Shown here one piece after another: positions 1 to 64,000 of a DNA stretch of 64,000 nucleotides. Every line of letters starts with the position of its first letter. Position 1 is the first letter of the stretch. The notes beneath the pieces were generated by a model. It made no database searches. It was not told the DNA's origin and saw nothing but the letters and a program-made list of their open reading frames with translations. The DNA comes from Opitutales bacterium (GTDB taxonomy: Bacteria > Verrucomicrobiota > Verrucomicrobiia > Opitutales > PNEW01), in NCBI GenBank assembly GCA_965197745.1, contig CBDANS010000006.1, positions 1-64,000 on the forward strand, read 5' to 3'. The position numbers and the translations under genes are program-made.

Positions 1-272
1 TCCCACTTGTGATCCTTTAATCGCCATACTCTACTTGCGAGCCAATACAGTTTACTCAATTTAGGGGCTGCTCCTCTTGAGACCTGCATCTCAATGAAAA
101 CGATACCTTCTTTTTGTAATTGTTGACGCGCTTCATCATTTAAAGAATTACTGGTTGTAATAAAGGTGACTTCCCATTTTTTAGAAGCCAATAAGAGCGA
201 AAGCTCAATAAGGTGAGTCTCCATCCCACCGATGGATGCCATCTGTGGAGAGTAAATAAGAATACGCTTCAA
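1..272 (-). CDS. Glycosyltransferase family 4-like protein, N-terminal part (runs off window edge)
   Basis: Manual translation from TTG at 272: MKRILIYSPQMASIGGMETHLIELSLLL...; the GG-x-E-x-H N-terminal motif is typical of GT4; not in the ORF track because truncated. Confidence 0.7.
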   Translation of the reverse strand, partial: MKRILIYSPQMASIGGMETHLIELSLLLASKKWEVTFITTSNSLNDEARQQLQKEGIVFIEMQVSRGAAPKLSKLYWLASRVWRLKDHKW

Positions 273-323
273 TTTACAGGGTAGCGTTAAATGTATATGA
301 GTTAATTCTCAAATTCGCATAAA

Positions 324-1493
324 TTAATTGTGAACTCTTTCCAGAGAATTAATGAATTGGTCAGCTATATCAGGTAGTCGTGAATTCGGCTTTGCTTGTG
401 GCATTCCTTCTTCCAGGTTAGTAATGAAATTTTTATCCAATCGATGCAGTAATGGATGGCGAAACGGATCAGGGGTTGTTTCATGTCGCAAGGACCAGTT
501 GTCCCGAGTAACAATGACTGGAAGTCCATGGTCCAGCATAGCAGCAGTAGTACTGCTCTTATCTATCAGAGACCACGGTGTAGTCGCAATTCCCACGTCA
601 ATTGTTTGTAAGCAATGAGATATACATGATTCCGATTGTTCACCTAATTTGATAAAATTAAATTGAGGAGAACAGCTATCTCTCATCTTATCCCAAAGCA
701 TATTTCCCTGGACGCCCATTCTCCCGAAAGAAATAAAAACTATTCTTTTATTTAAATCCTCAGAACATATTGACAATTGCGACAACAGCATAGCCGGGTT
801 CCATTGAGGATGAATTGTCCCGAAAATACCAAACAGGATAAAATCTTTCCGGTTGTCCGAATCAATTTTAACCCCATTTTCATTTAATTTTTTAATGAGA
901 TATTGGGTATCAGGATTTTCTAGAACGGGGATACTTCCAAATAAAGGTAGTATATCTGCATGGACACCATTCCTTTGAAGCAACAATTTATAAACAGGAT
1001 TAGTAGTATGGATTACATCGGGTTGCAATTCTCTGATCATTTTTAAAATAACGCGTTTCTGAATGTGCCCGATGAAGCGATCTTTAAGCCCGTATTCCAT
1101 TGCCTCCCCTATCCATAATTCATGGAGCATGAGATGTAAATTCCTCTTATGGATCAAGGGCCATAAGCGTGCAGCTAAACCATAAACAAATGCTCTTGGA
1201 TGATAAGCATATCCTACAAATTGAAGGGATATATAATCGGGTTGGAATTCGTTTAAGAAATCCTGGCCGTCTCTAATACGCGTATTCCAGGGAATCTCAG
1301 AACTCTGTCGATAGAACATAGATCCATCAACTTCACCTATTGAAGGTTGATCTTTACTGCACCAATGATCATTCAACGCAATCCCAATACATGAATGTCC
1401 GAAACCTCGTAACTGATTAATTAATGCTCTGGTATAATCGCCTACACCGTTTCGTCCCATTTCAAGAGAACCGGTTATGAAAGCAATACGCAT
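324..1493 (-). CDS. GT-B fold glycosyltransferase (GT4-like)
   Basis: N-terminal MRIAFITG...NGVGDYT, HE motif, C-terminal KSSTTAAMLDHGLPVIV resembling GT4 donor-binding region; operon context. Confidence 0.7.
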   Translation of the reverse strand: MRIAFITGSLEMGRNGVGDYTRALINQLRGFGHSCIGIALNDHWCSKDQPSIGEVDGSMFYRQSSEIPWNTRIRDGQDFLNEFQPDYISLQFVGYAYHPRAFVYGLAARLWPLIHKRNLHLMLHELWIGEAMEYGLKDRFIGHIQKRVILKMIRELQPDVIHTTNPVYKLLLQRNGVHADILPLFGSIPVLENPDTQYLIKKLNENGVKIDSDNRKDFILFGIFGTIHPQWNPAMLLSQLSICSEDLNKRIVFISFGRMGVQGNMLWDKMRDSCSPQFNFIKLGEQSESCISHCLQTIDVGIATTPWSLIDKSSTTAAMLDHGLPVIVTRDNWSLRHETTPDPFRHPLLHRLDKNFITNLEEGMPQAKPNSRLPDIADQFINSLERVHN

Positions 1494-1527
1494 AACATAT
1501 CACTCTGAATTGAGATGAAAACAAACA

Positions 1528-2478
1528 TTACGACCTTCGGATAAATCGGCCAATTCCAGCTGCGATGTTAAGACGCAAGCGATTCATGAATAATGCAGCT
1601 TTTGAATAAAGGATAATCGGATACTCGGTGTTTTTCCAGTAAGCTTTATCCGCTAATGAGGGTGGAAATCCGTTTAAGGCATACCACAAATAAGGTTTAT
1701 TCCAGGGTTTTGGATTCCCCACTGCATGAAACATGTAGTGAAGCCCATTTTTAAAAGCCATGGCTTCCTGACCAGCGACACATAGAGGGTAATGTTCGCG
1801 CATCAATACTACGTTCAGAGCATCCTGGTCTGGAAAAGAAAATAAATCGTGATTCCCGGCAGAAAATGAAGACAGATTGATGTCTTCTTTTTCCATCATC
1901 TGAAGAATTTCACACCACGCTAATAGAAATGATGAAGCGTCACGAGGAAATCCCATGAATCCGGCATTAACGTAAAAATCAAGGTCGATAGGTAAGTCTA
2001 TATTGTGCTTTTCGAAGTACTGCCTCCAGCCTTTCCTTTTGGGATGATTATGCCGGATTGATGGATTCACATCTTCACAAATAGCAATGGAATCAGTCGC
2101 CCATTTTTCATAAAATTCCCACTTAAAATTTATGGTAATATCAGGGTCGAAATAAAAAATATTGTCACTGTTGCCAGAGTCCGTTTGACAAATCTTGTAA
2201 ATAAACTCCGGTTTATAGTTTGTCAGATGGTGATCAGTTTCTAACTTTATAAAGCATAAAGAAATATCGTTACCTACGATGTATTCTTCGATATTTAAAT
2301 CGCTAATATTATTCTTTTGTATTTTTCCTATTGCCCATGGAGGTAACTGGCCACGGTAACCAGCATAAATTTTACCCCGATAATTATGAGAAACGAGTGA
2401 ATTTACCAGTGCCGCGAGACCTAAATGATGGGTTCCTTCAAATAATGTGCAAACCACTGAACTCATAATATACGGCAA
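1528..2478 (-). CDS. GT-A fold glycosyltransferase (GT8-like)
   Basis: YFDPD (DxD), VNAGF, DQDALN and HAVGNPKPW motifs typical of GT8-type enzymes. Confidence 0.65.
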   Translation of the reverse strand: MPYIMSSVVCTLFEGTHHLGLAALVNSLVSHNYRGKIYAGYRGQLPPWAIGKIQKNNISDLNIEEYIVGNDISLCFIKLETDHHLTNYKPEFIYKICQTDSGNSDNIFYFDPDITINFKWEFYEKWATDSIAICEDVNPSIRHNHPKRKGWRQYFEKHNIDLPIDLDFYVNAGFMGFPRDASSFLLAWCEILQMMEKEDINLSSFSAGNHDLFSFPDQDALNVVLMREHYPLCVAGQEAMAFKNGLHYMFHAVGNPKPWNKPYLWYALNGFPPSLADKAYWKNTEYPIILYSKAALFMNRLRLNIAAGIGRFIRRS

Positions 2479-2514
2479 GTTTCGTAAATAATAATAAGGG
2501 AATTTATATCCCGC

Positions 2515-3405
2515 TCATTTTAATAAATTCAAAACCTTACCAATCAGAGCAAGGGTAAAATATTGCATCTGAAATGGGTTTATTTTCCAGGCTTTATAAT
2601 AAAATAATGATGAACGTGATGGATTCTGACGAAAATGCATACGGCCCGCACTGGCAAATGCCGAGGTAGTTTTTTTTAAACGAACAGCCTTTGAAATAGC
2701 CTCCCAGTCAAGATACTTATCATAGACTTCAGCAAATGACTCCGTCATTTTAATGCTTTTTGCAGTCAGTGCACTATCATGTTTCCGATAATAACAGGTG
2801 TTTTGGCCGGTATATGAAAAGAGGCAACCAGCTCGGGCCGCTCGAAACCAATACTCCATATCCTCGCAATAGTGAAAATAGTGATCAAAAAATCCCGCTT
2901 TTGAAAAAATCTTTTTCCGTAATACAACACTGGAAGGTTGGATAATATAAGAGTGATTATAAAGTGAGATTGGAAAATTATCTGTTTGCGACTCAAGAGG
3001 AGCACGAATTTCTAGTTCTTTACCTGTTGCATCATCAAATAATATCGATCCCGAGTGCACGATATCAGCATTGCTCCTTAAAAAATGACTTACAATTGTT
3101 TCTAAATGGGAAATAGCCCAATAATCATCGGCATCAAGGAGCGCAATATATTCACCATCGGCTTTTTTTATGCAGGAATTTCTCGACGCTGATGGGCCCT
3201 GTTTGTCTTCATGACGTTGATAAATGACTCGCTGAGAAACCTCTTTCGCAAAGTTTGTTACTATTTTTTCAGTACTATCTTTAGAACCATCTTCGACAAG
3301 AATTAGCTCCCAATCTGTAAAACTCTGATTACGAACGGATGATAGCGCTTCAGCAATATATTTTTCCGCATTATAAGCGGGAATGCATATGCTCACTAAG
3401 GGCAT
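2515..3405 (-). CDS. Glycosyltransferase family 2
   Basis: VSICIPAYN, VEDGS, LDADD, ED motifs. Confidence 0.9.
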   Translation of the reverse strand: MPLVSICIPAYNAEKYIAEALSSVRNQSFTDWELILVEDGSKDSTEKIVTNFAKEVSQRVIYQRHEDKQGPSASRNSCIKKADGEYIALLDADDYWAISHLETIVSHFLRSNADIVHSGSILFDDATGKELEIRAPLESQTDNFPISLYNHSYIIQPSSVVLRKKIFSKAGFFDHYFHYCEDMEYWFRAARAGCLFSYTGQNTCYYRKHDSALTAKSIKMTESFAEVYDKYLDWEAISKAVRLKKTTSAFASAGRMHFRQNPSRSSLFYYKAWKINPFQMQYFTLALIGKVLNLLK

Positions 3406-3464
3406 ATTAATTTAGCCCGACAAAAGCAGTAATTTAATTTCAATGTTACTGAGCAAATCATCAG

Positions 3465-4766
3465 TTAATTTGATTGCATAAGTTGAAGTAATTCACCGAA
3501 GGCTTTCTCCGGTAGAAGATGTTCACGAATCCATTGATTCTGGCGCGTTATGCATCTTTCTCGATCAGATTTATCCCGCAGCAATCTAACCGTAGACCGA
3601 GCAAAAGCTGCTGGATCGTCTGCGACCTCCACAACCTGGCCATTTTCAAGATCTTTAAATCCTTCAACTCCAATAGATGTTGAAAGAACCGCACGGCTCC
3701 TGGCCATCGCTTCAGCCAATTTTATTTTAAAACCTGTTCCAAATTGTAATGGGACAATACATATCATTGCTTCCTCATAGACTTCATGCAAATCGGAAAC
3801 GTTTCCGAGTAAATGCATATTTGGATGATCATTGTCGAGATATTCACATACACTACCGCAAATAACGAGTGATGCGTGAGGCAGTATCTCTAATACTTGA
3901 GGCCAGACTCTGTTTAAAAACCAACATATCCCCTTAACATTATGTTGCGCTCCTCCTCCTATAAATAGACATCGTCCTTCGACCTGCCGATTATTGTTCT
4001 TTTGTTCAATCTCAACTGGCATAGGAGTAACGATAACATGGCTTTTGGGCACCATTTTTTTAAATTCGCGTGCATCGTTCTCCTGTATGACGATAATGAC
4101 ATCAGCTAGACCTAAAAATTTTATTTCTTCGCTACATGACAAGGGCATAAAATCAAGGGGAGTATCATTCTCTCTATATGCTTCTACCCGTTTATGGACA
4201 ACATCAGTAGTCAATATTATTTTGATTATACTTTTACTTACACGGTCGGTAGAAAAAGATAAGACTTCGGCAATTTGCGGCGAGTCCACAATCACTACAT
4301 TGGGTTTTTCCCTTTCAATGATTTTTTCAAAATAGTATTTTTCGGAAGAAGTAATATTACCTATTGAATCATTCCTGTTGAGGGGTCGCTTGGAATTACA
4401 ACCTAATATTCTTTTAAATAAATATAAAGGGATCGTTAATATGGACTGCAGATTTTTGCGAATGACAAATCTACCTATTATGTAGGATTCGAAAGCCAGA
4501 AATTTTTCGGCATAAACAGGGATCCACGGACATCTGAACAATGGTCGAAAAGCGTAATCCCAATTTGTCAACCAGCAGTAGGATATAGTGCAGTTATTTT
4601 CATTAAGGTAGTGCAGAATCGCGTCTGCATAGACACATCCCCCGTGGTAATTCGGCATCGCCAGATTGCGGCTCACGTAAACAATTCGTATTTGTTTATC
4701 TTCTTGCAAAATCGACCCATGCCAGGGTTTTCCGCATTCCCTCATTAAAAGAAACTGAGGGAACAT
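3465..4766 (-). CDS. Glycosyltransferase family 4 (true start probably some codons downstream of the ORF start)
   Basis: C-terminal VPLQFGTGFKIKLAEAMA...VLSTSIGVEG motif; ORF start overlaps the upstream gene by 71 bp. Confidence 0.8.
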   Translation of the reverse strand: MFPQFLLMRECGKPWHGSILQEDKQIRIVYVSRNLAMPNYHGGCVYADAILHYLNENNCTISYCWLTNWDYAFRPLFRCPWIPVYAEKFLAFESYIIGRFVIRKNLQSILTIPLYLFKRILGCNSKRPLNRNDSIGNITSSEKYYFEKIIEREKPNVVIVDSPQIAEVLSFSTDRVSKSIIKIILTTDVVHKRVEAYRENDTPLDFMPLSCSEEIKFLGLADVIIVIQENDAREFKKMVPKSHVIVTPMPVEIEQKNNNRQVEGRCLFIGGGAQHNVKGICWFLNRVWPQVLEILPHASLVICGSVCEYLDNDHPNMHLLGNVSDLHEVYEEAMICIVPLQFGTGFKIKLAEAMARSRAVLSTSIGVEGFKDLENGQVVEVADDPAAFARSTVRLLRDKSDRERCITRQNQWIREHLLPEKAFGELLQLMQSN

Positions 4767-5772
4767 AATTCAAAGTCTTTTGTGCTTTAGCACTGGGGAA
4801 TTTCCAATTACACTGCTGCAACTCACACAGTTCCTGATTTATTCGCGGTTGAGGATTATTAGGTATAGCCCAGGCATTCAAATGCGGGAATGGTTCCCAG
4901 GCAGCGATCATAGCTTTCGTTAACCTTTTTGCCCGATCTGGAATCAGGGGGAGGATTTTTTGAACAATAGGAGTGGCGATGATTTCAGCAATTTTCTCCT
5001 GTGAGGTTTTTCTAAATTCCGGTGGGGTAATATCATGGACCGTGTTATAGTCAATGCCTATGGCATCCACTAATGTTTTATATAATTGATGCCAGTTTAG
5101 ATTCTCGGCATCGTTCAAGAGAAAGGCTTCGCCGTTAAGATCAGGATTTTCCAATGAGAGCCATATGGCATCTATCAAATTGTCGACGTATAGACCATTG
5201 AAAATACCCTGCCCTCGATTGACGAGAAAGGCTGATTTAGCAAGAAGCTGCTCAACTAACCCTGTTATAAAACGCGATCGGGGTCCATAAACAATACTCG
5301 GCAGTAGATAAACAATTTCCACATTTCCTCTACGCCCTAATTTTCTAAAAACGCGATCAGCGAGAATTTTAGCATTAATATAGCTTGAATTGTGCCCGGC
5401 ACGGACAGGGGAATCTTCATCAGTTCCTTCATTGGGAACAAATCCGTATATTGACGCGGTACTTAAAACAGAAATCCTTTTAACATGAGCTTTCTCCGCA
5501 GCCCAATAAACGCATTCCGCCATATCTACAATCTGTTTAGCATCACCCAACGCGGCATGAATAACGGCGTCACATCCGGAAAACGCACTGGCTAGTGAAC
5601 CTTGATCGAAAATGTTACAGACTTTCGAAGCTAAATTAAAACGAGCCGATACAGCCAGGCTGCTGTAACGTCGAACGATTGGAATTACTTCAGCTTTACG
5701 ATTAAGGACGAGGTTTTCCACCAGTCGTGATCCAATAAATCCACTGGCACCCGTGATCGCAATCTTCATCAT
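4696..5772 (-). CDS. NAD-dependent epimerase/dehydratase (extended SDR)
   Basis: TGASGFIG Rossmann motif, YINAK (YxxxK), VYGP. Confidence 0.85.
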   Translation of the reverse strand: MMKIAITGASGFIGSRLVENLVLNRKAEVIPIVRRYSSLAVSARFNLASKVCNIFDQGSLASAFSGCDAVIHAALGDAKQIVDMAECVYWAAEKAHVKRISVLSTASIYGFVPNEGTDEDSPVRAGHNSSYINAKILADRVFRKLGRRGNVEIVYLLPSIVYGPRSRFITGLVEQLLAKSAFLVNRGQGIFNGLYVDNLIDAIWLSLENPDLNGEAFLLNDAENLNWHQLYKTLVDAIGIDYNTVHDITPPEFRKTSQEKIAEIIATPIVQKILPLIPDRAKRLTKAMIAAWEPFPHLNAWAIPNNPQPRINQELCELQQCNWKFPSAKAQKTLNYVPSVSFNEGMRKTLAWVDFARR

Positions 5773-6881
5773 TGATTATCCTTATTGACAGCAGTTAATC
5801 TTCTCGCTTCATCGACTTCCTGCGGAGTTAGCCAGGGCATCTCGATAAGACGCTTTTGGTCATAACATTTCTCAATTAAATTTAATGATTTGATTCCCTC
5901 TCTACTCGGCACACGCAAAGATTCTTCACCTCGCATTGAAGCTGTAATATTGTGCAATTGTTCAATAAAACACTGCGGATCACTTCGCTTATTTCCCCCT
6001 TCATTGATATCATTATCCCTTAAGAAACAGTCTTTTAGCGTTCCACTCAATAGGGTGTTCTCTCCCGGCATTGAAAACTGGAGCCCATTGGCATCACCGA
6101 CAGCCCATCGAACAATGCCTTTTTCAAAATAGAAAGTATGAGAATTCTCATTTTCCCAATCTTTGCTCAATCGTAATTCCCCTTTAACCTCATCCGGATA
6201 GCTCAAGGATACTCGAGCATTTACATCCAATCCCCCCATAGCATCATCCGCGTAGATGATATTGTTCGGTTCTCCCAGCCACATAATCAATTGGTCCAGG
6301 ACATGGACACCAACATCGAAAAAGACTCCACCCGACGCAGTTGCGCTGTTAAAAAATGAATCCGAGGCAGCCTGCCATTCACTGGCATTTCCCTCCCGTA
6401 TTGTAAAACGCTTTAAAGAGCCTAATAACTTATTTTTAATAATATTATTTATCGCTTCGGTAGCGGGATAAAAACGCCGGTAGAGACCGATAGCCAACAA
6501 GCCATCACTCTTTTGCTCCGCCTTCATCATCGCTATTGCTTCAACGCTGCTTGCCGCCATGGGCTTTTCGCAGAGCACGGAAGCTCCTTTTTCCAAAGCA
6601 TAGATACTTTGAGATGCATGATAACGATGCGGCGATGCAATGATAACCAGGTTTTTATTCGATATATTCACTTTACTGATATCATCTGCCAAATTTACAT
6701 CGGGAAATTCTTTAGCGAGAATTTCTATGTTTTCTTTAGCCGGATCTACGAATGCCTGTAGAAACAATTCACCCTGCTCTGACAATATCTTGATTGCCGG
6801 TGTATAAAAAAATCGGCCGATTGCTCCACAACCTACGAGTATAACGGGTATCGACTTCTCAGTTTTTTTAATACTATTCAA
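5769..6881 (-). CDS. Gfo/Idh/MocA family oxidoreductase
   Basis: VGCGAIG, CEKP, GGVFFDVGVH motifs. Confidence 0.85.
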   Translation of the reverse strand: MNSIKKTEKSIPVILVGCGAIGRFFYTPAIKILSEQGELFLQAFVDPAKENIEILAKEFPDVNLADDISKVNISNKNLVIIASPHRYHASQSIYALEKGASVLCEKPMAASSVEAIAMMKAEQKSDGLLAIGLYRRFYPATEAINNIIKNKLLGSLKRFTIREGNASEWQAASDSFFNSATASGGVFFDVGVHVLDQLIMWLGEPNNIIYADDAMGGLDVNARVSLSYPDEVKGELRLSKDWENENSHTFYFEKGIVRWAVGDANGLQFSMPGENTLLSGTLKDCFLRDNDINEGGNKRSDPQCFIEQLHNITASMRGEESLRVPSREGIKSLNLIEKCYDQKRLIEMPWLTPQEVDEARRLTAVNKDNQ

Positions 6882-7019
6882 TATGGATTACTATATACCT
6901 TTAGATCTAATTCAGACGATGCATACCACAGTGAAGTGGTCGCAGAATCTATATAGATGAAGAGGAATCTACATTTGCAGAATATTTTCATATGCAATAC
7001 AGATTCTGAATAGCTGAAA

Positions 7020-7850
7020 CTAAAGTCGATTTACAATTTTTAAGAGAAATGAATTAAGACGTTTTCTCAGTCTACGTTGCGGGCTATTTAATCTATTGCA
7101 TCTCAATCTAAATTTAACCAAGTCCCGTTCATATATATCCTGATCCAGGAAACACTTTTTGATTAGACTATCCATATTTTCATTAACCAAATCGAATAAT
7201 TCATAATCATAAAAAAAATATTTCTTCAGTTCTCTACGTGTGTCGTCAGTGATATTCAGATCTTTTAGCGATATATTTTGAGGTGTGTAAGAACAGTCTT
7301 TAAAATCTTCTCTATAGACATTTTCCAGTAATACACAGCTTTCGTCGTATCGCTCCATCGATAAAAATAGAATTTGGTATTTAGAAATATTCTTTTTAAC
7401 AATATCCAAAGCCGATTCATCACTGCTCCCGGTAAGGTGTTGTAATTGACCGTTTTTCAGATACTCCAGATTTTTTTCATTTAATGCCCAATCAGTGAAA
7501 TCATCAAAAGATAGCGATTTTGCTTCAGGGACTAATTGCGTGTGATTTCTCAGATAGAAGTAATAAGAGATATATCTTTCGATTGGCTCACGGACAAAGG
7601 TGATAACGCGCAATGGACGGGAGCAGTTATTGAATGGTAGATCTAAAGATAGTTTGTGTGCGGCAAGACAACGAATCTCAGGGTATTGATTAATACCTAT
7701 AGCCAATTGATGCGCATTATAGCTGACAAAATCGAACATTCCGTAATCTTCACGATATTGAAAGGGAAAGTTAATTCTTAAAATATCACGAAATGTAGAA
7801 CCGCCACATTTTGGAATATGAATAAAAATATAGAAATGATTGCTCATCAT
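7020..7850 (-). CDS. Sulfotransferase family 2 protein
   Basis: FIHIPKCGGST (5'-PAPS-binding loop) and REPIERYISYY (3'-phosphate-binding motif). Confidence 0.8.
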   Translation of the reverse strand: MMSNHFYIFIHIPKCGGSTFRDILRINFPFQYREDYGMFDFVSYNAHQLAIGINQYPEIRCLAAHKLSLDLPFNNCSRPLRVITFVREPIERYISYYFYLRNHTQLVPEAKSLSFDDFTDWALNEKNLEYLKNGQLQHLTGSSDESALDIVKKNISKYQILFLSMERYDESCVLLENVYREDFKDCSYTPQNISLKDLNITDDTRRELKKYFFYDYELFDLVNENMDSLIKKCFLDQDIYERDLVKFRLRCNRLNSPQRRLRKRLNSFLLKIVNRL

Positions 7851-7889
7851 AGATTGCTTAGTATTTATTTCTATTCAATAGGTATTCCA

Positions 7890-9059
7890 TTATACCGTTA
7901 GATGAGATTCAAAATTTTTTTGTATAGATTCGGGGTCGAAATCAGATGCTGCATAACGCTGTGAGATAGCCGCTTTCTCTTCCCATTGTGCTTTCGATTT
8001 AATTGACTCTAAAAATCTACACAACCCCTCCAAATCGTCCGGGGGGATGCTATCAGGGAATTGCCTCTCATTCGCCCAAATCGCTACCGCGCTATCAGCT
8101 GGTGTCATTATAATAATAGGAATACCAAGATGAGAGTATTCGACGAGTTTGCTGGGAAAACTCGATTTTATCCACGGCATCTTCTCTGAAGATTCCGTGT
8201 ATGACACTAACAGGGCCGCAGCTTTTTGGGAGATGTAGTCCAGTGCATTTTTGTTTTCATTATAAGGTTCCTTCCATTCAACAGGATATTTTTGACAAAA
8301 TGACTCGAGCGCTGGCGTCTTTTTAACCATAAGCAATAACCGCCCGCCGACAGCTTCTGTCTCTTCGGATATTTTACCTAAAAGAGAAAATTGTACCTCC
8401 CGTAAATTACCGGCGTAGGCAAGGAGCGGCCGTTCAGCGTAAGCAGGTTTCCATTCAGACTTTCCCGTCCACCCTTCCGGAATGGGTGGGAGAAAAGAAT
8501 TTCTATTATCGGATTGGCTAAAAATTTCAGATAACTGGGGGGAAGCAAACCAGTTTTGATGAGCGTTACTGATCACTCTATTATAATGCATGCGGACTTT
8601 TGTAACTGCTTGGGGCGTAGAGCAAAAATGTTCCGGATTATCATGTATAATGACCGTAAGTGGAACATGGTAACGCCGGGAAAAGCCGACGGCCACCTGC
8701 GAAAGTAAATCACTGAAAGCAGAGAGGTAGGTGAAAGTGGCGTCTGGTTTAATAGATCCGATAAATTTATAACACACACCTGCCCACAGCCATAACCGAA
8801 TCGCAAGCAATACGGGATTATCGGGATTAAATGGCGGCCACCAGAATTTACGATGAGGGAGAAAAAAGACGGGCCATTCTTCTCGCTCACAGGTAACTGT
8901 AGCCTGACCCCAATCGGAAACGACATAAATTTTCCATCCACTTTCTGCGAGTCTCCGTAAATGTCTTAATACGATAATCGCGCTCCCCGCCCCTTCCATC
9001 GGCGCATGACCGAAATACAACATTCGTTTTTCGATTGGCCTCATTTTAATTATTACCAA
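7890..9059 (-). CDS. GT-B fold glycosyltransferase (GT4-like)
   Basis: YAGN and SFPSKLVEYSHLGIPII motifs. Confidence 0.7.
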   Translation of the reverse strand: MVIIKMRPIEKRMLYFGHAPMEGAGSAIIVLRHLRRLAESGWKIYVVSDWGQATVTCEREEWPVFFLPHRKFWWPPFNPDNPVLLAIRLWLWAGVCYKFIGSIKPDATFTYLSAFSDLLSQVAVGFSRRYHVPLTVIIHDNPEHFCSTPQAVTKVRMHYNRVISNAHQNWFASPQLSEIFSQSDNRNSFLPPIPEGWTGKSEWKPAYAERPLLAYAGNLREVQFSLLGKISEETEAVGGRLLLMVKKTPALESFCQKYPVEWKEPYNENKNALDYISQKAAALLVSYTESSEKMPWIKSSFPSKLVEYSHLGIPIIIMTPADSAVAIWANERQFPDSIPPDDLEGLCRFLESIKSKAQWEEKAAISQRYAASDFDPESIQKNFESHLTV

Positions 9060-10021
9060 TACCCACCACCATCGACAATCTCACTTTCAGGCGGTTTTTC
9101 ATCAGGCAGTGGTCTTACCCATGATTGATTGTAAAGATTTCTGAAAAAATTTTGGGTATCCCAGCGTCTCCCTTTTATTCCAAAAAGAATCTGCGTAGGG
9201 CCTCCCATATGGATGCCAATTTTACCCAGACTTTTAATATATGCCGCCAATGGTAACCCCGCCGCGCCACAGCCAATTAAAGCGATATCAAACCCTTCGG
9301 TCTTATGAATTTCCTCAACCTGACTTTCAAGCCATGTAAGCATTTCGAACCAATTGGAAAAATCATTGTGTGAAAACCCATAAGGTGATTTAAGCGTCAG
9401 CAATTTAAACTCGGGCAGGATCTTTGGATGCCGACGCCAAACTTCATCTCTTCTCCGATATTGATTTTGAATGCTTTGAGCAAAGGGATGAACGACGAGA
9501 ATTGTTTTTCCAGAAAATTCAAAAGACCATGGATTATTCGCATCATAATAAGGTTCAAGGGATGTCAGTTCGATAAAAGCAGCATGAGGACAGTACTGTT
9601 CTACTATTTTTGCCTCTCCCGGATTGAACCACAAGGCACAACCATCAATATCTTTTAAGCGCTCTAGCAGCAAATCGCAGAATCGGTGGTAGTTGTCTTC
9701 TGATTTTGGAAAGACGCCGGCCTGTTCCTTGAGGCCTAATTGTCCATAAGTAGGCGCTGTCCAAGTGTACTTATAGAATCGCTCAATACCCAAATGCCAG
9801 GACAGGGCCGCACACTCTATGTCTCCAATTTTACCGAATGCCGCTGGATTCGCATTTCGGATCATATTTGCAATAAAATAATGGGCTTTGTTACTTTTGA
9901 GAATTTTACGGCTGAGATTGCGAAGCTTTTCCAATAATTTATTAACTTTTCTTTCATCAATAAAATTATCGATGCCGGATTTTTCAAATACGGTGGTAAT
10001 GAGTCGTCTGGATTTCTTCAT
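9053..10021 (-). CDS. Polysaccharide biosynthesis protein, possibly GT-D-like
   Basis: DIALIGCGAAGLPL...KIGIHMGG...QILFGIKGRRWD resembles conserved hypothetical proteins of glycan loci; function not certain. Confidence 0.5.
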   Translation of the reverse strand: MKKSRRLITTVFEKSGIDNFIDERKVNKLLEKLRNLSRKILKSNKAHYFIANMIRNANPAAFGKIGDIECAALSWHLGIERFYKYTWTAPTYGQLGLKEQAGVFPKSEDNYHRFCDLLLERLKDIDGCALWFNPGEAKIVEQYCPHAAFIELTSLEPYYDANNPWSFEFSGKTILVVHPFAQSIQNQYRRRDEVWRRHPKILPEFKLLTLKSPYGFSHNDFSNWFEMLTWLESQVEEIHKTEGFDIALIGCGAAGLPLAAYIKSLGKIGIHMGGPTQILFGIKGRRWDTQNFFRNLYNQSWVRPLPDEKPPESEIVDGGGYW

Positions 10022-10049
10022 GCCACTAGGAGAAGGAGACTGGCCCCAA

Positions 10050-11000
10050 TTATATAATTTTTAATATGCGTTTCATCACGTAGCTGAGGCACTTCCAGGA
10101 ATACCGGTTCAGGGGATCAATAAAGCAAGCTGCTAAAGCGTGTTTTAATGGGACTAAGCGGGATCCGAATTCAAATGAAGTAACAGCCCAATCTCTATGG
10201 TTCTTGCTGCGACTCCGGGGTTCTTTAAGTTTTGAATCTAAGGTGTCTTCATTGAAGGCCAGTCCCCGCGCGTTGTAAGCTTCTTTCATTACCCAGAAAA
10301 ATGTATTCTGCCTGATCGTAAACCTGGTGGCATTCACACTCTTAAAATGTATTCGATATTTAAATAGAATTTCATCTAAATTTGCCATTCTCCCCACGTT
10401 TGACAGACGATGGTATAAATCGAGATCTTCAGTAAATTGTGCTTCCTCTCGATAGCCCCCTGTTTTCAATAAAATATTTCTTCTCATCATTGCCGTCGGG
10501 TGGATGATAGCCCCTCCGTTCCCTTTTAAAATATTCTCGTTTATTTCCCCGTGCTCTCTCGGGGCATTACCTCTTTTCACGATATTTCCAGATGCATCTA
10601 TAAAATAGAAATTTGTCCCCAGGATAACGAGATCAGGGTCAGACTGCATACGCCCTAACTGTTTGCTGAACCGATCGGGGAGAGCAATATCATCAGCATC
10701 CATTCGAGCAATAAAATCACCTTCTGCTGCTTTGATGCCGTCATTGAGGGCACCAACAATACCCGTATTGGGTCGGCTGATGACGCGTATGCGTGAATCA
10801 TTTTTTTTATATTGCTGCACCATGTCCAAGGTCCGGTCGGTGGAACCATCGTCAATAATGATGAACTCAAAATGAGGATAAGTTTGGTTGAGGATACTTT
10901 CAATTGCTTCTGTTAAATAGCGTTGAGCATTATAAACAGGCATAACTACGCTAATAGGGAACTCCTCTATATCTGCTCTGCCATTCATCTCATGACGCAC
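10050..11000 (-). CDS. Glycosyltransferase family 2
   Basis: ISVVMPVYN, IDDGSTD, RMDADD, HPTAMMR, ED motifs. Confidence 0.9.
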   Translation of the reverse strand: MRHEMNGRADIEEFPISVVMPVYNAQRYLTEAIESILNQTYPHFEFIIIDDGSTDRTLDMVQQYKKNDSRIRVISRPNTGIVGALNDGIKAAEGDFIARMDADDIALPDRFSKQLGRMQSDPDLVILGTNFYFIDASGNIVKRGNAPREHGEINENILKGNGGAIIHPTAMMRRNILLKTGGYREEAQFTEDLDLYHRLSNVGRMANLDEILFKYRIHFKSVNATRFTIRQNTFFWVMKEAYNARGLAFNEDTLDSKLKEPRSRSKNHRDWAVTSFEFGSRLVPLKHALAACFIDPLNRYSWKCLSYVMKRILKII

Positions 11001-12192
11001 GCGCCCTGACTAAACGAGCCAGTACTTGATAAATATTATCAGTGTAAGTTTCGACCGTATATTTTTTGCGCGCTGCTTCCCATGCCTTATTTCCCATTTG
11101 TCGAGCCCATTCAGGATTATCGACTAAACGTTTCATACACGCTGCAAGTTCTTTTTCCTCTCCCTCATATAGCAATCCCGTTTTCTCATTTTCAATAAGT
11201 TCCGAAGTTCCTGCGTTATCATACCCTATAACAGGACGAGAGGCGGCCATCGCTTCAATCGTGACACGCCCCATAGCTTCGTATTTTGAACACATCAATA
11301 GAGCATGAGACTGCAGATAGACATTTTCAGTGGATGCCAAATGTCCGGTAAATTCTATGTTTTTAATTATACCCAGGCTAATGGCTAAAGACTTTAATTT
11401 ATCATAATTACCATCACCAACGATACGTAATCGTAAATGCGGGTAGTCTTTAATTAAAATTGAAAGCGCTTTAATCGCAATATCCTGTTTCTTGATAGGT
11501 TGTATCATTCCGACCAGTGAAAAAATAAACGGATCATCCGGCAGGTGCTGAGAACTTGATTTTATTTTCAGCCGCTGAAAATCCTCAACGCTGGCAACAC
11601 CATTGTAGATTACGTGAAAATTTGCGGCTCTTCTGCCTCCACTTACATAATGTGATTTAACGGCATGAGAAACGGCAATAACCGCATCAGATGACCCTAT
11701 GATAGAGCTATGCAACGATTTTCCCCAGTCAAAACAAAATCCCAGACCCAGGTCATTGAACTCTCGAATATGCCATACATGCGGCCGCTTAATTGCCCTC
11801 GCAGCCCAGGCTCCGGATGGCAACACCGTTGAATTGGTATATATAATATCAACATCCCATTTTAAAAGCTGTTTCTTGAGTATGGATAAACTCTTAAGAT
11901 TAACCATTAATCGCCTGATCGTGTCCCTACGCCAACGAAAATAATTACGGAGATGTTTGACCGGGTTAGACGAAAAATTCCAAAAGTTTTCCCACCATTC
12001 TGAGACCCACCACTTCAATGGTATAATTGCATAGGGAACTGATTTTTTTATTAATTCCTCGGTAACAGCACCTTCAGCAGGGGCGATTACAAATGGCTCC
12101 ACACCTCTCGCCAGTAAACCATCAATTAAATTGAGAAGGGAACGGTTCGCCCCGTAAAGCGCCGTGGTGTGCGTAAGGAATGCTACTTTCAC
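10990..12192 (-). CDS. Glycosyltransferase family 4
   Basis: LYGANRSL, WHIRE, EAMGRVTIEAMA (E-x7-E) motifs. Confidence 0.9.
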   Translation of the reverse strand: MKVAFLTHTTALYGANRSLLNLIDGLLARGVEPFVIAPAEGAVTEELIKKSVPYAIIPLKWWVSEWWENFWNFSSNPVKHLRNYFRWRRDTIRRLMVNLKSLSILKKQLLKWDVDIIYTNSTVLPSGAWAARAIKRPHVWHIREFNDLGLGFCFDWGKSLHSSIIGSSDAVIAVSHAVKSHYVSGGRRAANFHVIYNGVASVEDFQRLKIKSSSQHLPDDPFIFSLVGMIQPIKKQDIAIKALSILIKDYPHLRLRIVGDGNYDKLKSLAISLGIIKNIEFTGHLASTENVYLQSHALLMCSKYEAMGRVTIEAMAASRPVIGYDNAGTSELIENEKTGLLYEGEEKELAACMKRLVDNPEWARQMGNKAWEAARKKYTVETYTDNIYQVLARLVRARAS

Positions 12193-12299
12193 TAAGCTGA
12201 AAACGAAATAAATGTCATGAATATCATGGAGTTAAAAGAGCGGTCTATTTCCGCGCCTCTGCATACCGAGACCCCGGTTTTTATTCTAATCCATTTTCA

Positions 12300-12450
12300 C
12301 TAATGCTCCAGAAAATGTGAACTGTATACTAAATCAGCACAATTATTGGGTAATGGAATGCTTATCCGTATAACACATTCGATTAGCTCACTGGATTTAC
12401 TGGTAAAATCAAAATTATACCAACTGCTGAGAAATCTATCACACAGCCTC
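12300..12450 (-). pseudogene. Degraded fragment of a class I SAM-dependent methyltransferase (Methyltransf_11-like)
   Basis: Manual translation: GC(G, with 1-nt frameshift)DRFLSSWYNFDFTSKSSELIECVIRISIPLPNNCADLVYSSHFLEH*; resembles the LGCG...W.N.D...IP.P...D.VY.SH.LEH pattern; no start codon and early stop. Confidence 0.65.
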
Positions 12451-12470
12451 AGCTAATATGTGTCTTTTTA

Positions 12471-13199
12471 TTATCCCGATGCATCACTATCGTACAAATG
12501 CTGGTCAATCCCGATTACGTTGAAATGGTTACCCAAATATCCTATGGCGATACCACCTTTAATATATTGCCGGTCAAAATCACAGCAAAGGTGTTCTTTC
12601 CATTTATCGATAATTATTTGCTCACCTTTCCTCTCAATATCATCTAAAATGATGGTTATGTTGTCGGAAAAATAGGGTTTTAAAACAGGCACCGCTGGGT
12701 ATCGGGACATCATTGAATTTCGATCATAAACTGGTGGACCATCGACAAGTAAAAGATCTAATTTAACATTCTCAAGATGAGGTTTGATCGCATCAATGTC
12801 ATACCATAACAAATCATCAAGTGAATTGGATTCATCAACCAAAGGGGCAGTTATTATAGTTACATGGGCATCTGTTTTCTCATCTCTCAATTTGCATCGT
12901 ATCCAGTCGGCCCACTTTTCATCATGCTCAACCGAATACAGATGCCCTTCATATTGCTTTAATAACCTTGCGATATAGATAGTTGAAACACCACTCCCTA
13001 ACTCGAAGATATATCTTCTCTGATTAATTACGATTTCACTTAAGACAACAAGCAAGCCACTCGGTCTAATTGCTGAATCAGAAAAAGGAATAAAAGGCCC
13101 AGATAAATGTAAAAGCTGTGTCAACGCGTTATTATCATGACTCTTTTTCAATAGAACCCTGATGGGCGTAGCGACAGGATAGAGAAAATACCTGCGCAA
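12471..13199 (-). CDS. Class I SAM-dependent methyltransferase (Methyltransf_24-like)
   Basis: FELGSGVST motif I, SVEHD, LLVDGP, IILDD. Confidence 0.8.
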   Translation of the reverse strand: MRRYFLYPVATPIRVLLKKSHDNNALTQLLHLSGPFIPFSDSAIRPSGLLVVLSEIVINQRRYIFELGSGVSTIYIARLLKQYEGHLYSVEHDEKWADWIRCKLRDEKTDAHVTIITAPLVDESNSLDDLLWYDIDAIKPHLENVKLDLLLVDGPPVYDRNSMMSRYPAVPVLKPYFSDNITIILDDIERKGEQIIIDKWKEHLCCDFDRQYIKGGIAIGYLGNHFNVIGIDQHLYDSDASG

Positions 13200-13216
13200 A
13201 GGATTGATGGCTTGTT

Positions 13217-14140
13217 TTATAATTTTTTTAATAGTCTTTTTAATTGATGTTTAAAACGAGAGAGCCGAGTCAAACTGAAACCTGAAGCCATGGCTTCATA
13301 AATTAAATCTGCCTTGGTGTTACGGATTATCTTTGCCGGATGGGAGAGTGGATTATCTGCTTTAAAGACGGGTATATTACTGAGGGGATGATCTACAGAT
13401 AGAGTATGCGTTGCATCCGGACGAAGACCTATATTTTTAACTAAATTTCTGCGTGGTGAAATACAAATACCATTATATGATCTTATCGCAAAAAACCACT
13501 GGTTATCCCAAATGTGAATTTGATCCTTCGAAACCTGGGTCCAATATCGTTTTCTCCTGTTTATTTCGACTTCAGAATTAAATATTGAATAAATTTCAGA
13601 TAAATCCTTTTTTTCATCCCATCTTTTCATTTCATAATCAAAATGCTCCCAGGCCCGTCTCCAGGTAGCCCATCCCCAAACCATCGAATAGGCTGAAAAG
13701 AAATAGGAATCAGATTTTGGAAGACCAGGCGGATTCCAACTCGTACCGCTAATATGCATTACTCGCGGTTCATCCTCGTATTTAATTAAGAGCTCTTCAG
13801 CAAAATTGAAAAAAGAAATATCGGGGATGCAGTCATCTTCCAGAATGATAGCCCGATCGACTTTCTGAAACACCCAGTCAACACCGCTCGACACTCTTTT
13901 CCCACAACCGAGATTTTTATCTGAATAGTCTTTGCATACTTCGCAGGGCCAATCGATACCATTGTCAATAATTTCTCGTGTCGCTTCACATTTTGAAATA
14001 TCTTCCGGTTGCGATGGACGAGGGCCATCGGCAATAACAAAAAGCCGGTCCGGTTGCGCCTCACGTATGCGTTCAAATACCGTGGAAGCTAAATCAGGTC
14101 GATTGAAAATAACTAAGGCTATTGGAGTTTTTAAAGACAA
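13217..14140 (-). CDS. GT-A fold nucleotide-diphospho-sugar transferase (GT2-like)
   Basis: IFNRP, IADGPR, NLGC, ILEDD, WGWATWRRAW motifs. Confidence 0.8.
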   Translation of the reverse strand: MSLKTPIALVIFNRPDLASTVFERIREAQPDRLFVIADGPRPSQPEDISKCEATREIIDNGIDWPCEVCKDYSDKNLGCGKRVSSGVDWVFQKVDRAIILEDDCIPDISFFNFAEELLIKYEDEPRVMHISGTSWNPPGLPKSDSYFFSAYSMVWGWATWRRAWEHFDYEMKRWDEKKDLSEIYSIFNSEVEINRRKRYWTQVSKDQIHIWDNQWFFAIRSYNGICISPRRNLVKNIGLRPDATHTLSVDHPLSNIPVFKADNPLSHPAKIIRNTKADLIYEAMASGFSLTRLSRFKHQLKRLLKKL

Positions 14141-14150
14141 TTGTTTTTAT

Positions 14151-15488
14151 TTAATAAGAGACTAAATTTTTTTCAAGGTGTTGGAAAAGCGGTCTATAGC
14201 ATTGTTCATAAGTAAGTTTTTCTCCAACCAGCGCAGAGGCACGAGATTCCAATTTTTCACGTCCCTCCTTTTCCTCTAATAAATTTATTACCGCATTTGA
14301 AAAGTTCTGCACGGTATTGGCTAAGACAACACCCTCTTTCAAAAAAGATAAGCCGTGAAGTCCGATCGAAGTAGTAACGCATGCCTTAGAATAAGAGCAG
14401 GCTTCGACTAATTTTGTTTTAACACCCCTCCCCTCTAAGAGAGGTAATATTACAACCTCGGCTTCCTCGTATTCTCGATCCAGGCTGTCAACCACACCCT
14501 TGAAAATCACTCCCGGGTAAATTTCGCTAAACGACCTGCTTATAGTGCCGCAGACGTGAAGTGTAGCATCAGGTTTTGAATTTATGATAAGCGCCCATAT
14601 ATTATCAAGAAACCACTGAAGGCCGCTTACATTGAAGAAGGCGAGGCTGCCCACAAATAGACAGCGTCCAGTAATTTGACGTTTTGATCCGGATCTCGCG
14701 GACATGGCCTTCGGGGTGACAATGATATTTTTATCCGGGAACATTCCGCGGAAATAGTGAGCGTCCTCCTCGCTGATAGCGGCAATAGCATGACAATCGT
14801 TTAACCAGCGCTTTTCATTCTTTAAACTCACTTCATTGGAGTCGATCTCCTCGAAAACAAGATTCTCATTTTTTAATTTTATGAGCTGATGCCAAACGTC
14901 GGGACAGACAACAAGACGAAAGCAGTCGGTTAATTCCGATATTTTTCCCAAAGCTGCATTCATCCAGGCGTAATTTGCAATTATTATCTCTGGGCTATAT
15001 CTCTTCACATTAATCCTTATAAAATTAATCTCATTCTCTGAAGGTTCATCACTCCAAGCGGGCTCGATTATGACATCAGCGTTCTCCTTTCCCCGTCTCT
15101 TGCGTTGAGATTGGAGAATGGAAAACAATCCTAATCCTTTCAGAATTTTTTTTACCCGATTCATCCATCGCGCCTTCGCGGGCAGAAGCCATTTTCGAGG
15201 AAATACTTTCAGCCGTCCGAGAGAAATAGCCCCCGGGAGAGAGAGGGTGAAAACCATATCGATATATGTGGGAACCAAGAACCAACCATGTTTGATAATA
15301 AAATCATTATGTTGGGTCCAACAGACATGAATGCGGTAGCCATTATTTTCTAAAAACTTTAATATATCAAAAAGATAAGATGCCGAACCTTGTTCACCAG
15401 GAATAGGGGAACTTCTGGTAGCAACGAAAATTTTCTTTCGTTCGGCCACAAGCAGATTAAATTTTTCTAAAGTGATGCCGTATGGCAA
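14151..15488 (-). CDS. Glycosyltransferase family 4
   Basis: GRCLFVGS, LPLLEGRGVKTKLVEA, VTTSIG; clear similarity to 3465-4766. Confidence 0.8.
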   Translation of the reverse strand: MPYGITLEKFNLLVAERKKIFVATRSSPIPGEQGSASYLFDILKFLENNGYRIHVCWTQHNDFIIKHGWFLVPTYIDMVFTLSLPGAISLGRLKVFPRKWLLPAKARWMNRVKKILKGLGLFSILQSQRKRRGKENADVIIEPAWSDEPSENEINFIRINVKRYSPEIIIANYAWMNAALGKISELTDCFRLVVCPDVWHQLIKLKNENLVFEEIDSNEVSLKNEKRWLNDCHAIAAISEEDAHYFRGMFPDKNIIVTPKAMSARSGSKRQITGRCLFVGSLAFFNVSGLQWFLDNIWALIINSKPDATLHVCGTISRSFSEIYPGVIFKGVVDSLDREYEEAEVVILPLLEGRGVKTKLVEACSYSKACVTTSIGLHGLSFLKEGVVLANTVQNFSNAVINLLEEKEGREKLESRASALVGEKLTYEQCYRPLFQHLEKNLVSY

Positions 15489-16935
15489 TCAGGGCTAAAG
15501 CTATAAATAAGAATAATGCCAGAATAGAGAGGGAAATGAATACCCCTTTATATAAAGGATCGGAAAGACTCAGAAGATGGATCCCTTCCACCGGAAAGAG
15601 GAAATAATACTGTTCTACAGGACCTTTAGATAAATCGTATTCAAGCTGGCCCAATCTCCAGGCATAAGAATGGTTGATAAGCTCAAAACAGGTTTGCAGG
15701 AGAAAAATTATTGCAAAAACCTTCGGCCATATCCCATAGGTTGACAATTTATTCTGCAGCTGAACGCAGGAAAAAATAAGTAGAAAGAGGAAGGGAATAA
15801 CTAACAGCCTTGAAGTTACACGTTCAGAATCAATGAGAGGCAGAGGCAATTTTGAGATAATCAGATAAAAGTATGAAAAAGAGAAAACGGTCATAATCAA
15901 GATAGCGATATTCAGTTCTTTGTATTGCGGCATCTGATTTTCCGATCGCGATATCACCCTTGTATAAATTCCGTAATAAATGATGAAGGCCAGGGCAATG
16001 ACCCCGATAAAAAAGTCAAATTCCCACCATCCCAAATTATAGTTTTCTAATGCGCCGCCAAGACGATCCGCGGAATGATTTTTGATTGTGGTTAAAGCAT
16101 CAATGAACACGCGCACTGACGGGTAACCCGAGATAAATGAATGCTCATGACTCCAAAAGGTAAGGGCAGAAGTGCAAAACCTGAATAACCCGAGCAGTGC
16201 GCCTAATACACTAACGGTAATGAGAAATGTAAAGTTTCTCCGGTTGAAATTTGAAAGGGTAAAGATAAGTAAAAAAAGATGACACCAGACGAAGATGTGA
16301 AAAGCTCCCTGAAGAAGCATTAGAAATAGAACCAAACTGCAAAGAATAGCCTTTTGATAAATATTATTCCCTTCCAAATAATCTAAAATGATCAAGGCAA
16401 ACGGGGGGAGAAGAAAGTAAGCCATCCACGTGATGTGCCCCACCGCCAGACGGCTGGTAATATAACCGTTAAAATTAAAGAGGAGAAAAAATAGAGAGAA
16501 TGTAAAAAGGGAAAAATGGAATTTCCGTTTTATTAACAGCCCACCCCAGAAACCGAGGGAATAAAAGATAAGGGTGTTGACCCAAACGTATTGCTGTGGA
16601 TTTAAAAATTTAAGGAGATAAATTTGTGGGGAGAGAGTAAGGCTGGGGATAGTTAAAAATCGTTTAGTCCCCCACTCCTCCCAATTAGTATGAAATGGCA
16701 ATTGGTTTTCATTTACCGCCTTTTGTAAAGTTAGAAGATAGAGTTCCACTTTACGCCAGTCATAAGCTTCAAATTCCATCGCGCCTGAACGATAGAAAAA
16801 ATACCAATGACCACACCCCATGATAAATAGAGCAATGAGGAAAAGTATGGCCAGGGCGCGCTGGGTAACACTATCTGAAATTTCTTTAAATAAGATACGA
16901 TCAATGAAAACAGCGCTATTTTTTAAGGTCTTCAT
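15457..16935 (-). CDS. Polytopic membrane protein, possible GT-C-fold glycosyltransferase or glycan-modifying enzyme
   Basis: About 11-13 hydrophobic segments, acidic residues (YDW) in the first external loop, located in the glycan operon. Confidence 0.45.
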   Translation of the reverse strand: MKTLKNSAVFIDRILFKEISDSVTQRALAILFLIALFIMGCGHWYFFYRSGAMEFEAYDWRKVELYLLTLQKAVNENQLPFHTNWEEWGTKRFLTIPSLTLSPQIYLLKFLNPQQYVWVNTLIFYSLGFWGGLLIKRKFHFSLFTFSLFFLLFNFNGYITSRLAVGHITWMAYFLLPPFALIILDYLEGNNIYQKAILCSLVLFLMLLQGAFHIFVWCHLFLLIFTLSNFNRRNFTFLITVSVLGALLGLFRFCTSALTFWSHEHSFISGYPSVRVFIDALTTIKNHSADRLGGALENYNLGWWEFDFFIGVIALAFIIYYGIYTRVISRSENQMPQYKELNIAILIMTVFSFSYFYLIISKLPLPLIDSERVTSRLLVIPFLFLLIFSCVQLQNKLSTYGIWPKVFAIIFLLQTCFELINHSYAWRLGQLEYDLSKGPVEQYYFLFPVEGIHLLSLSDPLYKGVFISLSILALFLFIALALIAIRHHFRKI

Positions 16936-16942
16936 GGTTAGA

Positions 16943-17728
16943 TCAACTCATTGGTTTTTTCAGGACCAGACATTGGGTTAATACCGGATAATAGCCGATC
17001 ATATATTTTTCCAGGGAGCTTTGAATTTCCTGGATGTTGAATTCTGGAGTGCCGTATATCTCCTCTGGCTTTCCAATAGAGATTTCAAAGGGCGCCTGAT
17101 CAATGATCCATCTAACGTCCCTGTTTTTCCCGTATTCATTACACTCACGCCGGGTAAAAGGTGATAAATTGAGAAAAAGGTCGATAGTCAGAATAAACAA
17201 CCCCCCCGGTTTGAGACTACGGTAGGTATGTTTCATCACCTCAGCTATCTCATCATTCGCTAAATGCTCAATAACACTGATGGAAAAAGCCCGATCATAA
17301 CTGGCTTCTTCAAGGTTGGATTCTCTTACCGTAGCGTTGCGTAATTCTACATTCGTTTTAAAGCGTCGGTTGAGTGTATTCATCGACTCCTGATTGCAAG
17401 GCCAACCGAGATATTCCATGCCGGGATCAGTATTGACGACACTACATCCCATCTTGCTGAGAACGAATTGGAATCCACTCAATCCACCTCCGATTTCCAG
17501 AACCCGCATCCCCGGACTAAGGGAAGCAGAATAATAGGCCCAGGGATACTCAAATTCTCGAGTGGGATTATTTCCCTGAATGGCAAAGGGACCGAGAAGG
17601 CGTTCCCATAATTTATGAGGCATCCATTTTTTTATAATTCCGATTCGTTTCCTCGTATATCCATGAGGAGCGCCATGGACAAGATTCCAACGACGATAGT
17701 GATCAGGCAGTTCTCTGGGAGCAAGCAT
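16943..17728 (-). CDS. Class I SAM-dependent methyltransferase
   Basis: VLEIGGG motif I, SISVIEH, LKPGG. Confidence 0.85.
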   Translation of the reverse strand: MLAPRELPDHYRRWNLVHGAPHGYTRKRIGIIKKWMPHKLWERLLGPFAIQGNNPTREFEYPWAYYSASLSPGMRVLEIGGGLSGFQFVLSKMGCSVVNTDPGMEYLGWPCNQESMNTLNRRFKTNVELRNATVRESNLEEASYDRAFSISVIEHLANDEIAEVMKHTYRSLKPGGLFILTIDLFLNLSPFTRRECNEYGKNRDVRWIIDQAPFEISIGKPEEIYGTPEFNIQEIQSSLEKYMIGYYPVLTQCLVLKKPMS

Positions 17729-17774
17729 CCAACAATCTATTTTGAATTTCAGATAAAATCATATTCACTTTATC

Positions 17775-19064
17775 CTAACCCGTTTGAAGCTGCCAGGATG
17801 TCACTGGACCTAATAACCCGGGTCTTGCTTCGACCCAGTAAGGCGAATCGCTCAGCCCCCCCTTGATTTCCAGGTAAATGCTCGGTCCAAGTACTCCGGG
17901 TTCGCATATCCACTGCTGATGGTAGATGCCAAGAAAGAGATCGAGCCGGTATTCTCCTTCATTGAGATACCTGGCGGGAATGTGATTACGCAATACGCAT
18001 TTCCCTTCGGGCAGTTCCTGCCATTCACGCTCGGACCTGTCACGATTAGTGCTCCAGTAGAGCATGGGTCCGCTCGCATGAAAAATCCCAAAACCAATTT
18101 GTAATCCCGGATCAGGCTTGTTGACCTTCCCTTCAATGCTCACCCAGATATCGCCATCGTTCTTTACCGGAAGGGCGAGTTGTTCCCCATTCACGTCGCT
18201 AAGATAAAAACGTTCGGGAATGAACCACGGATTGTCCCACTCATTCTTTATATTAATCCATTCGGTGGTAATACTCTCTGAAGTGGAGGCCAGGAGATAC
18301 TGACGGACGACAGCGCCAACGTTTTCACTGTAGTCTTGTATGCGTCCCTCATTGAGATGGATGCATTGATTGCATATAAATTCGACGGCATTCATGTTGT
18401 GACTGACAAAGAGGACCGTGCGGCCCTGGTTGCTGGAAACTTCATTCATCTTGCCAAGACATTTTTTCTGAAAAGCAGCATCTCCCACCGCCAGGACTTC
18501 GTCGATGACAAGGATTTCCGGTTCAAGGTGAGCGGCGACAGCAAAAGCGAGACGAACATACATACCACTGGAATAACGTTTAACCGGAGTATCAATAAAT
18601 TTCTCCACTCCTGAAAATTCTACTATTTCATCAAACTTGCTATTAATTTCCTGCTTGGACATACCGAGAAAGGCTCCGTTGAGAAAAATATTTTCACGAC
18701 CGGTTAAATCGGGATGGAAACCGGTGCCCACTTCGAGGAGAGAAGCCACGCGGCCTCTCAATTTTGCTTCACCGCTCGTCGGCTCCGTAATCCGGCTGAG
18801 AATTTTCAGAAGTGTGGATTTACCCGCACCGTTTTTCCCGATTATTCCGAGTACATTGCCGGGTTCCACGGAGAAGGAAACATCTTTAAGCGCCCAAAAA
18901 AGATCATCGTGCGTTTTGTTCTTTTTATCAATCTCATGATCACGGTCTTGTTTCTTAAATCCCTGCCACAATTGTTGGATTTCTTCTCTCAAGGTAGTCG
19001 ACCCGAATTGCCCTAATCGGTAAGCTTTAGAAAGTGAATTAACTTCAATGATCGAACGACTCAT
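17775..19064 (-). CDS. wzt: Polysaccharide ABC transporter ATP-binding protein with C-terminal Wzt_C-like domain
   Basis: GKNGAGKST Walker A, YSSGM signature, IDEVLAVGD Walker B, about 170-aa C-terminal extension. Confidence 0.92.
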   Translation of the reverse strand: MSRSIIEVNSLSKAYRLGQFGSTTLREEIQQLWQGFKKQDRDHEIDKKNKTHDDLFWALKDVSFSVEPGNVLGIIGKNGAGKSTLLKILSRITEPTSGEAKLRGRVASLLEVGTGFHPDLTGRENIFLNGAFLGMSKQEINSKFDEIVEFSGVEKFIDTPVKRYSSGMYVRLAFAVAAHLEPEILVIDEVLAVGDAAFQKKCLGKMNEVSSNQGRTVLFVSHNMNAVEFICNQCIHLNEGRIQDYSENVGAVVRQYLLASTSESITTEWINIKNEWDNPWFIPERFYLSDVNGEQLALPVKNDGDIWVSIEGKVNKPDPGLQIGFGIFHASGPMLYWSTNRDRSEREWQELPEGKCVLRNHIPARYLNEGEYRLDLFLGIYHQQWICEPGVLGPSIYLEIKGGLSDSPYWVEARPGLLGPVTSWQLQTG

Positions 19065-19091
19065 AAAAACGCTGGCTTTTAGCTGCGTGCT

Positions 19092-19937
19092 TTAAACAGT
19101 ATCAACGAAGGTTCGCTGCACGCGGTTAAAGATTAGAACCCCACTGACCATGATGATTAAGGTTACGATGACTGAACTGGTGAGGATGAGAGGGGTTAAA
19201 GTCCCCTGGCCCAGGAACATAAAGCGCGTGCTTTCAACCACACTGGTCATGGGGTTGAGCGCAAGTATCCATCTGTATTGCTCGGCGATTGCGGTTGTAG
19301 GATAAATTATCGGCGTGGCATACATCCATACCTGGGTAATAAACTGGAGGGCATGGATGAGGTCCCGGTACTTCGCGGTGAGGGAAGCAAACCATAGTCC
19401 CACCCCTAAAGCCAAACATGCTGTTTGCAAAATCAAAAAAGGAAAAAAGACAATGCTTTCATTGATGACAAAAGTATCACCCACTGAGGTAAAATACTTG
19501 AAGTAAATAAATATTATCAGAAATGCTACTAATTGGATAGCCGCAGCGATCAGGCTTGAGAGAAGAAAACCCAGTGGCACCACGAGTCGTGGAAAATAGA
19601 CTTTTCCAAAGAGATGGGCATTAGTTCTAAAAGTCGCGGTGATACTGTTAAAGGATTGGCTGAAATAATTCCAGGCCAGGAGGCCGCTCATATAAAAGAG
19701 AACCGGAGGCAGGTTATCGGTTGATAGTTTAGCAACCCGGTTAAATATAATCGTAAAGACTACGGTCATTACTAATGGTTGAAAGACAAACCACAAAGGG
19801 CCGAGCACCGTTTGTTTGTACTTGGAGACAAAATCACGTCGCACAAGTAAGGTCAGGAGATCACGGTAGGCCCATATTTCACGCCATTCTACATTGAACC
19901 AGCTACGATCAGGTTTGATTGTATATTCGTCAGGCAT
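19092..19937 (-). CDS. wzm: Polysaccharide ABC transporter permease
   Basis: YRDLLTLLVRRDFVSKYKQTVLGPLW, YFPR, YRD, YATPIIYP, NPM motifs; adjacent to wzt. Confidence 0.92.
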   Translation of the reverse strand: MPDEYTIKPDRSWFNVEWREIWAYRDLLTLLVRRDFVSKYKQTVLGPLWFVFQPLVMTVVFTIIFNRVAKLSTDNLPPVLFYMSGLLAWNYFSQSFNSITATFRTNAHLFGKVYFPRLVVPLGFLLSSLIAAAIQLVAFLIIFIYFKYFTSVGDTFVINESIVFFPFLILQTACLALGVGLWFASLTAKYRDLIHALQFITQVWMYATPIIYPTTAIAEQYRWILALNPMTSVVESTRFMFLGQGTLTPLILTSSVIVTLIIMVSGVLIFNRVQRTFVDTV

Positions 19938-20035
19938 CGGGGATTGCGAATACGCGGGAATGGGAGTATGCGTGCATGCGTAAATGCGTAGACGTGAAAA
20001 TGTGTAAATGCGAATAAGGGGTAAAGCTAATAAGC
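19938..20035 (+). repeat. Degenerate 8-bp tandem repeat array (about 12 units, consensus close to GTAAATGC), left flank of the four-helix-bundle gene
   Basis: gggattgc gaatacgc gggaatgg gagtatgc gtgcatgc gtaaatgc gtagacgt gaaaatgt gtaaatgc gaataagg ggtaaagc taataagc. Confidence 0.85.
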
Positions 20036-20071
20036 AAAATGTCGTATCTGTGATTTATATGAAGCAGTCAA

Positions 20072-20434
20072 ATGACGCGAATAAAGACGCATAAAGATTT
20101 AGAAATATGGCAATTGGCTATTCAACTTGTTAAGCTCTGTTATAAATTTACACATGAATTTCCTAAAGATGAGCTATATGGTTTAACATTGCAGATTCGT
20201 AGAGCAGCTATTTCGATCCCTTCTAATATTTCCGAAGGTGCAGCTAGAAGCTCAAAAAAGGAACTAATCCATTTTTTATACTATAGCTTAGGATCATTAG
20301 CAGAGTTAGAGACACAGATCATTATCGCGGCCGAACTGGAATATTTAAAAGAATCAGAAAATACAATTGAAGAAATAGAAAAGATTCGTCGTAAACTTCT
20401 AAATTTTATAAAATATCAAAAATCTAAATCGTGA
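20072..20434 (+). CDS. Four helix bundle protein (23S rRNA intervening-sequence protein / S23 / bAvd-like family)
   Basis: HKDLEIWQ...FPKDELYGLTLQIRRAAISIPSNISEGAAR...FLYYSLGSLAELETQ family signature. Confidence 0.92.
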   Translation: MTRIKTHKDLEIWQLAIQLVKLCYKFTHEFPKDELYGLTLQIRRAAISIPSNISEGAARSSKKELIHFLYYSLGSLAELETQIIIAAELEYLKESENTIEEIEKIRRKLLNFIKYQKSKS

Positions 20435-20441
20435 AATAATC

Positions 20442-20554
20442 GCTTCTACGAATTAACCCATTCTCGCTTTCACGCATTACCCCATTCTCGCATTAACCCA
20501 TTTTCCCATATCCGCATCTCCACATATACGCATATTCGCATTAACGCTTCCCCG
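20442..20554 (+). repeat. Degenerate 8-bp tandem repeat array (about 14 units, consensus close to GCATTWAC), reverse complement of the left array
   Basis: gcttctac gaattaac ccattctc gctttcac gcattacc ccattctc gcattaac ccattttc ccatatcc gcatctcc acatatac gcatattc gcattaac gcttcccc. Confidence 0.85.
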
Positions 20555-20562
20555 CAAATCTC

Positions 20563-20600
20563 CACGCTGCCGCCCCTGGTCGTATACCGTCTCGACGCCA
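20563..20600 (-). promoter_or_regulatory. ops/JUMPStart-like element (RfaH recruitment site)
   Basis: Minus strand TGGCGTCGAGACGGTATACGACCAGGGGCGGCAGCGTG; the core GGCGGCAGCGTG differs by one base from enterobacterial ops GGCGGTAGCGTG and is preceded by a small hairpin; lies between the RfaH-like gene and the glycan operon. Confidence 0.75.
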
Positions 20601-20689
20601 AGATCTCCTGCCCATCCACGACTCATGTGGAGATATAATTTTTGACTGTGATGAACGCGGACCATCGATCCGTGCCCGGTGAAATAATT

Positions 20690-21247
20690 TTACTTAACGA
20701 AAAAAGATTTTGGTTCTCGGTTTCTCACCATAATGTTGTGAGCGGGTAGATCGACGTTGATCTGCCGACCGAGAAACTCGAGTAAGAGGCTGACTCGTTT
20801 TAGCGCCGGCAGGTGTCCGTTGACGACAGCAATGATATCTTTAAAGGGGCCATCTATGACAACTACTTCAGAGCCAATGGTGAGAGCGGGTTCAGGTGAT
20901 TCTCTGCACTCATCGGGCACTTGCTCTTTTAAATGATCAATAAAGGCCCCCGGTAAACGGGGAAATTCATGACCATAGCGCACGACTGAGTTTACACCGG
21001 GAATGGATAAGAGTGTGCGATAGCGGCTGCCGATTTCGCAACAGGTAAAAATATATCTCGGAAAAAGAGCTTCGGTAAATCGAACCCTGCCTCGCCGTGT
21101 CTTTTTAAAATAAGTTATCCGAGGGCAAAATACTTTCAGCCCAACCCGGGAGCGTATGTTCGCGGCAGCAATATGTTCACGCTTGGGCTGTGTGTGCAGA
21201 CAGTACCAGGCTTCTTCAGAATTAACTTCCAGGTGGAGACTTATCAT
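20690..21247 (-). CDS. rfaH: NusG paralogue, RfaH/UpxY-like transcription antiterminator
   Basis: WYCLHTQPKRE, EALFPRYIF, GVNSVVRYG NGN motifs; C-terminal KOW (GSEVVVIDGPF...RVSLLLEFLGRQ). Confidence 0.85.
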   Translation of the reverse strand: MISLHLEVNSEEAWYCLHTQPKREHIAAANIRSRVGLKVFCPRITYFKKTRRGRVRFTEALFPRYIFTCCEIGSRYRTLLSIPGVNSVVRYGHEFPRLPGAFIDHLKEQVPDECRESPEPALTIGSEVVVIDGPFKDIIAVVNGHLPALKRVSLLLEFLGRQINVDLPAHNIMVRNREPKSFFVK

Positions 21248-21249
21248 AA

Positions 21250-21738
21250 TTAGAATTTTATGAATTTTATAATTTTACCGACCAGCCCATGACCATGTTT
21301 CAGCCAGCTGTTTAATTTAATAAGTCGACTCTTATAATACTCCTGATCTTCCGTGGGTGTATCATCCAGTTGGGACTGGATGCTTTGCAATCGTTCGGCA
21401 GCACTTTCCAGTTGGGGAAATACCTCCTCCCTGAAGAAACCGACCGTTAACTTTCGAAATTCAGCCTCTGCCGTGTAATAATCCTTGCGGTCTCCGGCTC
21501 GGTAAATTGCTTTAACCGCTCGAAATGATCGCAGTTGTTTCAGTCCCTGGCTGGCCGACCCTAAACTGATATTGAGTTTAGCCATGATCTGGTTCATGGA
21601 GAGCGGTGCCGGTGTTATATATAGCAGTCCGTAAATCTCCCCAATCGATTTAGGGAGACCTAAGAGCTGCACGCCACGAACAAATATATCTATGACTTCG
21701 GCTTCCAGCTGAGTAAGTGACTCTGTGTATACCGCCAT
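21250..21738 (-). CDS. GbsR/MarR-family winged-helix transcriptional regulator
   Basis: GLPKSIGEIYGLLY, LNISLGSASQGLKQL, GDRKDYY motifs. Confidence 0.85.
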   Translation of the reverse strand: MAVYTESLTQLEAEVIDIFVRGVQLLGLPKSIGEIYGLLYITPAPLSMNQIMAKLNISLGSASQGLKQLRSFRAVKAIYRAGDRKDYYTAEAEFRKLTVGFFREEVFPQLESAAERLQSIQSQLDDTPTEDQEYYKSRLIKLNSWLKHGHGLVGKIIKFIKF

Positions 21739-21783
21739 GTTAACTGAATAGTTAAAGGGGATATATTAAGGGAAAAAATCTAA

Positions 21784-21803
21784 ATTTCAATAATATTTGA
21801 AAT
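21784..21803. promoter_or_regulatory. Palindromic operator candidate ATTTCAA-N6-TTGAAAT
   Basis: Perfect 7-bp inverted arms about 45 bp upstream of the GbsR-like gene start. Confidence 0.5.
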
Positions 21804-21912
21804 ATTTGATATAATTAATATCTTTGAAATCTATTATATCAGGATGGGTAAATGCGTTTACTGCTCTCAATAAGGGAATCCAATCAGGGCCAGAGTAATT
21901 GTCATTGTCTAT

Positions 21913-21933
21913 TTGTATAAACGACTTATACAA
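21913..21933. promoter_or_regulatory. Palindromic operator candidate TTGTATAA-N5-TTATACAA
   Basis: Perfect 8-bp inverted arms about 63 bp upstream of the wcaJ-like gene. Confidence 0.5.
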
Positions 21934-21996
21934 CAAAGGTGATTATTAATATCCCTATATCGGGAAATTTATACACTTAGACCAGGATGCGAATTT

Positions 21997-23412
21997 ATGA
22001 TAGAGGGGAGAAGACAAGGGTTATTAACGCTTCATTGGCTATTTATCGCGATCGTTTTACCCGTTTGGTTTCTTATCGCGGTCTACATAGGCGTAGAATA
22101 CGTACATAAAATCAAATACGAACAGATAAATTTTCCCATTTACCTCGCGGGCATCGCGTTTGCCAGTTTACAGATTCTCAGTAACTACAGTCGTGCTGAT
22201 TCACGTCGGACTCCCGGATATCTATGGGTAGAAGCAATACGCAAGACTAATTCCAATGCCATCGTCCTGGCGCTGGCGTTCTTTGCGATCGTTTACGCAA
22301 CCAAGGACAAATCGATGAGCCGCCTTTTTCTAGGTTCATTCATATTGAGCACATGGTTTATTCTATTACCCCTCAACCGGTATTTACCGATCTGGTTAAC
22401 ACGGTTACTCTATCGCGGAGATAATGCGGTAAAAACCGTGCTCGTAGGAAACCCCGGCGCAATAAAGTATCTGGATGAATGGATAACCGAAGAACCACCA
22501 CTGGGAATGCAGATATTGGGAATAATTACCCCTCCCGAGAAGGATGAAGTTAAGGCACAAATTCCTCACCTTGGGACCATAAATGAATTCGAGCGAATCC
22601 TCGTAGAAAATAAAGTACAACAGGTAATATTGCTGGAAACACTGCAATCCAGAGAATTTATAACTTCAGTCATCGATACCGCTCAGCACGAAGGATGCCG
22701 GATACTGATCGTAAATGACTGGGAAGATTATTTTAAAATTCCAGTCACCACCGTAAATGAGGGCCAGTACTCCTTCTATACACTGCAGGAAGAACCTCTG
22801 GAAAACCCCATTAACCGTTTCCTCAAACGTTTTTTAGACATAGCAGTATCATTACCGATTGTCCTGACAATACTCCCCATACTGTGTGTAATTATTAAAT
22901 GCATACAAATTAAACAATCACCCGGACCTCTTATATTTCGTCAAAAAAGATCGGGTGTTTATAAAAAAGCATTCTATCTCTATAAATTTCGAACCATGCA
23001 TTTCACAGAGAAGAACACAACAGATGAAAGTCATCAAGCAACGGTAAATGACGAGCGGGTCTATCCTTTAGGTAAATTTTTGCGGAAGAATAGTATTGAT
23101 GAGTTTGCCCAGTTCCTGAACGTCCTATTGGGTGAAATGAGCCTGGTCGGACCAAGGCCTCATTATTTAAAGCATGATGAAGAGTTCAGAAAAGAGGTTA
23201 ACATTTACCAAATTCGCCATCTCGTAAAACCCGGCATTACCGGATTGGCTCAAAGTCGAGGTTTTCGCGGTGAAATAACGGACGTCTCACAAATCCACGG
23301 CCGCGTCCGCTCAGACCTCGAATACATAAACAGTTGGACTATATGGATGGACATTCTAATAATTTTAAAAACAATCTACCAGGTAATGTTTCCACCACGC
23401 AGTGTGGAGTGA
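21997..23412 (+). CDS. wcaJ: Undecaprenyl-phosphate sugar-1-phosphate transferase (WcaJ/WbaP-type initiating enzyme)
   Basis: Four N-terminal TM helices, KRFLDI, YKFRTM, SIDEFAQFLNVLLGEMSLVGPRP, VKPGITGLAQ; last codons and stop come from the IS3 left end. Confidence 0.9.
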   Translation: MIEGRRQGLLTLHWLFIAIVLPVWFLIAVYIGVEYVHKIKYEQINFPIYLAGIAFASLQILSNYSRADSRRTPGYLWVEAIRKTNSNAIVLALAFFAIVYATKDKSMSRLFLGSFILSTWFILLPLNRYLPIWLTRLLYRGDNAVKTVLVGNPGAIKYLDEWITEEPPLGMQILGIITPPEKDEVKAQIPHLGTINEFERILVENKVQQVILLETLQSREFITSVIDTAQHEGCRILIVNDWEDYFKIPVTTVNEGQYSFYTLQEEPLENPINRFLKRFLDIAVSLPIVLTILPILCVIIKCIQIKQSPGPLIFRQKRSGVYKKAFYLYKFRTMHFTEKNTTDESHQATVNDERVYPLGKFLRKNSIDEFAQFLNVLLGEMSLVGPRPHYLKHDEEFRKEVNIYQIRHLVKPGITGLAQSRGFRGEITDVSQIHGRVRSDLEYINSWTIWMDILIILKTIYQVMFPPRSVE

Positions 23413-23469
23413 CCCCCAAAAATGGTATCATTAACAGAGAGAGGTTATCGGGATAAACAGATAACCTCA

Positions 23470-23736
23470 ATGAAAAGAAAAAGATATACAACAGAACAGA
23501 TCATAGCAATACTGCGGCAGCCCGATACGGGCAAAACCGTGCAGGAAGTCTGCCACGGCAACAACCTAAGTGAACAGACCTTCTATCGCTGGGGCAAAAA
23601 GTATGGCAACTTGGAGCTGGCTGATGCGAAGCGATTTAAAGAGCTGGAAAAGGAGAATACGGAGCTGAAGAAGATGCTCGCTGATCAAATGCTCAAGCTT
23701 CGGGTGTTGGAGGAAACGCTCTCAAAAAAATGGTGA
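23470..23736 (+). CDS. IS3 OrfA (HTH transposase subunit)
   Basis: MKRKRYTTEQIIAIL...SEQTFYRW.KKYG...KELEKENTELKKMLAD. Confidence 0.85.
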   Translation: MKRKRYTTEQIIAILRQPDTGKTVQEVCHGNNLSEQTFYRWGKKYGNLELADAKRFKELEKENTELKKMLADQMLKLRVLEETLSKKW

Positions 23737-24164
23737 GCCCAAAGCAGAAGAAGCGAGCAGTAAAAGATGCGGCTGAGAAGGGGCTGTGCTCGTTTTAGAG
23801 GGCTTGTGCTTATCTCAGCCTCAGTTGGTCAACGTACAGCTACCGACCCAAGCAGGCCAGTAAGAAGGCTCAGCAATTGGCCGAGCGGATTTTGACCTTG
23901 TCCTGGGAACATCCCCGTTACGGTTACCGGCGCATTCGTGCCTTGCTGGTGAAAGAAGGTTGGGCGGCAAGCAGGAAATTTGTACAGGCAGTGCGACGTT
24001 CTTCGGGCTTACAGGTAAAGCCCCCGAAAAAGCGTAGACACCGTCAGGGGATCTCTACTGGGCTCCCTACTAAAGCAACCGGTCGCAATCACGTCTGGTC
24101 CTGGGACTTTGTCCATGATCGTACAGACAATGGCGGTATGCTAAAGATGATGACCTTGATCGAT

Positions 24165-24209
24165 GTACCGAGGAGCTGAAAGCGACGACACTCAAGCGAA
24201 GCGAAGACA
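24165..24209 (+). repeat. Short inserted element copy 1 (net +42 bp), contains GCGAAGC
   Basis: GTACCGAGGAGCTGAAAGCGACGACACTCAAGCGAAGCGAAGACA interrupts the expected LID(E)YTR motif. Confidence 0.75.
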
Positions 24210-24335
24210 TATACGCGTAAATGTTTACGCATCCGGGTAGCTCGACAGCTCACCTCAACCGATGTTCTCTCGGTACTCAGCGAAACCATCGATGAAGAGG
24301 GAGTTCCTAGCTATATCCGCAGTGACAACGGCAGT

Positions 24336-24369
24336 GTTCCGAGGAGCGAAGCGACGACATGCGAAGCCA
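24336..24369 (+). repeat. Short inserted element copy 2 (net +31 bp), contains GCGAAGC twice
   Basis: GTTCCGAGGAGCGAAGCGACGACATGCGAAGCCA interrupts the expected SDNGS(E)FIA motif. Confidence 0.75.
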
Positions 24370-24775
24370 TTCATTGCTCATCAGGTGCAGCAGTGGTTGT
24401 CCGACAAAAAGATCAAGGCGATATATATCGATCCGGGCAGTCCCTGGCAAAACGGTTTCATCGAGTCGTTTCACAACCGCTTACGCGATGAGTGTTTGAA
24501 CCGTGAAGTGTTGCTCAGCGTGGCTGAAGCGCAAGTGCTAATAGAACAATGGCGTCAGACCTATAACAATGAACATCCCCACAGTCGATTAGGCTTTAAA
24601 AGCCCACAAGAGTTTGTCACATTCCTTTCCGCTCTTGGCCGCGTTCGGGCTACGCCCTCACTGCGCCAAGATCTCTCATATACATCAATCCTAAAACCAT
24701 TAACACCCGGTAGTTCTCTCACTTAAAATTTGATACGAAATACGGGGTCCGATCACTGGGATTAATCGTTACCTG

Positions 24776-25825
24776 TTGCGATTAACATGCCATTGGACCT
24801 GCGCCTTCATTCTTGGAATGGCGGTTATTATAACGGCACCTCTTGCTCTCTCGGGACAAGATGACCGCCCTCTCTCAGACCTGGCATTAGCCGAAGCAAC
24901 TATTGATTTTCAAGGCATCACCTATGCGCTTATTGAGGGTGACGTTTACAGCATTGATATTGATAATAACATGCTTGTTTTCACTGTAAATATTCACGAA
25001 AAAGGCTATTATGAGAATAATTACGTGGTCATTGATCAAACGGTTAACAGATGGGTCGCGCTATTAGGTATGTTTATTCCAGTAAAACGCCATCTTCAAG
25101 ACAACTTCGAGAACGCAAATATCATCCATAATCTTATTGGGTTTGATCGGGGATAGACAGATGTTGTCTTGCAATCTCCTTCTGCGCCGACAAGACCAGA
25201 GTATAAAAATCTTCGGAATAGTATCTTACTCGGGCAGTCTGATTTTATTGACAACCGGGTCGAACCCAGTTCGGCGGTCGTCTACTCAGGTTCTCGAGCA
25301 TTACGCACCCATGCTGTTGCCAAGACTGCAAACATGGTAGTTTCCAAAGCGTTTCTTGCTTCTGAAATGCTTCACTATGTAAAAGGAGATGATGTTTGGT
25401 TTTCAGCCAGGTATTATGCTGATCCTGAAGAAGGTGCGCCACAATCGATCATGGATTTAGAGACTTCCTGGTATATAGAACGACCGGGCTTAAGACTTGT
25501 GATTACCGATAACGGGCATTTACAAGTCGAATTGAAATGGATCATAAAAGCGAAATACCGACAACTGGGCGGGCAACAAGTGATGTTTCCAAGAGGACAG
25601 TGGGTACATATCCAAACACACTATTACCTCTCAGATGAAAACGACGGGGTCATTGAGGTTTGGCAAGACGGGATAAAGATCATAGATGAGCAAGGACAGA
25701 CCTTGCCCCTGGCGAGTACCGTATACAGTTACCTGGAGTTAGGTATAACTGCACACAGATCTGAGTCGGAAAATGTGACGGTGTATGTGGATGATTGTGT
25801 GATCTCTGATCAGCCGATTAATTAA
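24776..25825 (+). pseudogene. Secreted polysaccharide-lyase-like / beta-sandwich protein split by one in-frame TAG (25154-25156)
   Basis: ORFs 24776-25156 and 25169-25825 share a frame; N-terminal signal peptide; C-terminal PRGQWVHI...GVIEVWQDG...VYVDD resembles the heparin-lyase-I-like Polysacc_lyase fold. Confidence 0.6.
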
Positions 25826-26121
25826 GATTCTATTTGGACAGCCAAACTGCTCCGGGTAGAAGACGGTTTCTCTTCAATTACTACTTGATCATTCCTTACT
25901 ACCTTCTCGCTGCTTTTGCCATGGGCAGGAAAGATTTCCCGTAAATGTGTCGTATGACAACTTCTTAACTGGTCTGCTTGGGAAACGCTATAGGGTGGAT
26001 TGAATTATTTTTTGATTCGCTTTATCATGCTTCAATTTGTAGTAACCGAATTCGCGTCATATCTCATCCTTGGAAATACCATATACTCGAAATATAACGT
26101 GATTTTTGAAACTATAAAAAT

Positions 26122-27633
26122 TTGGTAATGCAAGAAGGTCGTTCCATCCTTAAACATTCACCGGTCTATCTTAGCGCGACCATTCTAAACCGCGGTGTAG
26201 CCTTCCTGCTTCTTCTTATATACACTCATTTTCTCTCACCCGAAGAGTATGGAATCATAGGTTTGGTAATGATCACTAGTGAAATCGTTGCCTATATCAT
26301 TGAAATGCAGCTTGGAACGGCGATGATTCGCATCTACTTTGATTATCAGGATGAAAAGCAGCGCAACAGTGTCATAAGTACCGCCATAATGGCGATGATT
26401 GGCCTCATCCTTCTTCTCCTTCTACCACTGTTAATTATTACCGGGCCACTTTCTAATGCTGTAATGGGAACACCTCGCGGTGAATTTCTATTTCTGGGGA
26501 CGATCAGTATGCTATTTAACAGTCTCTTCAATATTGGCCTTCATTATCTACGAGGTTTACGCAAATCCTGGGCCGTAATGACATCTTCTACGATCCGCTC
26601 AATTGGTTATTTCGGAATAAATATAATCCTCGTTGCAGGTTTGGGACTCGGCGTTTGGGGTGCATTATACGGAATTATGGTGGCCAATGTTATAGCTGCA
26701 TTGAGTCTCGTCTTACCTATATTGAAACGAGTCGGTTTTATATTTTCCTGGAACAAGCTCGCAGTGATGCTTAACTATGGTCTGCGCCTCGTTCCCGGCC
26801 GCATTGCTGGAGCAGGGTCCAGCTTTGTAGAACGGTTTATTATCGTCACATTCAGCTCCCTCTCAATGACTGGAATCTACTATCTGGCTTTTCGTTTCGG
26901 CGATCTTTTAAGAATGATTATGGTCCAATCGTTTAATCAAATCTATTATGTTCACCGATTAGAGTTGCTCCGCGATAATCAACCGGATCCCGGGGGACCG
27001 CGTATTTTTACTTATTTTTTTACCTTGATGACCACTGCTGCACTTGGTCTTTCACTGATGGCTCCTGAAATTATTATTCTTTGTGCATCACCGAATTATT
27101 ATGACGCTGCCAAATTAATTCCATTACTGGCATTGGCGGTGGTCATTCTTTCACTAACCGTGATTGTTGAACTAGGTATATTATATGAAAAATTGACCCA
27201 TCTCATCACGATCGCAGTTCTTCTCATGCTTTTTCTCCACGCTCCGCTTTCAACAATAATGATTGGTCTTTGGGGTGTGATGGGAGTTGCCATTGCCCGA
27301 TGTATTTCAGCCTCTTTTCGCATTGCTGCCACGGTGTTTCTTGCCCGCAATCTCAGTGGCCCCAGGCCGGAGTGGAAACGTTTAGCATTTATCCTCGGCT
27401 TAGGGATTCTTACTTTCGCCATCGGGCGTTCTCTCGACTTTTCAGGTGTATGGTTAGCCCCCATAGGACGATTTCTCCTCGTTGTCGTATTCCCCTTCGC
27501 AGTCCTATTCAGTCCCATCTATGACGTTGATGAACGAAAGCAATTCCTCAATTTAATCACAGATTTGTTTAAGCATCTGAGAAAAAAACTCAAAAAAAAT
27601 AGCCCACACTTAACCAATACCGATCCTGAGTAA
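26122..27633 (+). CDS. wzx: Oligosaccharide flippase (Wzx/MOP superfamily)
   Basis: KHSPVYLSATIL...YTHFLSPEEYG N-terminal motif, 12-14 TM helices, GIYYLAFRF. Confidence 0.8.
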   Translation: MVMQEGRSILKHSPVYLSATILNRGVAFLLLLIYTHFLSPEEYGIIGLVMITSEIVAYIIEMQLGTAMIRIYFDYQDEKQRNSVISTAIMAMIGLILLLLLPLLIITGPLSNAVMGTPRGEFLFLGTISMLFNSLFNIGLHYLRGLRKSWAVMTSSTIRSIGYFGINIILVAGLGLGVWGALYGIMVANVIAALSLVLPILKRVGFIFSWNKLAVMLNYGLRLVPGRIAGAGSSFVERFIIVTFSSLSMTGIYYLAFRFGDLLRMIMVQSFNQIYYVHRLELLRDNQPDPGGPRIFTYFFTLMTTAALGLSLMAPEIIILCASPNYYDAAKLIPLLALAVVILSLTVIVELGILYEKLTHLITIAVLLMLFLHAPLSTIMIGLWGVMGVAIARCISASFRIAATVFLARNLSGPRPEWKRLAFILGLGILTFAIGRSLDFSGVWLAPIGRFLLVVVFPFAVLFSPIYDVDERKQFLNLITDLFKHLRKKLKKNSPHLTNTDPE

Positions 27634-27720
27634 GCTATAATAGATACACCATGACCTGCATATCTGATTGCTCCCAGCAGAAGAACAAAATTCTTCTCTC
27701 CTACCACAAGGAGGTTTTAT

Positions 27721-28476
27721 TTACGCCGCAATTTTTAAAGGACTGTTTTCCTTATTCTGTCGTAACAGTCCAAAGAGGCGCCTTGCATTCCAGTAACGCG
27801 GAATAAACTGATTCGGCGAGCTTATGCAACGAACTAACCAGCCTATAAATAATCGGTCGGCCCACCAGGGTATTCTCGCTTGCCTTCCCGTTAGAAAGGC
27901 AATGGCGGCACCGGTGCATATAATCGTTGGCTTGTATCCGAGTTCACGTCGTAAGTAAGCGCCCAGTTTTTCCTGAACCCCACCACCAATATTAATGATG
28001 ATGTAGTTTGGACGTTTTTCTTTTAAGAGGGCCAGCAGTTTTGAATCTTCAACGCGGTCATTTTTATAGAGCGGCGCAATGTAGCAATCGGATTCCTCAA
28101 CCGAGATCCCGCGATGCTTTAACCACTCGCGATTTGCCGCGCTTTCCTCTTCGTCCGGCATGACCCAAAATGAATTCTCTTTTTGTTGTAAAACATACTC
28201 TTCGAGAAAGTGTTTCAAAAACTTTAAGCCTGAAATCCTTCGCAAACGTTTCCCGTTGAGCAGCCACCACGTTAAGACCATCATACCGCTGTCGACCAGC
28301 ACCAGGTCACTGTTCTTAAAAGCTTCCTTATAATTAGGGTCATTAGGAAGATCTGCCAGTCCCGGACCCGATGGTGCGAGAATCAACCCACCCTCATTGG
28401 CCAGGTCTAAGGCTTCTTCCATCACACCCGTAAAAAAACGTATGCCTAAAACTTTTTGGAAATATTTTTTATTCAT
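27721..28476 (-). CDS. WecB/TagA/CpsF family glycosyltransferase (GT26)
   Basis: SDLVLVDSG, RISGLKFL, IGGGVQE, CTGAAIAFLTG, GWLVRC...PRY. Confidence 0.8.
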   Translation of the reverse strand: MNKKYFQKVLGIRFFTGVMEEALDLANEGGLILAPSGPGLADLPNDPNYKEAFKNSDLVLVDSGMMVLTWWLLNGKRLRRISGLKFLKHFLEEYVLQQKENSFWVMPDEEESAANREWLKHRGISVEESDCYIAPLYKNDRVEDSKLLALLKEKRPNYIIINIGGGVQEKLGAYLRRELGYKPTIICTGAAIAFLTGRQARIPWWADRLFIGWLVRCISSPNQFIPRYWNARRLFGLLRQNKENSPLKIAA

Positions 28477-28850
28477 CGATAATCGCTATCGGAATTTATT
28501 AATAAAACAGAGTATGCGATAGTTTCGTATGTGTCTACCCATTAATATATTTATAAGTTTTTTTTACATTTTTTTGGCAAAAATATAAAAACTTTGAACA
28601 ACTAATATAATAAATTAATGTCGTTTTCGGTTAATAGGATATCATTATAATGTCATTTCGGCAACATTCATAATCACCTTGAAAGTCAGGGATTCAATTT
28701 CTGGAAAAATGATGTCCATCCTCCTCCCATAGTACTATTGATATCACTTACAATAAGATAATGCTTAAAGGGTGTCACCATATAAGGCAAGAACAGCGTT
28801 CAATTAATTTTTATGGATTCCAATGATAGACGGGTGTACGATTAATGGTT

Positions 28851-28892
28851 AAAAAAGCAGGACGGGTTCCATGTTTTAGAAAGAACCCGTCC
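28851..28892 (-). terminator. Intrinsic terminator on the minus strand
   Basis: 10-bp stem GGACGGGTTC/GAACCCGTCC followed on the minus strand by TGCTTTTTT. Confidence 0.65.
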
Positions 28893-29204
28893 CACAATTG
28901 CGTGCAGCAGTAGCAGCAATAAAGCTCAAAATGCGTGAAAAAATATACTAATTTGAGCTCTAATAATACTTTTTCTGTTATATATAGGTATTGATCAAAG
29001 AATAATATAGGGTATTTTTCCTATGATTTCAAGAAAATTTAACCCTATACCCATAAAACATGTAAAAAGAGGGCAATAAAGGCAGAAAAAGCTGAATCCT
29101 AATTAAAAACAGACAGAGTCACCTGATAAACAGGTCAAAAATGAACTCAATTGTCCTTGTTGAATGAGGCGAGAAGGCCCCTTACATGGAAGACCTGAAA
29201 ACGG

Positions 29205-30674
29205 TTATGCTGACACTTGCTGGCGATCGGCTACAGCCCACCTATATATATCATTGTATAAAGCGGCTGATCTATTCCAGGAAAAATTTTTCTTCATACC
29301 ATTGAGCTGTAATTTTCGAAATTCCCGTGGGTGGTCATAGTAAGTGGAACAGACCCACCCTAAAGTGTGGTAAAGAGCGTCTGGGGTGGGATCGTCATAA
29401 ATAAAACCGGTACCCTGTCCACTCCCTTCGACATACTGATCGACGGTATCAACGAGTCCGCCGGTTGAACGCACGAGGGGCGGTGTTCCATATGCCATGG
29501 CATACATCTGAGTCAGGCCACAAGGTTCAAAACGGCTGGGCACAAGCAGACAGTCGGCACCCGCGGTAAGGAGATGCGCTATCTCATCATTATAACCGAT
29601 AAAGGCGCCGATCTTATTAGTATAGTTTTGGGCATGAATACGAAAACTGTCCTGCAAATACGCTTCCCCCGTCCCAATGAGGGCAATTTGTACCTTTAAA
29701 TTTGCCATGACGCTAGGGATAATAGCCGAAAGTAGATCTAATCCTTTTTGCTCGTATAACCTTGATACCACGCCGAAGATCAGGGTATCAGCATTTTCCT
29801 CCAGACCCAGTTTACTTTGCAGGGCGGCTTTACATTTCTTTTTTCTTTTAAGACTACGTGGTGAATAGTGAACAGGTAGATAATGGTCGGTACGTGGGTC
29901 CCACAGTGAGGTATCAATACCGTTAAGAACACCAATAAGATCAGCAGCCCTGAATATCAGCACTTCGTTTAAACCATTCCCGTGTTCGGGAAGTTGAATT
30001 TCGCGAGCGTAGTTGGGACTGACCGTAGTAATTTTGGTCGCGTGATAGACACTCCCTTTTAACATATTAACTAATCCGTTCGCTTCCAGGCTATCAGACC
30101 GAAATTCGTTTTCAGGCAGCCCGGCAAAGTCGATTAATGCCGGAGAAAAGTACCCCTGGTGTTGTAAATTGTGAATGGTGAAAACGGTGGCCGTGCGTCC
30201 AAGAGGCGTGTCGCTATCAGTCGTATTCAAATAGACGGGGATGAAACCCGTCGTCCAATCGTGGCAGTGAATAACATCGGGTATCCAATTCAAATAAAGG
30301 CATAAGTTCAAACTTGCCCGATTAAAGAAAGCAAATCGTTGATCATTGTCATGATAGGCACCGACAGGACCATCATAGACACCCATCCGGTCAAAAAAAG
30401 GGTCGTATTGCAAAAAGAAAGCGCGGACCTTTGAGTCGGGTAGTGCGGTTTCCCAGACCTTCGCTTCCAGGTTGCGATAACCGAGATTAACATTGAGCGG
30501 TTGATCATGAACTTTCCATTGTTTATCTTTTGAAATAATTCCGTAAAGCGGACAGACCACACAAATATCATGACCGAGCTTTTCCAGTTCTTTGGGTAGA
30601 GAACCAATGACATCAGCAAGGCCGCCGACTTTAACGAAGGGAGCGACCTCGGGAGCAACAATTAAAATCTTCAT
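29205..30674 (-). CDS. glgA: Glycogen synthase
   Basis: KVGGLADV, HCHDW, FTIHN, SRFEPCGLTQM, STGGLVDTV motifs. Confidence 0.95.
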   Translation of the reverse strand: MKILIVAPEVAPFVKVGGLADVIGSLPKELEKLGHDICVVCPLYGIISKDKQWKVHDQPLNVNLGYRNLEAKVWETALPDSKVRAFFLQYDPFFDRMGVYDGPVGAYHDNDQRFAFFNRASLNLCLYLNWIPDVIHCHDWTTGFIPVYLNTTDSDTPLGRTATVFTIHNLQHQGYFSPALIDFAGLPENEFRSDSLEANGLVNMLKGSVYHATKITTVSPNYAREIQLPEHGNGLNEVLIFRAADLIGVLNGIDTSLWDPRTDHYLPVHYSPRSLKRKKKCKAALQSKLGLEENADTLIFGVVSRLYEQKGLDLLSAIIPSVMANLKVQIALIGTGEAYLQDSFRIHAQNYTNKIGAFIGYNDEIAHLLTAGADCLLVPSRFEPCGLTQMYAMAYGTPPLVRSTGGLVDTVDQYVEGSGQGTGFIYDDPTPDALYHTLGWVCSTYYDHPREFRKLQLNGMKKNFSWNRSAALYNDIYRWAVADRQQVSA

Positions 30675-30701
30675 TCTCGCAATTTTACTTGAAGTGAAGA
30701 T

Positions 30702-31484
30702 TCATACTTTGATCGTTACTTGCTCAATGCTGTCGGCCATTCCGGTCTTAGCATTTAAATTGACGAGACATCCACAGAGGCGAACATCATTTTCCGCAAC
30801 CGGGCATTTACGAGGCATACCATCTAAAAAGCGGGCAACTATGGGTTGAATTTCCCGGCCGAGGACGGATTTATAGGGTCCAGTCATACCGACATCGGTA
30901 ATGTAAGCGGTACCCCGGGGAAGGACCGTGGCATCAGCAGTAGGAATATGGGTGTGCGTTCCTAAAACGGCCGAGGCACGGCCATCGAGATACCAACCAA
31001 GGGCAATTTTTTCGGAAGTCGTTTCCGCGTGAATTTCCACGAGGACGGCATCTACCTTATCTTTTAATTCCAGTATTAATTGTTCAGCAGTATGAAACGG
31101 GCAAAGCGGCTTAGGGAGCATGAAGTGTCTGCCCAGCACCGTAAAAACCCCCAGGCGAAAACTGTTGCGCTCAATTATGAGGAGATCACGCCCGGGGCAA
31201 GTGTTGGGCAGATTAGCAGGACGACAGACGCGATCGAGATCATCGATATCGTTTTCAAATCCCCGTTGGTCCCAGGTGTGATCACCCAATGTAATCGCGT
31301 CGATACCGTCATTCAACAGATCTATTGATATGGCCGCGGTAAGTCCGGCCCCTCCCGCAGCATTTTCTCCGTTAGCGACAACAAAATCCACCGCCATTTT
31401 TTCGCGCAATGCGGGAAGATGCTCAGATATAAAGGTTCGACCGGGTCGGCCAACTATATCACCAATAAATAATAATTTAGGCAT
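30702..31484 (-). CDS. ymdB: YmdB/TIGR00282 family metallophosphoesterase
   Basis: [36 protein letters not shown]. Confidence 0.9.
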
Positions 31485-31717
31485 AAAAAAGTAGCATCAT
31501 GAAATGTTTGTATCTATATTCAAATAACGCAGTTTGCATTTCATTTTCTTAAGAACAAACTAAAAGTGGAATTGCGAGTAAAGAACACACCTGCCTATGC
31601 CGAGTAAAGAAGCTTGCATTTCATATGATCACCTGACTTAATCACCTGCTTTTTTCGGATGGAATACCACGGTGCACTCATTTCTATTAAGCGAAATATC
31701 TTTATCAGACAAAATTA

Positions 31718-33487
31718 ATGAAACCAAAACCTATAGTCTCATTTCCTAAACAGGACGAAGTCGGTCCAGAAATGGTAGGAGCAGATGCGCTCGTGAATGC
31801 TTTAGAGCGTGAGGGTGTTAAAGTTATATTTGCCTATCCCGGCGGTGCCTCGATGGAATTACACCAATCGTTTAACAAGTCAAAAGAGATACGCACTATT
31901 CTTCCCAGATTTGAACAGGGAGGAGGGTTTATGGCGCACGGGTATGCCCGCGCAACGGGGAAACCGGGAATATGTGTAGCCACGAGTGGGCCTGGCGCGA
32001 CAAATCTTGTCACTTGCATTACCGACGCATTTATGGACAGCATTCCACTCATTGCCATCACCGGGCAAGTTCATCAGTGGAATATTGGTAAAGCGGCATT
32101 TCAGGAAACAGATTTTTTCGGCATGACCGTTCCGGTTGTGAAACACAGCTACCTTGTGCTCAATGCCAGCGATATTCCTCGTATCGTCAAAGAGGCATTC
32201 CACATTGCAAACACGGGTCGCCCTGGACCTGTGCTTATCGATATCCCAAAAGATGTTCAGCAGGATAGAATTAAACCTACTTTTCCTGCGGAAATAAATC
32301 TACCGGGATATCGTGATCCCCCCCGTGCCAGTGACGAGGAGTTAAATGAGATCCTACCTCTTTTAGAAAAAGCAAAGAAACCCGTCATATATTCCGGAGG
32401 CGGCATTATTTCCGGAAAGGCGGAAAATGAACTTTTAGCCTTTGCCGAACTCACCGGAATTCCCGTGGCTACCACCCTGATGGGATTGGGCAGTTTTCCA
32501 GAAGCCCATCCGCAATCATTACGCTGGTTTGGCATGCACGGCACGGTGGCCGGTAATTGGGCCGTGTGTGAAAGCGATCTGCTCATTGTGGCGGGGGCTC
32601 GATTTGACGACCGTGTCACAGGCGCTCCCGCGAGTAAATTTGCCCCCGATGCAACGATCGTGCACATAGACATCGATCAAAGTGAGCACCATAAGAACAA
32701 AATTGTGAAATATCCCATTCATTCAGATATTAAATATGCCCTCGGGCGTCTGCATGAATTAGCGCAAAGTAATAATTTTAAAAAACCCGATATCTCCAAA
32801 TGGTATACGAAGATAAGTAAATGGCAGAAGAAACATCCTTTTAAATACGAGAAAAGCAAATATATCCTGGCCCAGGAAGCTATTGAGATACTTTACGAAG
32901 AGACTAAAGGTGAAGCTATTTTAACAACGGGTGTAGGGCAGCATCAAATGTGGGCTGCGCAGTTCTATCAATTCCATAAATCAAGAAGTTATATCAGTTC
33001 GCTGGGTTTAGGAACCATGGGTTTTGGATTGCCTGCTGCGATTGGAGCTAAAGTGGCGTGTCCCGACCGTGTGGTTATCGATGTGGATGGCGATGGTTCA
33101 TTTCTCATGAATGTGCAGGAACTCGCCACCGCGGTGGTGGAAAAAATCCCAGTAAAAGTATTACTTTTAAACAACCAGCATCTTGGCATGGTCGTACAAT
33201 GGGAGGACTTGCTCTATGAAAGTGTCCGGGCCCAAACGATACTCGGTGATCCAACTAATATCGGCAGTCCCGAAAACAGAAGTGGTCTCTATCCGGACTT
33301 TGTGAAAATGGCTGAAAGCTTTGGTGTTAAGGCGCGCATGGTCATAAAGAAAGATGAGCTGCGCGAGGCTATTCGCGAAATGCTTGATCACGAGGGAACC
33401 TATCTTCTAGACGTTGTGGTTCCCTACACGGAGCATGTCCTCCCCATGATTCAACAGGGGAAATCGGCAAAAGAAATTCTCCTCTGA
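31718..33487 (+). CDS. ilvB: Acetolactate synthase, large (catalytic) subunit
   Basis: [37 protein letters not shown]...NN ThDP motif. Confidence 0.95.
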
Positions 33488-33515
33488 TATAATTTAAATC
33501 TTAAACAAATTTATT

Positions 33516-33548
33516 AAAAGCCTCCATGTTTCGTGGAGGCTTTTTTTT
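33516..33548 (+). terminator. Intrinsic terminator after ilvB
   Basis: AAAAGCCTCCATG-TTT-CGTGGAGGC followed by T8. Confidence 0.85.
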
Positions 33549-33672
33549 GGAAACCAGTTATATCAACCCCATGCCTTTGACCTTTAAGAGAAGACGACCC
33601 CATAAAGAGTCTTTCATTTTTTCATTGTCTTTATCGGTCAGGATTCCCATAAGCCAATATTCAATACCCGGT

Positions 33673-35562
33673 ATGCAGTTTTTCTTAATACTCATTATTC
33701 TATTCTTAGAACTGACCACGATAAATTGTCACTCAGTCAGGGGAGCGATCGGAGACCCAGGTGAGGTCGAAGCTTTTTTCGATGAATGGTTAGTGGAGAA
33801 AATGGAGAGTAATCACGTGCCTGGCGCGGTTGTCGCGGTTGTCAAAGACGGTAAAACAACCTTGCTTAAAGGCTATGGCTACGCCGACTTGAAAGAACAA
33901 AAGACGATGGATCCGGCAAAGACCTTAATACGCGTAGGATCCATATCCAAGCTGGTGACGGCAACAGCAGCGTTGCAACTTTTTGAACGCAACCTTCTCG
34001 ATCTCAATACTGACGTCAGGGATTATATTGAAGCGGATATTATAGCCGCTTATAACGATTCCATAACAGTCCATCATTTGCTTACGCACACCGGGGGTCT
34101 CGGTGAAAGATTTTACGGGCAAACCGTAAAAGACTCTGCGGATTTACTCCCCCTAGGCTTATTTCTCGGTCAAGAGATGCCGCCACCGCTTGCGGACCCG
34201 GGAGCGGTAATCAATTACTCAAACTACGGCATTTCACTGATCGGTTATGTGGCAGAAAAAATCAGTGGTCAATCGTATGCCACATACGCGCAAGAAAATA
34301 TATTTAAACCATTAGGCATGATAAATACCAATTACATTCCAACACCGGATCGGGATTCTGAAGTGGCGACGGGGTACAATTATGTATTTGGGGGATACCG
34401 GAATTTACCGCGGGGACATTGGAAACCTTATCCAGCATCATCACTGGTTACGACGGCGCAAGATATGGCCCGGTTTATGATTGGTCATTTGAATTATGAT
34501 TCTATGGACGAAACCGGGGGAGAGCGGAAACTTTTTATGCATGCAAAGACCAACCAGTATATGCACCAGGAGCATCACACGCTCAATCCCCATCTCCCCG
34601 GAATAGCCTATGGCTTCTGGATCTACGAGGAAAATGGTCAGCGCGTGCTATGGCATACGGGGCATATGCCGGGACATAGAAGCGCATTAATTCTAATCCC
34701 CGAACACCGATTTGGAATATTTCTGAATTACAACGCAGATCCAAAATTTTTAAACGAATATCTAAGCGCTTTACTGCAGCGTATTTTTCCCGCTGAGAGA
34801 GCGGAGATTCAAACCTCAAATAAAAGTAGCGACGGATTCAATGCATCTCTTTACACGGGAAGTTACCGTCATAATTGGTACCCGCGAACATCACCGGGTA
34901 AAGCATGTGCATTAGTAGGCATTCAAGGGAAGGAGATTAAAGTTAAAAACGCGGGGAATGGAGCGTTGTTCATCGACGGCATACTCAGTCTCCCAATCGG
35001 AACGAGCCTCTTCAAACAGATAACAAATAATAAAAGTGTGGCTTTTATTCAGGGTGATGAAGATGGGTCTGCCCATCTCTATTTTGGAGGCGTAGAAGTA
35101 TATAATAAAATTAAATGGTTTGAAACCGTGTGGTTTCACCGTGGCCTGATAGCAGGTTTAATCCTTTTCTTCGCCTTTTCTGCCCTGATATTTTTTATTT
35201 TAATTATAAAATCTCGGAAACAAAAAGATGAAAAGGGTAATTCGCCCACACCGACAGGCGTCTGGCAATTTGCATTTCTCGTGGCGGCATTCCCTGTAGT
35301 TTTTTTCGTCGGAATATTTGTTCTCACTTCTTTTGGCGCATACAAGATGGTCGAAGAAATGCCCAAAGTGTTATATGTGATACTGAGCGTTCCATTTTTT
35401 AATTTTGCCGCTTGCGCCGGTCTTATCTATCAGTCTGCTAAAATGTGGACGAACACCCGTTTTAGAAGGGGTGAAAAAACTTTGGTCATGCTCATATTAA
35501 TCAGTTCCCTGGTTTTTGCCTGGGGACTCGATCACTGGAATTATTTAGGTTATCACTTTTAA
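33673..35562 (+). CDS. Serine hydrolase (class C beta-lactamase/PBP-like) with three C-terminal TM helices
   Basis: GSISK (SxxK), HLLTHTGG, YSN, WHTG; ATG 33673 gives a signal peptide, whereas the ORF-track start 33526 lies inside the ilvB terminator. Confidence 0.85.
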   Translation: MQFFLILIILFLELTTINCHSVRGAIGDPGEVEAFFDEWLVEKMESNHVPGAVVAVVKDGKTTLLKGYGYADLKEQKTMDPAKTLIRVGSISKLVTATAALQLFERNLLDLNTDVRDYIEADIIAAYNDSITVHHLLTHTGGLGERFYGQTVKDSADLLPLGLFLGQEMPPPLADPGAVINYSNYGISLIGYVAEKISGQSYATYAQENIFKPLGMINTNYIPTPDRDSEVATGYNYVFGGYRNLPRGHWKPYPASSLVTTAQDMARFMIGHLNYDSMDETGGERKLFMHAKTNQYMHQEHHTLNPHLPGIAYGFWIYEENGQRVLWHTGHMPGHRSALILIPEHRFGIFLNYNADPKFLNEYLSALLQRIFPAERAEIQTSNKSSDGFNASLYTGSYRHNWYPRTSPGKACALVGIQGKEIKVKNAGNGALFIDGILSLPIGTSLFKQITNNKSVAFIQGDEDGSAHLYFGGVEVYNKIKWFETVWFHRGLIAGLILFFAFSALIFFILIIKSRKQKDEKGNSPTPTGVWQFAFLVAAFPVVFFVGIFVLTSFGAYKMVEEMPKVLYVILSVPFFNFAACAGLIYQSAKMWTNTRFRRGEKTLVMLILISSLVFAWGLDHWNYLGYHF

Positions 35563-35620
35563 ATAATTTATGGCATGGGTCCGGCTCATCGATTGAAAAG
35601 ACGATTATCTCAGGTGATGA

Positions 35621-36376
35621 TTAATTATCCATGATTAAAATTTGGGGTGTCTCAACCTCCTCATCCAAGAGTCGATATTGTAATTCAATTGCTCCATCCA
35701 AAGCCGGGGGAAAGAAAAAGAGGAGGTAACGGTGACTGCGTTCGAAATTTAAGGGAAGATTAAATCCAGGAACCATTTTCCCGTTGATCTTATACCAAAG
35801 GGTAACAGGCAATTTATTACGCACGCTCAATGGTAACGATGGTCCAATCTTCAACTTTACTTTTTCCGGGCCCATTAATCCTTCCAATAAATGCCCTGAT
35901 AGATTGTAGACCACCATCGAATTATTCGGCAGATTTAACGCACTGTCATCAAAAACATTAATTTTAAATTCCGAATAATTTTTCCCGCTCTCAGCATTTC
36001 TTATAAAAACGAAGAGGGGGCTTTTCATGGTGGGAGGCACCGCTATTGATCCCACCTGTTTTTTTATTTTCTTAACACTGTCCAGTGGATCGATTTCATA
36101 ACGGTAAAAGATAATGGGATCACTCCCTAAATATTGGTAATAAGGTGATCGCGTAACGGTGTAGAAGCGCAGGGGAATCGGCTCAATGGTTAAGTGCTTA
36201 TTCTTATGGGAAGATTTTATAGAGTAAGTATCGAAATAAATACCGCGGAGCTTTTTATAGGCATATACCCTGAACGTGAGCTCTCGGTATAGCTGCGTAT
36301 CACCTTGACCTGAAGCGACCAAGGGAGAAACGCTTAAAATCAGCTGCAGTGTCAGATATCCGACCAATTTAGCCAA
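35621..36376 (-). CDS. Hypothetical secreted protein, co-transcribed with the upstream pilin-like gene
   Basis: 251-aa ORF with N-terminal signal-like segment overlapping the end of 36352-39321. Confidence 0.55.
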   Translation of the reverse strand: MAKLVGYLTLQLILSVSPLVASGQGDTQLYRELTFRVYAYKKLRGIYFDTYSIKSSHKNKHLTIEPIPLRFYTVTRSPYYQYLGSDPIIFYRYEIDPLDSVKKIKKQVGSIAVPPTMKSPLFVFIRNAESGKNYSEFKINVFDDSALNLPNNSMVVYNLSGHLLEGLMGPEKVKLKIGPSLPLSVRNKLPVTLWYKINGKMVPGFNLPLNFERSHRYLLFFFPPALDGAIELQYRLLDEEVETPQILIMDN

Positions 36377-39321
36377 CGGAATTGAATTATATGAAAGCGA
36401 CGTCCGAACCTGTCGGGGGACGGAGCAACAATGTTATCATGTGTATTGACCGTTTCAGGCAGGCGCTGTACTAAGGCCTCGCACCAGGCACGCCCCTCGG
36501 TAACAGGTTGTCCTTCACGATCACGCGTAACTGGATTGAGAATATCTCCATAAGCTCTGATCAGAAAGGTGTCAGAGCGAACAGTAATAAAGGGAGCGAT
36601 AGCGGTAATAATATCTGCCTGTGAAAGATCGTAGGAGGAAAATTTATCAATATCAACGATGTCACCTTCTACCTGCCACAATCCAATGTCATCGATGTCC
36701 GCAATGGCCGCTTCAATCACACTCATCTCATTTGAGTTTGACTCATCCAATGGACCGATAAATTCACCCAGAGTACGAAAAGGCAACCCTTTGGATCCCT
36801 TTATGCGCAATCGCTCAACAATCCCCTCGGCTAATTTATCGACTTCATTAGAAGACAGTCCTCTCAACCCCCGACGATAAATTTTTGTGGGAAAAACTGT
36901 GGCGCCCGTATCATAAGGATCCTGCTCAACATCAGGCGCATTATAGGTCTCTTGGGCGCTTTGTGACAAACGCAAATAAGAAGCAGCAAGATCTATAGTA
37001 GAGGTGCTTTGAGGTGTCGCGTTTTTATTGTCTAACTCAAGAAAATTCCAGTTTTTAATTTTCAAAGAATTTAATACTGATTTCCACGCTTGTATTGAAG
37101 TCGAGTTAACATTAAATGCACCTTCGATGAGAAAGTAACGCCCGGACCCCGTCCCGGATAAAATAATTTCATTCAAACCCGGTAAAGTCATTGGATTATT
37201 CCCATGAAGAATGAGCCAGGGATTTGGGAGAGGAAGCTTTGGATCAAAGTTTGTATAATCTCCGTTGCGTGGAAAAACGGAGAGGAAATACAGATCGAAA
37301 ATACTTCTCCAACGTTTGGAGCTCCATCGGTTACCTATGGAGAACGGTCTTTCACCCGAAATGAAAAGATGCTGCAATGATCCCAGGGAAAAGGAGTCCT
37401 GACGCGGCAGTTCAAAGAGTGGAATATTCTCAGAAGGTTGACGGAAGTTAGGGCCAGAGCGACGATCAAATATGTGAGAGGGTGCCGAAGTCTTCACATT
37501 CACGCCGCCGAATAGTTCCGGTTCCGCGGGGGTAACACCCTGGACGCTGGTGAAGGCTGATGAACTTAAGACCGGATCGCGGGGATCATGGTCGGCAAGC
37601 CACTGGCCCCGGCGGTTAACCGGATGCACGTGGCTGTCAATGGGTTCTTTCAACCTGAAGTGAAAACCGAAATTCATAGGCTTATGCCAGTGTTTGTAAG
37701 GAGCAACATCGATTTTGGAAAAGCGAATATCACGGTAATCCGCAAGCAGCGCTCGCTCATTTTCAGATAACCTGAGAGACAGTTTCAGATTGAGTGAAGT
37801 CTGCTCCGTATTCGATATTTCAAAACGCGTATCATTGCTGGTTTTACTGCGTATGGGCCCGTTCGCCGATTTGCTGGTATCGAGCCCATTGGCCTTACCC
37901 ATCGTAATTGCATTCAGATTCCACCTTCGTGAATCAAAGTTAGCCACAGGGGCTCCAGCCCAATTGAATATACGCCCCGGTAGCCAGCGTTCCTCGGCAG
38001 GAAACGGCAGACGAATGACCAGCGGATTATCTGGCTTAGATGAATCACCAAATAATCTCTGCAAATTAATACTGGTATTTCCCCCATTAGAGTCGACAAC
38101 AGAAATCACCGGTAATCCTGTAACCGCCAATTCGAGATCGCCCGCATTAAGCAGCCCAAGGAGGATTTCACTGGTGTAAGGATTCCACAATTCGAACAGG
38201 CATCTCAATCTCGCGAGTATTTTCGCAGATTTAATATCACTTCGAATATTGTTCTGAAAGAGCGCTTCGGTAAGGACCGGTGAGACTGTATGCAGAATTT
38301 CACCCATTTGAGTTATGTCAGAATCAAAGGGAGTGATGTAGTAATGTCTTACGGGGAGTGTAGACTCGCTCTTTTCTATTATATTGTGCTGGTACCGGTG
38401 AAAATCCAGGTAGCTTTCGAAACCTGAGCCAAGCAGAAAAGGTTGCAGGGAAAGATCTCTTTTCAGGCCCGCATCCGGACCCGTCAAAGTATTAGCGAGG
38501 ACACCAAAAGCCACGGTTGTCAGATCATGAAAATACTGATTTGTAATCTCACCAACGTTTGAATTCGCTTCATTTACTAAACCAGTGATAAGCTGCAGTT
38601 GCGACAACGAATGAATTCTTCGAAGGTTTGAATTAACTGATTCATAACCCTCACTCAACGGATTAAGCCCGGGAAATAATACTTCGCCACCTGTCTTCCA
38701 GGGTCCCAATTGACGATTATGAACCCGTTCCTCTTTATCACGATAGTTGATGACCACACCGCTACGGTTAATTTTCGCGATGCTCGCTTTTATGCTTTCA
38801 TCAGAAACCCAGAAGGCATAATGACCTCGTGTTTCGAGGCCGGAATCAACTTCCTTCGAGTTTGTACTGACAAATAAGGGTTCGCGTGGCAGGGTGATAA
38901 TTTCTGATGCGGTGTTTTTTCCCACCAGAACAATTTTATCTGCAACGGCCACTGAAGGATCAGGGTTTTTTCCAGATACCAGCCAGGTGACATCACCATA
39001 ATCAGGCGATTGGGTATCGACATTCCAAACTCCCGACCAGAATGGATTAACACTGTCATTCGTCAGGAAATCTGCGCGCGCGGTCACCCGCTGGTCGGGA
39101 CCTGCATGCCGTTGAATTTTACCTATGGCCAGGCGTAAAGCAAAGAGAGCGTTATCCCTGGCCTGTTTTTGATATAATCGCGTCTGTGTAGCACCGGTTT
39201 CTACACGACCGAGAGTGGACATGCTCAGAAATATGAGCACCAATAGGGCAGTCAGAGAGAGAATAATGACAAGAGCGAAGCCGCGTTTATTAATACTGGC
39301 TTTGGCTCTGTATTCCGTCAT
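36352..39321 (-). CDS. Large PilX/GspK-like protein (Verru_Chthon cassette protein A-like)
   Basis: KRG|FALVIILSL class III signal-like N-terminus, ARDNALFAL...GPDQRVTARA, WVSDESIK, GAFNVNSTS, and C-terminal TVRSDTFLIRAYG...AWCEALVQR...GRRF...FRWL recognised from verrucomicrobial proteins. Confidence 0.7.
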   Translation of the reverse strand: MTEYRAKASINKRGFALVIILSLTALLVLIFLSMSTLGRVETGATQTRLYQKQARDNALFALRLAIGKIQRHAGPDQRVTARADFLTNDSVNPFWSGVWNVDTQSPDYGDVTWLVSGKNPDPSVAVADKIVLVGKNTASEIITLPREPLFVSTNSKEVDSGLETRGHYAFWVSDESIKASIAKINRSGVVINYRDKEERVHNRQLGPWKTGGEVLFPGLNPLSEGYESVNSNLRRIHSLSQLQLITGLVNEANSNVGEITNQYFHDLTTVAFGVLANTLTGPDAGLKRDLSLQPFLLGSGFESYLDFHRYQHNIIEKSESTLPVRHYYITPFDSDITQMGEILHTVSPVLTEALFQNNIRSDIKSAKILARLRCLFELWNPYTSEILLGLLNAGDLELAVTGLPVISVVDSNGGNTSINLQRLFGDSSKPDNPLVIRLPFPAEERWLPGRIFNWAGAPVANFDSRRWNLNAITMGKANGLDTSKSANGPIRSKTSNDTRFEISNTEQTSLNLKLSLRLSENERALLADYRDIRFSKIDVAPYKHWHKPMNFGFHFRLKEPIDSHVHPVNRRGQWLADHDPRDPVLSSSAFTSVQGVTPAEPELFGGVNVKTSAPSHIFDRRSGPNFRQPSENIPLFELPRQDSFSLGSLQHLFISGERPFSIGNRWSSKRWRSIFDLYFLSVFPRNGDYTNFDPKLPLPNPWLILHGNNPMTLPGLNEIILSGTGSGRYFLIEGAFNVNSTSIQAWKSVLNSLKIKNWNFLELDNKNATPQSTSTIDLAASYLRLSQSAQETYNAPDVEQDPYDTGATVFPTKIYRRGLRGLSSNEVDKLAEGIVERLRIKGSKGLPFRTLGEFIGPLDESNSNEMSVIEAAIADIDDIGLWQVEGDIVDIDKFSSYDLSQADIITAIAPFITVRSDTFLIRAYGDILNPVTRDREGQPVTEGRAWCEALVQRLPETVNTHDNIVAPSPDRFGRRFHIIQFRWLNWSDI

Positions 39322-39546
39322 GCCTTAGGATAAACCTGACATTATATATTGGTGATCGTATCTATATAACGGAATAATACACACGTCACTTAAACGGGGG
39401 ACACTCCTTTTAACCGATCAATCGGAAATCCAGTAGCGTGTTATTTTATGCTCCAGTGATCAGATCAATGATCCTAACCTGCTACCGCAATTTATGGCCC
39501 GCAACAGGCAGCTCGAGAAACCCTGGTAGAGTAATCAGTAAACAAC

Positions 39547-40443
39547 CTAATTACTACCACCAGTGCCGGGAGTAATGTCTGGCTGATCCGATGGAGGTTG
39601 GACTGCTCCTCCGTCGCCATCGCCGTCTCCGTCGCCATCTCCATCTCCATCTCCATCGCCGTCTCCATCGCCGTCTCCATCTCCATCGCCGTCACCGTCT
39701 CCATCGCCAAACGACTCTAAAATCGCTTCTTCAAATGCTTCAAGCACTGCTTCCGCGGCTTCTCCGCTTTCGTTTACTGCTTCAGTCACGGCATCCGCTA
39801 CTTCAGCAGTAGCTTCTACCGTTGTACCATCATCTGATTGAAAGGTCAGGCCACTGCCAACGTCGGTAATGATTCCTTGTATATTCGTAAATCCGGTTCC
39901 ATCGAAGAAGGTTGCCTGGAAACCTGTTACATTCCCCGCAGCATCCATGATTAATACTAAATCGATAAGGGTTCCACGGATACCTGCAATTCCAGTTGGC
40001 GTTTCAATTTCAAAGAGTGACCCTCGATCTGTATTGAGCTTTTTAATACTGCCGACCAGATGACCGCTATCAAGCGTCAACCTGGTTTGAGACATGCTGG
40101 GTTCCTCGTCAGCACCCGTAATTTCTGAAGGATCCACTTCAAAGGGTTCCTGTAAAAACTGTTTGACCGATACTTTCGTTTTTTCCTGCAGGTTGACTGT
40201 TGAACCATTAGAGAAAAGAAGAATGGCGGATGAATTTTCCATCGTTTCCACCACTGCTCCCTAGGACAGTCTCATCCCATTATTCGCCACTTGTGCAGGT
40301 GCTTCAGGGCTTGTTTGATAAATAACTTCACCCTCAACACTGGCAATAATAATAATAACGCCTTCCTGCTGGGCAGTAGCCTGGAGCAAAAAGATAAGGG
40401 AAGAAAAAAAGACAAAAAGGAGTAAGGAGAATGATCGGTTCAT
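39547..40443 (-). pseudogene. FecR-domain secreted protein with acidic (GD)16 tail, interrupted by one in-frame TAG (40263-40261)
   Basis: ORFs 40261-40443 and 39547-40254 share a frame; signal peptide, VEGEV, ILLFSNGS, FEIETPTGIAGIRGT (FecR motif). Confidence 0.7.
39613..39708 (-). repeat. Hexanucleotide coding repeat (GGN GAY)16 encoding (Gly-Asp)16
   Basis: 96 bp of mixed GGCGAT/GGAGAC/GGAGAT/GGTGAC units. Confidence 0.9.
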
Positions 40444-40470
40444 ACAGCGTTCAGGTAGAGCTAAAAGATT

Positions 40471-42390
40471 TTACGGCGATTTCAATTTGTTCCTTAATCT
40501 TATCGCAAGCTTATGACTGTAGTCAAGCTCAATCGCCCGCTCTAAGGCTTCTACGGCCTCTTTTCGTGCTGACTTTTTAAAGCCGAGTACCGCGCCGTAA
40601 TAATACCAGGCATCAGCTTTATTAGGCGCGAGGGCAATGGCCTTTTCAAAAGAGGGGCGAATTTCATTTAACGGTCTGCCCTGCAAGTTCAAAGACAATC
40701 CATAGTAGGCATGGGATGACCAAATCTGATCGGTAATTGCCAATGCTTTCTCTATTTTCTGTTCAGCGTCCTGGCCGATGTTCTTATAATTTTCAGGAGC
40801 TATATAATAAGTCTGCAATGTGGCCAGTCCGAGATCGCTCCAGGCATAGGCATTGTGGGGATCCCACTTTGTGCTCTCTTCAAAAGCGCGTATGGTTTCA
40901 TCGAGGTAGGCATTGTCCAATTTCATGCTGTCGAAATTATCAAAAAATTTATTCAATCGCTCACGAGCGACAAAATAACGTTCCGCGCTTTTAAATGACT
41001 TCATTCCCTCCCACCCCAGGCAGAAGCCAAGCATGAGGGTGAAGACAAACCACAAACCTGGTCCCCATCGTTTCCCCGGCAGGTTCCAACTGGAGGTGGA
41101 GGAGAACTTAACGATCAGACCATAAAAGGATGCGACAACGAGGAGAAGCGCGAGTATTTTGAGATGGAAGTCGACGAAAAGATGAATGGAAAAGCCCATA
41201 ACTCCCGGCAGTAATCCAGCGATGAGCAATTGGGACGTGTTAGTCACCCGTTCCTTTGATTCCCCAGTATGAGCCAGTTTGGGTTGATTTCTCCAGACTG
41301 TCCATGCGCGCCAGAGAAGGTAGAGAGCGGGGCAAAAAAGCAGCGTAAAACCGAGGATACCGTAATCACTTAAGGTATTCAGATAATCATTATGGGTATG
41401 CCGGGCGCGGAGCTGGAGGGACTCCGGGCGGTAACTTTCGAAATAGTGATCAAAACTGGCAGCACCGCTCCCGGTGAGGGGATACTCTTTAAAAATCTCC
41501 CAGGAAGCCTGCCAAAGGATTTTTCGTGACGATTCACCCATCTGGTCAACCATGGTATCCACACGTTCACGATAAGTATCGACGAAAAAATAGACCGCGA
41601 GAAAAAGGACGACCCCGCTGATAATGATAGCCAGGAAAAACTTTATTCGGTCGATGGCTCGCCTCGTAAAAAAATACGGCATCACCAGGAGAGCACCAAT
41701 AAATCCAATGGACCCCCCTCGACTGCCAGTGATAACAATTCCACCACAAAACATTAGTACCAAATAGATGCATAGAATGCGAAAATTGAGGGACTTTTTT
41801 GGCGCAACCCCGACAGCCAGTAGTAGAGGAATAATTAATAGCAACAAGGCAGCCAGGCTATTAGGAATACCAAAAGTACCGGAAGCGCGGCCTTCATAAT
41901 TGACGACTTGCTTGCGGCCCATCGGCAACCAGTCTGAATGACTGAAATACTGGTAGTAAGCAACAAATACAGAAATAAATGCCAGGGCTACCAGAGAGAT
42001 AAGAAAAAACCATAAGTATTCTTTACGCCGCACATTATGTAGAACAACCCAGTAGACGACCATGCCCTGACACCCGAGAAGCAATTCGCGCTTGGCCAGC
42101 CATGAAACAGGTGTGAGAAAGCTGTAACTGATGTATAAATATATAAGAAAGGGCAGAAAAATCAGGCCCAGGGGATTAAAGCTCAGCCCCTCAGTACGTC
42201 TTGATAATCCCCAGAGGCCATGCAGGGCAAGTAAACCCCCCGTCATCCAGCAACTTACTATTTGAACAGCGGGATGATAGCCTCCCAAATGCCAGATATT
42301 GTACCCGAGGATAATGACGGTAATGAGGGTGATCAGCCTATCAAGGATGCCGCTCGCATGGGAGCGGTTTAAATGTACGAAATTATACAA
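40471..42390 (-). CDS. O-antigen ligase / O-oligosaccharyltransferase family (Wzy_C) protein with C-terminal TPRs
   Basis: RASGTFGIPN, TGSRGG, R..LW, PLTGSG, HTHNDYL...DYGILG; C-terminal TPR-like AWSDLG, AWYYYG...ALERAIEL. Confidence 0.85.
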   Translation of the reverse strand: MYNFVHLNRSHASGILDRLITLITVIILGYNIWHLGGYHPAVQIVSCWMTGGLLALHGLWGLSRRTEGLSFNPLGLIFLPFLIYLYISYSFLTPVSWLAKRELLLGCQGMVVYWVVLHNVRRKEYLWFFLISLVALAFISVFVAYYQYFSHSDWLPMGRKQVVNYEGRASGTFGIPNSLAALLLLIIPLLLAVGVAPKKSLNFRILCIYLVLMFCGGIVITGSRGGSIGFIGALLVMPYFFTRRAIDRIKFFLAIIISGVVLFLAVYFFVDTYRERVDTMVDQMGESSRKILWQASWEIFKEYPLTGSGAASFDHYFESYRPESLQLRARHTHNDYLNTLSDYGILGFTLLFCPALYLLWRAWTVWRNQPKLAHTGESKERVTNTSQLLIAGLLPGVMGFSIHLFVDFHLKILALLLVVASFYGLIVKFSSTSSWNLPGKRWGPGLWFVFTLMLGFCLGWEGMKSFKSAERYFVARERLNKFFDNFDSMKLDNAYLDETIRAFEESTKWDPHNAYAWSDLGLATLQTYYIAPENYKNIGQDAEQKIEKALAITDQIWSSHAYYGLSLNLQGRPLNEIRPSFEKAIALAPNKADAWYYYGAVLGFKKSARKEAVEALERAIELDYSHKLAIRLRNKLKSP

Positions 42391-42411
42391 ACGAGAATAT
42401 TGCAGGATTTC

Positions 42412-42428
42412 TTGGCATTTAAATTGCT
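42412..42428 (+). promoter_or_regulatory. Sigma54 (-24/-12) promoter of glnA
   Basis: TTGGCATTTAAATTGCT gives GG-N10-GC with near-consensus flanks, about 180 bp upstream of glnA. Confidence 0.75.
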
Positions 42429-42604
42429 CCTGTAATTTTACATCAAATTGTCCCTATTTATGTTTGACTGATTTCACAAATACCTTGCAAGTATCAAAAC
42501 CTCATCCCGAAGAGGAGGATGAGAATTTATTTTTATTTACAACGAATACCAACTATTGAATCTTCAAAAATAACTTGAGAACCAAAACTAAGAGGAGGAC
42601 ATAA

Positions 42605-44026
42605 ATGTCTAAGACTGTAAATGACGTAGAAAAACTGGCGAAAGAAGCTGGGATACAAATTGTAGACCTGAGATTTTGCGATCTGCCTGGAGTGTGGCAG
42701 CATTTCTCGATCCCTGTAGAAAGTCTCGATGAGGACCTATTCACTGAAGGTATTGGATTTGACGGCTCCAGTATTCGAGGATTTCAGCAGATTCAGGAAA
42801 GTGATATGGTACTCGTTGCCGATGCTGATTCAGCTTATGTAGACCCGGTTTTGCAGATCCCCACCCTGAATTTGATCTGTGATATTTTAGATCCGGTCAC
42901 GAGACAACCATACACCCGAGATCCACGTTACATTGCGAAAAAGGCTGAAAAATACCTGCAAAGTGAAGGAATCGCAGATGTCAGCTACTGGGGCCCAGAG
43001 CTTGAGTTTTATATTTTCGACGATGTCCGATTCGATCAGAACTCCCATTGTGGGTACTATTATGTCGACTCCAAGGAAGGCATCTGGAATTCCGGTCGAG
43101 AAGAATATCCAAACCTGGGATACAAACCGCGTCACAAGGAAGGTTACTTTCCTGTCCCGCCAACCGACTCATTACAGGATCTTCGCTCCGAAATGATCCT
43201 GAGGATGAAGGATGTAGGAGTCCCGGTTGAAGTACACCATCATGAAGTGGGCACTGCCGGACAAGGTGAGATCGATATGCGGTATGCTCCACTCAGAAAC
43301 ATGTGTGATAATGTTATGTATTATAAGTATATCATACGTAACATTGCGAAAAAATATGATAAGTCTGCGACTTTCATGCCCAAACCGATCTTTGAAGATA
43401 ATGGCACAGGAATGCATGTTCATTCAAGTTTGTGGAAAGGGGATACCAACCTGTTCTATGATGAAAAAGGATATGCGCAGGTGAGTGAAACCGCTAAGCA
43501 CTACATCGGCGGCCTTTTGAAGCACGCCCCCGCACTCCTGGCATTCACCAATCCTACCACGAATAGCTACAAACGACTGGTTCCCGGCTATGAAGCCCCG
43601 GTAAACCTGGTCTACTCCCAGCGGAACCGCTCCGCTGCCGTGCGTATACCACTCTATTCAAAAAGCGCGGCATCAAAACGAGTAGAATTCAGATGTCCTG
43701 ATCCATCCTGCAATATTTATCTCTGCTTATCTGCTATATTGATGGCTGGGTTGGATGGTATTCAAAACAAAATCGATCCTGGTGATCCTCATGATAAGGA
43801 CTTATATGATTTAGAGGCGGAGGAAGCCGAGAAAATAGCAAGCACGCCCGGTTCCCTCGGAGAGGTCCTGGATAACCTGGAGGCCGATCATGACTGGCTG
43901 CTTAAAGGTGATGTATTCACCTCTGATGTAATCGACACATGGATTTCATACAAACGTGAGCGTGAACTGGAACAGTTGAATTTAAGGCCTCACCCTTACG
44001 AGTTTCACATGTATTACGATTTATAA
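42605..44026 (+). CDS. glnA: Glutamine synthetase type I (GSI-beta-like)
   Basis: FDGSS, HHHEV, FMPKP, NGTGMHVH, NSYKRLVPGYEAP, RNRSA, DLYDL adenylylation-site motif; strong SD GAGGAGG. Confidence 0.97.
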   Translation: MSKTVNDVEKLAKEAGIQIVDLRFCDLPGVWQHFSIPVESLDEDLFTEGIGFDGSSIRGFQQIQESDMVLVADADSAYVDPVLQIPTLNLICDILDPVTRQPYTRDPRYIAKKAEKYLQSEGIADVSYWGPELEFYIFDDVRFDQNSHCGYYYVDSKEGIWNSGREEYPNLGYKPRHKEGYFPVPPTDSLQDLRSEMILRMKDVGVPVEVHHHEVGTAGQGEIDMRYAPLRNMCDNVMYYKYIIRNIAKKYDKSATFMPKPIFEDNGTGMHVHSSLWKGDTNLFYDEKGYAQVSETAKHYIGGLLKHAPALLAFTNPTTNSYKRLVPGYEAPVNLVYSQRNRSAAVRIPLYSKSAASKRVEFRCPDPSCNIYLCLSAILMAGLDGIQNKIDPGDPHDKDLYDLEAEEAEKIASTPGSLGEVLDNLEADHDWLLKGDVFTSDVIDTWISYKRERELEQLNLRPHPYEFHMYYDL

Positions 44027-44050
44027 AATAAAACTGACCGATCACCTTCG

Positions 44051-44093
44051 AGGCCGGAATGGAATAATCAATTCCATTCCGGCCTGTTTTTTT
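44051..44093 (+). terminator. Intrinsic terminator after glnA
   Basis: Perfect 15-bp stem AGGCCGGAATGGAAT/ATTCCATTCCGGCCT followed by GTTTTTTT. Confidence 0.9.
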
Positions 44094-44141
44094 CCCCTGA
44101 AGAATACAGATCTGAATCGATCAGTAGATAAGAATCAGTGC

Positions 44142-45335
44142 TTATAAGCCGTTTTCTATTATAAGCTGAAGCAATCCCTGGCTGAATCCATTACAGGCAG
44201 GCCAATTTTGCCCATCGGTAATTTCGGTTCCTGCCAGATAAGCGTTTAAATCGCGGGGCATATCACCACAATACCAATGGAACCAATAGGGGAATAATGG
44301 CCTGGATGTGTGAACTGCAGCCAAGGGTAGTAATACATCGCATAGCAGCGTGTTCAGTCTCGTTGAGGAGAAACATCCGGCTAAAATATGATTTTGAAGA
44401 TGAAGCTTTAGGGATTTTAAATCATGTTCCCTTCGGAAATGTCTGATATCGTCCTCATCTCCAGATAATTGTGGTAAATCGCTGAACCCGTGCTTTATTA
44501 ATTCCGCCCAATGGGGAGCTTTCTCAAGAAGGGACAGATATTGCCGGATACGAGCAAGCGGGTGATTAGCCGGTCGCAATCCGGCGAGCTTCCACCTGTT
44601 TATTTCGAAATTAAAATAGTATTCGGCCTGTTCATTCATATCTCGCATTTCTTCCAGAGGAAAACGAATAGCCAGATCAAACATCGCAGTTCGGTTACGG
44701 CGATAACCCAATACCTCCAGGAATAACTGATGACATGTTTCCTGCCACCCGTTACTCATCAATCGATTTTCAACCTGTTTTTGCTTACGCTCCCACCGCA
44801 GACAGGCTTTCTCCTTCAACAGGCACCGCTGTTTACTTTTAGACTTTCCTATCAAGGGAAGAAAATCGTCGCTTCTGTCACGATTGTCTTCCCTTAACAA
44901 AGCATCCTCCAAAGCGTATTCTTCTATATCTTGAGAGAGCACGGGCAAAAGAACAAATGTCGGAATAATGTCACCTGATGGGTTCCTCAGAACGTGATTT
45001 TCAACAGCAGGTTCAAAGAGTACGACATGGAGAATGACATTTTCAAATTGAGGATTTATATCGTGATGGTGATAATTCCAGTCCTGTGTGTAAAAGTGAA
45101 CTTCTACATCCCCAAAGCTTCTGCGCCCGTCAATGTCGAGCTCCGCATGCTTAAAGTCGGGTCCCTCCTGCTGGTTCCACGTTCCTGGAGATAATATCTT
45201 GAGGCGAGATCCACTGGTAGTTCTCAGATTATTATGGCTGAAATCACCCCTTAACCAAATTTTTTGCAATAGCTCTTCAGAAATAGAAACAGGGCCGTAT
45301 AGTCCCTGAATTTCTTCTATTTCTATAACATTCAT
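44142..45335 (-). CDS. DUF2851 family protein
   Basis: SEELLQKIW, PGTWNQQEGPDF..A, GDVEVH...W..H.H...P.F.NVILHVV, LRPANHP motifs. Confidence 0.8.
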   Translation of the reverse strand: MNVIEIEEIQGLYGPVSISEELLQKIWLRGDFSHNNLRTTSGSRLKILSPGTWNQQEGPDFKHAELDIDGRRSFGDVEVHFYTQDWNYHHHDINPQFENVILHVVLFEPAVENHVLRNPSGDIIPTFVLLPVLSQDIEEYALEDALLREDNRDRSDDFLPLIGKSKSKQRCLLKEKACLRWERKQKQVENRLMSNGWQETCHQLFLEVLGYRRNRTAMFDLAIRFPLEEMRDMNEQAEYYFNFEINRWKLAGLRPANHPLARIRQYLSLLEKAPHWAELIKHGFSDLPQLSGDEDDIRHFRREHDLKSLKLHLQNHILAGCFSSTRLNTLLCDVLLPLAAVHTSRPLFPYWFHWYCGDMPRDLNAYLAGTEITDGQNWPACNGFSQGLLQLIIENGL

Positions 45336-45342
45336 ATTTAAG

Positions 45343-45840
45343 TCAATGGGAGCGTTTCCAAAGTTTATCAGATTTTTCTCTTATCCGCTTTAAGCTCTCG
45401 GTTTGCCCGCGTTGGCAGGCGTGGATCCAATCTTCCAGAGCGTCAGGACTGAGGGTGCAAGCGCCGAACGCGCTGACCGTTTCACGAATCATATTATCAC
45501 GGCTTACGACAATAATACTCTCAGGGGTTTTTGCTTTAGCTACAAACTGTTCGATTATCTTATCCGCAGATACCCCGCTGGGTGTAAAAAGAAAAGAAAA
45601 GGTGTTTTCGCTCGTAGGGCGCTCCATCTTAATCTCTTCGCCGCGACCGTCAAAAATAATAGTCGTACGGATACCCTCTAAATCGTGAATAATACGAACT
45701 GTCTCTCCTAAATGAGCCCTGGCAGCATCCAAATTAACGCCCAACATCTTTTTTAATACTGGCCAGGTATGAAGAAGATTGTAGCCGTCAATAAGGAGGT
45801 GTTCGCATTCCAGCACAATCACAACATTCGATGCACACAA
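45343..45840 (-). CDS. NYN-domain protein (YacP/Rae1-like RNase)
   Basis: LLIDGYN, IIFDG, SADKIIE, VVSRD PIN/NYN acidic motifs. Confidence 0.85.
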   Translation of the reverse strand: MCASNVVIVLECEHLLIDGYNLLHTWPVLKKMLGVNLDAARAHLGETVRIIHDLEGIRTTIIFDGRGEEIKMERPTSENTFSFLFTPSGVSADKIIEQFVAKAKTPESIIVVSRDNMIRETVSAFGACTLSPDALEDWIHACQRGQTESLKRIREKSDKLWKRSH

Positions 45841-46148
45841 GATTGCCGCTGCAAGCAGAAATTAATTTCTGACGCTGTTAGATAACAATATTCCAGAATA
45901 TTGAAATAACCGGGCTGATATTAAAGTTAGATAGGGTTCACAACTCGATCTATGAACCCGTAAACCCCTCTGGAATCCAGACTCAGCTATGGGGGAACTC
46001 GCCTGTTAAATGAGCAACTGGGTCCTCTAATTATCAATTAAATAAGGGGAAATTGAATACTTGACGGACAATGCGTAGTGGCGTAATTAACATGAATAAT
46101 AATTTGTATTTAACAGCTTTCTTACTATAGATTCAGGAATAGACTTTT

Positions 46149-46328
46149 ATGGGTGCACCGAAGCGTAGACATTCTAAGCAAAGAAGCCGAAAAAGACGCG
46201 GCGCAAACCGTTTCAAATCGCCATCCCTGGCGAAGGATTCGGTAGATGGCACTATGCACAGACCGCACCGGGTGAATCCGGCCAACGGGATGTATCGAGG
46301 CCGTCAAGTTGTCGACGTGACGGTCTGA
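46149..46328 (+). CDS. rpmF: 50S ribosomal protein L32 (missed by the ORF track, 59 aa)
   Basis: Manual translation [59 protein letters not shown]; canonical rpmF-plsX-fabH order. Confidence 0.93.
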
Positions 46329-46386
46329 GTTTCTGCTTAAATTTAGGAATTAAAAAACCGGGAGGCATATACTAGCCTCAACTATT

Positions 46387-47460
46387 ATGGGAACCGATAA
46401 AGCTTTCGGCACTATAGCCGTTGACGCCATGGGTGGTGATCTCGGCCCCGCAGAGGTTGTCCGCGCGGTTAAAATGGCCTTGGATAAATTGGAAAACCTT
46501 GCCAGTATCGTAATTGTCGGCGATGAAAGGCGTTTAGAGCGGTTGGTCAAGGGTGCAGGGTTAAGTGATGACCCTCGACTGAGTATTTTCCCTGCGTCAG
46601 AAGTAATTGGCATGGAGGAAAAACCTATTCAGAGTCTGAGACAAAAAAAAGACTCCTCCCTTGTCCGAGCCGTTGAGATGGTAAAAGATGGAAAATGCCA
46701 GGCCGCAGTAAGCTGTGGTAATACGGGAAGTCTTACGGCTTGTGGCACTATAAAGTTACGCCCTATGGCAGGCGTGGAACGCCCGGCCCTTGCGACGATT
46801 ATCCCGAGCAAAGACCATCGCTTTATCCTTATTGATGCAGGGGCAAATCCTACAGCTAAAGCTGAACACCTCGTCCACAATGCTATCCTCGGAAATCATT
46901 ATTGTAAAGTTGTCCTCAACAAGGAACAGCCCCGTATCGGATTACTCAGCATCGGAACGGAAGAAACCAAAGGAAACGAATTGACTCATGATACCCATCA
47001 GCTACTTAAACAGCTAAATGGCCCTATTTTAAACTACTGTGGGTTAATTGAGGGACTGCAAGTTTTCGATGACAGCGTTGATGTCGTTGTATGTGACGGA
47101 TTTATTGGAAATATATTGCTGAAAACATGTGAGGGCCTCTTTGATATGATCCAGAATTTTCTCAAGGAAGAGATCAATAAAGATCCTATTCGTTTAGCGG
47201 GAGCTATTCTGGCCCAGGGCGCCTTCAAAAATGTTAAAAAACGACTGGATCCTGAAAGATACGCAGGCGCTCCTTTACTGGGGTTGCGTGGACATGTGCT
47301 TAAAACTCATGGAGGAAGTAATCGTAATTACATTATGAGCGCCATTCGTATAGCTTCCCAGATTGTGAATCACGAACTGAATTCACAAGCGTTAGCAGAC
47401 ATTGAATGGGCAAATCAGATAATCAGGCCTAGCGAGGTCAAGGCCCTCACACCGGGCTGA
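46387..47460 (+). CDS. plsX: Phosphate acyltransferase
   Basis: IAVDAMGGD, SCGNTG, DAGAN, VVCDGFIGN, GAPLLG. Confidence 0.95.
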   Translation: MGTDKAFGTIAVDAMGGDLGPAEVVRAVKMALDKLENLASIVIVGDERRLERLVKGAGLSDDPRLSIFPASEVIGMEEKPIQSLRQKKDSSLVRAVEMVKDGKCQAAVSCGNTGSLTACGTIKLRPMAGVERPALATIIPSKDHRFILIDAGANPTAKAEHLVHNAILGNHYCKVVLNKEQPRIGLLSIGTEETKGNELTHDTHQLLKQLNGPILNYCGLIEGLQVFDDSVDVVVCDGFIGNILLKTCEGLFDMIQNFLKEEINKDPIRLAGAILAQGAFKNVKKRLDPERYAGAPLLGLRGHVLKTHGGSNRNYIMSAIRIASQIVNHELNSQALADIEWANQIIRPSEVKALTPG

Positions 47461-47562
47461 GGAACTTCACAAAGATGACGGATGTCTAACTGGGATGCAC
47501 CTTGACACACTATCACTTTAACTTCTTTTTGATAGATTCTTTATGTCTAAATTTGCCGCCTA

Positions 47563-48564
47563 ATGAATGGGTCTAACACAGCAATCATCATCAGAGGTAT
47601 AGGCTCATATGCTCCTGCTCGGATATTATCCAATGAGGAGATATCCAAGTTTGTTGACACTTCAGATGAGTGGATCCGAACACGATCGGGTATAAGTGAA
47701 AGGCGGATCGCAGCCGACGATGAAAAATGCTCCGATATGGCCGTTAAGGCATCGGATGAAGCCATCAAGATGGCGGATTTAAAACCAGAAGAAATTGACA
47801 TACTTATTGTAGCAACGATGACCCCAGACATGATAACTCCCTCTACTGCTTGTCTGGTCCAAAATAAACTGGGATTGCGAAATATTCCCAGTTTCGATGT
47901 GGGCGCCGCTTGCACTGGATTTCTATATGGTCTGGGGATAGGGAGCGATATGCTCAAGGCAAATTCCTACCATAATGCGCTGATTATTGGAGCGGAAAAG
48001 ACTTCAAGTATCCTCGACTGGGAAGACCGGTCCACCTGTGTTTTATTTGGCGATGGAGCAGGAGCAGCAGTGCTGAGCCGTTCTGAAGGAACGCCGGGTA
48101 TAGGCATTCTCGAAACGGTTATGGAGGCCGATGGATCGGATTCCAATATATTAAATATGCCAGGAGGCGGCAGTAATTGCCCGGCAACAGAACAGTCCGT
48201 AAAAGAACGAAAACATTATTTAAAAATGGCGGGACGCGAAGTTTTTAAAGCCGCAGTAAGCGTTATGGAAAAAAGCGCCCGTGATATACTTAAAAAATAT
48301 AATCTCACTGCAGAAGACATAAGCTGCGTTATTCCGCATCAGGCCAATATAAGAATTATCGATTTACTTTCCTCTCGCCTGGGGATTAGAAGAGAAAAAT
48401 TTTACATTAATCTCGATCGTTACGGAAATACTTCCGCAGCGTCAGTCCCCCTTGCCTTGGATGAAGCTATTAGATCGGGTCGCATCAAAAAAGGTGACTA
48501 TGTTTTATTAATGGCTTTTGGTGCCGGTTTGACTTGGGCTGCATCATTAATAAAATGGCATTGA
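47563..48564 (+). CDS. fabH: Beta-ketoacyl-ACP synthase III
   Basis: AACTGF, LFGDGAGA, PHQAN, YGNTSAAS, FGAGLTW. Confidence 0.96.
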   Translation: MNGSNTAIIIRGIGSYAPARILSNEEISKFVDTSDEWIRTRSGISERRIAADDEKCSDMAVKASDEAIKMADLKPEEIDILIVATMTPDMITPSTACLVQNKLGLRNIPSFDVGAACTGFLYGLGIGSDMLKANSYHNALIIGAEKTSSILDWEDRSTCVLFGDGAGAAVLSRSEGTPGIGILETVMEADGSDSNILNMPGGGSNCPATEQSVKERKHYLKMAGREVFKAAVSVMEKSARDILKKYNLTAEDISCVIPHQANIRIIDLLSSRLGIRREKFYINLDRYGNTSAASVPLALDEAIRSGRIKKGDYVLLMAFGAGLTWAASLIKWH

Positions 48565-48569
48565 GAACC

Positions 48570-50117
48570 ATGCGACGATTAATTTCTGGTGCTGCCCTCT
48601 TCATTCTAATTTCAGGTCATTCATTTCAATTGACCTATGGTTTCCTACGGGGAAAGGAAGGGGGGAAATCCAAAAATGCTCCCCTGGAAGTTCAAAATGA
48701 AGAGGCGATGGAGATTATGGAGATGGCCAGCCTCGCTCAGCAGAAAAAAAAATATAAAGAAGCCCTCGACCTGTATAAACAAATCTACAAAAAATATCCT
48801 GCCAGCTATTACTCTCCCGAAGCATATTTTCAATCAGGAGAAATCTATTTAGCTCAAAACAATCTGAAAAAGGCTTTCCAATCCTATAATTTCTCTATCG
48901 TCCGACACCCTGATTTTCCCAGATTTAATGAAGTTCTCGAAAAACAGTTTTTCATCGGCGATAAAACAATGCAGTCCAAAAGCGGACAGTATTTTCATAT
49001 CGTTAAGTTCCACAATTATGACGCCGCTATAACATATTTTGAGACCATTATCGGAAACGCACCCTATAGTGAGTATGCGCCAAGATCACTAATGAAAATA
49101 GCTATCATGCATCGCAAGCAAAAGCAGGAAGCTGAAGCTATAGATGCACTCGATCGTCTTATTAGTTTTTATTCGTTTAGTGATGTTGTTCCTGATGCTT
49201 ATCTTGAATTGGCTGATACTTTCAGTTCAATGGTCGCCGGTCCAGATTACGATCAGGGTGCGACTCGTGAAGCCATCAGTTACTATCGCGACTTTTTAAT
49301 ATTATTTCCTGACAGTGATTTAGTAGCTGAAGGTGAAGAAAAAATGGCAGAAATGCATGATATCCATGCCAGGAGCAAATTTGTTATAGGGGAATATTAT
49401 TTCAAACGCCACGCAAATTACCACGCCGCTGAGGTCTTCTTTAACGATGCCATTACGGTATCGCCAAATTCACCCACCGCTCAGAAAGCGCGTACATACC
49501 TCACAAAAATTGAAACCTTAAAAAATGAATTGGGGATAGAAGAAGACGATGAAATATTCGCATCTATGGAGGAGAAAAAACCAGTTCGTTTAAAGTTCTT
49601 GAATAAAAACAAAGACATTGAAGATAAACAAAGTTCTCAAGAAGATAAGGATACAACCGGCTTTAAACTATTTAGCAAAAAAGGCGATGCGGATGATAAG
49701 CCGGTCGTTAAAGATGTGGACACAACGGATAGCTTTCAGACTATGATAAAAGACGAGGAAAAGGAAGACACTCCGGTAGCTGAAGAAAAGAAAAATTTCA
49801 TGCATTTAGGATTATTCAAAAAAAAAGAAACCCCTGAAGTGATGCCGGTCGCTAACGAAGAGACAAATACAGAAAACTTAGAACCATCAATTGAAAACCA
49901 AAAGGGAGAAGAGCCTATTGCGACGACCGAGGAGAAGAAACAGGCACGGTTAAGAATATTTAATAAAAAAAATAATTCTGAGGATAACCTGGTCATTAAA
50001 GAGGAGAAAAATCCGATTCGCCTGAGACTATTTAATAAGAACCGAAACATGGAAGATGATATAAATCAGATGGAGGATACTCACATTAATTCATTAAAAG
50101 ACGAAGAGGCTAATTAA
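48570..50117 (+). CDS. bamD: BamD-like TPR outer-membrane assembly protein with long charged C-terminal extension
   Basis: TPR repeats, YDQGATREAI..Y..FL..FP BamD motif, next to lptE; start assigned to ATG 48570. Confidence 0.75.
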   Translation: MRRLISGAALFILISGHSFQLTYGFLRGKEGGKSKNAPLEVQNEEAMEIMEMASLAQQKKKYKEALDLYKQIYKKYPASYYSPEAYFQSGEIYLAQNNLKKAFQSYNFSIVRHPDFPRFNEVLEKQFFIGDKTMQSKSGQYFHIVKFHNYDAAITYFETIIGNAPYSEYAPRSLMKIAIMHRKQKQEAEAIDALDRLISFYSFSDVVPDAYLELADTFSSMVAGPDYDQGATREAISYYRDFLILFPDSDLVAEGEEKMAEMHDIHARSKFVIGEYYFKRHANYHAAEVFFNDAITVSPNSPTAQKARTYLTKIETLKNELGIEEDDEIFASMEEKKPVRLKFLNKNKDIEDKQSSQEDKDTTGFKLFSKKGDADDKPVVKDVDTTDSFQTMIKDEEKEDTPVAEEKKNFMHLGLFKKKETPEVMPVANEETNTENLEPSIENQKGEEPIATTEEKKQARLRIFNKKNNSEDNLVIKEEKNPIRLRLFNKNRNMEDDINQMEDTHINSLKDEEAN

Positions 50118-50686
50118 TGAATACAAACTTAACGGCTCATAAAAATAATGGCACGATTAAGGATCCCCATAAGAAGCAAAACCTGGCTAAGCTCTTAATT
50201 ATATTATTAACCACGCTTGGTATTTTTAGTGGTTGCGCGCAATACCACCTGGGTCAGTCTGTTGACGCGCCCTTTAGAACAATCTACATCGAACCTGTAA
50301 CTAACCGCTCATTCGCACCGCAGGCACAGGCTTTGCTTACGGAAAACCTCATCGAGGCTTTTTTACGTGATGGCACTGTGCGCGTTGTTGATAAAGACCA
50401 GGCAGAAGCCACTTTGCATGTGACTATAACTCGCTACGATCGCGAAATTACGGCCAGACAACAGGACGACACTGTTCTTGGGCGCACTTTTGGAGTGACT
50501 TTAGAGGCCCAGGTCTCACTTCTCGATAATCTCAATGGTAATATATATTTTACGAGGAGAACGCTCTCTGCCAACGACCATGTTTTCATCGACGGAGGGC
50601 TGCCACAGACCGAATATCAAAATATTCCTGTGCTCACACGCAGCCTCGCTCAAAAAATCAAGAACACCGTGGTCAGCGTGTGGTAA
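50117..50686 (+). CDS. lptE: LPS assembly lipoprotein LptE-like
   Basis: Lipobox FSGC followed by YHLG; TIYIEPV.N; LptE-like size and context. Confidence 0.75.
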   Translation: MNTNLTAHKNNGTIKDPHKKQNLAKLLIILLTTLGIFSGCAQYHLGQSVDAPFRTIYIEPVTNRSFAPQAQALLTENLIEAFLRDGTVRVVDKDQAEATLHVTITRYDREITARQQDDTVLGRTFGVTLEAQVSLLDNLNGNIYFTRRTLSANDHVFIDGGLPQTEYQNIPVLTRSLAQKIKNTVVSVW

Positions 50687-50803
50687 GAGAAAAGTTTTCC
50701 GGGCTCGCCCTGGCCATATATTGGCAAACAGGCGAACACAATTGGCACCATTAAAGACCGTTAATATATTCTGTAAGTATACCCATATAACATTCTTTCA
50801 TAA

Positions 50804-51466
50804 ATGAGCGCGAATGAAATTATTCTGGCCCCTTCTATCCTTGCCGGTGATCATGCCAACCTCGAACACAGCGTGAAGATCATTGAAGCCAGTGGATTAC
50901 GTTGGGTTCACCTCGATATCATGGATGGGCATTTTGTTCCCAATCTTACTTTTGGTCCTCAGACCCTGAACGATTTACGCACTAAAAGCTCCTTGTTTTT
51001 TGACACCCATCTCATGCTCGATCAGCCGCAACATTATGTAGAATCATTTGCCCGAGCCGGTGCTAACCTCATAAGCATTCATATCGAACCCGATTTCCCT
51101 ATTCAGGATACCCTCATGCAAATAAGAGATTTAGGATGCAAGAATGGAATTGTGCTTAATCCCGACACCGACTGCAATTCCCTGCTCCCCTATATTGAAG
51201 CCATCGATCTTGTGCTCGTGATGACCGTCAAACCCGGATTTGGTGGTCAAACTTTTCGCGAAGACATGCTCGAAAAAGTGGAAACCATAGATTCATGGCG
51301 TAATGAGCGTAATTTGGACTTTCGCCTCGAGGTTGATGGGGGCATTAATCTCGAAACCGGTCTAAAATGTCGTCAACGGGGGTGTGATACTTTTGTCGCG
51401 GGGTCCGCATTTTTCTATGCCGATGATAAAAAAAGGTTTGCTGAAAATTTTAAAAATTTTACTTAG
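50804..51466 (+). CDS. rpe: Ribulose-phosphate 3-epimerase
   Basis: APSIL, HLDIMDGHFVPN, DTHLM, MTVKPGFGGQ, VDGG. Confidence 0.96.
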   Translation: MSANEIILAPSILAGDHANLEHSVKIIEASGLRWVHLDIMDGHFVPNLTFGPQTLNDLRTKSSLFFDTHLMLDQPQHYVESFARAGANLISIHIEPDFPIQDTLMQIRDLGCKNGIVLNPDTDCNSLLPYIEAIDLVLVMTVKPGFGGQTFREDMLEKVETIDSWRNERNLDFRLEVDGGINLETGLKCRQRGCDTFVAGSAFFYADDKKRFAENFKNFT

Positions 51467-51518
51467 GAATAAACCTTTTATATTATTTTAATCATTCCCA
51501 TAGGCGCAGCCCTTCGTC

Positions 51519-51908
51519 TTGAAAACTAAATTAACAGCCCTTCTTCTTATTGCCGCACTGTGTGTGTCGCATGGCGGTCACCTTCTCATGCTCCAGTACT
51601 ATGGATGGGGCTTAATGCTTAACAACTTTCTATCCTCTACACAATCGATCGAACAGGCCGTAGAGATGACTTTCAGTGGAGACTACGCCTGCGATATTTG
51701 TAATATTGTGTTCGAGGGCCTCGAAGATAATAAAGAAGATAAGGCCATGGATGATTATCTCGTCCTTGAAAACAAACCGATCATCCTTGGGTTAGAATCA
51801 AGATTCAGCCTCGTCTTCCCAGAAAATTACCGTCGTATAATTGAATCTCGAAATGATTCTTTCAATCTGCGATTTGAGGCACCCCCACTTCAGCCTCCGC
51901 GGGTATAA
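51519..51908 (+). CDS. Small exported/membrane protein with CxxC and C-terminal Pro-rich motif (DUF2946-like architecture)
   Basis: Hydrophobic N-terminus, CDIC, C-terminus RFEAPPLQPPRV. Confidence 0.55.
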   Translation: MKTKLTALLLIAALCVSHGGHLLMLQYYGWGLMLNNFLSSTQSIEQAVEMTFSGDYACDICNIVFEGLEDNKEDKAMDDYLVLENKPIILGLESRFSLVFPENYRRIIESRNDSFNLRFEAPPLQPPRV

Positions 51909-52151
51909 TATAAAAACGGAAATTCCCGTTATTTTCGGACGCGAAGGGGCTCTCTCTTAGATTAAGGATAAATAATCCTTAGTCCGCTGTCAGTGCGTTG
52001 AATTTATTGAAGCGCTGAAAGCAAGATGGAATCAACTCCATGCCGTAACCGAACCGATAAGGAGGACTCTACCCTTATTTAGATATCTATTAACACTCCC
52101 CTATGATCCAAACGAACATACAAGCCTGAAATATAATTTACGTGCCCTAAA

Positions 52152-53261
52152 ATGAAACGCAACAGACTATTGTTTTATTTCACACTTTATCTCTTAACTA
52201 ACTCGGCAATGGCTGACCATGCGGCGTTAAGCTTAGATAATGGCAATGCTGGGCCCATTAATACCCTGTCCGCTGTGACTTTACCAAAAGGTCGAAGCGC
52301 GCTGTCAGTGCAAACACAATACATTTTAAACAATGAAATATCTATTGAGGAACTTGAGCGATTTGCCATGGATGATGAAGATATTCACAGCACATCCAGT
52401 CTTCTGAATATCGCTGTCAATGGTGCATACGCCTTCAATGATAAATTATCAGTTGGCTTCTCACTCCCTTACATCGAACGTGGGAATTTAATCGAAACTG
52501 CCCACGGCCATGAGGAAATTGAGGATCACCATGGAGATGAGAATAAAGGAGAACCCCACGAGGGTGAAAGCGATGAAGAACGGGTAATTGCACAGGGTGA
52601 CATCAATGGTATCGGCGATGCGACTTTTTTTGGGCAATATCGTTTTCTCAGCAACGCCGATATGAATATGCACGCCGCTTTAATATTCGGTATTAAAGTC
52701 CCAACCGGTAAAACCAATCGTCGAAATAAGGAAAATGAGCTCTTTGAAACAGAGCACCAACCGGGAACCGGGTCCTGGGATACGGTGTTTGGTTTAGCTT
52801 ACACTAAAAACTGGGGGCATTTAGCAATGAATACCAATATATTATACAGCGCTGTTAGTGATGGATCACAGGATACTAATATTGGCGATGCCTTTTACTA
52901 CAATCTGGCTTTCTCCTATCGGTTTGCTAAAAGCGCTGTCTCCCATCATCACGACTCTGATGAAGCAGGTTTCGATCATGAACACCATGACAATATTGAG
53001 TATATCCCCGATAACTTCAGCAAATACTGGGAAATTATTGTAGAGCTTAATGGCGATTGGCGGGACAAGGTCATGGTCGGCAATGAAGTTGAGAATCACA
53101 CGGGAGGTAACATTGTCTATCTGAATTCCGGATTCCGTTATGGGATTGGACACGGTTGGTCCGCTAACTTTTCTTTAGGTATTCCCGTGGTCGAAAACCT
53201 GAATGGCATACAAAGCGAACCTGATATTCGCTTCTTTGCGGGCATTAACAAAGGGTTTTAG
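52152..53261 (+). CDS. His-rich outer-membrane beta-barrel transporter (MetA/phenol-degradation-like family), probable metal uptake
   Basis: Signal peptide, GIGDA, GIKVPTG, QPGTGSWD, C-terminal Phe, two His/acidic-rich loops. Confidence 0.65.
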   Translation: MKRNRLLFYFTLYLLTNSAMADHAALSLDNGNAGPINTLSAVTLPKGRSALSVQTQYILNNEISIEELERFAMDDEDIHSTSSLLNIAVNGAYAFNDKLSVGFSLPYIERGNLIETAHGHEEIEDHHGDENKGEPHEGESDEERVIAQGDINGIGDATFFGQYRFLSNADMNMHAALIFGIKVPTGKTNRRNKENELFETEHQPGTGSWDTVFGLAYTKNWGHLAMNTNILYSAVSDGSQDTNIGDAFYYNLAFSYRFAKSAVSHHHDSDEAGFDHEHHDNIEYIPDNFSKYWEIIVELNGDWRDKVMVGNEVENHTGGNIVYLNSGFRYGIGHGWSANFSLGIPVVENLNGIQSEPDIRFFAGINKGF

Positions 53262-53313
53262 GGCAATAACCGTGCTATACCTCATCTGAATTATCTAAAG
53301 CGTATTCCCACGT

Positions 53314-53943
53314 TTAATCGAATCCGACAGATTTAATTTTAAACGAACTTTTTTTGAATAAGTCCTTACTAAAGCGGGCAATCTGTAAAATCGCCAGGGG
53401 CGCAAAAAAGTAGACGGTTTGAACTGCACCCGTTTTTTCCTGAGCGGCCTGATGATAGATTACAAGTAGTGCTGCCACATAGGCAAGCCGGTGCAGGCGT
53501 TTCCAACGTTTATAGCGAAGTTTACGAACCGCCCAGTCGGTGCTCGTAGCCGCGAGAATGAGCAGAATTATAAATGCAAGAAGACCCGATAAAATAAACG
53601 GCTTCAGTAAACTCTCAAGGATTTGTGAAAGTATGCCCTCGTAAACAAGATAAAAAAACAGGTGAAAGACCGCGTATACCCAGGCGCTGACCCCGAAAAT
53701 CCGCCGGTGGCGATTAAGGGTAGTCACAATTTTAGACTCGGGGAAAATCGACCGTAATGGGCTTAATGAAAGAACGCTTATAAAAAGCAAAGTTGCCGTT
53801 TTGCCGGCATACTCTAGAAGATACTTTGCGGGATCTGCGAGAAAAGTGGGGTTTTGTGTGAGAATGGGGTAAAGCGATAACAACCCCGGCAGTGCTACCA
53901 ACGTGTAGATAAACAACTTGGAGCGTAAAATCTTAACCATCAT
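53314..53943 (-). CDS. msrQ: Methionine sulfoxide reductase heme-binding membrane subunit
   Basis: RRIFGV...YAVFH, LAATS, WKRLHRLAY...H; downstream of msrP. Confidence 0.88.
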   Translation of the reverse strand: MMVKILRSKLFIYTLVALPGLLSLYPILTQNPTFLADPAKYLLEYAGKTATLLFISVLSLSPLRSIFPESKIVTTLNRHRRIFGVSAWVYAVFHLFFYLVYEGILSQILESLLKPFILSGLLAFIILLILAATSTDWAVRKLRYKRWKRLHRLAYVAALLVIYHQAAQEKTGAVQTVYFFAPLAILQIARFSKDLFKKSSFKIKSVGFD

Positions 53944-53999
53944 CTGCTTCTTAGGGTGATGGAAAGCTTATTAAGTCGGCTTTCGCAAACGAAGAAATA

Positions 54000-54962
54000 C
54001 TAATAAAATTTCTTCAAGTCCAGTCCATGATAAAGAGGGGCAACTTCCTTTTCATACCCGTTAAACTTGAGCGTCTCTTTACGAGCGCTGAAAAAGCCAC
54101 CACCGACAATGCGTTCCGTCGCCTGCGACCAGCGGGGATGGCTCACCTCAGGGTTCACATTCGCATAAAAACCGTACTCTTGAGGTTGCAAATCCTGCCA
54201 TGTGTTCAAGGGCGCTTTACCCGTAAACTCTATACGGACGATTGATTTTATACTTTTAAATCCATATTTCCAGGGGACAATGAGCCGAATGGGGGCCCCG
54301 TTCTGGTTGGGCAACGGCTTGCCATAAAGCCCCGTCCCGAGTAATGCCAATTCATGGGACGCTTCACTGAGGGTAAGGCCTTCCACGTAGGGCCAGTTAA
54401 TGTTTTTCCTTTTTTGTCCCGGGGCTTCTTTAGGATTATAGAATGAGATGAATTTCACGAACTTGGCGCCCTCGATTGGCTGAACCAGCTCGATGAGCTT
54501 ACGCAGGGGAAACCCATCCCAGGGAACAACCATTGACCACGCTTCAACACAGCGCAATCGGTAGACACGCTGTTCAATACCACCCAGTTTCTTTATCAGA
54601 TCATTGACATCCATTTTAATCGGATTCTGCACCAATCCTCGAACTTCCAGGGTCCATGGTTCAGGATTCCACCCATTATTGGCTAAATTTTTAGCCCCCC
54701 CCTTATCGGTGGAAAATTCATAAAAATTATTGTAACTGGTTACCAGATCGAAAGGGGTTAAATCCAAATCTCTAAGGGTATATTTTGAATTCCGCACAGT
54801 GGGAAACCCCGCTGTTGCACCAAGCAGTGAATGGGGTGAAAGCACCGCCCCGGCAAATCCCATGCCTAACGATTTGATAAAGGCACGCCGGTTCCGGTAA
54901 TCGGATTCCGGTGTTACTGCCGATTCCGGCAGTTCCCAGCTTTTTTTTATTTTGATGTACAC
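54000..54962 (-). CDS. msrP: Periplasmic methionine sulfoxide reductase catalytic (molybdopterin) subunit
   Basis: Tat motif NRRAFIK, YNNFYEF, RCVEAWSM, QNGAPIRL..PWKYGFKSIK, EYGFYANVNP. Confidence 0.95.
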   Translation of the reverse strand: MYIKIKKSWELPESAVTPESDYRNRRAFIKSLGMGFAGAVLSPHSLLGATAGFPTVRNSKYTLRDLDLTPFDLVTSYNNFYEFSTDKGGAKNLANNGWNPEPWTLEVRGLVQNPIKMDVNDLIKKLGGIEQRVYRLRCVEAWSMVVPWDGFPLRKLIELVQPIEGAKFVKFISFYNPKEAPGQKRKNINWPYVEGLTLSEASHELALLGTGLYGKPLPNQNGAPIRLIVPWKYGFKSIKSIVRIEFTGKAPLNTWQDLQPQEYGFYANVNPEVSHPRWSQATERIVGGGFFSARKETLKFNGYEKEVAPLYHGLDLKKFY

Positions 54963-55181
54963 TCGATTTATAAATGTTGGCTTGATTCGAATATTATCCT
55001 ATTCTCTTCATAAGAGACTGGTAGATTAAAATTGTTCCCCAATAAAATAAATATGTAATTTGATTAACCAGGCATTGAATTAATCTTATCCTTTATACTG
55101 TCAGTGGTTTTTCCCCTATGAAAAAACTCGCTCCGGTTTCAGGTAAAATATAGTGATAGCTATTCAACACCTCCCATAAAT

Positions 55182-55778
55182 ATGCATCAGGTCGAAATCG
55201 AACCCCGTGAAATGAGTCAAGTGAAATTAGTGCTTGAACAAAAGCGCAATGTCTCACAATTCAGCGGGTTAATAAACATATTCTGGGGTTTGATTGCAGC
55301 CAAATGCGTACTCTCTGAATGGGCCGTGCAGTACTTCAACTGGCCGATATTTTCTATTTATATTTGGATGCCTACCTTACTTTTTGGAATCATAGGGACC
55401 TGGGTATATGCCGGATTCACGCTTAAAAAAATTCATCACCGTCCGCTTACCGGTCAGTTTGTCTCAGCCATATGGGGCGGTTCACTGATGGCTTTGGCTC
55501 TCATTGGTATAGGTGGATGGGGCCTGGGTAAAATCAGTCTTTACGTATTACCCTCAATATTCTCAATTGTCATAGGTATGGGATTCTTTATTCACAGCGT
55601 AATTGATAATCGATTTGTTTTCAAGTTATCGGCATATGGTTGGTGGATTGGTTCTGTATGGCTGTTTTATCAATCCAATCTTAATACGCTTGCCTGGTTC
55701 GCATTTATGATTGTCTTATTTCATGTGCTGCCTGCTGCCTGGCTTTACCTCAGCAATAGCATCCGTAAAACTTCGTAA
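55182..55778 (+). CDS. Hypothetical integral membrane protein (about 6 TM)
   Basis: Alternating hydrophobic segments; no recognised motif. Confidence 0.6.
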   Translation: MHQVEIEPREMSQVKLVLEQKRNVSQFSGLINIFWGLIAAKCVLSEWAVQYFNWPIFSIYIWMPTLLFGIIGTWVYAGFTLKKIHHRPLTGQFVSAIWGGSLMALALIGIGGWGLGKISLYVLPSIFSIVIGMGFFIHSVIDNRFVFKLSAYGWWIGSVWLFYQSNLNTLAWFAFMIVLFHVLPAAWLYLSNSIRKTS

Positions 55779-55813
55779 AATTGATATTTTTTAACCTGGT
55801 TATTTATTAATCA

Positions 55814-56797
55814 ATGAGCGCTGAAATCGTCGTTATCGGTAGTTATAACCAGGACTTAATTTGGACCTGCGAGGAATTTCCCAACCCCGGGGAAACGATT
55901 CTTGGCAGTTTCTCCAGCGGCTTCGGTGGTAAGGGATCCAATCAGGCGGTGGCCGCCGCTCGCACCGGAATATCAACCACTTTCGTCGGTTCAGTGGGCC
56001 GAGACGCGTTTGGCAGGGTGATAAGGGAATTTTATGACCGTGAAGGAATTAATTATCACCTTGAAGAACAGGAAGATACACCCACTGGCACCGCGGGCAT
56101 AATCGTCAATAAGGATGGTCAGAATGAAATAATAGTAGCCCCGGGCGCGAATGAAAAGATGTCACTGGCAGAAATACCCGGGGATCTCATTCGAAAAGCA
56201 CGGGTTGTTATTTGCCAGCTTGAATCCAATAGTGATACTACCTGCAGTGTTCTCAAAATGGCCCGGGATGCCGGCGTGACAACGATACTTAATCCCGCGC
56301 CCATGAGCCCCGATTTTCAAACGGAGTTTATTGAAAATGTTGATATTTTAATTCCCAATGAAATCGAGTTTGTCACGCTCATGAGAACACTCCACCCTGG
56401 AAAGTATGAAACTTTCTCGGAAACAAATATTCATCAATGCTCTGAAGAAGAACTTCACGGTTTATGTCGTAAATTGGGAGTCGAAAATATAATAATTACC
56501 CTTGGTAGTAAGGGTTGCTTCGTATCGATACCCGGTAAATACAGTTTACTCCCGGTCAGCAGTGCTATTAAAGTTATCGATACAACGGGTGCGGGTGACG
56601 CATTCGTCGGTGCTTTTGCCTCGGGGTTTGTTCAATGTGATAAAGACTTTTTTAAAGCTGCAGCCTACGGCAATCTCGTTGCCGGTCTTTCCATTACCAA
56701 GTTGGGCGCGGCCCCATCAATGCCCATTAAAGAAGAGATAATAGCCTCAACCCCTAAAAAATCATTTTCTATCACCTTCATAGGGGATAACCATTAG
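55814..56797 (+). CDS. rbsK: Ribokinase (PfkB family)
   Basis: GSYNQD, PGET, GGKGSNQAVA, NPAP, PNEIE, DTTGAGDAF. Confidence 0.9.
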   Translation: MSAEIVVIGSYNQDLIWTCEEFPNPGETILGSFSSGFGGKGSNQAVAAARTGISTTFVGSVGRDAFGRVIREFYDREGINYHLEEQEDTPTGTAGIIVNKDGQNEIIVAPGANEKMSLAEIPGDLIRKARVVICQLESNSDTTCSVLKMARDAGVTTILNPAPMSPDFQTEFIENVDILIPNEIEFVTLMRTLHPGKYETFSETNIHQCSEEELHGLCRKLGVENIIITLGSKGCFVSIPGKYSLLPVSSAIKVIDTTGAGDAFVGAFASGFVQCDKDFFKAAAYGNLVAGLSITKLGAAPSMPIKEEIIASTPKKSFSITFIGDNH

Positions 56798-58212
56798 TGA
56801 AACATTCAATCCGATTCAAAAAATCAAGACGGAAATTTTTAAGAAATTCTGCCTGTTTTACTGTCGGCTTTTTAGGTCTGCGTCACTTCGCCCTGCCTTC
56901 ACTAAGAGCGCAATCCTACTTAAGCGAAGTGCATGGTTACGGTCCACTCTCAGTTGACCCCCAGAAAATTATCGATCTCCCAAAAGGATTTCACTACACA
57001 GTATTATCCCGCAAGGGAGATATGATGGACGATGGTTTCCGTCTTCCAGGAGCCCCCGACGGCATGGCCGCATTTCCGGGACGAGGAAAAAATACAATCA
57101 TTGTACGTAATCACGAGATAAGCCCTGATCGAACTCTTGATGGCCCTTTTGGCATAGAGAACGAACTTTATGGCAAAATAGATAAAAGCAAAGTTTATGA
57201 TCCCGGCACTGACAAAATACCTGCACTGGGTGGCACGACAACGCTGCACTATAATCATGAAAAACAAAAAGTAGAGAGACAATTTCTCAGTCTCGCCGGC
57301 ACCCTTCGCAATTGCGCGGGGGGTCCCACTCCCTGGGGAACATGGATAACCTGCGAGGAAACCATATTACGCGCGGGAGAATCATTATTGAGGGACCATG
57401 GATTTAATTTTGAAGTGACTCCAACCTGGAAAAAGCAGCTTGCCGACCCTGTTCCACTGAAAGAAATGGGAAGATTTGTCCATGAAGCAGTAGCCGTAGA
57501 TCCTGATAGCGGCATTGTTTTTCAAACAGAAGATAAACACGATGGGCTTATCTACCGCTTCATTCCAAAAGAATATGGAAAACTGATAAAAGGGGGCCGT
57601 CTCCAGGCACTTGCCGTCAAAGGGCAAAAATCACTTGATACCCGCAATTGGCTCACTATCGACAGTCAACCTGTTCCCATGGGTGTTCCTATGGATGTTG
57701 AATGGGTTGATCTCGAAAATATTCTCTCACCCGCCGACGATCTTCGCCACCAGGGATTCGACAAAGGAGCGGCGCGTTTCGCTCGCGGTGAAGGTATGTG
57801 GTATGGGAAAGGTGAGATATATTTTGCCTGCACCAATGGCGGGAAAAAAATGAGCGGTCAAATATGGCGTTATCGTCCCAGTCCGGACGAAGGTAGCCCC
57901 AAAGAAAATATGCACCCGGGTAAACTTGAACTTTATCTCGAACCCAACGACACCCATCTACTTGAAAGCTGCGATAATCTCACGGTGGCTCCCTGGGGTG
58001 ATCTTATCATATGTGAAGATGGACCCAATGAACAATATTTGCGAGGAGTCACCCCTGATGGGAAAATATATACGCTCGCCCATAATAGCTACGCTGGAGA
58101 TTCAGAATTTTGCGGGTCCTGTTTTGCCCCTGACCACCCTACCCTTTTTGTCAATATTCAGAGGCCCGGAATCACACTCGCCATCACCGGACAATGGAAT
58201 GCTAAAGCTTAG
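56797..58212 (+). CDS. phoX: PhoX-family (DUF839) alkaline phosphatase, Tat-exported
   Basis: SRRKFL Tat motif, PDGM, RNHE, NCAGGPTPWGTWITCEE, GRFVHEA, RGEG, CDN, CED. Confidence 0.88.
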   Translation: MKHSIRFKKSRRKFLRNSACFTVGFLGLRHFALPSLRAQSYLSEVHGYGPLSVDPQKIIDLPKGFHYTVLSRKGDMMDDGFRLPGAPDGMAAFPGRGKNTIIVRNHEISPDRTLDGPFGIENELYGKIDKSKVYDPGTDKIPALGGTTTLHYNHEKQKVERQFLSLAGTLRNCAGGPTPWGTWITCEETILRAGESLLRDHGFNFEVTPTWKKQLADPVPLKEMGRFVHEAVAVDPDSGIVFQTEDKHDGLIYRFIPKEYGKLIKGGRLQALAVKGQKSLDTRNWLTIDSQPVPMGVPMDVEWVDLENILSPADDLRHQGFDKGAARFARGEGMWYGKGEIYFACTNGGKKMSGQIWRYRPSPDEGSPKENMHPGKLELYLEPNDTHLLESCDNLTVAPWGDLIICEDGPNEQYLRGVTPDGKIYTLAHNSYAGDSEFCGSCFAPDHPTLFVNIQRPGITLAITGQWNAKA

Positions 58213-58272
58213 TCGGTTCTCTACCTCCAGCGGGGATCAATCATGATCGGACACCAATATTACAGGCATCAT

Positions 58273-61200
58273 TTATGCCGTCGTCATAGCTGACTCCACG
58301 GTCTCAGCCTGCTGTGTGTCAGTGTTAAAGCGCATCGAGAATACATTTGAAATTCCTTTCTCCTGCATCGTGATGCCGTAAATTGAATCAGCGCAGGCAA
58401 TCGTTCTTTTGTTGTGAGTGATAATGAGAAATTGTGAATACTGAGTAAACTGTTGAACCATTTTTACAAAGCGGCCCACATTGGCATCGTCCAGGGGAGC
58501 GTCAAGTTCGTCAAGGAGGCAAAATGGACTGGGCTTAACCATGTAAATGGCGAAAAGGAGCGCGAGCGCGGTTAATGTTTTCTGCCCGCCACTGAGCAGG
58601 GCTAAATTATTCGTGCGCGTTCCGGGTGGCTGTGCAATGATATCAATACCGGATTCCAGAACATCTTCAGTGTCGATCAAAAGGAGGTCTGAATGGCCCC
58701 CGCCAAAGAGGGTGACAAAAGTGTGCTCAAAATTTTTGCGCACCTGTTCAAATGTCAGCTGGAAAAGTTCCTGGGAGGTTTGATTGATATCATCAATTGC
58801 TGCCAGGAGTTGCTCTTTAGAATTCCATAAATCCTCACTTTGCGTTTTTAGAAAATCATAGCGTTCCTTTAATTCTGCATATTCCTCAATGGCCACAAGG
58901 TTGACGGGACCCATGGCATGGAGACGCACCCGTAAATCATTAATTTCTTTTCCAATGGTATCCCAGTCAGGATTTTCGAGAGCTTCGAGATCCTCCGTAG
59001 CCGGTTCGCCACGGGATTCATACGATTCTTCCTCATCCATACTCCCTTCATCAAACTCGACTTTCACGCGTTCGGATAAAGACCCCCCTGCTTCCCATAA
59101 TTCCATTTTCCAATTCACGTCTGTCAATCCAACATCGTACTCGCGCTTTACTTCCTCGATAAGAAAATTCAATTCAGAACGTTGCTCGGCTAATTGTACT
59201 TCCCATTCATTATGATCAACTTCTCTTTGATGAAGCCCTTCCCTGTCCTCCGCCAAACTGTCTTCGAAAGACTTAATTTCGTTCTCGGCCTCCATAAGAA
59301 TTTTATGATCACGGTCCAGTGATTCCATAAGGATTTTGAGCGTTTTATCTAATTCCTCTGATTTAACTTTGGCTTTTTGGGATTCATTTAAAAAACCGGC
59401 GATTTGCTCGTTGAGGGTATCGATTTCCTGTTCTCTTTTAATAACCAGTTGATCAAGTTCCCGGGTCTGATTTTCTATTTCACTAATACCGCGATCAATC
59501 AGTTGAAGACGCTGGCGTTTTTCCGCTAACTCAAGGCGTACTTCCGAGAGTCCCTCGTGCTCTTTATCCTTGCTCGCTCTAACCTTCTGAACCGTCAATT
59601 CCGCTGTCGTAATGTCTTCTCGCTTTTCTTGTATCTCCAGTTCCGCATCGGCCAGATTCTTTCTCGCGAGATTAAGATTCCCTAAAGATTCATCCTTATT
59701 TTGCTCGAGTAAATTAATATCATTTTCCGACTGCCCGATACTCTTTTCATTTTCTTTAATACTTGCTTCTATCCCTTTATTTTGCGCTTCAAGCGTAGAT
59801 ACTTCCTGGGCTACTTCCATAAGAAGATGCTGCTTCTCCTCAATTTCACTTTCATTTTCATCAAGCGTTTTCTGAAGGGAATCTGCGCCTTTACGCAGTC
59901 CGCTTAATCGCTCCCCTATATGGGCTCTATCACCACTAAGTTTTTTAATCTCGGTTTCTCGCTGCAGGTAAGTTTCAGATTGGCCACGACTGTGCCCTCC
60001 ATAGACTAAACCCCGCCGATCAATGAGTTCACCTTTGACTGTCGCTACAAGGAGAAAATTAAAATCGGGATGGCTGTTCCAATAGCTGAGAAATTTCTCG
60101 AGATCGTCGCAAAAGTAGCAATCGGAAAGCATGTTATTCAACATGGATTGTATCTCGGGTTGCTTGCTGCTTACCAATTCATTCGCTGCTCGCAGCCAGG
60201 GGATTGAAGCATCATTCTCGCTTCTCTTTACCGGGGGAACATTGAATTGCAGACAGGCACGTCCAAGTTTTTTATTTTCAAGGACACTTGTCACGGGAAC
60301 AATTCGAGAAGAATCATTCAGGGTAATTGAATCGACTGCGGGCCCAAGGAGCGCTTCTAAAGCAAGTGTGTAGGAGGAATCAATTTTTATGTTTTTAGTC
60401 AACACGCGGTAAGCATCGGCATCGAGGAGATCGTCGAGCTGTCCCTGCATAATAGCTTTTGACCCTTCACTGAAACCTTCAAACTTCTCCTGCAAGTTCT
60501 GCAGAACTCCCAGTTCGGCGGTTAATTGCGCCAAGCCGCGATCCGTTTCCTGAATCTCCATTTGCTTTTCTCGAAATGCATCAAGACTCTTAGTGCGCTC
60601 ATCCTTTAGAATATTCAATTTACTCTCGAGCTCTTCCCGCCGGTTCAGGCGATGTTTGAAAGTCGTTAATATTTCGTTAAGATTAAATTCAAGGACGGAT
60701 CGATTATTCTTCAGTTTATATAAATCATCGCTGAGATTGGCATGCTTAACCTGGTAGGCTTTCAGATCTACCTCAAGTGAGGTACAATTTGACCGCAGGC
60801 GGGTAATACTGCTTTCGGTCATTAGAAGAAGCCGCTTTTTTTCCTCCAAGTCGTTTTCCGCTTCCGCGAGTTCCCCCTGGATGCTCATCAGGGAATTGCT
60901 TTTATCCTGGAAGGACTTATCGGAACTGCCCATAAGATCGAGTTGTTCCTGCTTTTGCCGGGTGTCACCGGCTACTCGAGTGGACAGTGTGTTCTTTTGT
61001 GTCTTTACCTCAGCCAATTCCATTTCGATCTCTGAGATGCGCCCCTTTAAGTCTTCCGCTCTGATAGCGGAAAACTCAGCTTGATTATCCGCCTGCTCCT
61101 TCTCTGATCGAAGATCAAAGACCGATTGCTGGGAATCCTGAAGCTTCTTATAAAGCTCCGTTCTGTTTTGCCGGTGGGATGCAATTTCAGATTCACGGGT

Positions 61201-61989
61201 TTCTATATTTCCCTGTATCGAACGAATTTCATTTTTGAGGGCGCTCGCTTTCTCTTCCAGTTGAGACATATCATCCCTTATTCTCGCATAGCGAAAGGCA
61301 CTGGAAGCGAGGTTGAGATGAGTAAGCCGATGATTAACGCGTTTGTAACGCAAAGCCTTGCCGGCCTGCCGCCGAAGTGAAATAATTTGCCGTGTTACTT
61401 CTTCAATAACGTCGGTGACACGTGCCAGATTAGCATCGACGAGAGCCAGTTTGTTAAATGCCTCCTTGCGCTGAGCTTTATATTTGGATATCCCCGCCGC
61501 TTCTTCGAAAATAGTCCGCCTATCGGCCGGATTTGAAGAGAGTATCTGGTCCACCTGCCCCTGGACCATGAATGAATAGGAAACTTGACCAATTCCGGTA
61601 TCGAGAAAAAGCTGCTGGATATCTTTCAGCCGGCAATGCTTGCCATTAAGATAATAATCACTGGGGCCATCCCGATGGACTCGGCGGGTAATTTCGACTT
61701 CATGATAAGCGGTGCCCAGCTCTTGCTCGCAGTCCGTGAAAAGCAAAGTTACCTCACAAAGATTGACCGCCTTACGGCTTTCGGAGCCCTGAAAAATGAC
61801 CTCCTGCATGAGCCCAGCGCGAAGTGACTTGGCACTCTGCTCACCCAGGACCCATCGAATGGCATCGGCGACATTACTCTTGCCACAACCGTTTGGGCCG
61901 ACAATCGCTGATATGCCCTCGTCCAGATCCAGTCTGGTCCGTTCGGCAAAGCTTTTAAATCCGTTAAGAGTAAGTTCCTTGAGATACAT
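58273..61989 (-). CDS. smc: Chromosome segregation protein SMC
   Basis: GPNGCGKSN Walker A, long coiled coils with hinge, LSGG signature, LLDELDAPLD Walker B/D-loop. Confidence 0.97.
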   Translation of the reverse strand: MYLKELTLNGFKSFAERTRLDLDEGISAIVGPNGCGKSNVADAIRWVLGEQSAKSLRAGLMQEVIFQGSESRKAVNLCEVTLLFTDCEQELGTAYHEVEITRRVHRDGPSDYYLNGKHCRLKDIQQLFLDTGIGQVSYSFMVQGQVDQILSSNPADRRTIFEEAAGISKYKAQRKEAFNKLALVDANLARVTDVIEEVTRQIISLRRQAGKALRYKRVNHRLTHLNLASSAFRYARIRDDMSQLEEKASALKNEIRSIQGNIETRESEIASHRQNRTELYKKLQDSQQSVFDLRSEKEQADNQAEFSAIRAEDLKGRISEIEMELAEVKTQKNTLSTRVAGDTRQKQEQLDLMGSSDKSFQDKSNSLMSIQGELAEAENDLEEKKRLLLMTESSITRLRSNCTSLEVDLKAYQVKHANLSDDLYKLKNNRSVLEFNLNEILTTFKHRLNRREELESKLNILKDERTKSLDAFREKQMEIQETDRGLAQLTAELGVLQNLQEKFEGFSEGSKAIMQGQLDDLLDADAYRVLTKNIKIDSSYTLALEALLGPAVDSITLNDSSRIVPVTSVLENKKLGRACLQFNVPPVKRSENDASIPWLRAANELVSSKQPEIQSMLNNMLSDCYFCDDLEKFLSYWNSHPDFNFLLVATVKGELIDRRGLVYGGHSRGQSETYLQRETEIKKLSGDRAHIGERLSGLRKGADSLQKTLDENESEIEEKQHLLMEVAQEVSTLEAQNKGIEASIKENEKSIGQSENDINLLEQNKDESLGNLNLARKNLADAELEIQEKREDITTAELTVQKVRASKDKEHEGLSEVRLELAEKRQRLQLIDRGISEIENQTRELDQLVIKREQEIDTLNEQIAGFLNESQKAKVKSEELDKTLKILMESLDRDHKILMEAENEIKSFEDSLAEDREGLHQREVDHNEWEVQLAEQRSELNFLIEEVKREYDVGLTDVNWKMELWEAGGSLSERVKVEFDEGSMDEEESYESRGEPATEDLEALENPDWDTIGKEINDLRVRLHAMGPVNLVAIEEYAELKERYDFLKTQSEDLWNSKEQLLAAIDDINQTSQELFQLTFEQVRKNFEHTFVTLFGGGHSDLLLIDTEDVLESGIDIIAQPPGTRTNNLALLSGGQKTLTALALLFAIYMVKPSPFCLLDELDAPLDDANVGRFVKMVQQFTQYSQFLIITHNKRTIACADSIYGITMQEKGISNVFSMRFNTDTQQAETVESAMTTA

Positions 61990-62120
61990 TAATTAATCTC
62001 AAAGAACTTTATAGAAAGCTATAAATCAAAATCGGCAAGATTAAAATGCAGCTACGTGATAATTTACAGGCTTTTCGTTCGTCTGCTCTTGATAAAGAGG
62101 TGCTCTCATCTCGGGCCCAT

Positions 62121-63407
62121 TTAACTGCTCATGCTTACGAGTAAATCTTCAACCTCATATTTTTTCAGCTTGCGGCGCATCCAGTCAAGCGAAGCGCTTA
62201 CCGCTCGCACTTTTATCGCGAGTCGATTGCCGGGAAAAACAATTCTGTTCGCCCAGACTCCTACCGGAGAGTGATAACCGAGATAAATAGTTCCTACCGG
62301 GTTTTCTATGCTACCGCCATCCGGCCCGGCAAATCCGGTAACACTAAGGGCATAGTCGGCCGATAATCGTTCAGCTGCACCGGTGGCCATAGCCACCGCG
62401 CATTCAGCGCTAATCGCTCCATGCTGTTGGATGATGGCATCGGGAACATCGAGCATCTGTATTTTGGCATCATTGTTATAACAGACCACACCCCCCATAA
62501 ATACTTTGGAGGCGCCCGGTATATCGGTAAAAGCATTGGCAAGGAGGCCACCCGTGCAGGATTCCGCGACAGCCAGCGTTTTATTTAATCCCCGAAGCTG
62601 ATCGAGAACAAGCTTGGCAAGTGAACTGTTACCGTAACAGATGAAATCATCCCCTATTATTTCCTTACACTCGTTGCCAATGGCTTTTATCTCTTCCCAG
62701 CTTAATGAATCCTCAAGAGCATTCAAACGCACATCGACGAGACCGGAATGGGCACAATAAGCTACCTGTAAATTATCGTTATAGCGGTCAAATACCGGTC
62801 GCAATTTACTTTCTAATAGTGATTCCCCCACGCCAATAGTGCGAAACTGCAGGTAGGCCTCACTTTCCGTAATTATTCCTTCAGATCGGAGGCGGGGCAG
62901 GACTTGATCTTCAAACATGGGATAAAGCTCATGCGGCGGTCCCGGCAACATGACAATAATTTTTCCCTCAACCTGTAACCACAGCCCTGGAGCTGTTCCA
63001 AAGCGATTGGATAAGACAACGGCCCCCTCGGGTTTTTTCGCCTGTCGCAGGTTATTTTCCGTCACCTCCCGGCGACCCATACTGTTAAAACGGTCGCGGA
63101 TTTCCTGTTCTATTGCGTCATCATGGATAAGATCGAGGTTCAGTATTTGAGCCACGGTTTCTCGAGTTATATCATCGGTTGTCGGACCAAGCCCACCGGT
63201 GGTGATGACAATATCCGAATTATCCATGGAATCCCGGAAATAACGCTCGATATGCTGCACATCGTCACGTATAACTATGTTGCGTTGGATTGATAGTCCG
63301 TGACGGGCAAACTGTTTACCAAAATAAGTAAGATGGGTGTTTTCTCTGATCCCAAGCAGGAGCTCGTCACCAAGGGTAATAATTTCCAAGCGACTTAAAT
63401 TCGGCAT
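62121..63407 (-). CDS. cinA: CinA-family protein (molybdopterin-binding-like domain fused to NMN deamidase PncC)
   Basis: GDELLLG, TGGLGPTTDDITRE, LPGPPHE, AESCTGG. Confidence 0.93.
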   Translation of the reverse strand: MPNLSRLEIITLGDELLLGIRENTHLTYFGKQFARHGLSIQRNIVIRDDVQHIERYFRDSMDNSDIVITTGGLGPTTDDITRETVAQILNLDLIHDDAIEQEIRDRFNSMGRREVTENNLRQAKKPEGAVVLSNRFGTAPGLWLQVEGKIIVMLPGPPHELYPMFEDQVLPRLRSEGIITESEAYLQFRTIGVGESLLESKLRPVFDRYNDNLQVAYCAHSGLVDVRLNALEDSLSWEEIKAIGNECKEIIGDDFICYGNSSLAKLVLDQLRGLNKTLAVAESCTGGLLANAFTDIPGASKVFMGGVVCYNNDAKIQMLDVPDAIIQQHGAISAECAVAMATGAAERLSADYALSVTGFAGPDGGSIENPVGTIYLGYHSPVGVWANRIVFPGNRLAIKVRAVSASLDWMRRKLKKYEVEDLLVSMSS

Positions 63408-63481
63408 GATTGCTCTTTATATAATAAGTATGACCTTTGTAAGATTTTTTATACCATTAATAAAAGCACTTATGTCTTAAA

Positions 63482-64000
63482 ATGCCAAGTCAGGATAGCA
63501 GTAAAATAAAAGAAAAAGTGCGGCGGTTGCCCCATAAACCTGGAGTTTATATGATGAAAGATCGACTTGGGCATATCATTTATGTCGGAAAGGCGAAAGA
63601 TCTTAAAAAACGGGTATCCACTTATTTTCAGCCGTCGCGTAGAATGACCGCTCAACAGCCTAAATTACTGGCTATGGTCCCTATGATTCATGATTTTGAT
63701 ATTTTAGAAGTAAAATCAGAGCCAGAGGCACTACTGCTTGAAGGGCGGTTACTCAAACAATGGAAGCCCAAGTATAATACTGATTTCACGGACGATAAAC
63801 GTTTCCTCCTGGTACGGGTAGACCTTCAGAACACCATTCCAAAGTTTCGATTATGTCGTTTCAAAAAAGACGACCTCTCCGAATACTTCGGCCCCTTTGC
63901 CCATGCCAAGTTGCTTCGGAAAACTCTCGAAGAAATGAAACGTCGCTATGGCATACTTCTGGGCGATGCCCACCCTACCCGACTACCGGACGGCACCTGG
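63482..64000 (+). CDS. uvrC: Excinuclease ABC subunit C, N-terminal GIY-YIG part (runs off window edge)
   Basis: Manual translation MPSQDSSKIKEKVRRLPHKPGVYMMKD...IIYVGKAKDLKKRVSTYF...EALLLE...PKYN...DDK. Confidence 0.9.
   Translation, partial: MPSQDSSKIKEKVRRLPHKPGVYMMKDRLGHIIYVGKAKDLKKRVSTYFQPSRRMTAQQPKLLAMVPMIHDFDILEVKSEPEALLLEGRLLKQWKPKYNTDFTDDKRFLLVRVDLQNTIPKFRLCRFKKDDLSEYFGPFAHAKLLRKTLEEMKRRYGILLGDAHPTRLPDGTW

Follow-up and report, generated by a model that had tools for sequence, protein, structure and literature searches.

Intervening sequences in bacterial rRNA genes are the described systems closest to the locus analyzed here. The S23p/IVP protein family, which is large and occurs widely, was first found in Leptospira rRNA and, according to one report (PMC4990558), has had no function assigned to it since. 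The same report describes the intervening sequence of Coxiella as an element of low GC content with an inverted-repeat stem that is excised by RNase III. Its open reading frame is in the sense orientation relative to the rRNA, and a variable number of heptameric repeats is present upstream of the open reading frame, in the stem region. The pentameric four-helix-bundle fold of this family is also that of Avd, as stated in PMC10053308.

Short repeats with a related appearance have been described in Xanthomonas and Nostoc, where heptameric, G-rich tandem repeats often occur as convergent pairs (Rehm et al. 2015, PMC4692102). By that account, the repeats are mostly intergenic and conserved in position, and genomes of Xanthomonas each have 70-75 convergent heptamer pairs that could form stem-loops. 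In addition, a figure legend in PMC10910872 gives '23S rRNA IVP' among the proteins associated with CRISPR arrays. The arrays that flank IVP genes may be scored as CRISPR-like, which would account for such an association.

We analyzed an IVP-family gene in a stretch of 64,000 nucleotides from an Opitutales bacterium (GCA_965197745.1, CBDANS010000006.1:1-64000), referred to below as the window. The genome from which it comes (G000) is 4.45 Mb in 7 contigs. The gene is part of a 617-bp unit in the leader of a glycan-export operon. We read this unit as a cassette of the intervening-sequence type that is located outside rRNA and has arms that would form an RNA stem, and we give this reading as a whole a probability of roughly 0.6.

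A gene between inverted repeat arrays in a glycan-export operon

The operon is encoded on the minus strand. In the direction of reading, it consists of a regulator gene (21250-21738), a gene for a NusG paralogue of the RfaH/UpxY/LoaP type (20690-21247; PF02357, E=7.8e-12), a gene for a wzm-like ABC-2 permease (19092-19937; PF01061, E=1.2e-18), an ABC ATPase gene (17775-19064), and genes for methyltransferases and glycosyltransferases down to ~7.9 kb. The top NCBIfam match of the NusG paralogue was RfaH, at 82.5 bits and under the cut-off of 144.5. Matches of the permease to the Wzm/RfbD and KpsM models of NCBIfam also fell under the cut-offs. The permease is 84% identical to its orthologue in G001, a genome from the same family and another genus. 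Downstream of the gene for the NusG paralogue, in the operon leader, there is a block (20562-20583, minus strand) that we take to be ops-like. This block was conserved in G001 and in G028, a genome from the same order and another family, whereas the remaining leader was not.

The cassette occupies the entire gap from the ops-like block, 8 nt off, to the start codon of wzm, which is the first gene of the operon past the cassette. Read on the minus strand, 19935-19937 form the start codon, and the left array follows from 19938 with no nucleotide in between. The preliminary description of this DNA had placed the left edge of the unit directly against the wzm ATG and had reported inverted hexamers at its ends. 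The boundary at 19937/19938 is as described, and the hexamers CGGGGA (19938-19943) and TCCCCG (20549-20554) are present.

The left arm (19938-20035) consists of ~11 degenerate octamers of the GTAAATGC type and is G-rich on the plus strand; its complement is the C-rich 3' arm within the operon transcript. Next comes a non-repetitive spacer (20036-20071, plus strand), and the G001 gene has a homologous spacer upstream. The gene itself (20072-20434, plus strand) encodes a four-helix-bundle protein of 120 aa (23S_rRNA_IVP/TIGR02436) and is antisense to the operon. The right arm (20440-20557) consists of ~14 degenerate octamers of the GCATTWAC type and is the reverse complement of the left arm. Mirror-image arrays with these two consensus sequences had been claimed beforehand, and the sequence agrees with them. 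Of the in-register octamers, 10 of 13 starting from 19940 matched GTAAATGC and 13 of 14 starting from 20442 matched GCATTWAC, each at 5 or more of the 8 positions. The chance rate for such a match is 0.04-0.06 per octamer. Tandem Repeats Finder (TRF) gave a period of 8 (also 16 and 24) for both arrays. The longest pairing between the arms (19944-20027 with 20474-20557) is 84 nt and 73% complementary, and additional registers pair too.

We compared the flanks of the cassette to those at random placements in the same genome. The flank score of the cassette was 26.5; the maximum among 1500 random placements was 15. The architecture of a gene within inverted arrays is thus far above chance at this locus. 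The GC content of the gene is 32%, compared to 43-47% for the surroundings. Promoter-like sites at the cassette were no more frequent than in shuffled sequences (2, compared to 2.9 +/- 1.5), and terminators likewise were not above shuffles. An Rfam scan of 19500-21300 gave zero matches at E up to 1.

The protein matched PF05635 (E=1.2e-35; 122.3 bits, cut-off 33.8) over profile positions 1-104 of 106, and TIGR02436, 'four helix bundle protein', with 120.7 bits (cut-off 24), so the earlier assignment of an antisense gene to the IVP family was correct. Its nearest solved relative is PDB entry 2GSC (E=1.1e-24), and 2RLD is a further solved homologue by sequence likeness. Each of these entries has 5 chains deposited, and the window protein may likewise form a homopentameric four-helix-bundle toroid. 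The protein had also been described as related to the DGR accessory protein Avd. There is indeed a distant sequence likeness to the Avd model NF033474 (E=6.4e-5), but membership did not hold up. The score was 23.2 bits with a model cut-off of 80, and there was no reverse transcriptase domain among the ORFs searched at 7.9-30.7 kb. We therefore ruled out Avd as the identity of the protein.

The protein is 76% identical to its G001 orthologue, with a dN/dS of 0.14 (dS 0.97), and it has thus remained under purifying selection. PADLOC gave no defence-family match for it, and a tblastn search of a phage collection at 1e-5 gave zero matches. A search of plasmids matched 39 records, for the most part cyanobacterial. 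The single plasmid that we inspected, from Nostoc PCC 7120, has a heptamer array only downstream of the gene and an ISL3 element upstream.

The arms are predicted to pair as RNA in both orientations. Co-folding the arms in the sense of the operon gave -87.9 kcal/mol, compared to -58.0 +/- 4.2 for 200 shuffles, and 68 inter-arm pairs. In the sense of the gene, co-folding gave -79.5 kcal/mol, compared to -50.0 +/- 3.7 for 200 shuffles, and 63 inter-arm pairs. None of the 200 shuffles was as low in either orientation, and folding of the full 681 nt gave z=-3.07 against 20 shuffles. The stem that had been proposed for the operon transcript therefore survived comparison with shuffled controls on both strands. 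It pairs in several registers, as proposed, and its predicted length is ~65 bp, not ~100 bp. In these folding models, complementary flanks close the cassette as a stem, as is the case in rRNA intervening sequences.

Evidence for selection on individual base pairs of such a stem was scarce. Mismatches between arms showed no clear strand bias toward wobble pairs (53 G:T vs 76 A:C, p=0.05). In nine close orthologous pairs, there were 2 compensatory double changes, 32 pair-breaking single changes, and 6 pair-breaking double changes. Because pair-breaking single changes far exceeded compensatory changes, base-by-base selection on the stem lacks support. The arms of G000 and G001 had complementarity scores within each genome of 38 and 47, compared to similarity scores of 27-36 between the genomes. 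This slight excess of complementarity within genomes could also be obtained by neutral decay of a perfect palindrome. Based on the absence of a wobble bias and the scarcity of compensatory changes, we infer that complementarity of the arms is probably renewed through array-level events, rather than by paired point changes. Such events would be the gain and loss of units and template switching across the palindrome. Template switching at quasi-palindromes is an established mutational route.

The same design at other loci

We found the same design at most other IVP genes of this genome. There were 14 PF05635 matches in G000, corresponding to about 12 genes. Nearly every one of these genes has short tandem repeats upstream and their reverse complement downstream, and the repeat unit is different at each locus. 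For 10 of the 12 genes, the flank score was reached by 1.9% or fewer of 1500 random placements, and the score was at least 14 for 8 of the 12. The periods of the arms are mostly 7; the window copy is the strongest and has a period of 8. The other copies are 19-41% identical to the window protein, which argues that there has been no recent burst of copies in this genome. None of the 12 genes is within a 23S rRNA gene. The 23S gene (G000:C6:995268-998203), of which a single copy was found, matched its model from end to end and has no large insert.

G000 also contains versions of the design that have no gene. Five inverted array pairs have loops of 80-112 nt and no IVP gene. Several gene-less hairpins have units like those beside IVP genes, and one of these hairpins retains the leader sequence of an IVP cassette.

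We also analyzed related loci in other genomes. Eighty loci were fetched, of which 79 had usable flanks, and the encoded proteins are 45-66% identical to the window protein. The single window protein was the query, so that the sample comprises only relatives at 45% identity or more. The loci come from Bacteroidota, Planctomycetota, Nitrospirota, Chlorobiota, Desulfobacterota, Cloacimonadota, lineages of the candidate phyla radiation, Gammaproteobacteria, and others. With a cross-locus control as the reference, the flanks of 56 of the 79 loci scored above its 95th percentile, and those of 30 above its 99th. Among the 56, arms with a period of 7 are the most frequent (36 loci), followed by periods of 8 (18 loci) and 6 (2 loci). 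Two of the 12 copies in G000 and 23 of the 79 relatives were without clear inverted flanks. The inverted periodic arrays that had been expected beside homologues are thus present at 10 of 12 loci in this genome and at 56 of 79 related loci. An IVP gene within inverted tandem-repeat arms outside rRNA is a trait of the family, whose cassettes have spread horizontally through many phyla, and not a local oddity.

These counts bear on the notion that two simple-sequence repeats came to lie on either side of an unrelated small gene by chance. G000 has many short tandem repeats of period 6-9 (339 merged arrays at a TRF score of at least 36), so such a juxtaposition can at least be imagined. Even so, the flank score of the window cassette was above all of the random placements, the co-fold of its arms was below all of the shuffles on both strands, and the design recurs within the genome and among relatives. 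We regard chance as having essentially no part in the arrangement.

The arms have a common polarity. The 5' arm, read on the strand of the gene, has more G than C in 53 of the 56 loci. The composition of the 5' arms is 10% C and 33% G, and that of the 3' arms is 32% C and 10% G. Because the arms are inverted repeats, the polarity holds on either strand. Stop trinucleotides were in excess in both arms: there were 224 in the 5' arms, compared to 151.5 +/- 7.5 in shuffles, and 94 in the 3' arms, compared to 72.7 +/- 6.4. The shuffles did not preserve the tandem structure, and we take the apparent excess of stop codons as suggestive only.

The gene and its arms move together, since arm sequence follows the relatedness of the proteins. 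The Spearman correlation between the two was 0.26. Arm 6-mers were common to 93% of the 58 protein pairs with at least 70% identity and to 20% of the 986 pairs with 40-50% identity; for pairs below 50% identity the value was 10-20%. Between distant cassettes the arms have been wholly turned over, yet they are complementary within each cassette.

Inheritance of the arms along with the protein could indicate that the protein acts on them. In such a model, the 7-8-nt units of one arm would be the binding sites of a pentamer, by analogy with TRAP and its spaced triplets, and the pentamer would control formation of the stem and thereby tune expression of its own gene and of the operon. Consistent with this, the solved homologues have five chains per entry, the protein is under purifying selection, and the arms are periodic with a recurring core: AGT is repeated in 34 of the 56 5' arms and GTGA in 20 of the 56. 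However, the shuffle null for the shared core ignores tandem structure, and co-inheritance is expected from common descent alone. In addition, the rRNA-borne protein of Coxiella was concluded probably not to be made in vivo (PMC4990558). That a pentamer recognizes the periodic repeats is a guess, and we consider a repeat-binding regulator of this kind to be improbable.

The orientation of the gene is also biased. Of the 79 related loci, 58 have the gene in the same sense as both of its neighbours, and 3 have it antisense to the two of them. In G000, 4 of the genes are sense to both neighbours, 3 are antisense to both, and 5 have other arrangements. The window copy is in the rare antisense state, and its orthologue in G001 is in the common sense state. 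Two explanations fit the bias toward sense: the gene could be expressed through transcription that continues from the host operon, as in rRNA, or insertion could depend on the direction of replication.

Gain, loss and inversion of cassettes

Comparison to G001 indicates that the cassette is old and that its orientation has changed. In G001, wzm and the gene for the NusG paralogue are colinear with those in the window, with identities of 77% and 72%, respectively. Window positions 19956-20556, on the other hand, aligned to the reverse strand of G001 (73.8% over 610 columns); therefore, the gene in G001 is sense to the operon, and it is intact. The nucleotide identity of the cassette (74%) is like that of its flanks (72-77%). 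That is, the cassette is as diverged as its surroundings and therefore predates the split of the two genera. Later, in one of the two lineages, the whole cassette turned round at its site, either by direct inversion or by excision and re-insertion. The arms of G000 and G001 matched equally well either way round (27 vs 29 and 35 vs 36 for the two orientations), and so a crossover for the inversion cannot be placed.

A site without the cassette was found in G028. There, wzm, the gene for the NusG paralogue and the ops-like block are present, and there is no IVP gene in the leader. The search for an empty site in related genomes was thus successful.

Invertible promoters are found at capsule loci of Bacteroides, and the cassette could in principle be a programmed switch of that kind that sets expression of the glycan-export operon. 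The unit separates the gene for the NusG paralogue from wzm, has inverted repeats at its borders, and is oppositely oriented in G001. Most of what we found speaks against a switch. Contigs from two studies (X1 and X5) cover 19400-21100 in the orientation of the window and contain no joints, which is weak evidence because contigs lose rare forms; two further sets of contigs (X6 and X9) contain only fragments of this region. Among the 79 related loci there were 28 pairs with homologous flanks, and all 28 were colinear and none inverted, indicating that inversion is rare. No invertase gene was present among the ORFs searched at 7.9-30.7 kb, in which the only recombinase genes found were broken ORFs for an IS3-type transposase at 23422-24726. 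Furthermore, promoter-like sites were not above shuffles, and the same design is found in unrelated contexts, for example between atpG and atpD. Inversion looks like a rare evolutionary event and not a switch, and we think a programmed switch very improbable. The preliminary description had offered a small mobile or invertible element as one possibility. A discrete cassette with an unoccupied site and an inverted copy is in line with that proposal, but inversion as a switch is not.

Two other cassettes of G000 provide further evidence of gain and loss. The cassette between atpG and atpD is present in G000, G001 and G002. At the same site, only a remnant of 141 nt is left in G003, with the end of the ORF still in it, and G028 has a plain spacer of ~35 nt. 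A second cassette in G000, at tRNA-Ser(CGA), has one copy of a perfect 25-nt direct repeat on each side; the repeat consists of the last 18 nt of the tRNA gene plus 7 nt. In G001 and G002, tRNA-Ser(CGA) is followed by a gene-less hairpin with the same units; there is no gene and no second copy of the repeat. The sequence after the second copy of the 25-nt repeat in G000 is homologous to the sequence after the tRNA gene in G001. The tRNA-Ser(CGA) cassette thus looks like a site-specific insertion of 537 bp. Duplication of a tRNA end is a classic mark of site-specific integration.

This insertion is one argument that the arms work as DNA. In that case, the cassette would be a small mobile element, non-autonomous and moved by an integrase or a single-strand transposase acting in trans, with the arms as its hairpin or cruciform ends, and the RNA stem would be incidental. 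Several other observations point in the same direction. In G001, each repeated fragment of the tRNA end precedes a hairpin module, and gene-less hairpins with the same units are present in G000. The arms have no wobble asymmetry and few compensatory point changes, and the bias in orientation could stem from insertion linked to replication. In contrast, direct repeats of at least 12 nt outside the arrays flank only 2 of 88 loci, and a tRNA or tmRNA gene adjoins only 2 of 80 relatives. The low identity of the other copies in G000 to the window protein does not indicate a recent burst, and no recombinase is encoded beside the window cassette. We think it unlikely that the arms matter at the level of DNA, although the probability is not negligible.

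A proposed mechanism and comparison with known systems

If the 617-bp unit is a cassette of the intervening-sequence type, then in a transcript across it, in either direction, the G-rich, C-poor arm that is rich in stop codons would precede its C-rich complement. Pairing between them would give a long, imperfect duplex from which the gene is looped out. For the operon transcript, the order would be the ops-like block, the G-rich arm, the gene in antisense, and the C-rich arm that ends at the AUG of wzm. RNase III may well cut this duplex, as it does in the rRNA versions; judging by analogy, we give this step slightly less than even odds. G000 has a gene for RNase III (223.7 bits, cut-off 166). 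The cut would leave a host transcript that is severed yet usable, and would free the wzm message from its leader.

The polarity of the arms could also matter during transcription. With the G-rich arm first, there would be no exposed C-rich, G-poor stretch for loading of Rho while the loop of 400 nt is made. Tolerance of cassettes within operons, both here and between atpG and atpD, would follow from a polarity that hides a Rho-loading stretch. This rationale for the polarity, in terms of Rho and of stop codons, is conjecture on our part. A position right after an antitermination signal would be especially safe for such an insert. Since most relatives have the gene in the same sense as both neighbours, an IVP gene would usually be expressed by read-through of host-operon transcription. 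Read-through cannot express the window gene, because this gene is antisense to the operon.

It is possible to extend this scheme much further. IVP cassettes might be a pan-bacterial class of mRNA intervening sequences, that is, selfish inserts of a gene in a hairpin, with polarized, stop-rich arms that RNase III removes or opens. Control of this process would come from binding of the pentamer to the units of 7-8 nt, and the bacterial inverted repeats of heptamers or octamers, which have long gone unexplained, would be relics without a gene. We consider this extension doubtful.

Three regularities make this 'hypothetical protein' accessible to testing: the gene is mostly within inverted arrays of short repeats; the arms have a polarity; and the cassette behaves as a block in gain, loss, erosion and the occasional flip. 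If its RNA is indeed processed as proposed, this would be a common bacterial insert that cuts operon transcripts harmlessly. Automated annotation may take IVP cassettes for CRISPR arrays or simple repeats. Lastly, with a cassette directly after an ops-like antitermination site, this locus lends itself to the question of how a leader tolerates a 65-bp stem.

Of the systems described by others, MITEs and REP/BIME hairpins share with the cassettes inverted ends, gene-less intergenic derivatives, and presence or absence between relatives. They differ in that the arms of the cassettes are tandem arrays with a unit that varies by locus, and in that the copies are old and divergent. We rejected a transposon or MITE as the identity of the cassette; inverted arms are present, but there is no general target duplication and the copies are only 19-41% identical. 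The heptamers of Rehm et al. were read as formers of G-quadruplexes, and the article makes no mention of the S23/IVP gene (0 occurrences of 'S23'; PMC4692102). The octamers in the window, in contrast, are without G-runs.

The ORF-bearing intervening sequences of 23S rRNA (S23p; Leptospira, Coxiella burnetii, Xanthomonas, Brucella) are more similar. They have in common with the window cassette the protein family, a gene in a loop that is shut by complementary flanks, a foreign-looking base composition, and a sporadic distribution that suggests horizontal transfer. There are also clear differences. The rRNA elements are in helix 9, 25 or 45 of the rRNA, and the window cassette is in an mRNA leader. 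The gene in the window is antisense to the host transcript, and that of its G001 orthologue is sense. The arms in the window are long arrays of 11-14 octamers, and excision of the cassette as RNA is putative. Because of its location between the gene for the NusG paralogue and wzm, we did not assign the cassette to the rRNA intervening sequences proper.

The preliminary description regarded the locus as a candidate for an undescribed system. This is correct in part: intervening sequences of 23S rRNA that carry an ORF and heptamers have been published (PMC4990558), but the design outside rRNA was not found in print. Our full-text search of the literature, which covered part of the journals, found no paper on inverted tandem-repeat arms around the IVP family outside rRNA. 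To the systems already described, this locus adds an orthologous pair of cassettes in opposite orientations, a rule for the polarity of the arms, a bias toward sense orientation, and insertion of a paralogue at the end of a tRNA gene.

Cassettes at a tRNA gene and in the ATP synthase operon

In the window's own genome (G000), a paralogous four-helix-bundle cassette (L009:1385-1946, on contig C7) lies beside the gene for tRNA-Ser(CGA) (L009:1313-1402). It is bracketed by a perfect 25-nt direct repeat, in which the terminal 18 nt of the tRNA are joined to 7 further nt. We compared this site to those of G001 (same family, other genus) and G002, another relative. In both, tRNA-Ser(CGA) is followed by a gene-less hairpin, and the four-helix-bundle gene and the second copy of the repeat are absent. 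Judged from these sequences, the arrangement is an att-like signature of insertion, for an element without its own integrase. The G001 and G002 genomes each match the sequence past the cassette (~L009:1980-2250), together at dozens of sites, and it is therefore a dispersed hairpin-type repeat of this genome family. Separately, a 127-bp unit occurs three times in tandem at L009:923-1334 (copies 94-97% alike), reaching into the 5' part of tRNA-Ser.

A further G000 cassette is located within the ATP synthase operon, in the gap between atpG and atpD and in the sense orientation (L007:1346-1880, contig C6). Ahead of it lies a small hairpin without a gene, in which the tail of an older copy is contained. 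The same site has only a 141-nt remnant in the relative G003 (L107, G003:C16:18941-19081) and is an empty spacer in G028 (same order, other family).

Tandem modules, gene-less arrays and possible other cargo

In G001, three tRNA 3'-end fragments, one before each hairpin module, are found at L113 (G001:C1:2776440-2777460), where ARAGORN found no intact tRNA. The same heptamers make up all of the modules, and a four-helix-bundle gene is contained in the final one. From its sequence, this locus looks like small hairpin elements accreted in tandem.

Five inverted array pairs in G000 have no IVP gene between the arms and have loops of 80-112 nt (G000:C6:1441249-1441514 and, on C7, 374272-374408, 497188-497321, 779290-779443 and 1599535-1599677). 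In several, the units are similar to those flanking G000 four-helix-bundle genes. The pair on C6 has ~19 perfect CTGAACC units and retains the leader sequence of a four-helix-bundle cassette.

Array-armed hairpins may also carry cargo other than four-helix-bundle genes. Inverted hexamer arrays, AAGACG and TCTTCG, are separated by 560 nt at G000:C4:212155-212780, and the open frame inside looks like an apparently frameshifted GNAT acetyltransferase gene. A second pair has the same spacing (G000:C7:1928-2553). Both are near contig ends, and they may be a single region assembled twice.

A plasmid-borne relative and the glycan-export operon

A related four-helix-bundle gene is on the conjugative plasmid gamma of Nostoc sp. 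PCC 7120 (L112:1204-1620). It retains a heptamer array of the CTCTGCC type downstream; no matching array was visible upstream, where an ISL3 transposase gene ends ~80 nt from the gene.

In the window, fragmented ORFs of IS3-type transposase (HTH_Tnp_1, HTH_21, rve_3; 23422-24726) adjoin a sugar-transferase gene (21997-23412). The gene for a 162-aa protein (21250-21738) is kept beside the NusG paralogue in G028. The protein had no Pfam match and is weakly similar to a CudC-type regulator model (61.5 bits, below the cut-off). The block at 20562-20583 is conserved in three genomes from two families, and the remaining leader is not. Read on the operon strand, this block appears to be similar to the ops antitermination element.

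What the first reader, a model, noticed from the sequence alone, without database searches (positions are those of the whole stretch)
24165..24369. Two related GCGAAGC mini-hairpin insertions hit the same inferred TGAAT target inside the IS3 transposase
Seen: orfB is broken twice, 171 bp apart, by GTACCGAGGAGCTGAAAGCGACGACACTCAAGCGAAGCGAAGACA (+42 bp, in-frame TGA) and GTTCCGAGGAGCGAAGCGACGACATGCGAAGCCA (+31 bp, frameshift). They share GT.CCGAGGAGC.GAA.GCGACGACA...GCGAAGC...CA. Each occupies the place of the Glu codon expected in the IS3 motifs LID-E-YTR and DNGS-E-FIA, so both original sites were probably T-GAA-T. Known: d(GCGAAGC) forms an unusually stable DNA mini-hairpin. Inference: a family of very small, sequence-specific, non-autonomous insertion elements of variable length without obvious target duplication, or footprints of an editing or repair activity that inactivates mobile DNA. 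No cognate enzyme is visible in this window.
Basis: partly seen in the sequence, partly recalled or inferred. Interest (0 to 1): 0.78.

Follow-up and report, generated by a model that had tools for sequence, protein, structure and literature searches.

The report
Tiny hairpin modules break IS3 transposases
Two short structured DNA snippets (43 and 32 bases) that interrupt a jumping gene's transposase belong to a large, apparently undescribed family of miniature insertion modules found across one order of bacteria, and the enzyme that moves them is unknown.

Summary
In the window's IS3-family element (23405-24755), a 43-nt segment (24166-24208) and a 32-nt segment (24337-24368) each sit inside a conserved Glu codon of orfB (LID-E-YTR, DNGS-E-F). 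Relatives in the same genome have empty sites there. 62 IS3 homologue loci from other taxa lack the motif. The inserts are derived, they break the frame, and they are not assembly artefacts.

They belong to a much larger family: 5'-[G/C]|T(A/T)CC-GAG-[variable stem-loop]-CGA-CA...-3'. The own genome holds 253 copies, against 16 for a reversed control. The long version occurs in 49 of 401 Opitutales genomes. Modules sit in four or five transposase codons, in T and D loops of pseudo-tRNA fragments, in MITE arms and between genes. They always lie at [G/C]^AA, without target duplication, usually with one A lost.

Insert-bearing IS copies transposed recently. A sister IS family keeps three intact, insert-free copies. 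RNA-library contigs retain the inserts. Translational hopping does not fit.

Best reading: REP-like, non-autonomous DNA modules that inactivate transposases and ride on IS amplification. The mobilising enzyme is not identified; an HUH-type single-strand mechanism is only a guess.

The parts
23405..24755 (+). IS3-family insertion sequence (1351 bp, ends TG...CA) that carries the two inserts
   Evidence: Pfam on the four reading-frame pieces gives HTH_Tnp_1, HTH_21, rve, rve_3. 37 copies longer than 1000 bp in the own genome. Ends defined by where copies with different flanks stop being alike.
23470..23736 (+). orfA (88 aa, HTH_Tnp_1), with the A7 run at 23724-23730 where IS3 elements usually shift frame by -1
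   Evidence: The frameshift itself is inferred from what is known of the IS3 family, not tested.
23796..23798 (+). in-frame TAG in orfB (SF*RAC), a third defect of this copy
   Evidence: The 89.5%-identical subfamily has TTG CGA here; several diverged copies share the TAG.
23802..24164 (+). orfB segment before insert 1 (HTH_21, start of the catalytic core, ends ...MMTLID)
24166..24208 (+). insert S1, 43 nt: TACC-GAGGAGC-TGAAA-GCGACGA-CA-CTCAA-GCGAAGC-GAAGAC; replaces the middle A of Glu GAA (LID-E-YTR); in-frame TGA
   Evidence: Empty in 7 of 37 copies, filled in 30.
24210..24335 (+). orfB segment between the inserts (rve core, ends ...IRSDNGS)
24337..24368 (+). insert S2, 32 nt: TTCC-GAGGAGC-GAA-GCGACGA-CA-T-GCGAAGC-C; replaces the middle A of Glu GAA (DNGS-E-F); shifts the frame by +1
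   Evidence: Empty in 3 of 37 copies, filled in 34. Also present at the homologous codon of a second IS3 family.
24370..24726 (+). orfB last segment (rve_3, contains the catalytic Glu region ...NGFIESFHNRLRDE...)
24448..24449 (+). site S4 (SPW-Q-NG, TGGC^AAAAC), empty in this copy
   Evidence: Filled in 8 other IS3-type copies of the own genome (7 of the window's family, 1 more distant) and in G002 by TACCGAGCGAAGCGACA-CCTCAAC-GAGC..GCGAG-AATAAC.
24490..24492 (+). site S3 (RLRD-E-CLN, GATG-AG-TGT), empty in this copy
   Evidence: Filled in 9 of 37 copies by a 36-nt module with the compensatory stem GAAC/GTGA. A contig of run X17 carries 37 letters between 24490 and 24493 (table 5c).

Best explanation
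The two segments are DNA-level insertions of a miniature, non-autonomous, structured repeat module. The module resembles REP/BIME elements in size and build. It has a conserved 5' head T(A/T)CC, then a hairpin whose base is GAG opposite CGA (one G-C pair plus a tandem G.A/A.G), then a variable inner stem-loop, then CA, then optional further small hairpins such as GCGAAGC.

Shown: modules enter DNA between a G or C and an AA, in one orientation, without target duplication and without terminal inverted repeats. In most site classes one A is lost. In the IS3 transposase they destroy the reading frame. The window's copy is therefore a dead transposase gene with two inserts plus a TAG.

Shown: insert-bearing IS copies nevertheless transposed recently.

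Inferred: a transposase supplied in trans moved them, and the high copy number of S1 and S2 comes from IS amplification and recombination between IS copies, not from repeated module insertion.

Guess: the modules are moved as single-stranded DNA by an HUH/Y1-type or similar enzyme that recognises the hairpin and the head. No such enzyme has been tied to them.
For: **Insertion is the derived state.**
- Natural empty sites exist for S1 (7 of 37 copies), S2 (3 of 37) and S3 (28 of 37).
- 62 IS3 homologue loci from other taxa lack the motif.
- There is an isogenic pair in the sister IS family C. Two empty and four filled copies are identical over the compared IS columns (about 177-1400 of the alignment, roughly 1200 nt) except at S2: TCCG-AG-TTT against TCCG-[32 nt]-A-TTC. 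A third empty copy differs additionally at alignment columns 426-428.

**A family, not chance.**
- Long core: 123 hits in the own genome, of which 119 lie in IS3-like loci, 3 in tRNA-linked repeats and 1 is probably chance.
- General module T[AT]CCGAG-N5-18-CGAC[AG]: 253 hits against 16 for the reversed control; 125 lie outside IS3 loci.
- The long core occurs in 49 of 401 Opitutales genomes and 28 of 133 genera. The reversed control gives 1 hit in all 401.

**Same junction rule in independent contexts.**
- S1 to S4 in IS3.
- Sense T loops of pseudo-tRNA-Asn/Gln fragments, TTCG-A-ATCC.
- Antisense T loops of tRNA-Leu-linked fragments in several genera, CTTG-A-ACCC.
- A pseudo-tRNA-Ser D loop, GGCCG-A-ATGCG.
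- The arm of a MITE in G040, GGGGTC-A-AACC.
- The 'GTCATTGCGAGG...GGC^AATCCAGG' repeats of the own genome.
- Use of the antisense T loop argues for recognition of DNA sequence, not of tRNA structure.

**Structure.**
- In 24 distinct long cores, the pair at alignment columns 11-20 is G-C in 17, A-T in 6, G-T in 1 and unpaired in 0. 100% of cells are paired, and 0 of 500 shuffles reach that.
- Short modules show many different complementary inner stems: GGC/GCC, GAC/GTC, AGC/GCT, TCCCGC/GCGGGA.

**The carriers are mobile.**
- 14 copies are at least 98.4% identical to the window's.
- 10 copies checked all have different flanks; 3 of them show 4-bp direct repeats.

**A trans source is plausible.** Family C keeps 3 insert-free copies with open OrfA and OrfB, in one of them fused in frame into a 415-aa ORF.

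**Inserts are younger or more mobile than their hosts.** Subfamilies A and B differ at 127 of 1107 coding positions, 80 of them at third codon positions, but at 0 of about 72 insert positions.
Against: - No enzyme is linked to the modules. Y1_Tnp (PF01797) is found in 42 of 49 motif-positive genomes and in 142 of 352 motif-negative ones (my hand tally). One family has Y1_Tnp in 32 of 34 genomes and the motif in 0 of 34. Seven motif-positive genomes show no Y1_Tnp.
- None of 14 Y1_Tnp loci examined is flanked by a module. The own genome's only Y1-like gene is frameshifted and has other terminal repeats. The long Y1 genes of G040 have their own ends.
- In G040, 32 copies lie forward and 32 reverse. 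There is no overall strand bias, although position relative to replication was not determined.
- Nearest-neighbour folding gives no significant stability (z between -1.0 and +1.6). Those parameters do not model tandem G.A pairs or GNA mini-loops well.
- The loss of one A is not universal. G035 tRNA-linked units and some 'AATCCAGG' repeats keep both As. At S3 and at family-C S2 the empty alleles read GAG, so the exact boundary is uncertain by 1-2 nt.
- The only isogenic empty/filled pair also differs at a flanking base (TTT against TTC). That fits copying from another filled IS better than a fresh insertion.
- No fresh insertion or excision was observed.
Confidence: 0.5

Rival explanations
1. 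There is no dedicated transposase. A few old capture events of abundant hairpin DNA (template switching or break repair) created S1 to S4. Since then the inserts spread only by short-patch gene conversion between the more than 100 IS3 copies and by IS transposition. The modules are structural repeats, not currently mobile elements.
For: - S1 and S2 are letter-identical in IS subfamilies whose coding sequence differs by 11.5%.
- Each site carries its own fixed variant (loop, spacer, tail) in G000, G001 and G002.
- The isogenic family-C pair shows a changed flanking base next to the insert.
- IS copies are mosaics: all combinations of S1/S2/S3 states except all-empty occur; divergence is 4.8% after S2 and 14-21% before it; the TAG is shared by otherwise diverged copies.
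- No enzyme was found.
Against: The same head, the same orientation and the same [G/C]^AA junction recur in at least ten unrelated contexts and in 28 of 133 genera. Modules are nested inside other repeats in many different combinations. Random capture would not give such constant ends.
Confidence: 0.25
2. The modules are copies of a small structured RNA, inserted by target-primed reverse transcription (SINE-like). The small loss of target bases would be a by-product of offset nicks.
For: There is no target duplication, 0-1 nt of target is lost, the 3' part is conserved and structured, and the modules are linked with tRNA-derived fragments. Small target deletions are known for some non-LTR elements (recalled, not from a call).
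Against: The 5' end is as sharply conserved as the 3' end, so there is no 5' truncation series. No reverse transcriptase was examined or linked. GCGAAGC and GNA loops are features best known for DNA hairpins (recalled). The use of either strand of T loops follows DNA sequence.
Confidence: 0.1
3. The inserts do not kill the gene. They are removed from the mRNA (mini-intron) or skipped by the ribosome (programmed hop, as in phage T4 gene 60), so these IS copies are autonomous.
For: - All 37 copies of the window's IS family carry at least one insert, yet 14 near-identical copies show recent transposition.
- The inserts are more conserved than the coding sequence around them.
- S1 has AGC-TGA followed downstream by an in-frame AGC (read by hand).
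Against: - Removing a whole insert leaves the frame one base short.
- S3 has no matching take-off and landing codons, and S2 has no stop after its only match (worked by hand).
- The same modules sit in intergenic repeats, MITE arms and on the antisense strand of pseudo-tRNA fragments, where splicing or hopping has no meaning.
- This copy also has a TAG.
- Contigs of an RNA library bridge both inserts without a gap (records 9 and 10), though contigs cannot exclude a rare spliced form.
- Variation within the insert-bearing groups is 14 synonymous to 14 non-synonymous codon variants, less constrained than between groups (65 to 39).
Confidence: 0.04
4. The inserts are marks left by a host system that targets and disables mobile DNA.
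For: 119 of 123 long-core copies in the own genome lie in transposase genes. Other hits lie in a MITE arm and in a Y1 transposase gene of G040. IS3 genes of another family in the order are hit too (G241).
Against: The excess in IS is explained by IS amplification of three or four events. 125 of 253 general modules lie outside IS3 loci. Many genomes carry only 1-3 copies next to tRNA genes or between genes. 66 top-strand and 34 bottom-strand [G/C]AA sites in this IS are untouched.
Confidence: 0.05

Closest known systems
REP / BIME / REPIN elements with their RAYT (TnpA-REP) transposases
   Same: Units of 20-40 nt. A conserved 5' head followed by an imperfect palindrome with a variable loop. Tens to hundreds of copies. 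Mosaic arrays of different units. No terminal inverted repeats. In PMC2817692 I read Table 1 and parts of the Background and Discussion through term searches: REPs such as GTAGGAGCGC...GCGCGAC with GTAG/GTGG heads, and rayt genes flanked by their REPs.
   Different: The head is T(A/T)CC and the stem base is a GAG/CGA tandem-GA motif. Units are found inside coding sequences with exact empty sites. No Y1 gene flanked by the modules was found (0 of 14 loci). The group is Verrucomicrobiota, whereas that paper proposes that RAYTs and REPs originated after gammaproteobacteria branched and found no homologues in other major lineages.
IS200/IS605-family transposons and their miniature derivatives (PATEs)
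   Same: No inverted repeats, no target duplication, subterminal hairpins at both ends, insertion in one orientation next to a short target, and single-strand chemistry that would suit GNA mini-hairpins. The family properties are recalled, not taken from a call.
   Different: Known elements insert without losing target bases, need a 4-5-nt target and are several times longer. Here the target is about 3 nt, one A is usually lost, and no partner element with the same ends is seen.
RUP of Streptococcus pneumoniae and other MITEs that land in IS elements
   Same: A small non-autonomous repeat that interrupts insertion sequences and so may limit them. RUP is named as an IS630-derived MITE in PMC2817692; its preference for IS elements is recalled.
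   Different: RUP is 107 bp with inverted repeats and a TA duplication, and is moved by a DDE transposase. The present modules have neither inverted repeats nor a duplication.
Rickettsia palindromic elements (RPE)
   Same: Small palindromic repeats inserted inside protein-coding genes (recalled).
   Different: RPEs are 100-150 bp, are inserted in frame and are translated. S1 carries a stop, and S2 and S3 shift the frame.
tRNA-linked repeats (E. coli rtT type, Rfam RF00391)
   Same: Short repeats downstream of tRNA genes that end in a copy of the tRNA 3' segment. One unit gives a weak RtT match: 23.7 bits against a gathering score of 45, E 0.25.
   Different: Below threshold. Every unit examined here carries a module in its T loop.

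Membership tests
IS3 family (the host element) | OrfA with HTH_Tnp_1 and OrfB with a DDE integrase core (rve) | tested here: met
   HTH_Tnp_1 1.2e-19; HTH_21 2.2e-11; rve_3 3.8e-26; rve weak on the 42-aa middle piece.
IS3 family (the host element) | Ends 5'-TG...CA-3', short imperfect terminal repeats, 3-4-bp target duplication | tested here: met
   ends TGGAGTGACCCC.../...GGGGTCCGATCA. A 4-bp duplication is seen at 3 of 10 copies checked. The window copy itself shows none.
IS3 family (the host element) | Programmed -1 frameshift between orfA and orfB | not testable with these tools
   An A7 run at 23724-23730 lies at the orfA/orfB overlap. The shift itself was not shown.
REP/REPIN-RAYT | Short imperfect palindrome with a conserved head, in high copy number | tested here: met
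   253 against 16 control; one covarying pair in the long core; many complementary inner stems in short modules.
REP/REPIN-RAYT | A cognate Y1 (RAYT) gene flanked by the repeats | tested here: not met
   0 of 14 Y1_Tnp loci are flanked by a module. 7 of 49 motif-positive genomes have no Y1_Tnp hit.
REP/REPIN-RAYT | Extragenic location | tested here: not met
   128 of 253 modules lie inside IS3-type genes.
IS200/IS605-derived miniature elements | No inverted repeats, no target duplication, fixed orientation next to a short target | tested here: met
IS200/IS605-derived miniature elements | Seamless insertion 3' of a 4-5-nt target; an autonomous partner with the same ends | tested here: not met
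   One A is lost in most site classes. Only [G/C]AA is shared. No partner was found.
MITE of a DDE transposon | Terminal inverted repeats and a target-site duplication | tested here: not met
   The ends differ (TWCCGAG... against ...GCGAAGC-N-C). There is no duplication at any of the sites.
Self-splicing or enzyme-spliced intron | Removal restores the reading frame; the spliced RNA exists | tested here: not met
   Removing the whole insert leaves the frame one base short. Contigs of an RNA library keep both inserts. No Rfam family matches at E up to 5. Raw reads were not available.
Programmed translational bypass (T4 gene 60 type) | Matching take-off and landing codons that restore the downstream frame, at every insert | tested here: not met
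   Read by hand: S1 has a match (AGC-TGA...AGC), S2 has only GCG...GCG without a stop, S3 has none.

The most novel reading that the evidence does not exclude
The modules are the smallest known class of site-directed mobile DNA in bacteria, as short as about 21-32 nt. They would be moved by a so far unrecognised enzyme that inserts a folded single strand between [G/C] and AA while expelling one adenine. That chemistry fits no described transposase family. They would also act as natural killers of IS3 transposases across a whole bacterial order.
Probability: 0.25. Interest if true: 0.85.

Novelty: new variant of a known kind. Interest (0 to 1): 0.62.

Why it matters
- **Exact before-and-after sites.** How REP-like repeats spread is still not settled. 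REPs lie between genes, where empty sites are hard to prove. Here conserved transposase codons and tRNA loops give the junctions to the base: [G/C]^AA, no duplication, usually one A lost.
- **An unusual junction.** This signature points to a mechanism, and perhaps an enzyme, that has not been described. It gives a concrete oligonucleotide substrate to test.
- **Second-order parasites.** In this genome 37 of 37 copies of one IS family are broken by the modules, yet the copies multiplied. This is a natural case for studying mobilisation in trans and the decay of IS bursts.
- **A practical point.** Gene callers will split such transposases into fragments. Knowing the modules lets annotators recognise them.

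Tried and rejected
- **Splicing.** One call laid four runs (three RNA or probable RNA, one of unknown kind). All were contigs, not raw reads. No joint removes an insert. Records 9 and 10 of X17 bridge S1 and S2 without a gap. A rare spliced form cannot be excluded.
- **Translational hop.** Codon matching by hand fails at S3.
- **Known RNA families.** Rfam gave nothing at E up to 5 over 23300-24900. On three other loci it gave only tRNAs, a sub-threshold RtT match and one chance-level hit.
- **Thermodynamic folding of inserts.** Not better than shuffles.
- **Target lies in a hairpin loop?** Folding of seven natural empty sites shows no common structure.
- **Integrase next to the tRNA-linked units?** Ten neighbouring ORFs are housekeeping genes or have no match; no recombinase.
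- **Y1/RAYT link.** The co-occurrence is confounded and there is no physical link.
- **Strand bias in G040.** 32 forward against 32 reverse; the replichores are unknown.
- **Post-insertion selection.** 14 synonymous against 14 non-synonymous variants within the two young groups; too few to decide.
- **Viral contigs.** 18 matches. 16 look like chance hits in GC-rich coding sequence. 2 related contigs carry a true module with the GTTCC head and a CCGG hairpin.
- **Literature.** Exact-sequence terms gave 0 papers. The searches 'GCGAAGC/transposase/hairpin/repeat', 'REPIN/RAYT/insertion site/target', 'Verrucomicrobia/Opitutales/palindromic/repetitive element/insertion sequence' and 'tRNA-linked repeat/RtT/tyrT' found no description of these modules. 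Only listings were seen, except passages of PMC2817692 and of bioRxiv 10.1101/2024.07.17.603846.

Full report
**1. What is in the window**

Positions 23405-24755 hold an IS3-family insertion sequence.
- orfA (23470-23736) matches HTH_Tnp_1. The orfB pieces match HTH_21, rve and rve_3.
- The ends read TG...CA.
- The shared core of the two segments occurs twice in the window and in none of 100 shuffles.

**2. Exact anatomy of the two breaks**

The own genome (7 contigs, 4.45 Mb) holds 37 copies of this IS longer than 1 kb. Some diverged copies have natural empty sites.
- Site S1: ATCGATG-A-ATATACG (7 of 37 copies) against ATCGATG-[43 nt]-ATATACG (30 of 37).
- Site S2: GGCAGTG-A-ATTCATT or ...G-A-GTTC (3 of 37) against GGCAGTG-[32 nt]-ATTCATT (34 of 37).
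- Each insert therefore begins with T, ends with C, and stands where the middle A of a Glu codon stood. The net gains are +42 with a TGA and +31 with a frameshift.
- A third site S3 (RLRD-E-CLN) is filled in 9 of 37 copies and empty in 28, the window's among them.
- A fourth site S4 (SPW-Q-NG) is filled in 8 IS3-type copies of the own genome (7 of this family, 1 more distant) and in G002, and is empty in the window.
- Every one of the 37 copies carries at least one insert.
- 62 IS3 homologue loci from other taxa carry no such segment. The inserts are therefore the derived state.

**3. The carriers moved after being hit**

- 14 copies, counting the window's, are at least 98.4% identical to it over about 1350 bp and carry S1, S2 and the TAG.
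- Ten copies found by exact end anchors all have different flanks. Three of them show 4-bp direct repeats.
- A second subfamily of 9 copies, about 89.5% identical to the window's, carries the same two inserts without the TAG.
- A sister IS3 family C has 45-53% protein identity and dozens of copies. It has the same 32-nt S2 at the homologous codon.
- In family C, two empty and four filled copies are identical over the compared IS columns (roughly 1200 nt) except at the site: TCCG-AG-TTT-ATT against TCCG-[32 nt]-A-TTC-ATT. A third empty copy differs additionally at alignment columns 426-428.
- The three insert-free copies have open OrfA and OrfB; in one they are fused in frame into a 415-aa ORF. 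For family C an autonomous source exists. For the window's family none is present in this assembly.

**4. The inserts belong to a large family of modules**

- A relaxed search for the long core finds 123 places in the own genome. 119 lie in IS3-like loci, 3 in repeats downstream of tRNA-Asn and tRNA-Gln, and 1 is probably chance.
- The general form T[AT]CCGAG-N5-18-CGAC[AG] occurs 253 times, against 16 for the reversed pattern. 125 of these lie outside IS3 loci.
- These short modules have many different complementary inner stems around GNA-type loops. The base before the T is C or G in 113 of 137.
- They are often nested in other repeats, for example in 'GTCATTGCGAGG...GGC^AATCCAGG' units. Those units exist with and without the module.
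- In 24 distinct long cores from five genomes, one stem pair covaries: G-C 17, A-T 6, G-T 1, unpaired 0. No shuffle of 500 reaches the observed pairing.
- Standard folding energies are not significant.

**5. Distribution**

- Record titles of relatives place the genome in Opitutales, Verrucomicrobiota.
- The long core is present in 5 of 41 sampled relatives and in 49 of 401 genomes of the order, that is 28 of 133 genera. The reversed control gives one hit in all 401.
- Most genomes have 1-10 copies. G000, G002 and G040 have 64-117.
- The contexts elsewhere follow one rule:
  - G040: the arm of a MITE, GGGGTC-A-AACCTTGCA, becomes GGGGTC-[module...AATAAC]-AACCTTGCA.
  - Several genera: the antisense T loop of tRNA-Leu-linked fragments, CTTG-A-ACCC.
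  - G126: the D loop of a pseudo-tRNA-Ser fragment, GGCCG-A-ATGCG.
  - G241: two sites in yet another IS3.
- The 3' part varies by class: GCGAAGC, or CCTCAAC-GAGC..GCGAG-AATAAC, or a CCGG hairpin.
- The loss of one A is not universal. G035 units read TTCG-[module]-AATCC. Some 'AATCCAGG' repeats keep both As. At S3 and at family-C S2 the empty alleles read GAG. The boundary is therefore uncertain by one or two bases.

**6. Are the inserts removed at the RNA or protein level?**

- Removing a whole insert leaves the frame one base short.
- Matching take-off and landing codons exist only at S1.
- Contigs from an RNA library bridge S1 and S2 without a gap, and no run shows a joint that removes an insert. 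Only contigs were available, so a rare form cannot be excluded.
- Rfam has no match.
- The same modules lie between genes and on antisense strands.
- I read the inserts as inactivating.

**7. How the pattern arose**

- Subfamilies A and B differ at 127 of 1107 coding positions. 80 of these are third codon positions, the mark of divergence as working genes. They differ at 0 of about 72 insert positions.
- Divergence drops from 14-21% before S2 to 4.8% after it.
- The copies are mosaics of S1/S2/S3 states, and diverged copies share the TAG.
- This fits inserts that are younger than the IS lineages and were passed between copies by recombination, then multiplied by transposition.
- Variation within the two young groups is 14 synonymous to 14 non-synonymous, too little to decide whether they evolve as pseudogenes.

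**8. The enzyme**

- The features recall single-strand (HUH) transposons and REP elements. They are: no inverted repeats, no duplication, fixed orientation, a short target, and hairpins with features of very stable DNA mini-hairpins. The stability of d(GCGAAGC) is recalled, not from a call.
- I could not tie a gene to the modules.
- Y1_Tnp occurs in 42 of 49 motif-positive and 142 of 352 motif-negative genomes (hand tally). Small genomes lack both. One family has Y1_Tnp in 32 of 34 genomes and no motif.
- None of 14 Y1 loci is flanked by a module.
- No recombinase lies by the tRNA-linked units.
- The mechanism is therefore open. The HUH idea is a guess.

**9. Comparison with what is known, and verdict**

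- The closest kinds are REP/BIME/REPIN repeats, miniature IS200/IS605 derivatives, RUP-type MITEs that land in IS elements, and Rickettsia palindromic elements.
- The modules fail a defining test of each of the first three: no flanking RAYT, no seamless 4-5-nt target, and no inverted repeats or duplication. Unlike Rickettsia elements (a comparison from memory), they are not inserted in frame.
- Five literature searches found no description of them.
- I file them as a new variant of the small palindromic repeat kind, with a real chance of a new insertion chemistry.
The main interpretation is largely right, apart from the weight given to GCGAAGC and to target specificity.

Noticed in passing
window 21997-23412 and 23405: The IS sits at the very 3' end of a 471-aa ORF whose sequence looks like a bacterial sugar transferase (not checked against Pfam). 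The last codons and the stop of that ORF come from the first bases of the IS, so the native C terminus was replaced.
   Followed up: no
window 23796-23798: An in-frame TAG in orfB is shared by the 14 near-identical copies and by several copies only 79-88% identical. Others read CGA, CGG or TGG at the same codon. A shared nonsense codon in diverged copies suggests recombination between copies, or tolerated read-through.
   Followed up: partly
G000:C6:355390-355730 (L001) and G000:C5:236400-236620 (L002): tRNA-Asn and tRNA-Gln are followed by one or two partial copies of their own T arm and 3' end. In these copies the T loop holds a 13-14-nt hairpin-forming insertion (ATGAGAAYC...) plus a module. 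There is a weak RtT (RF00391) match at 23.7 bits. Similar units follow tRNA-Ser, tRNA-Arg and tRNA-Leu genes in other genera.
   Followed up: partly
G000:C6:652913-654270 (L167) and about 200 other places: A region of about 1.2 kb encoding the C-terminal part of a large secreted-looking protein is repeated roughly 200 times at 65-81% identity in the genome. The intergenic DNA after these genes is crowded with short modules in both orientations.
   Followed up: no
G000:C6:162800-163800: The genome's only Y1_Tnp-like gene is split by a frameshift (199 aa plus 175 aa). It is bounded by the inverted repeat GGGTCAGACTGCGAA / TTCGCAGTCTGACCC, unrelated to the modules.
   Followed up: partly
G000:C7:1901333-1902478: One insert-free family-C IS copy has orfA and orfB fused in frame into a 415-aa ORF by a small change at the frameshift region. 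This would give constitutive transposase.
   Followed up: no
own genome, e.g. C6:355760-355800, C6:1476150: Tandem heptamers of the type AATCGAC / AATCGGC / AATCCGC are common next to modules and seem to be another preferred landing place (...AATCG^...).
   Followed up: no
L170 and L177 (two IMG/VR contigs): Two related viral contigs carry a complete module with the GTTCC head and a CCGG hairpin. The other 16 viral matches look like chance hits in GC-rich genes.
   Followed up: no
G040 (L141, L143): Two of four long Y1_Tnp genes examined carry an insertion of about 130 nt near their 3' end. It ends in a reverse-oriented short module and changes the protein's C terminus.
   Followed up: no
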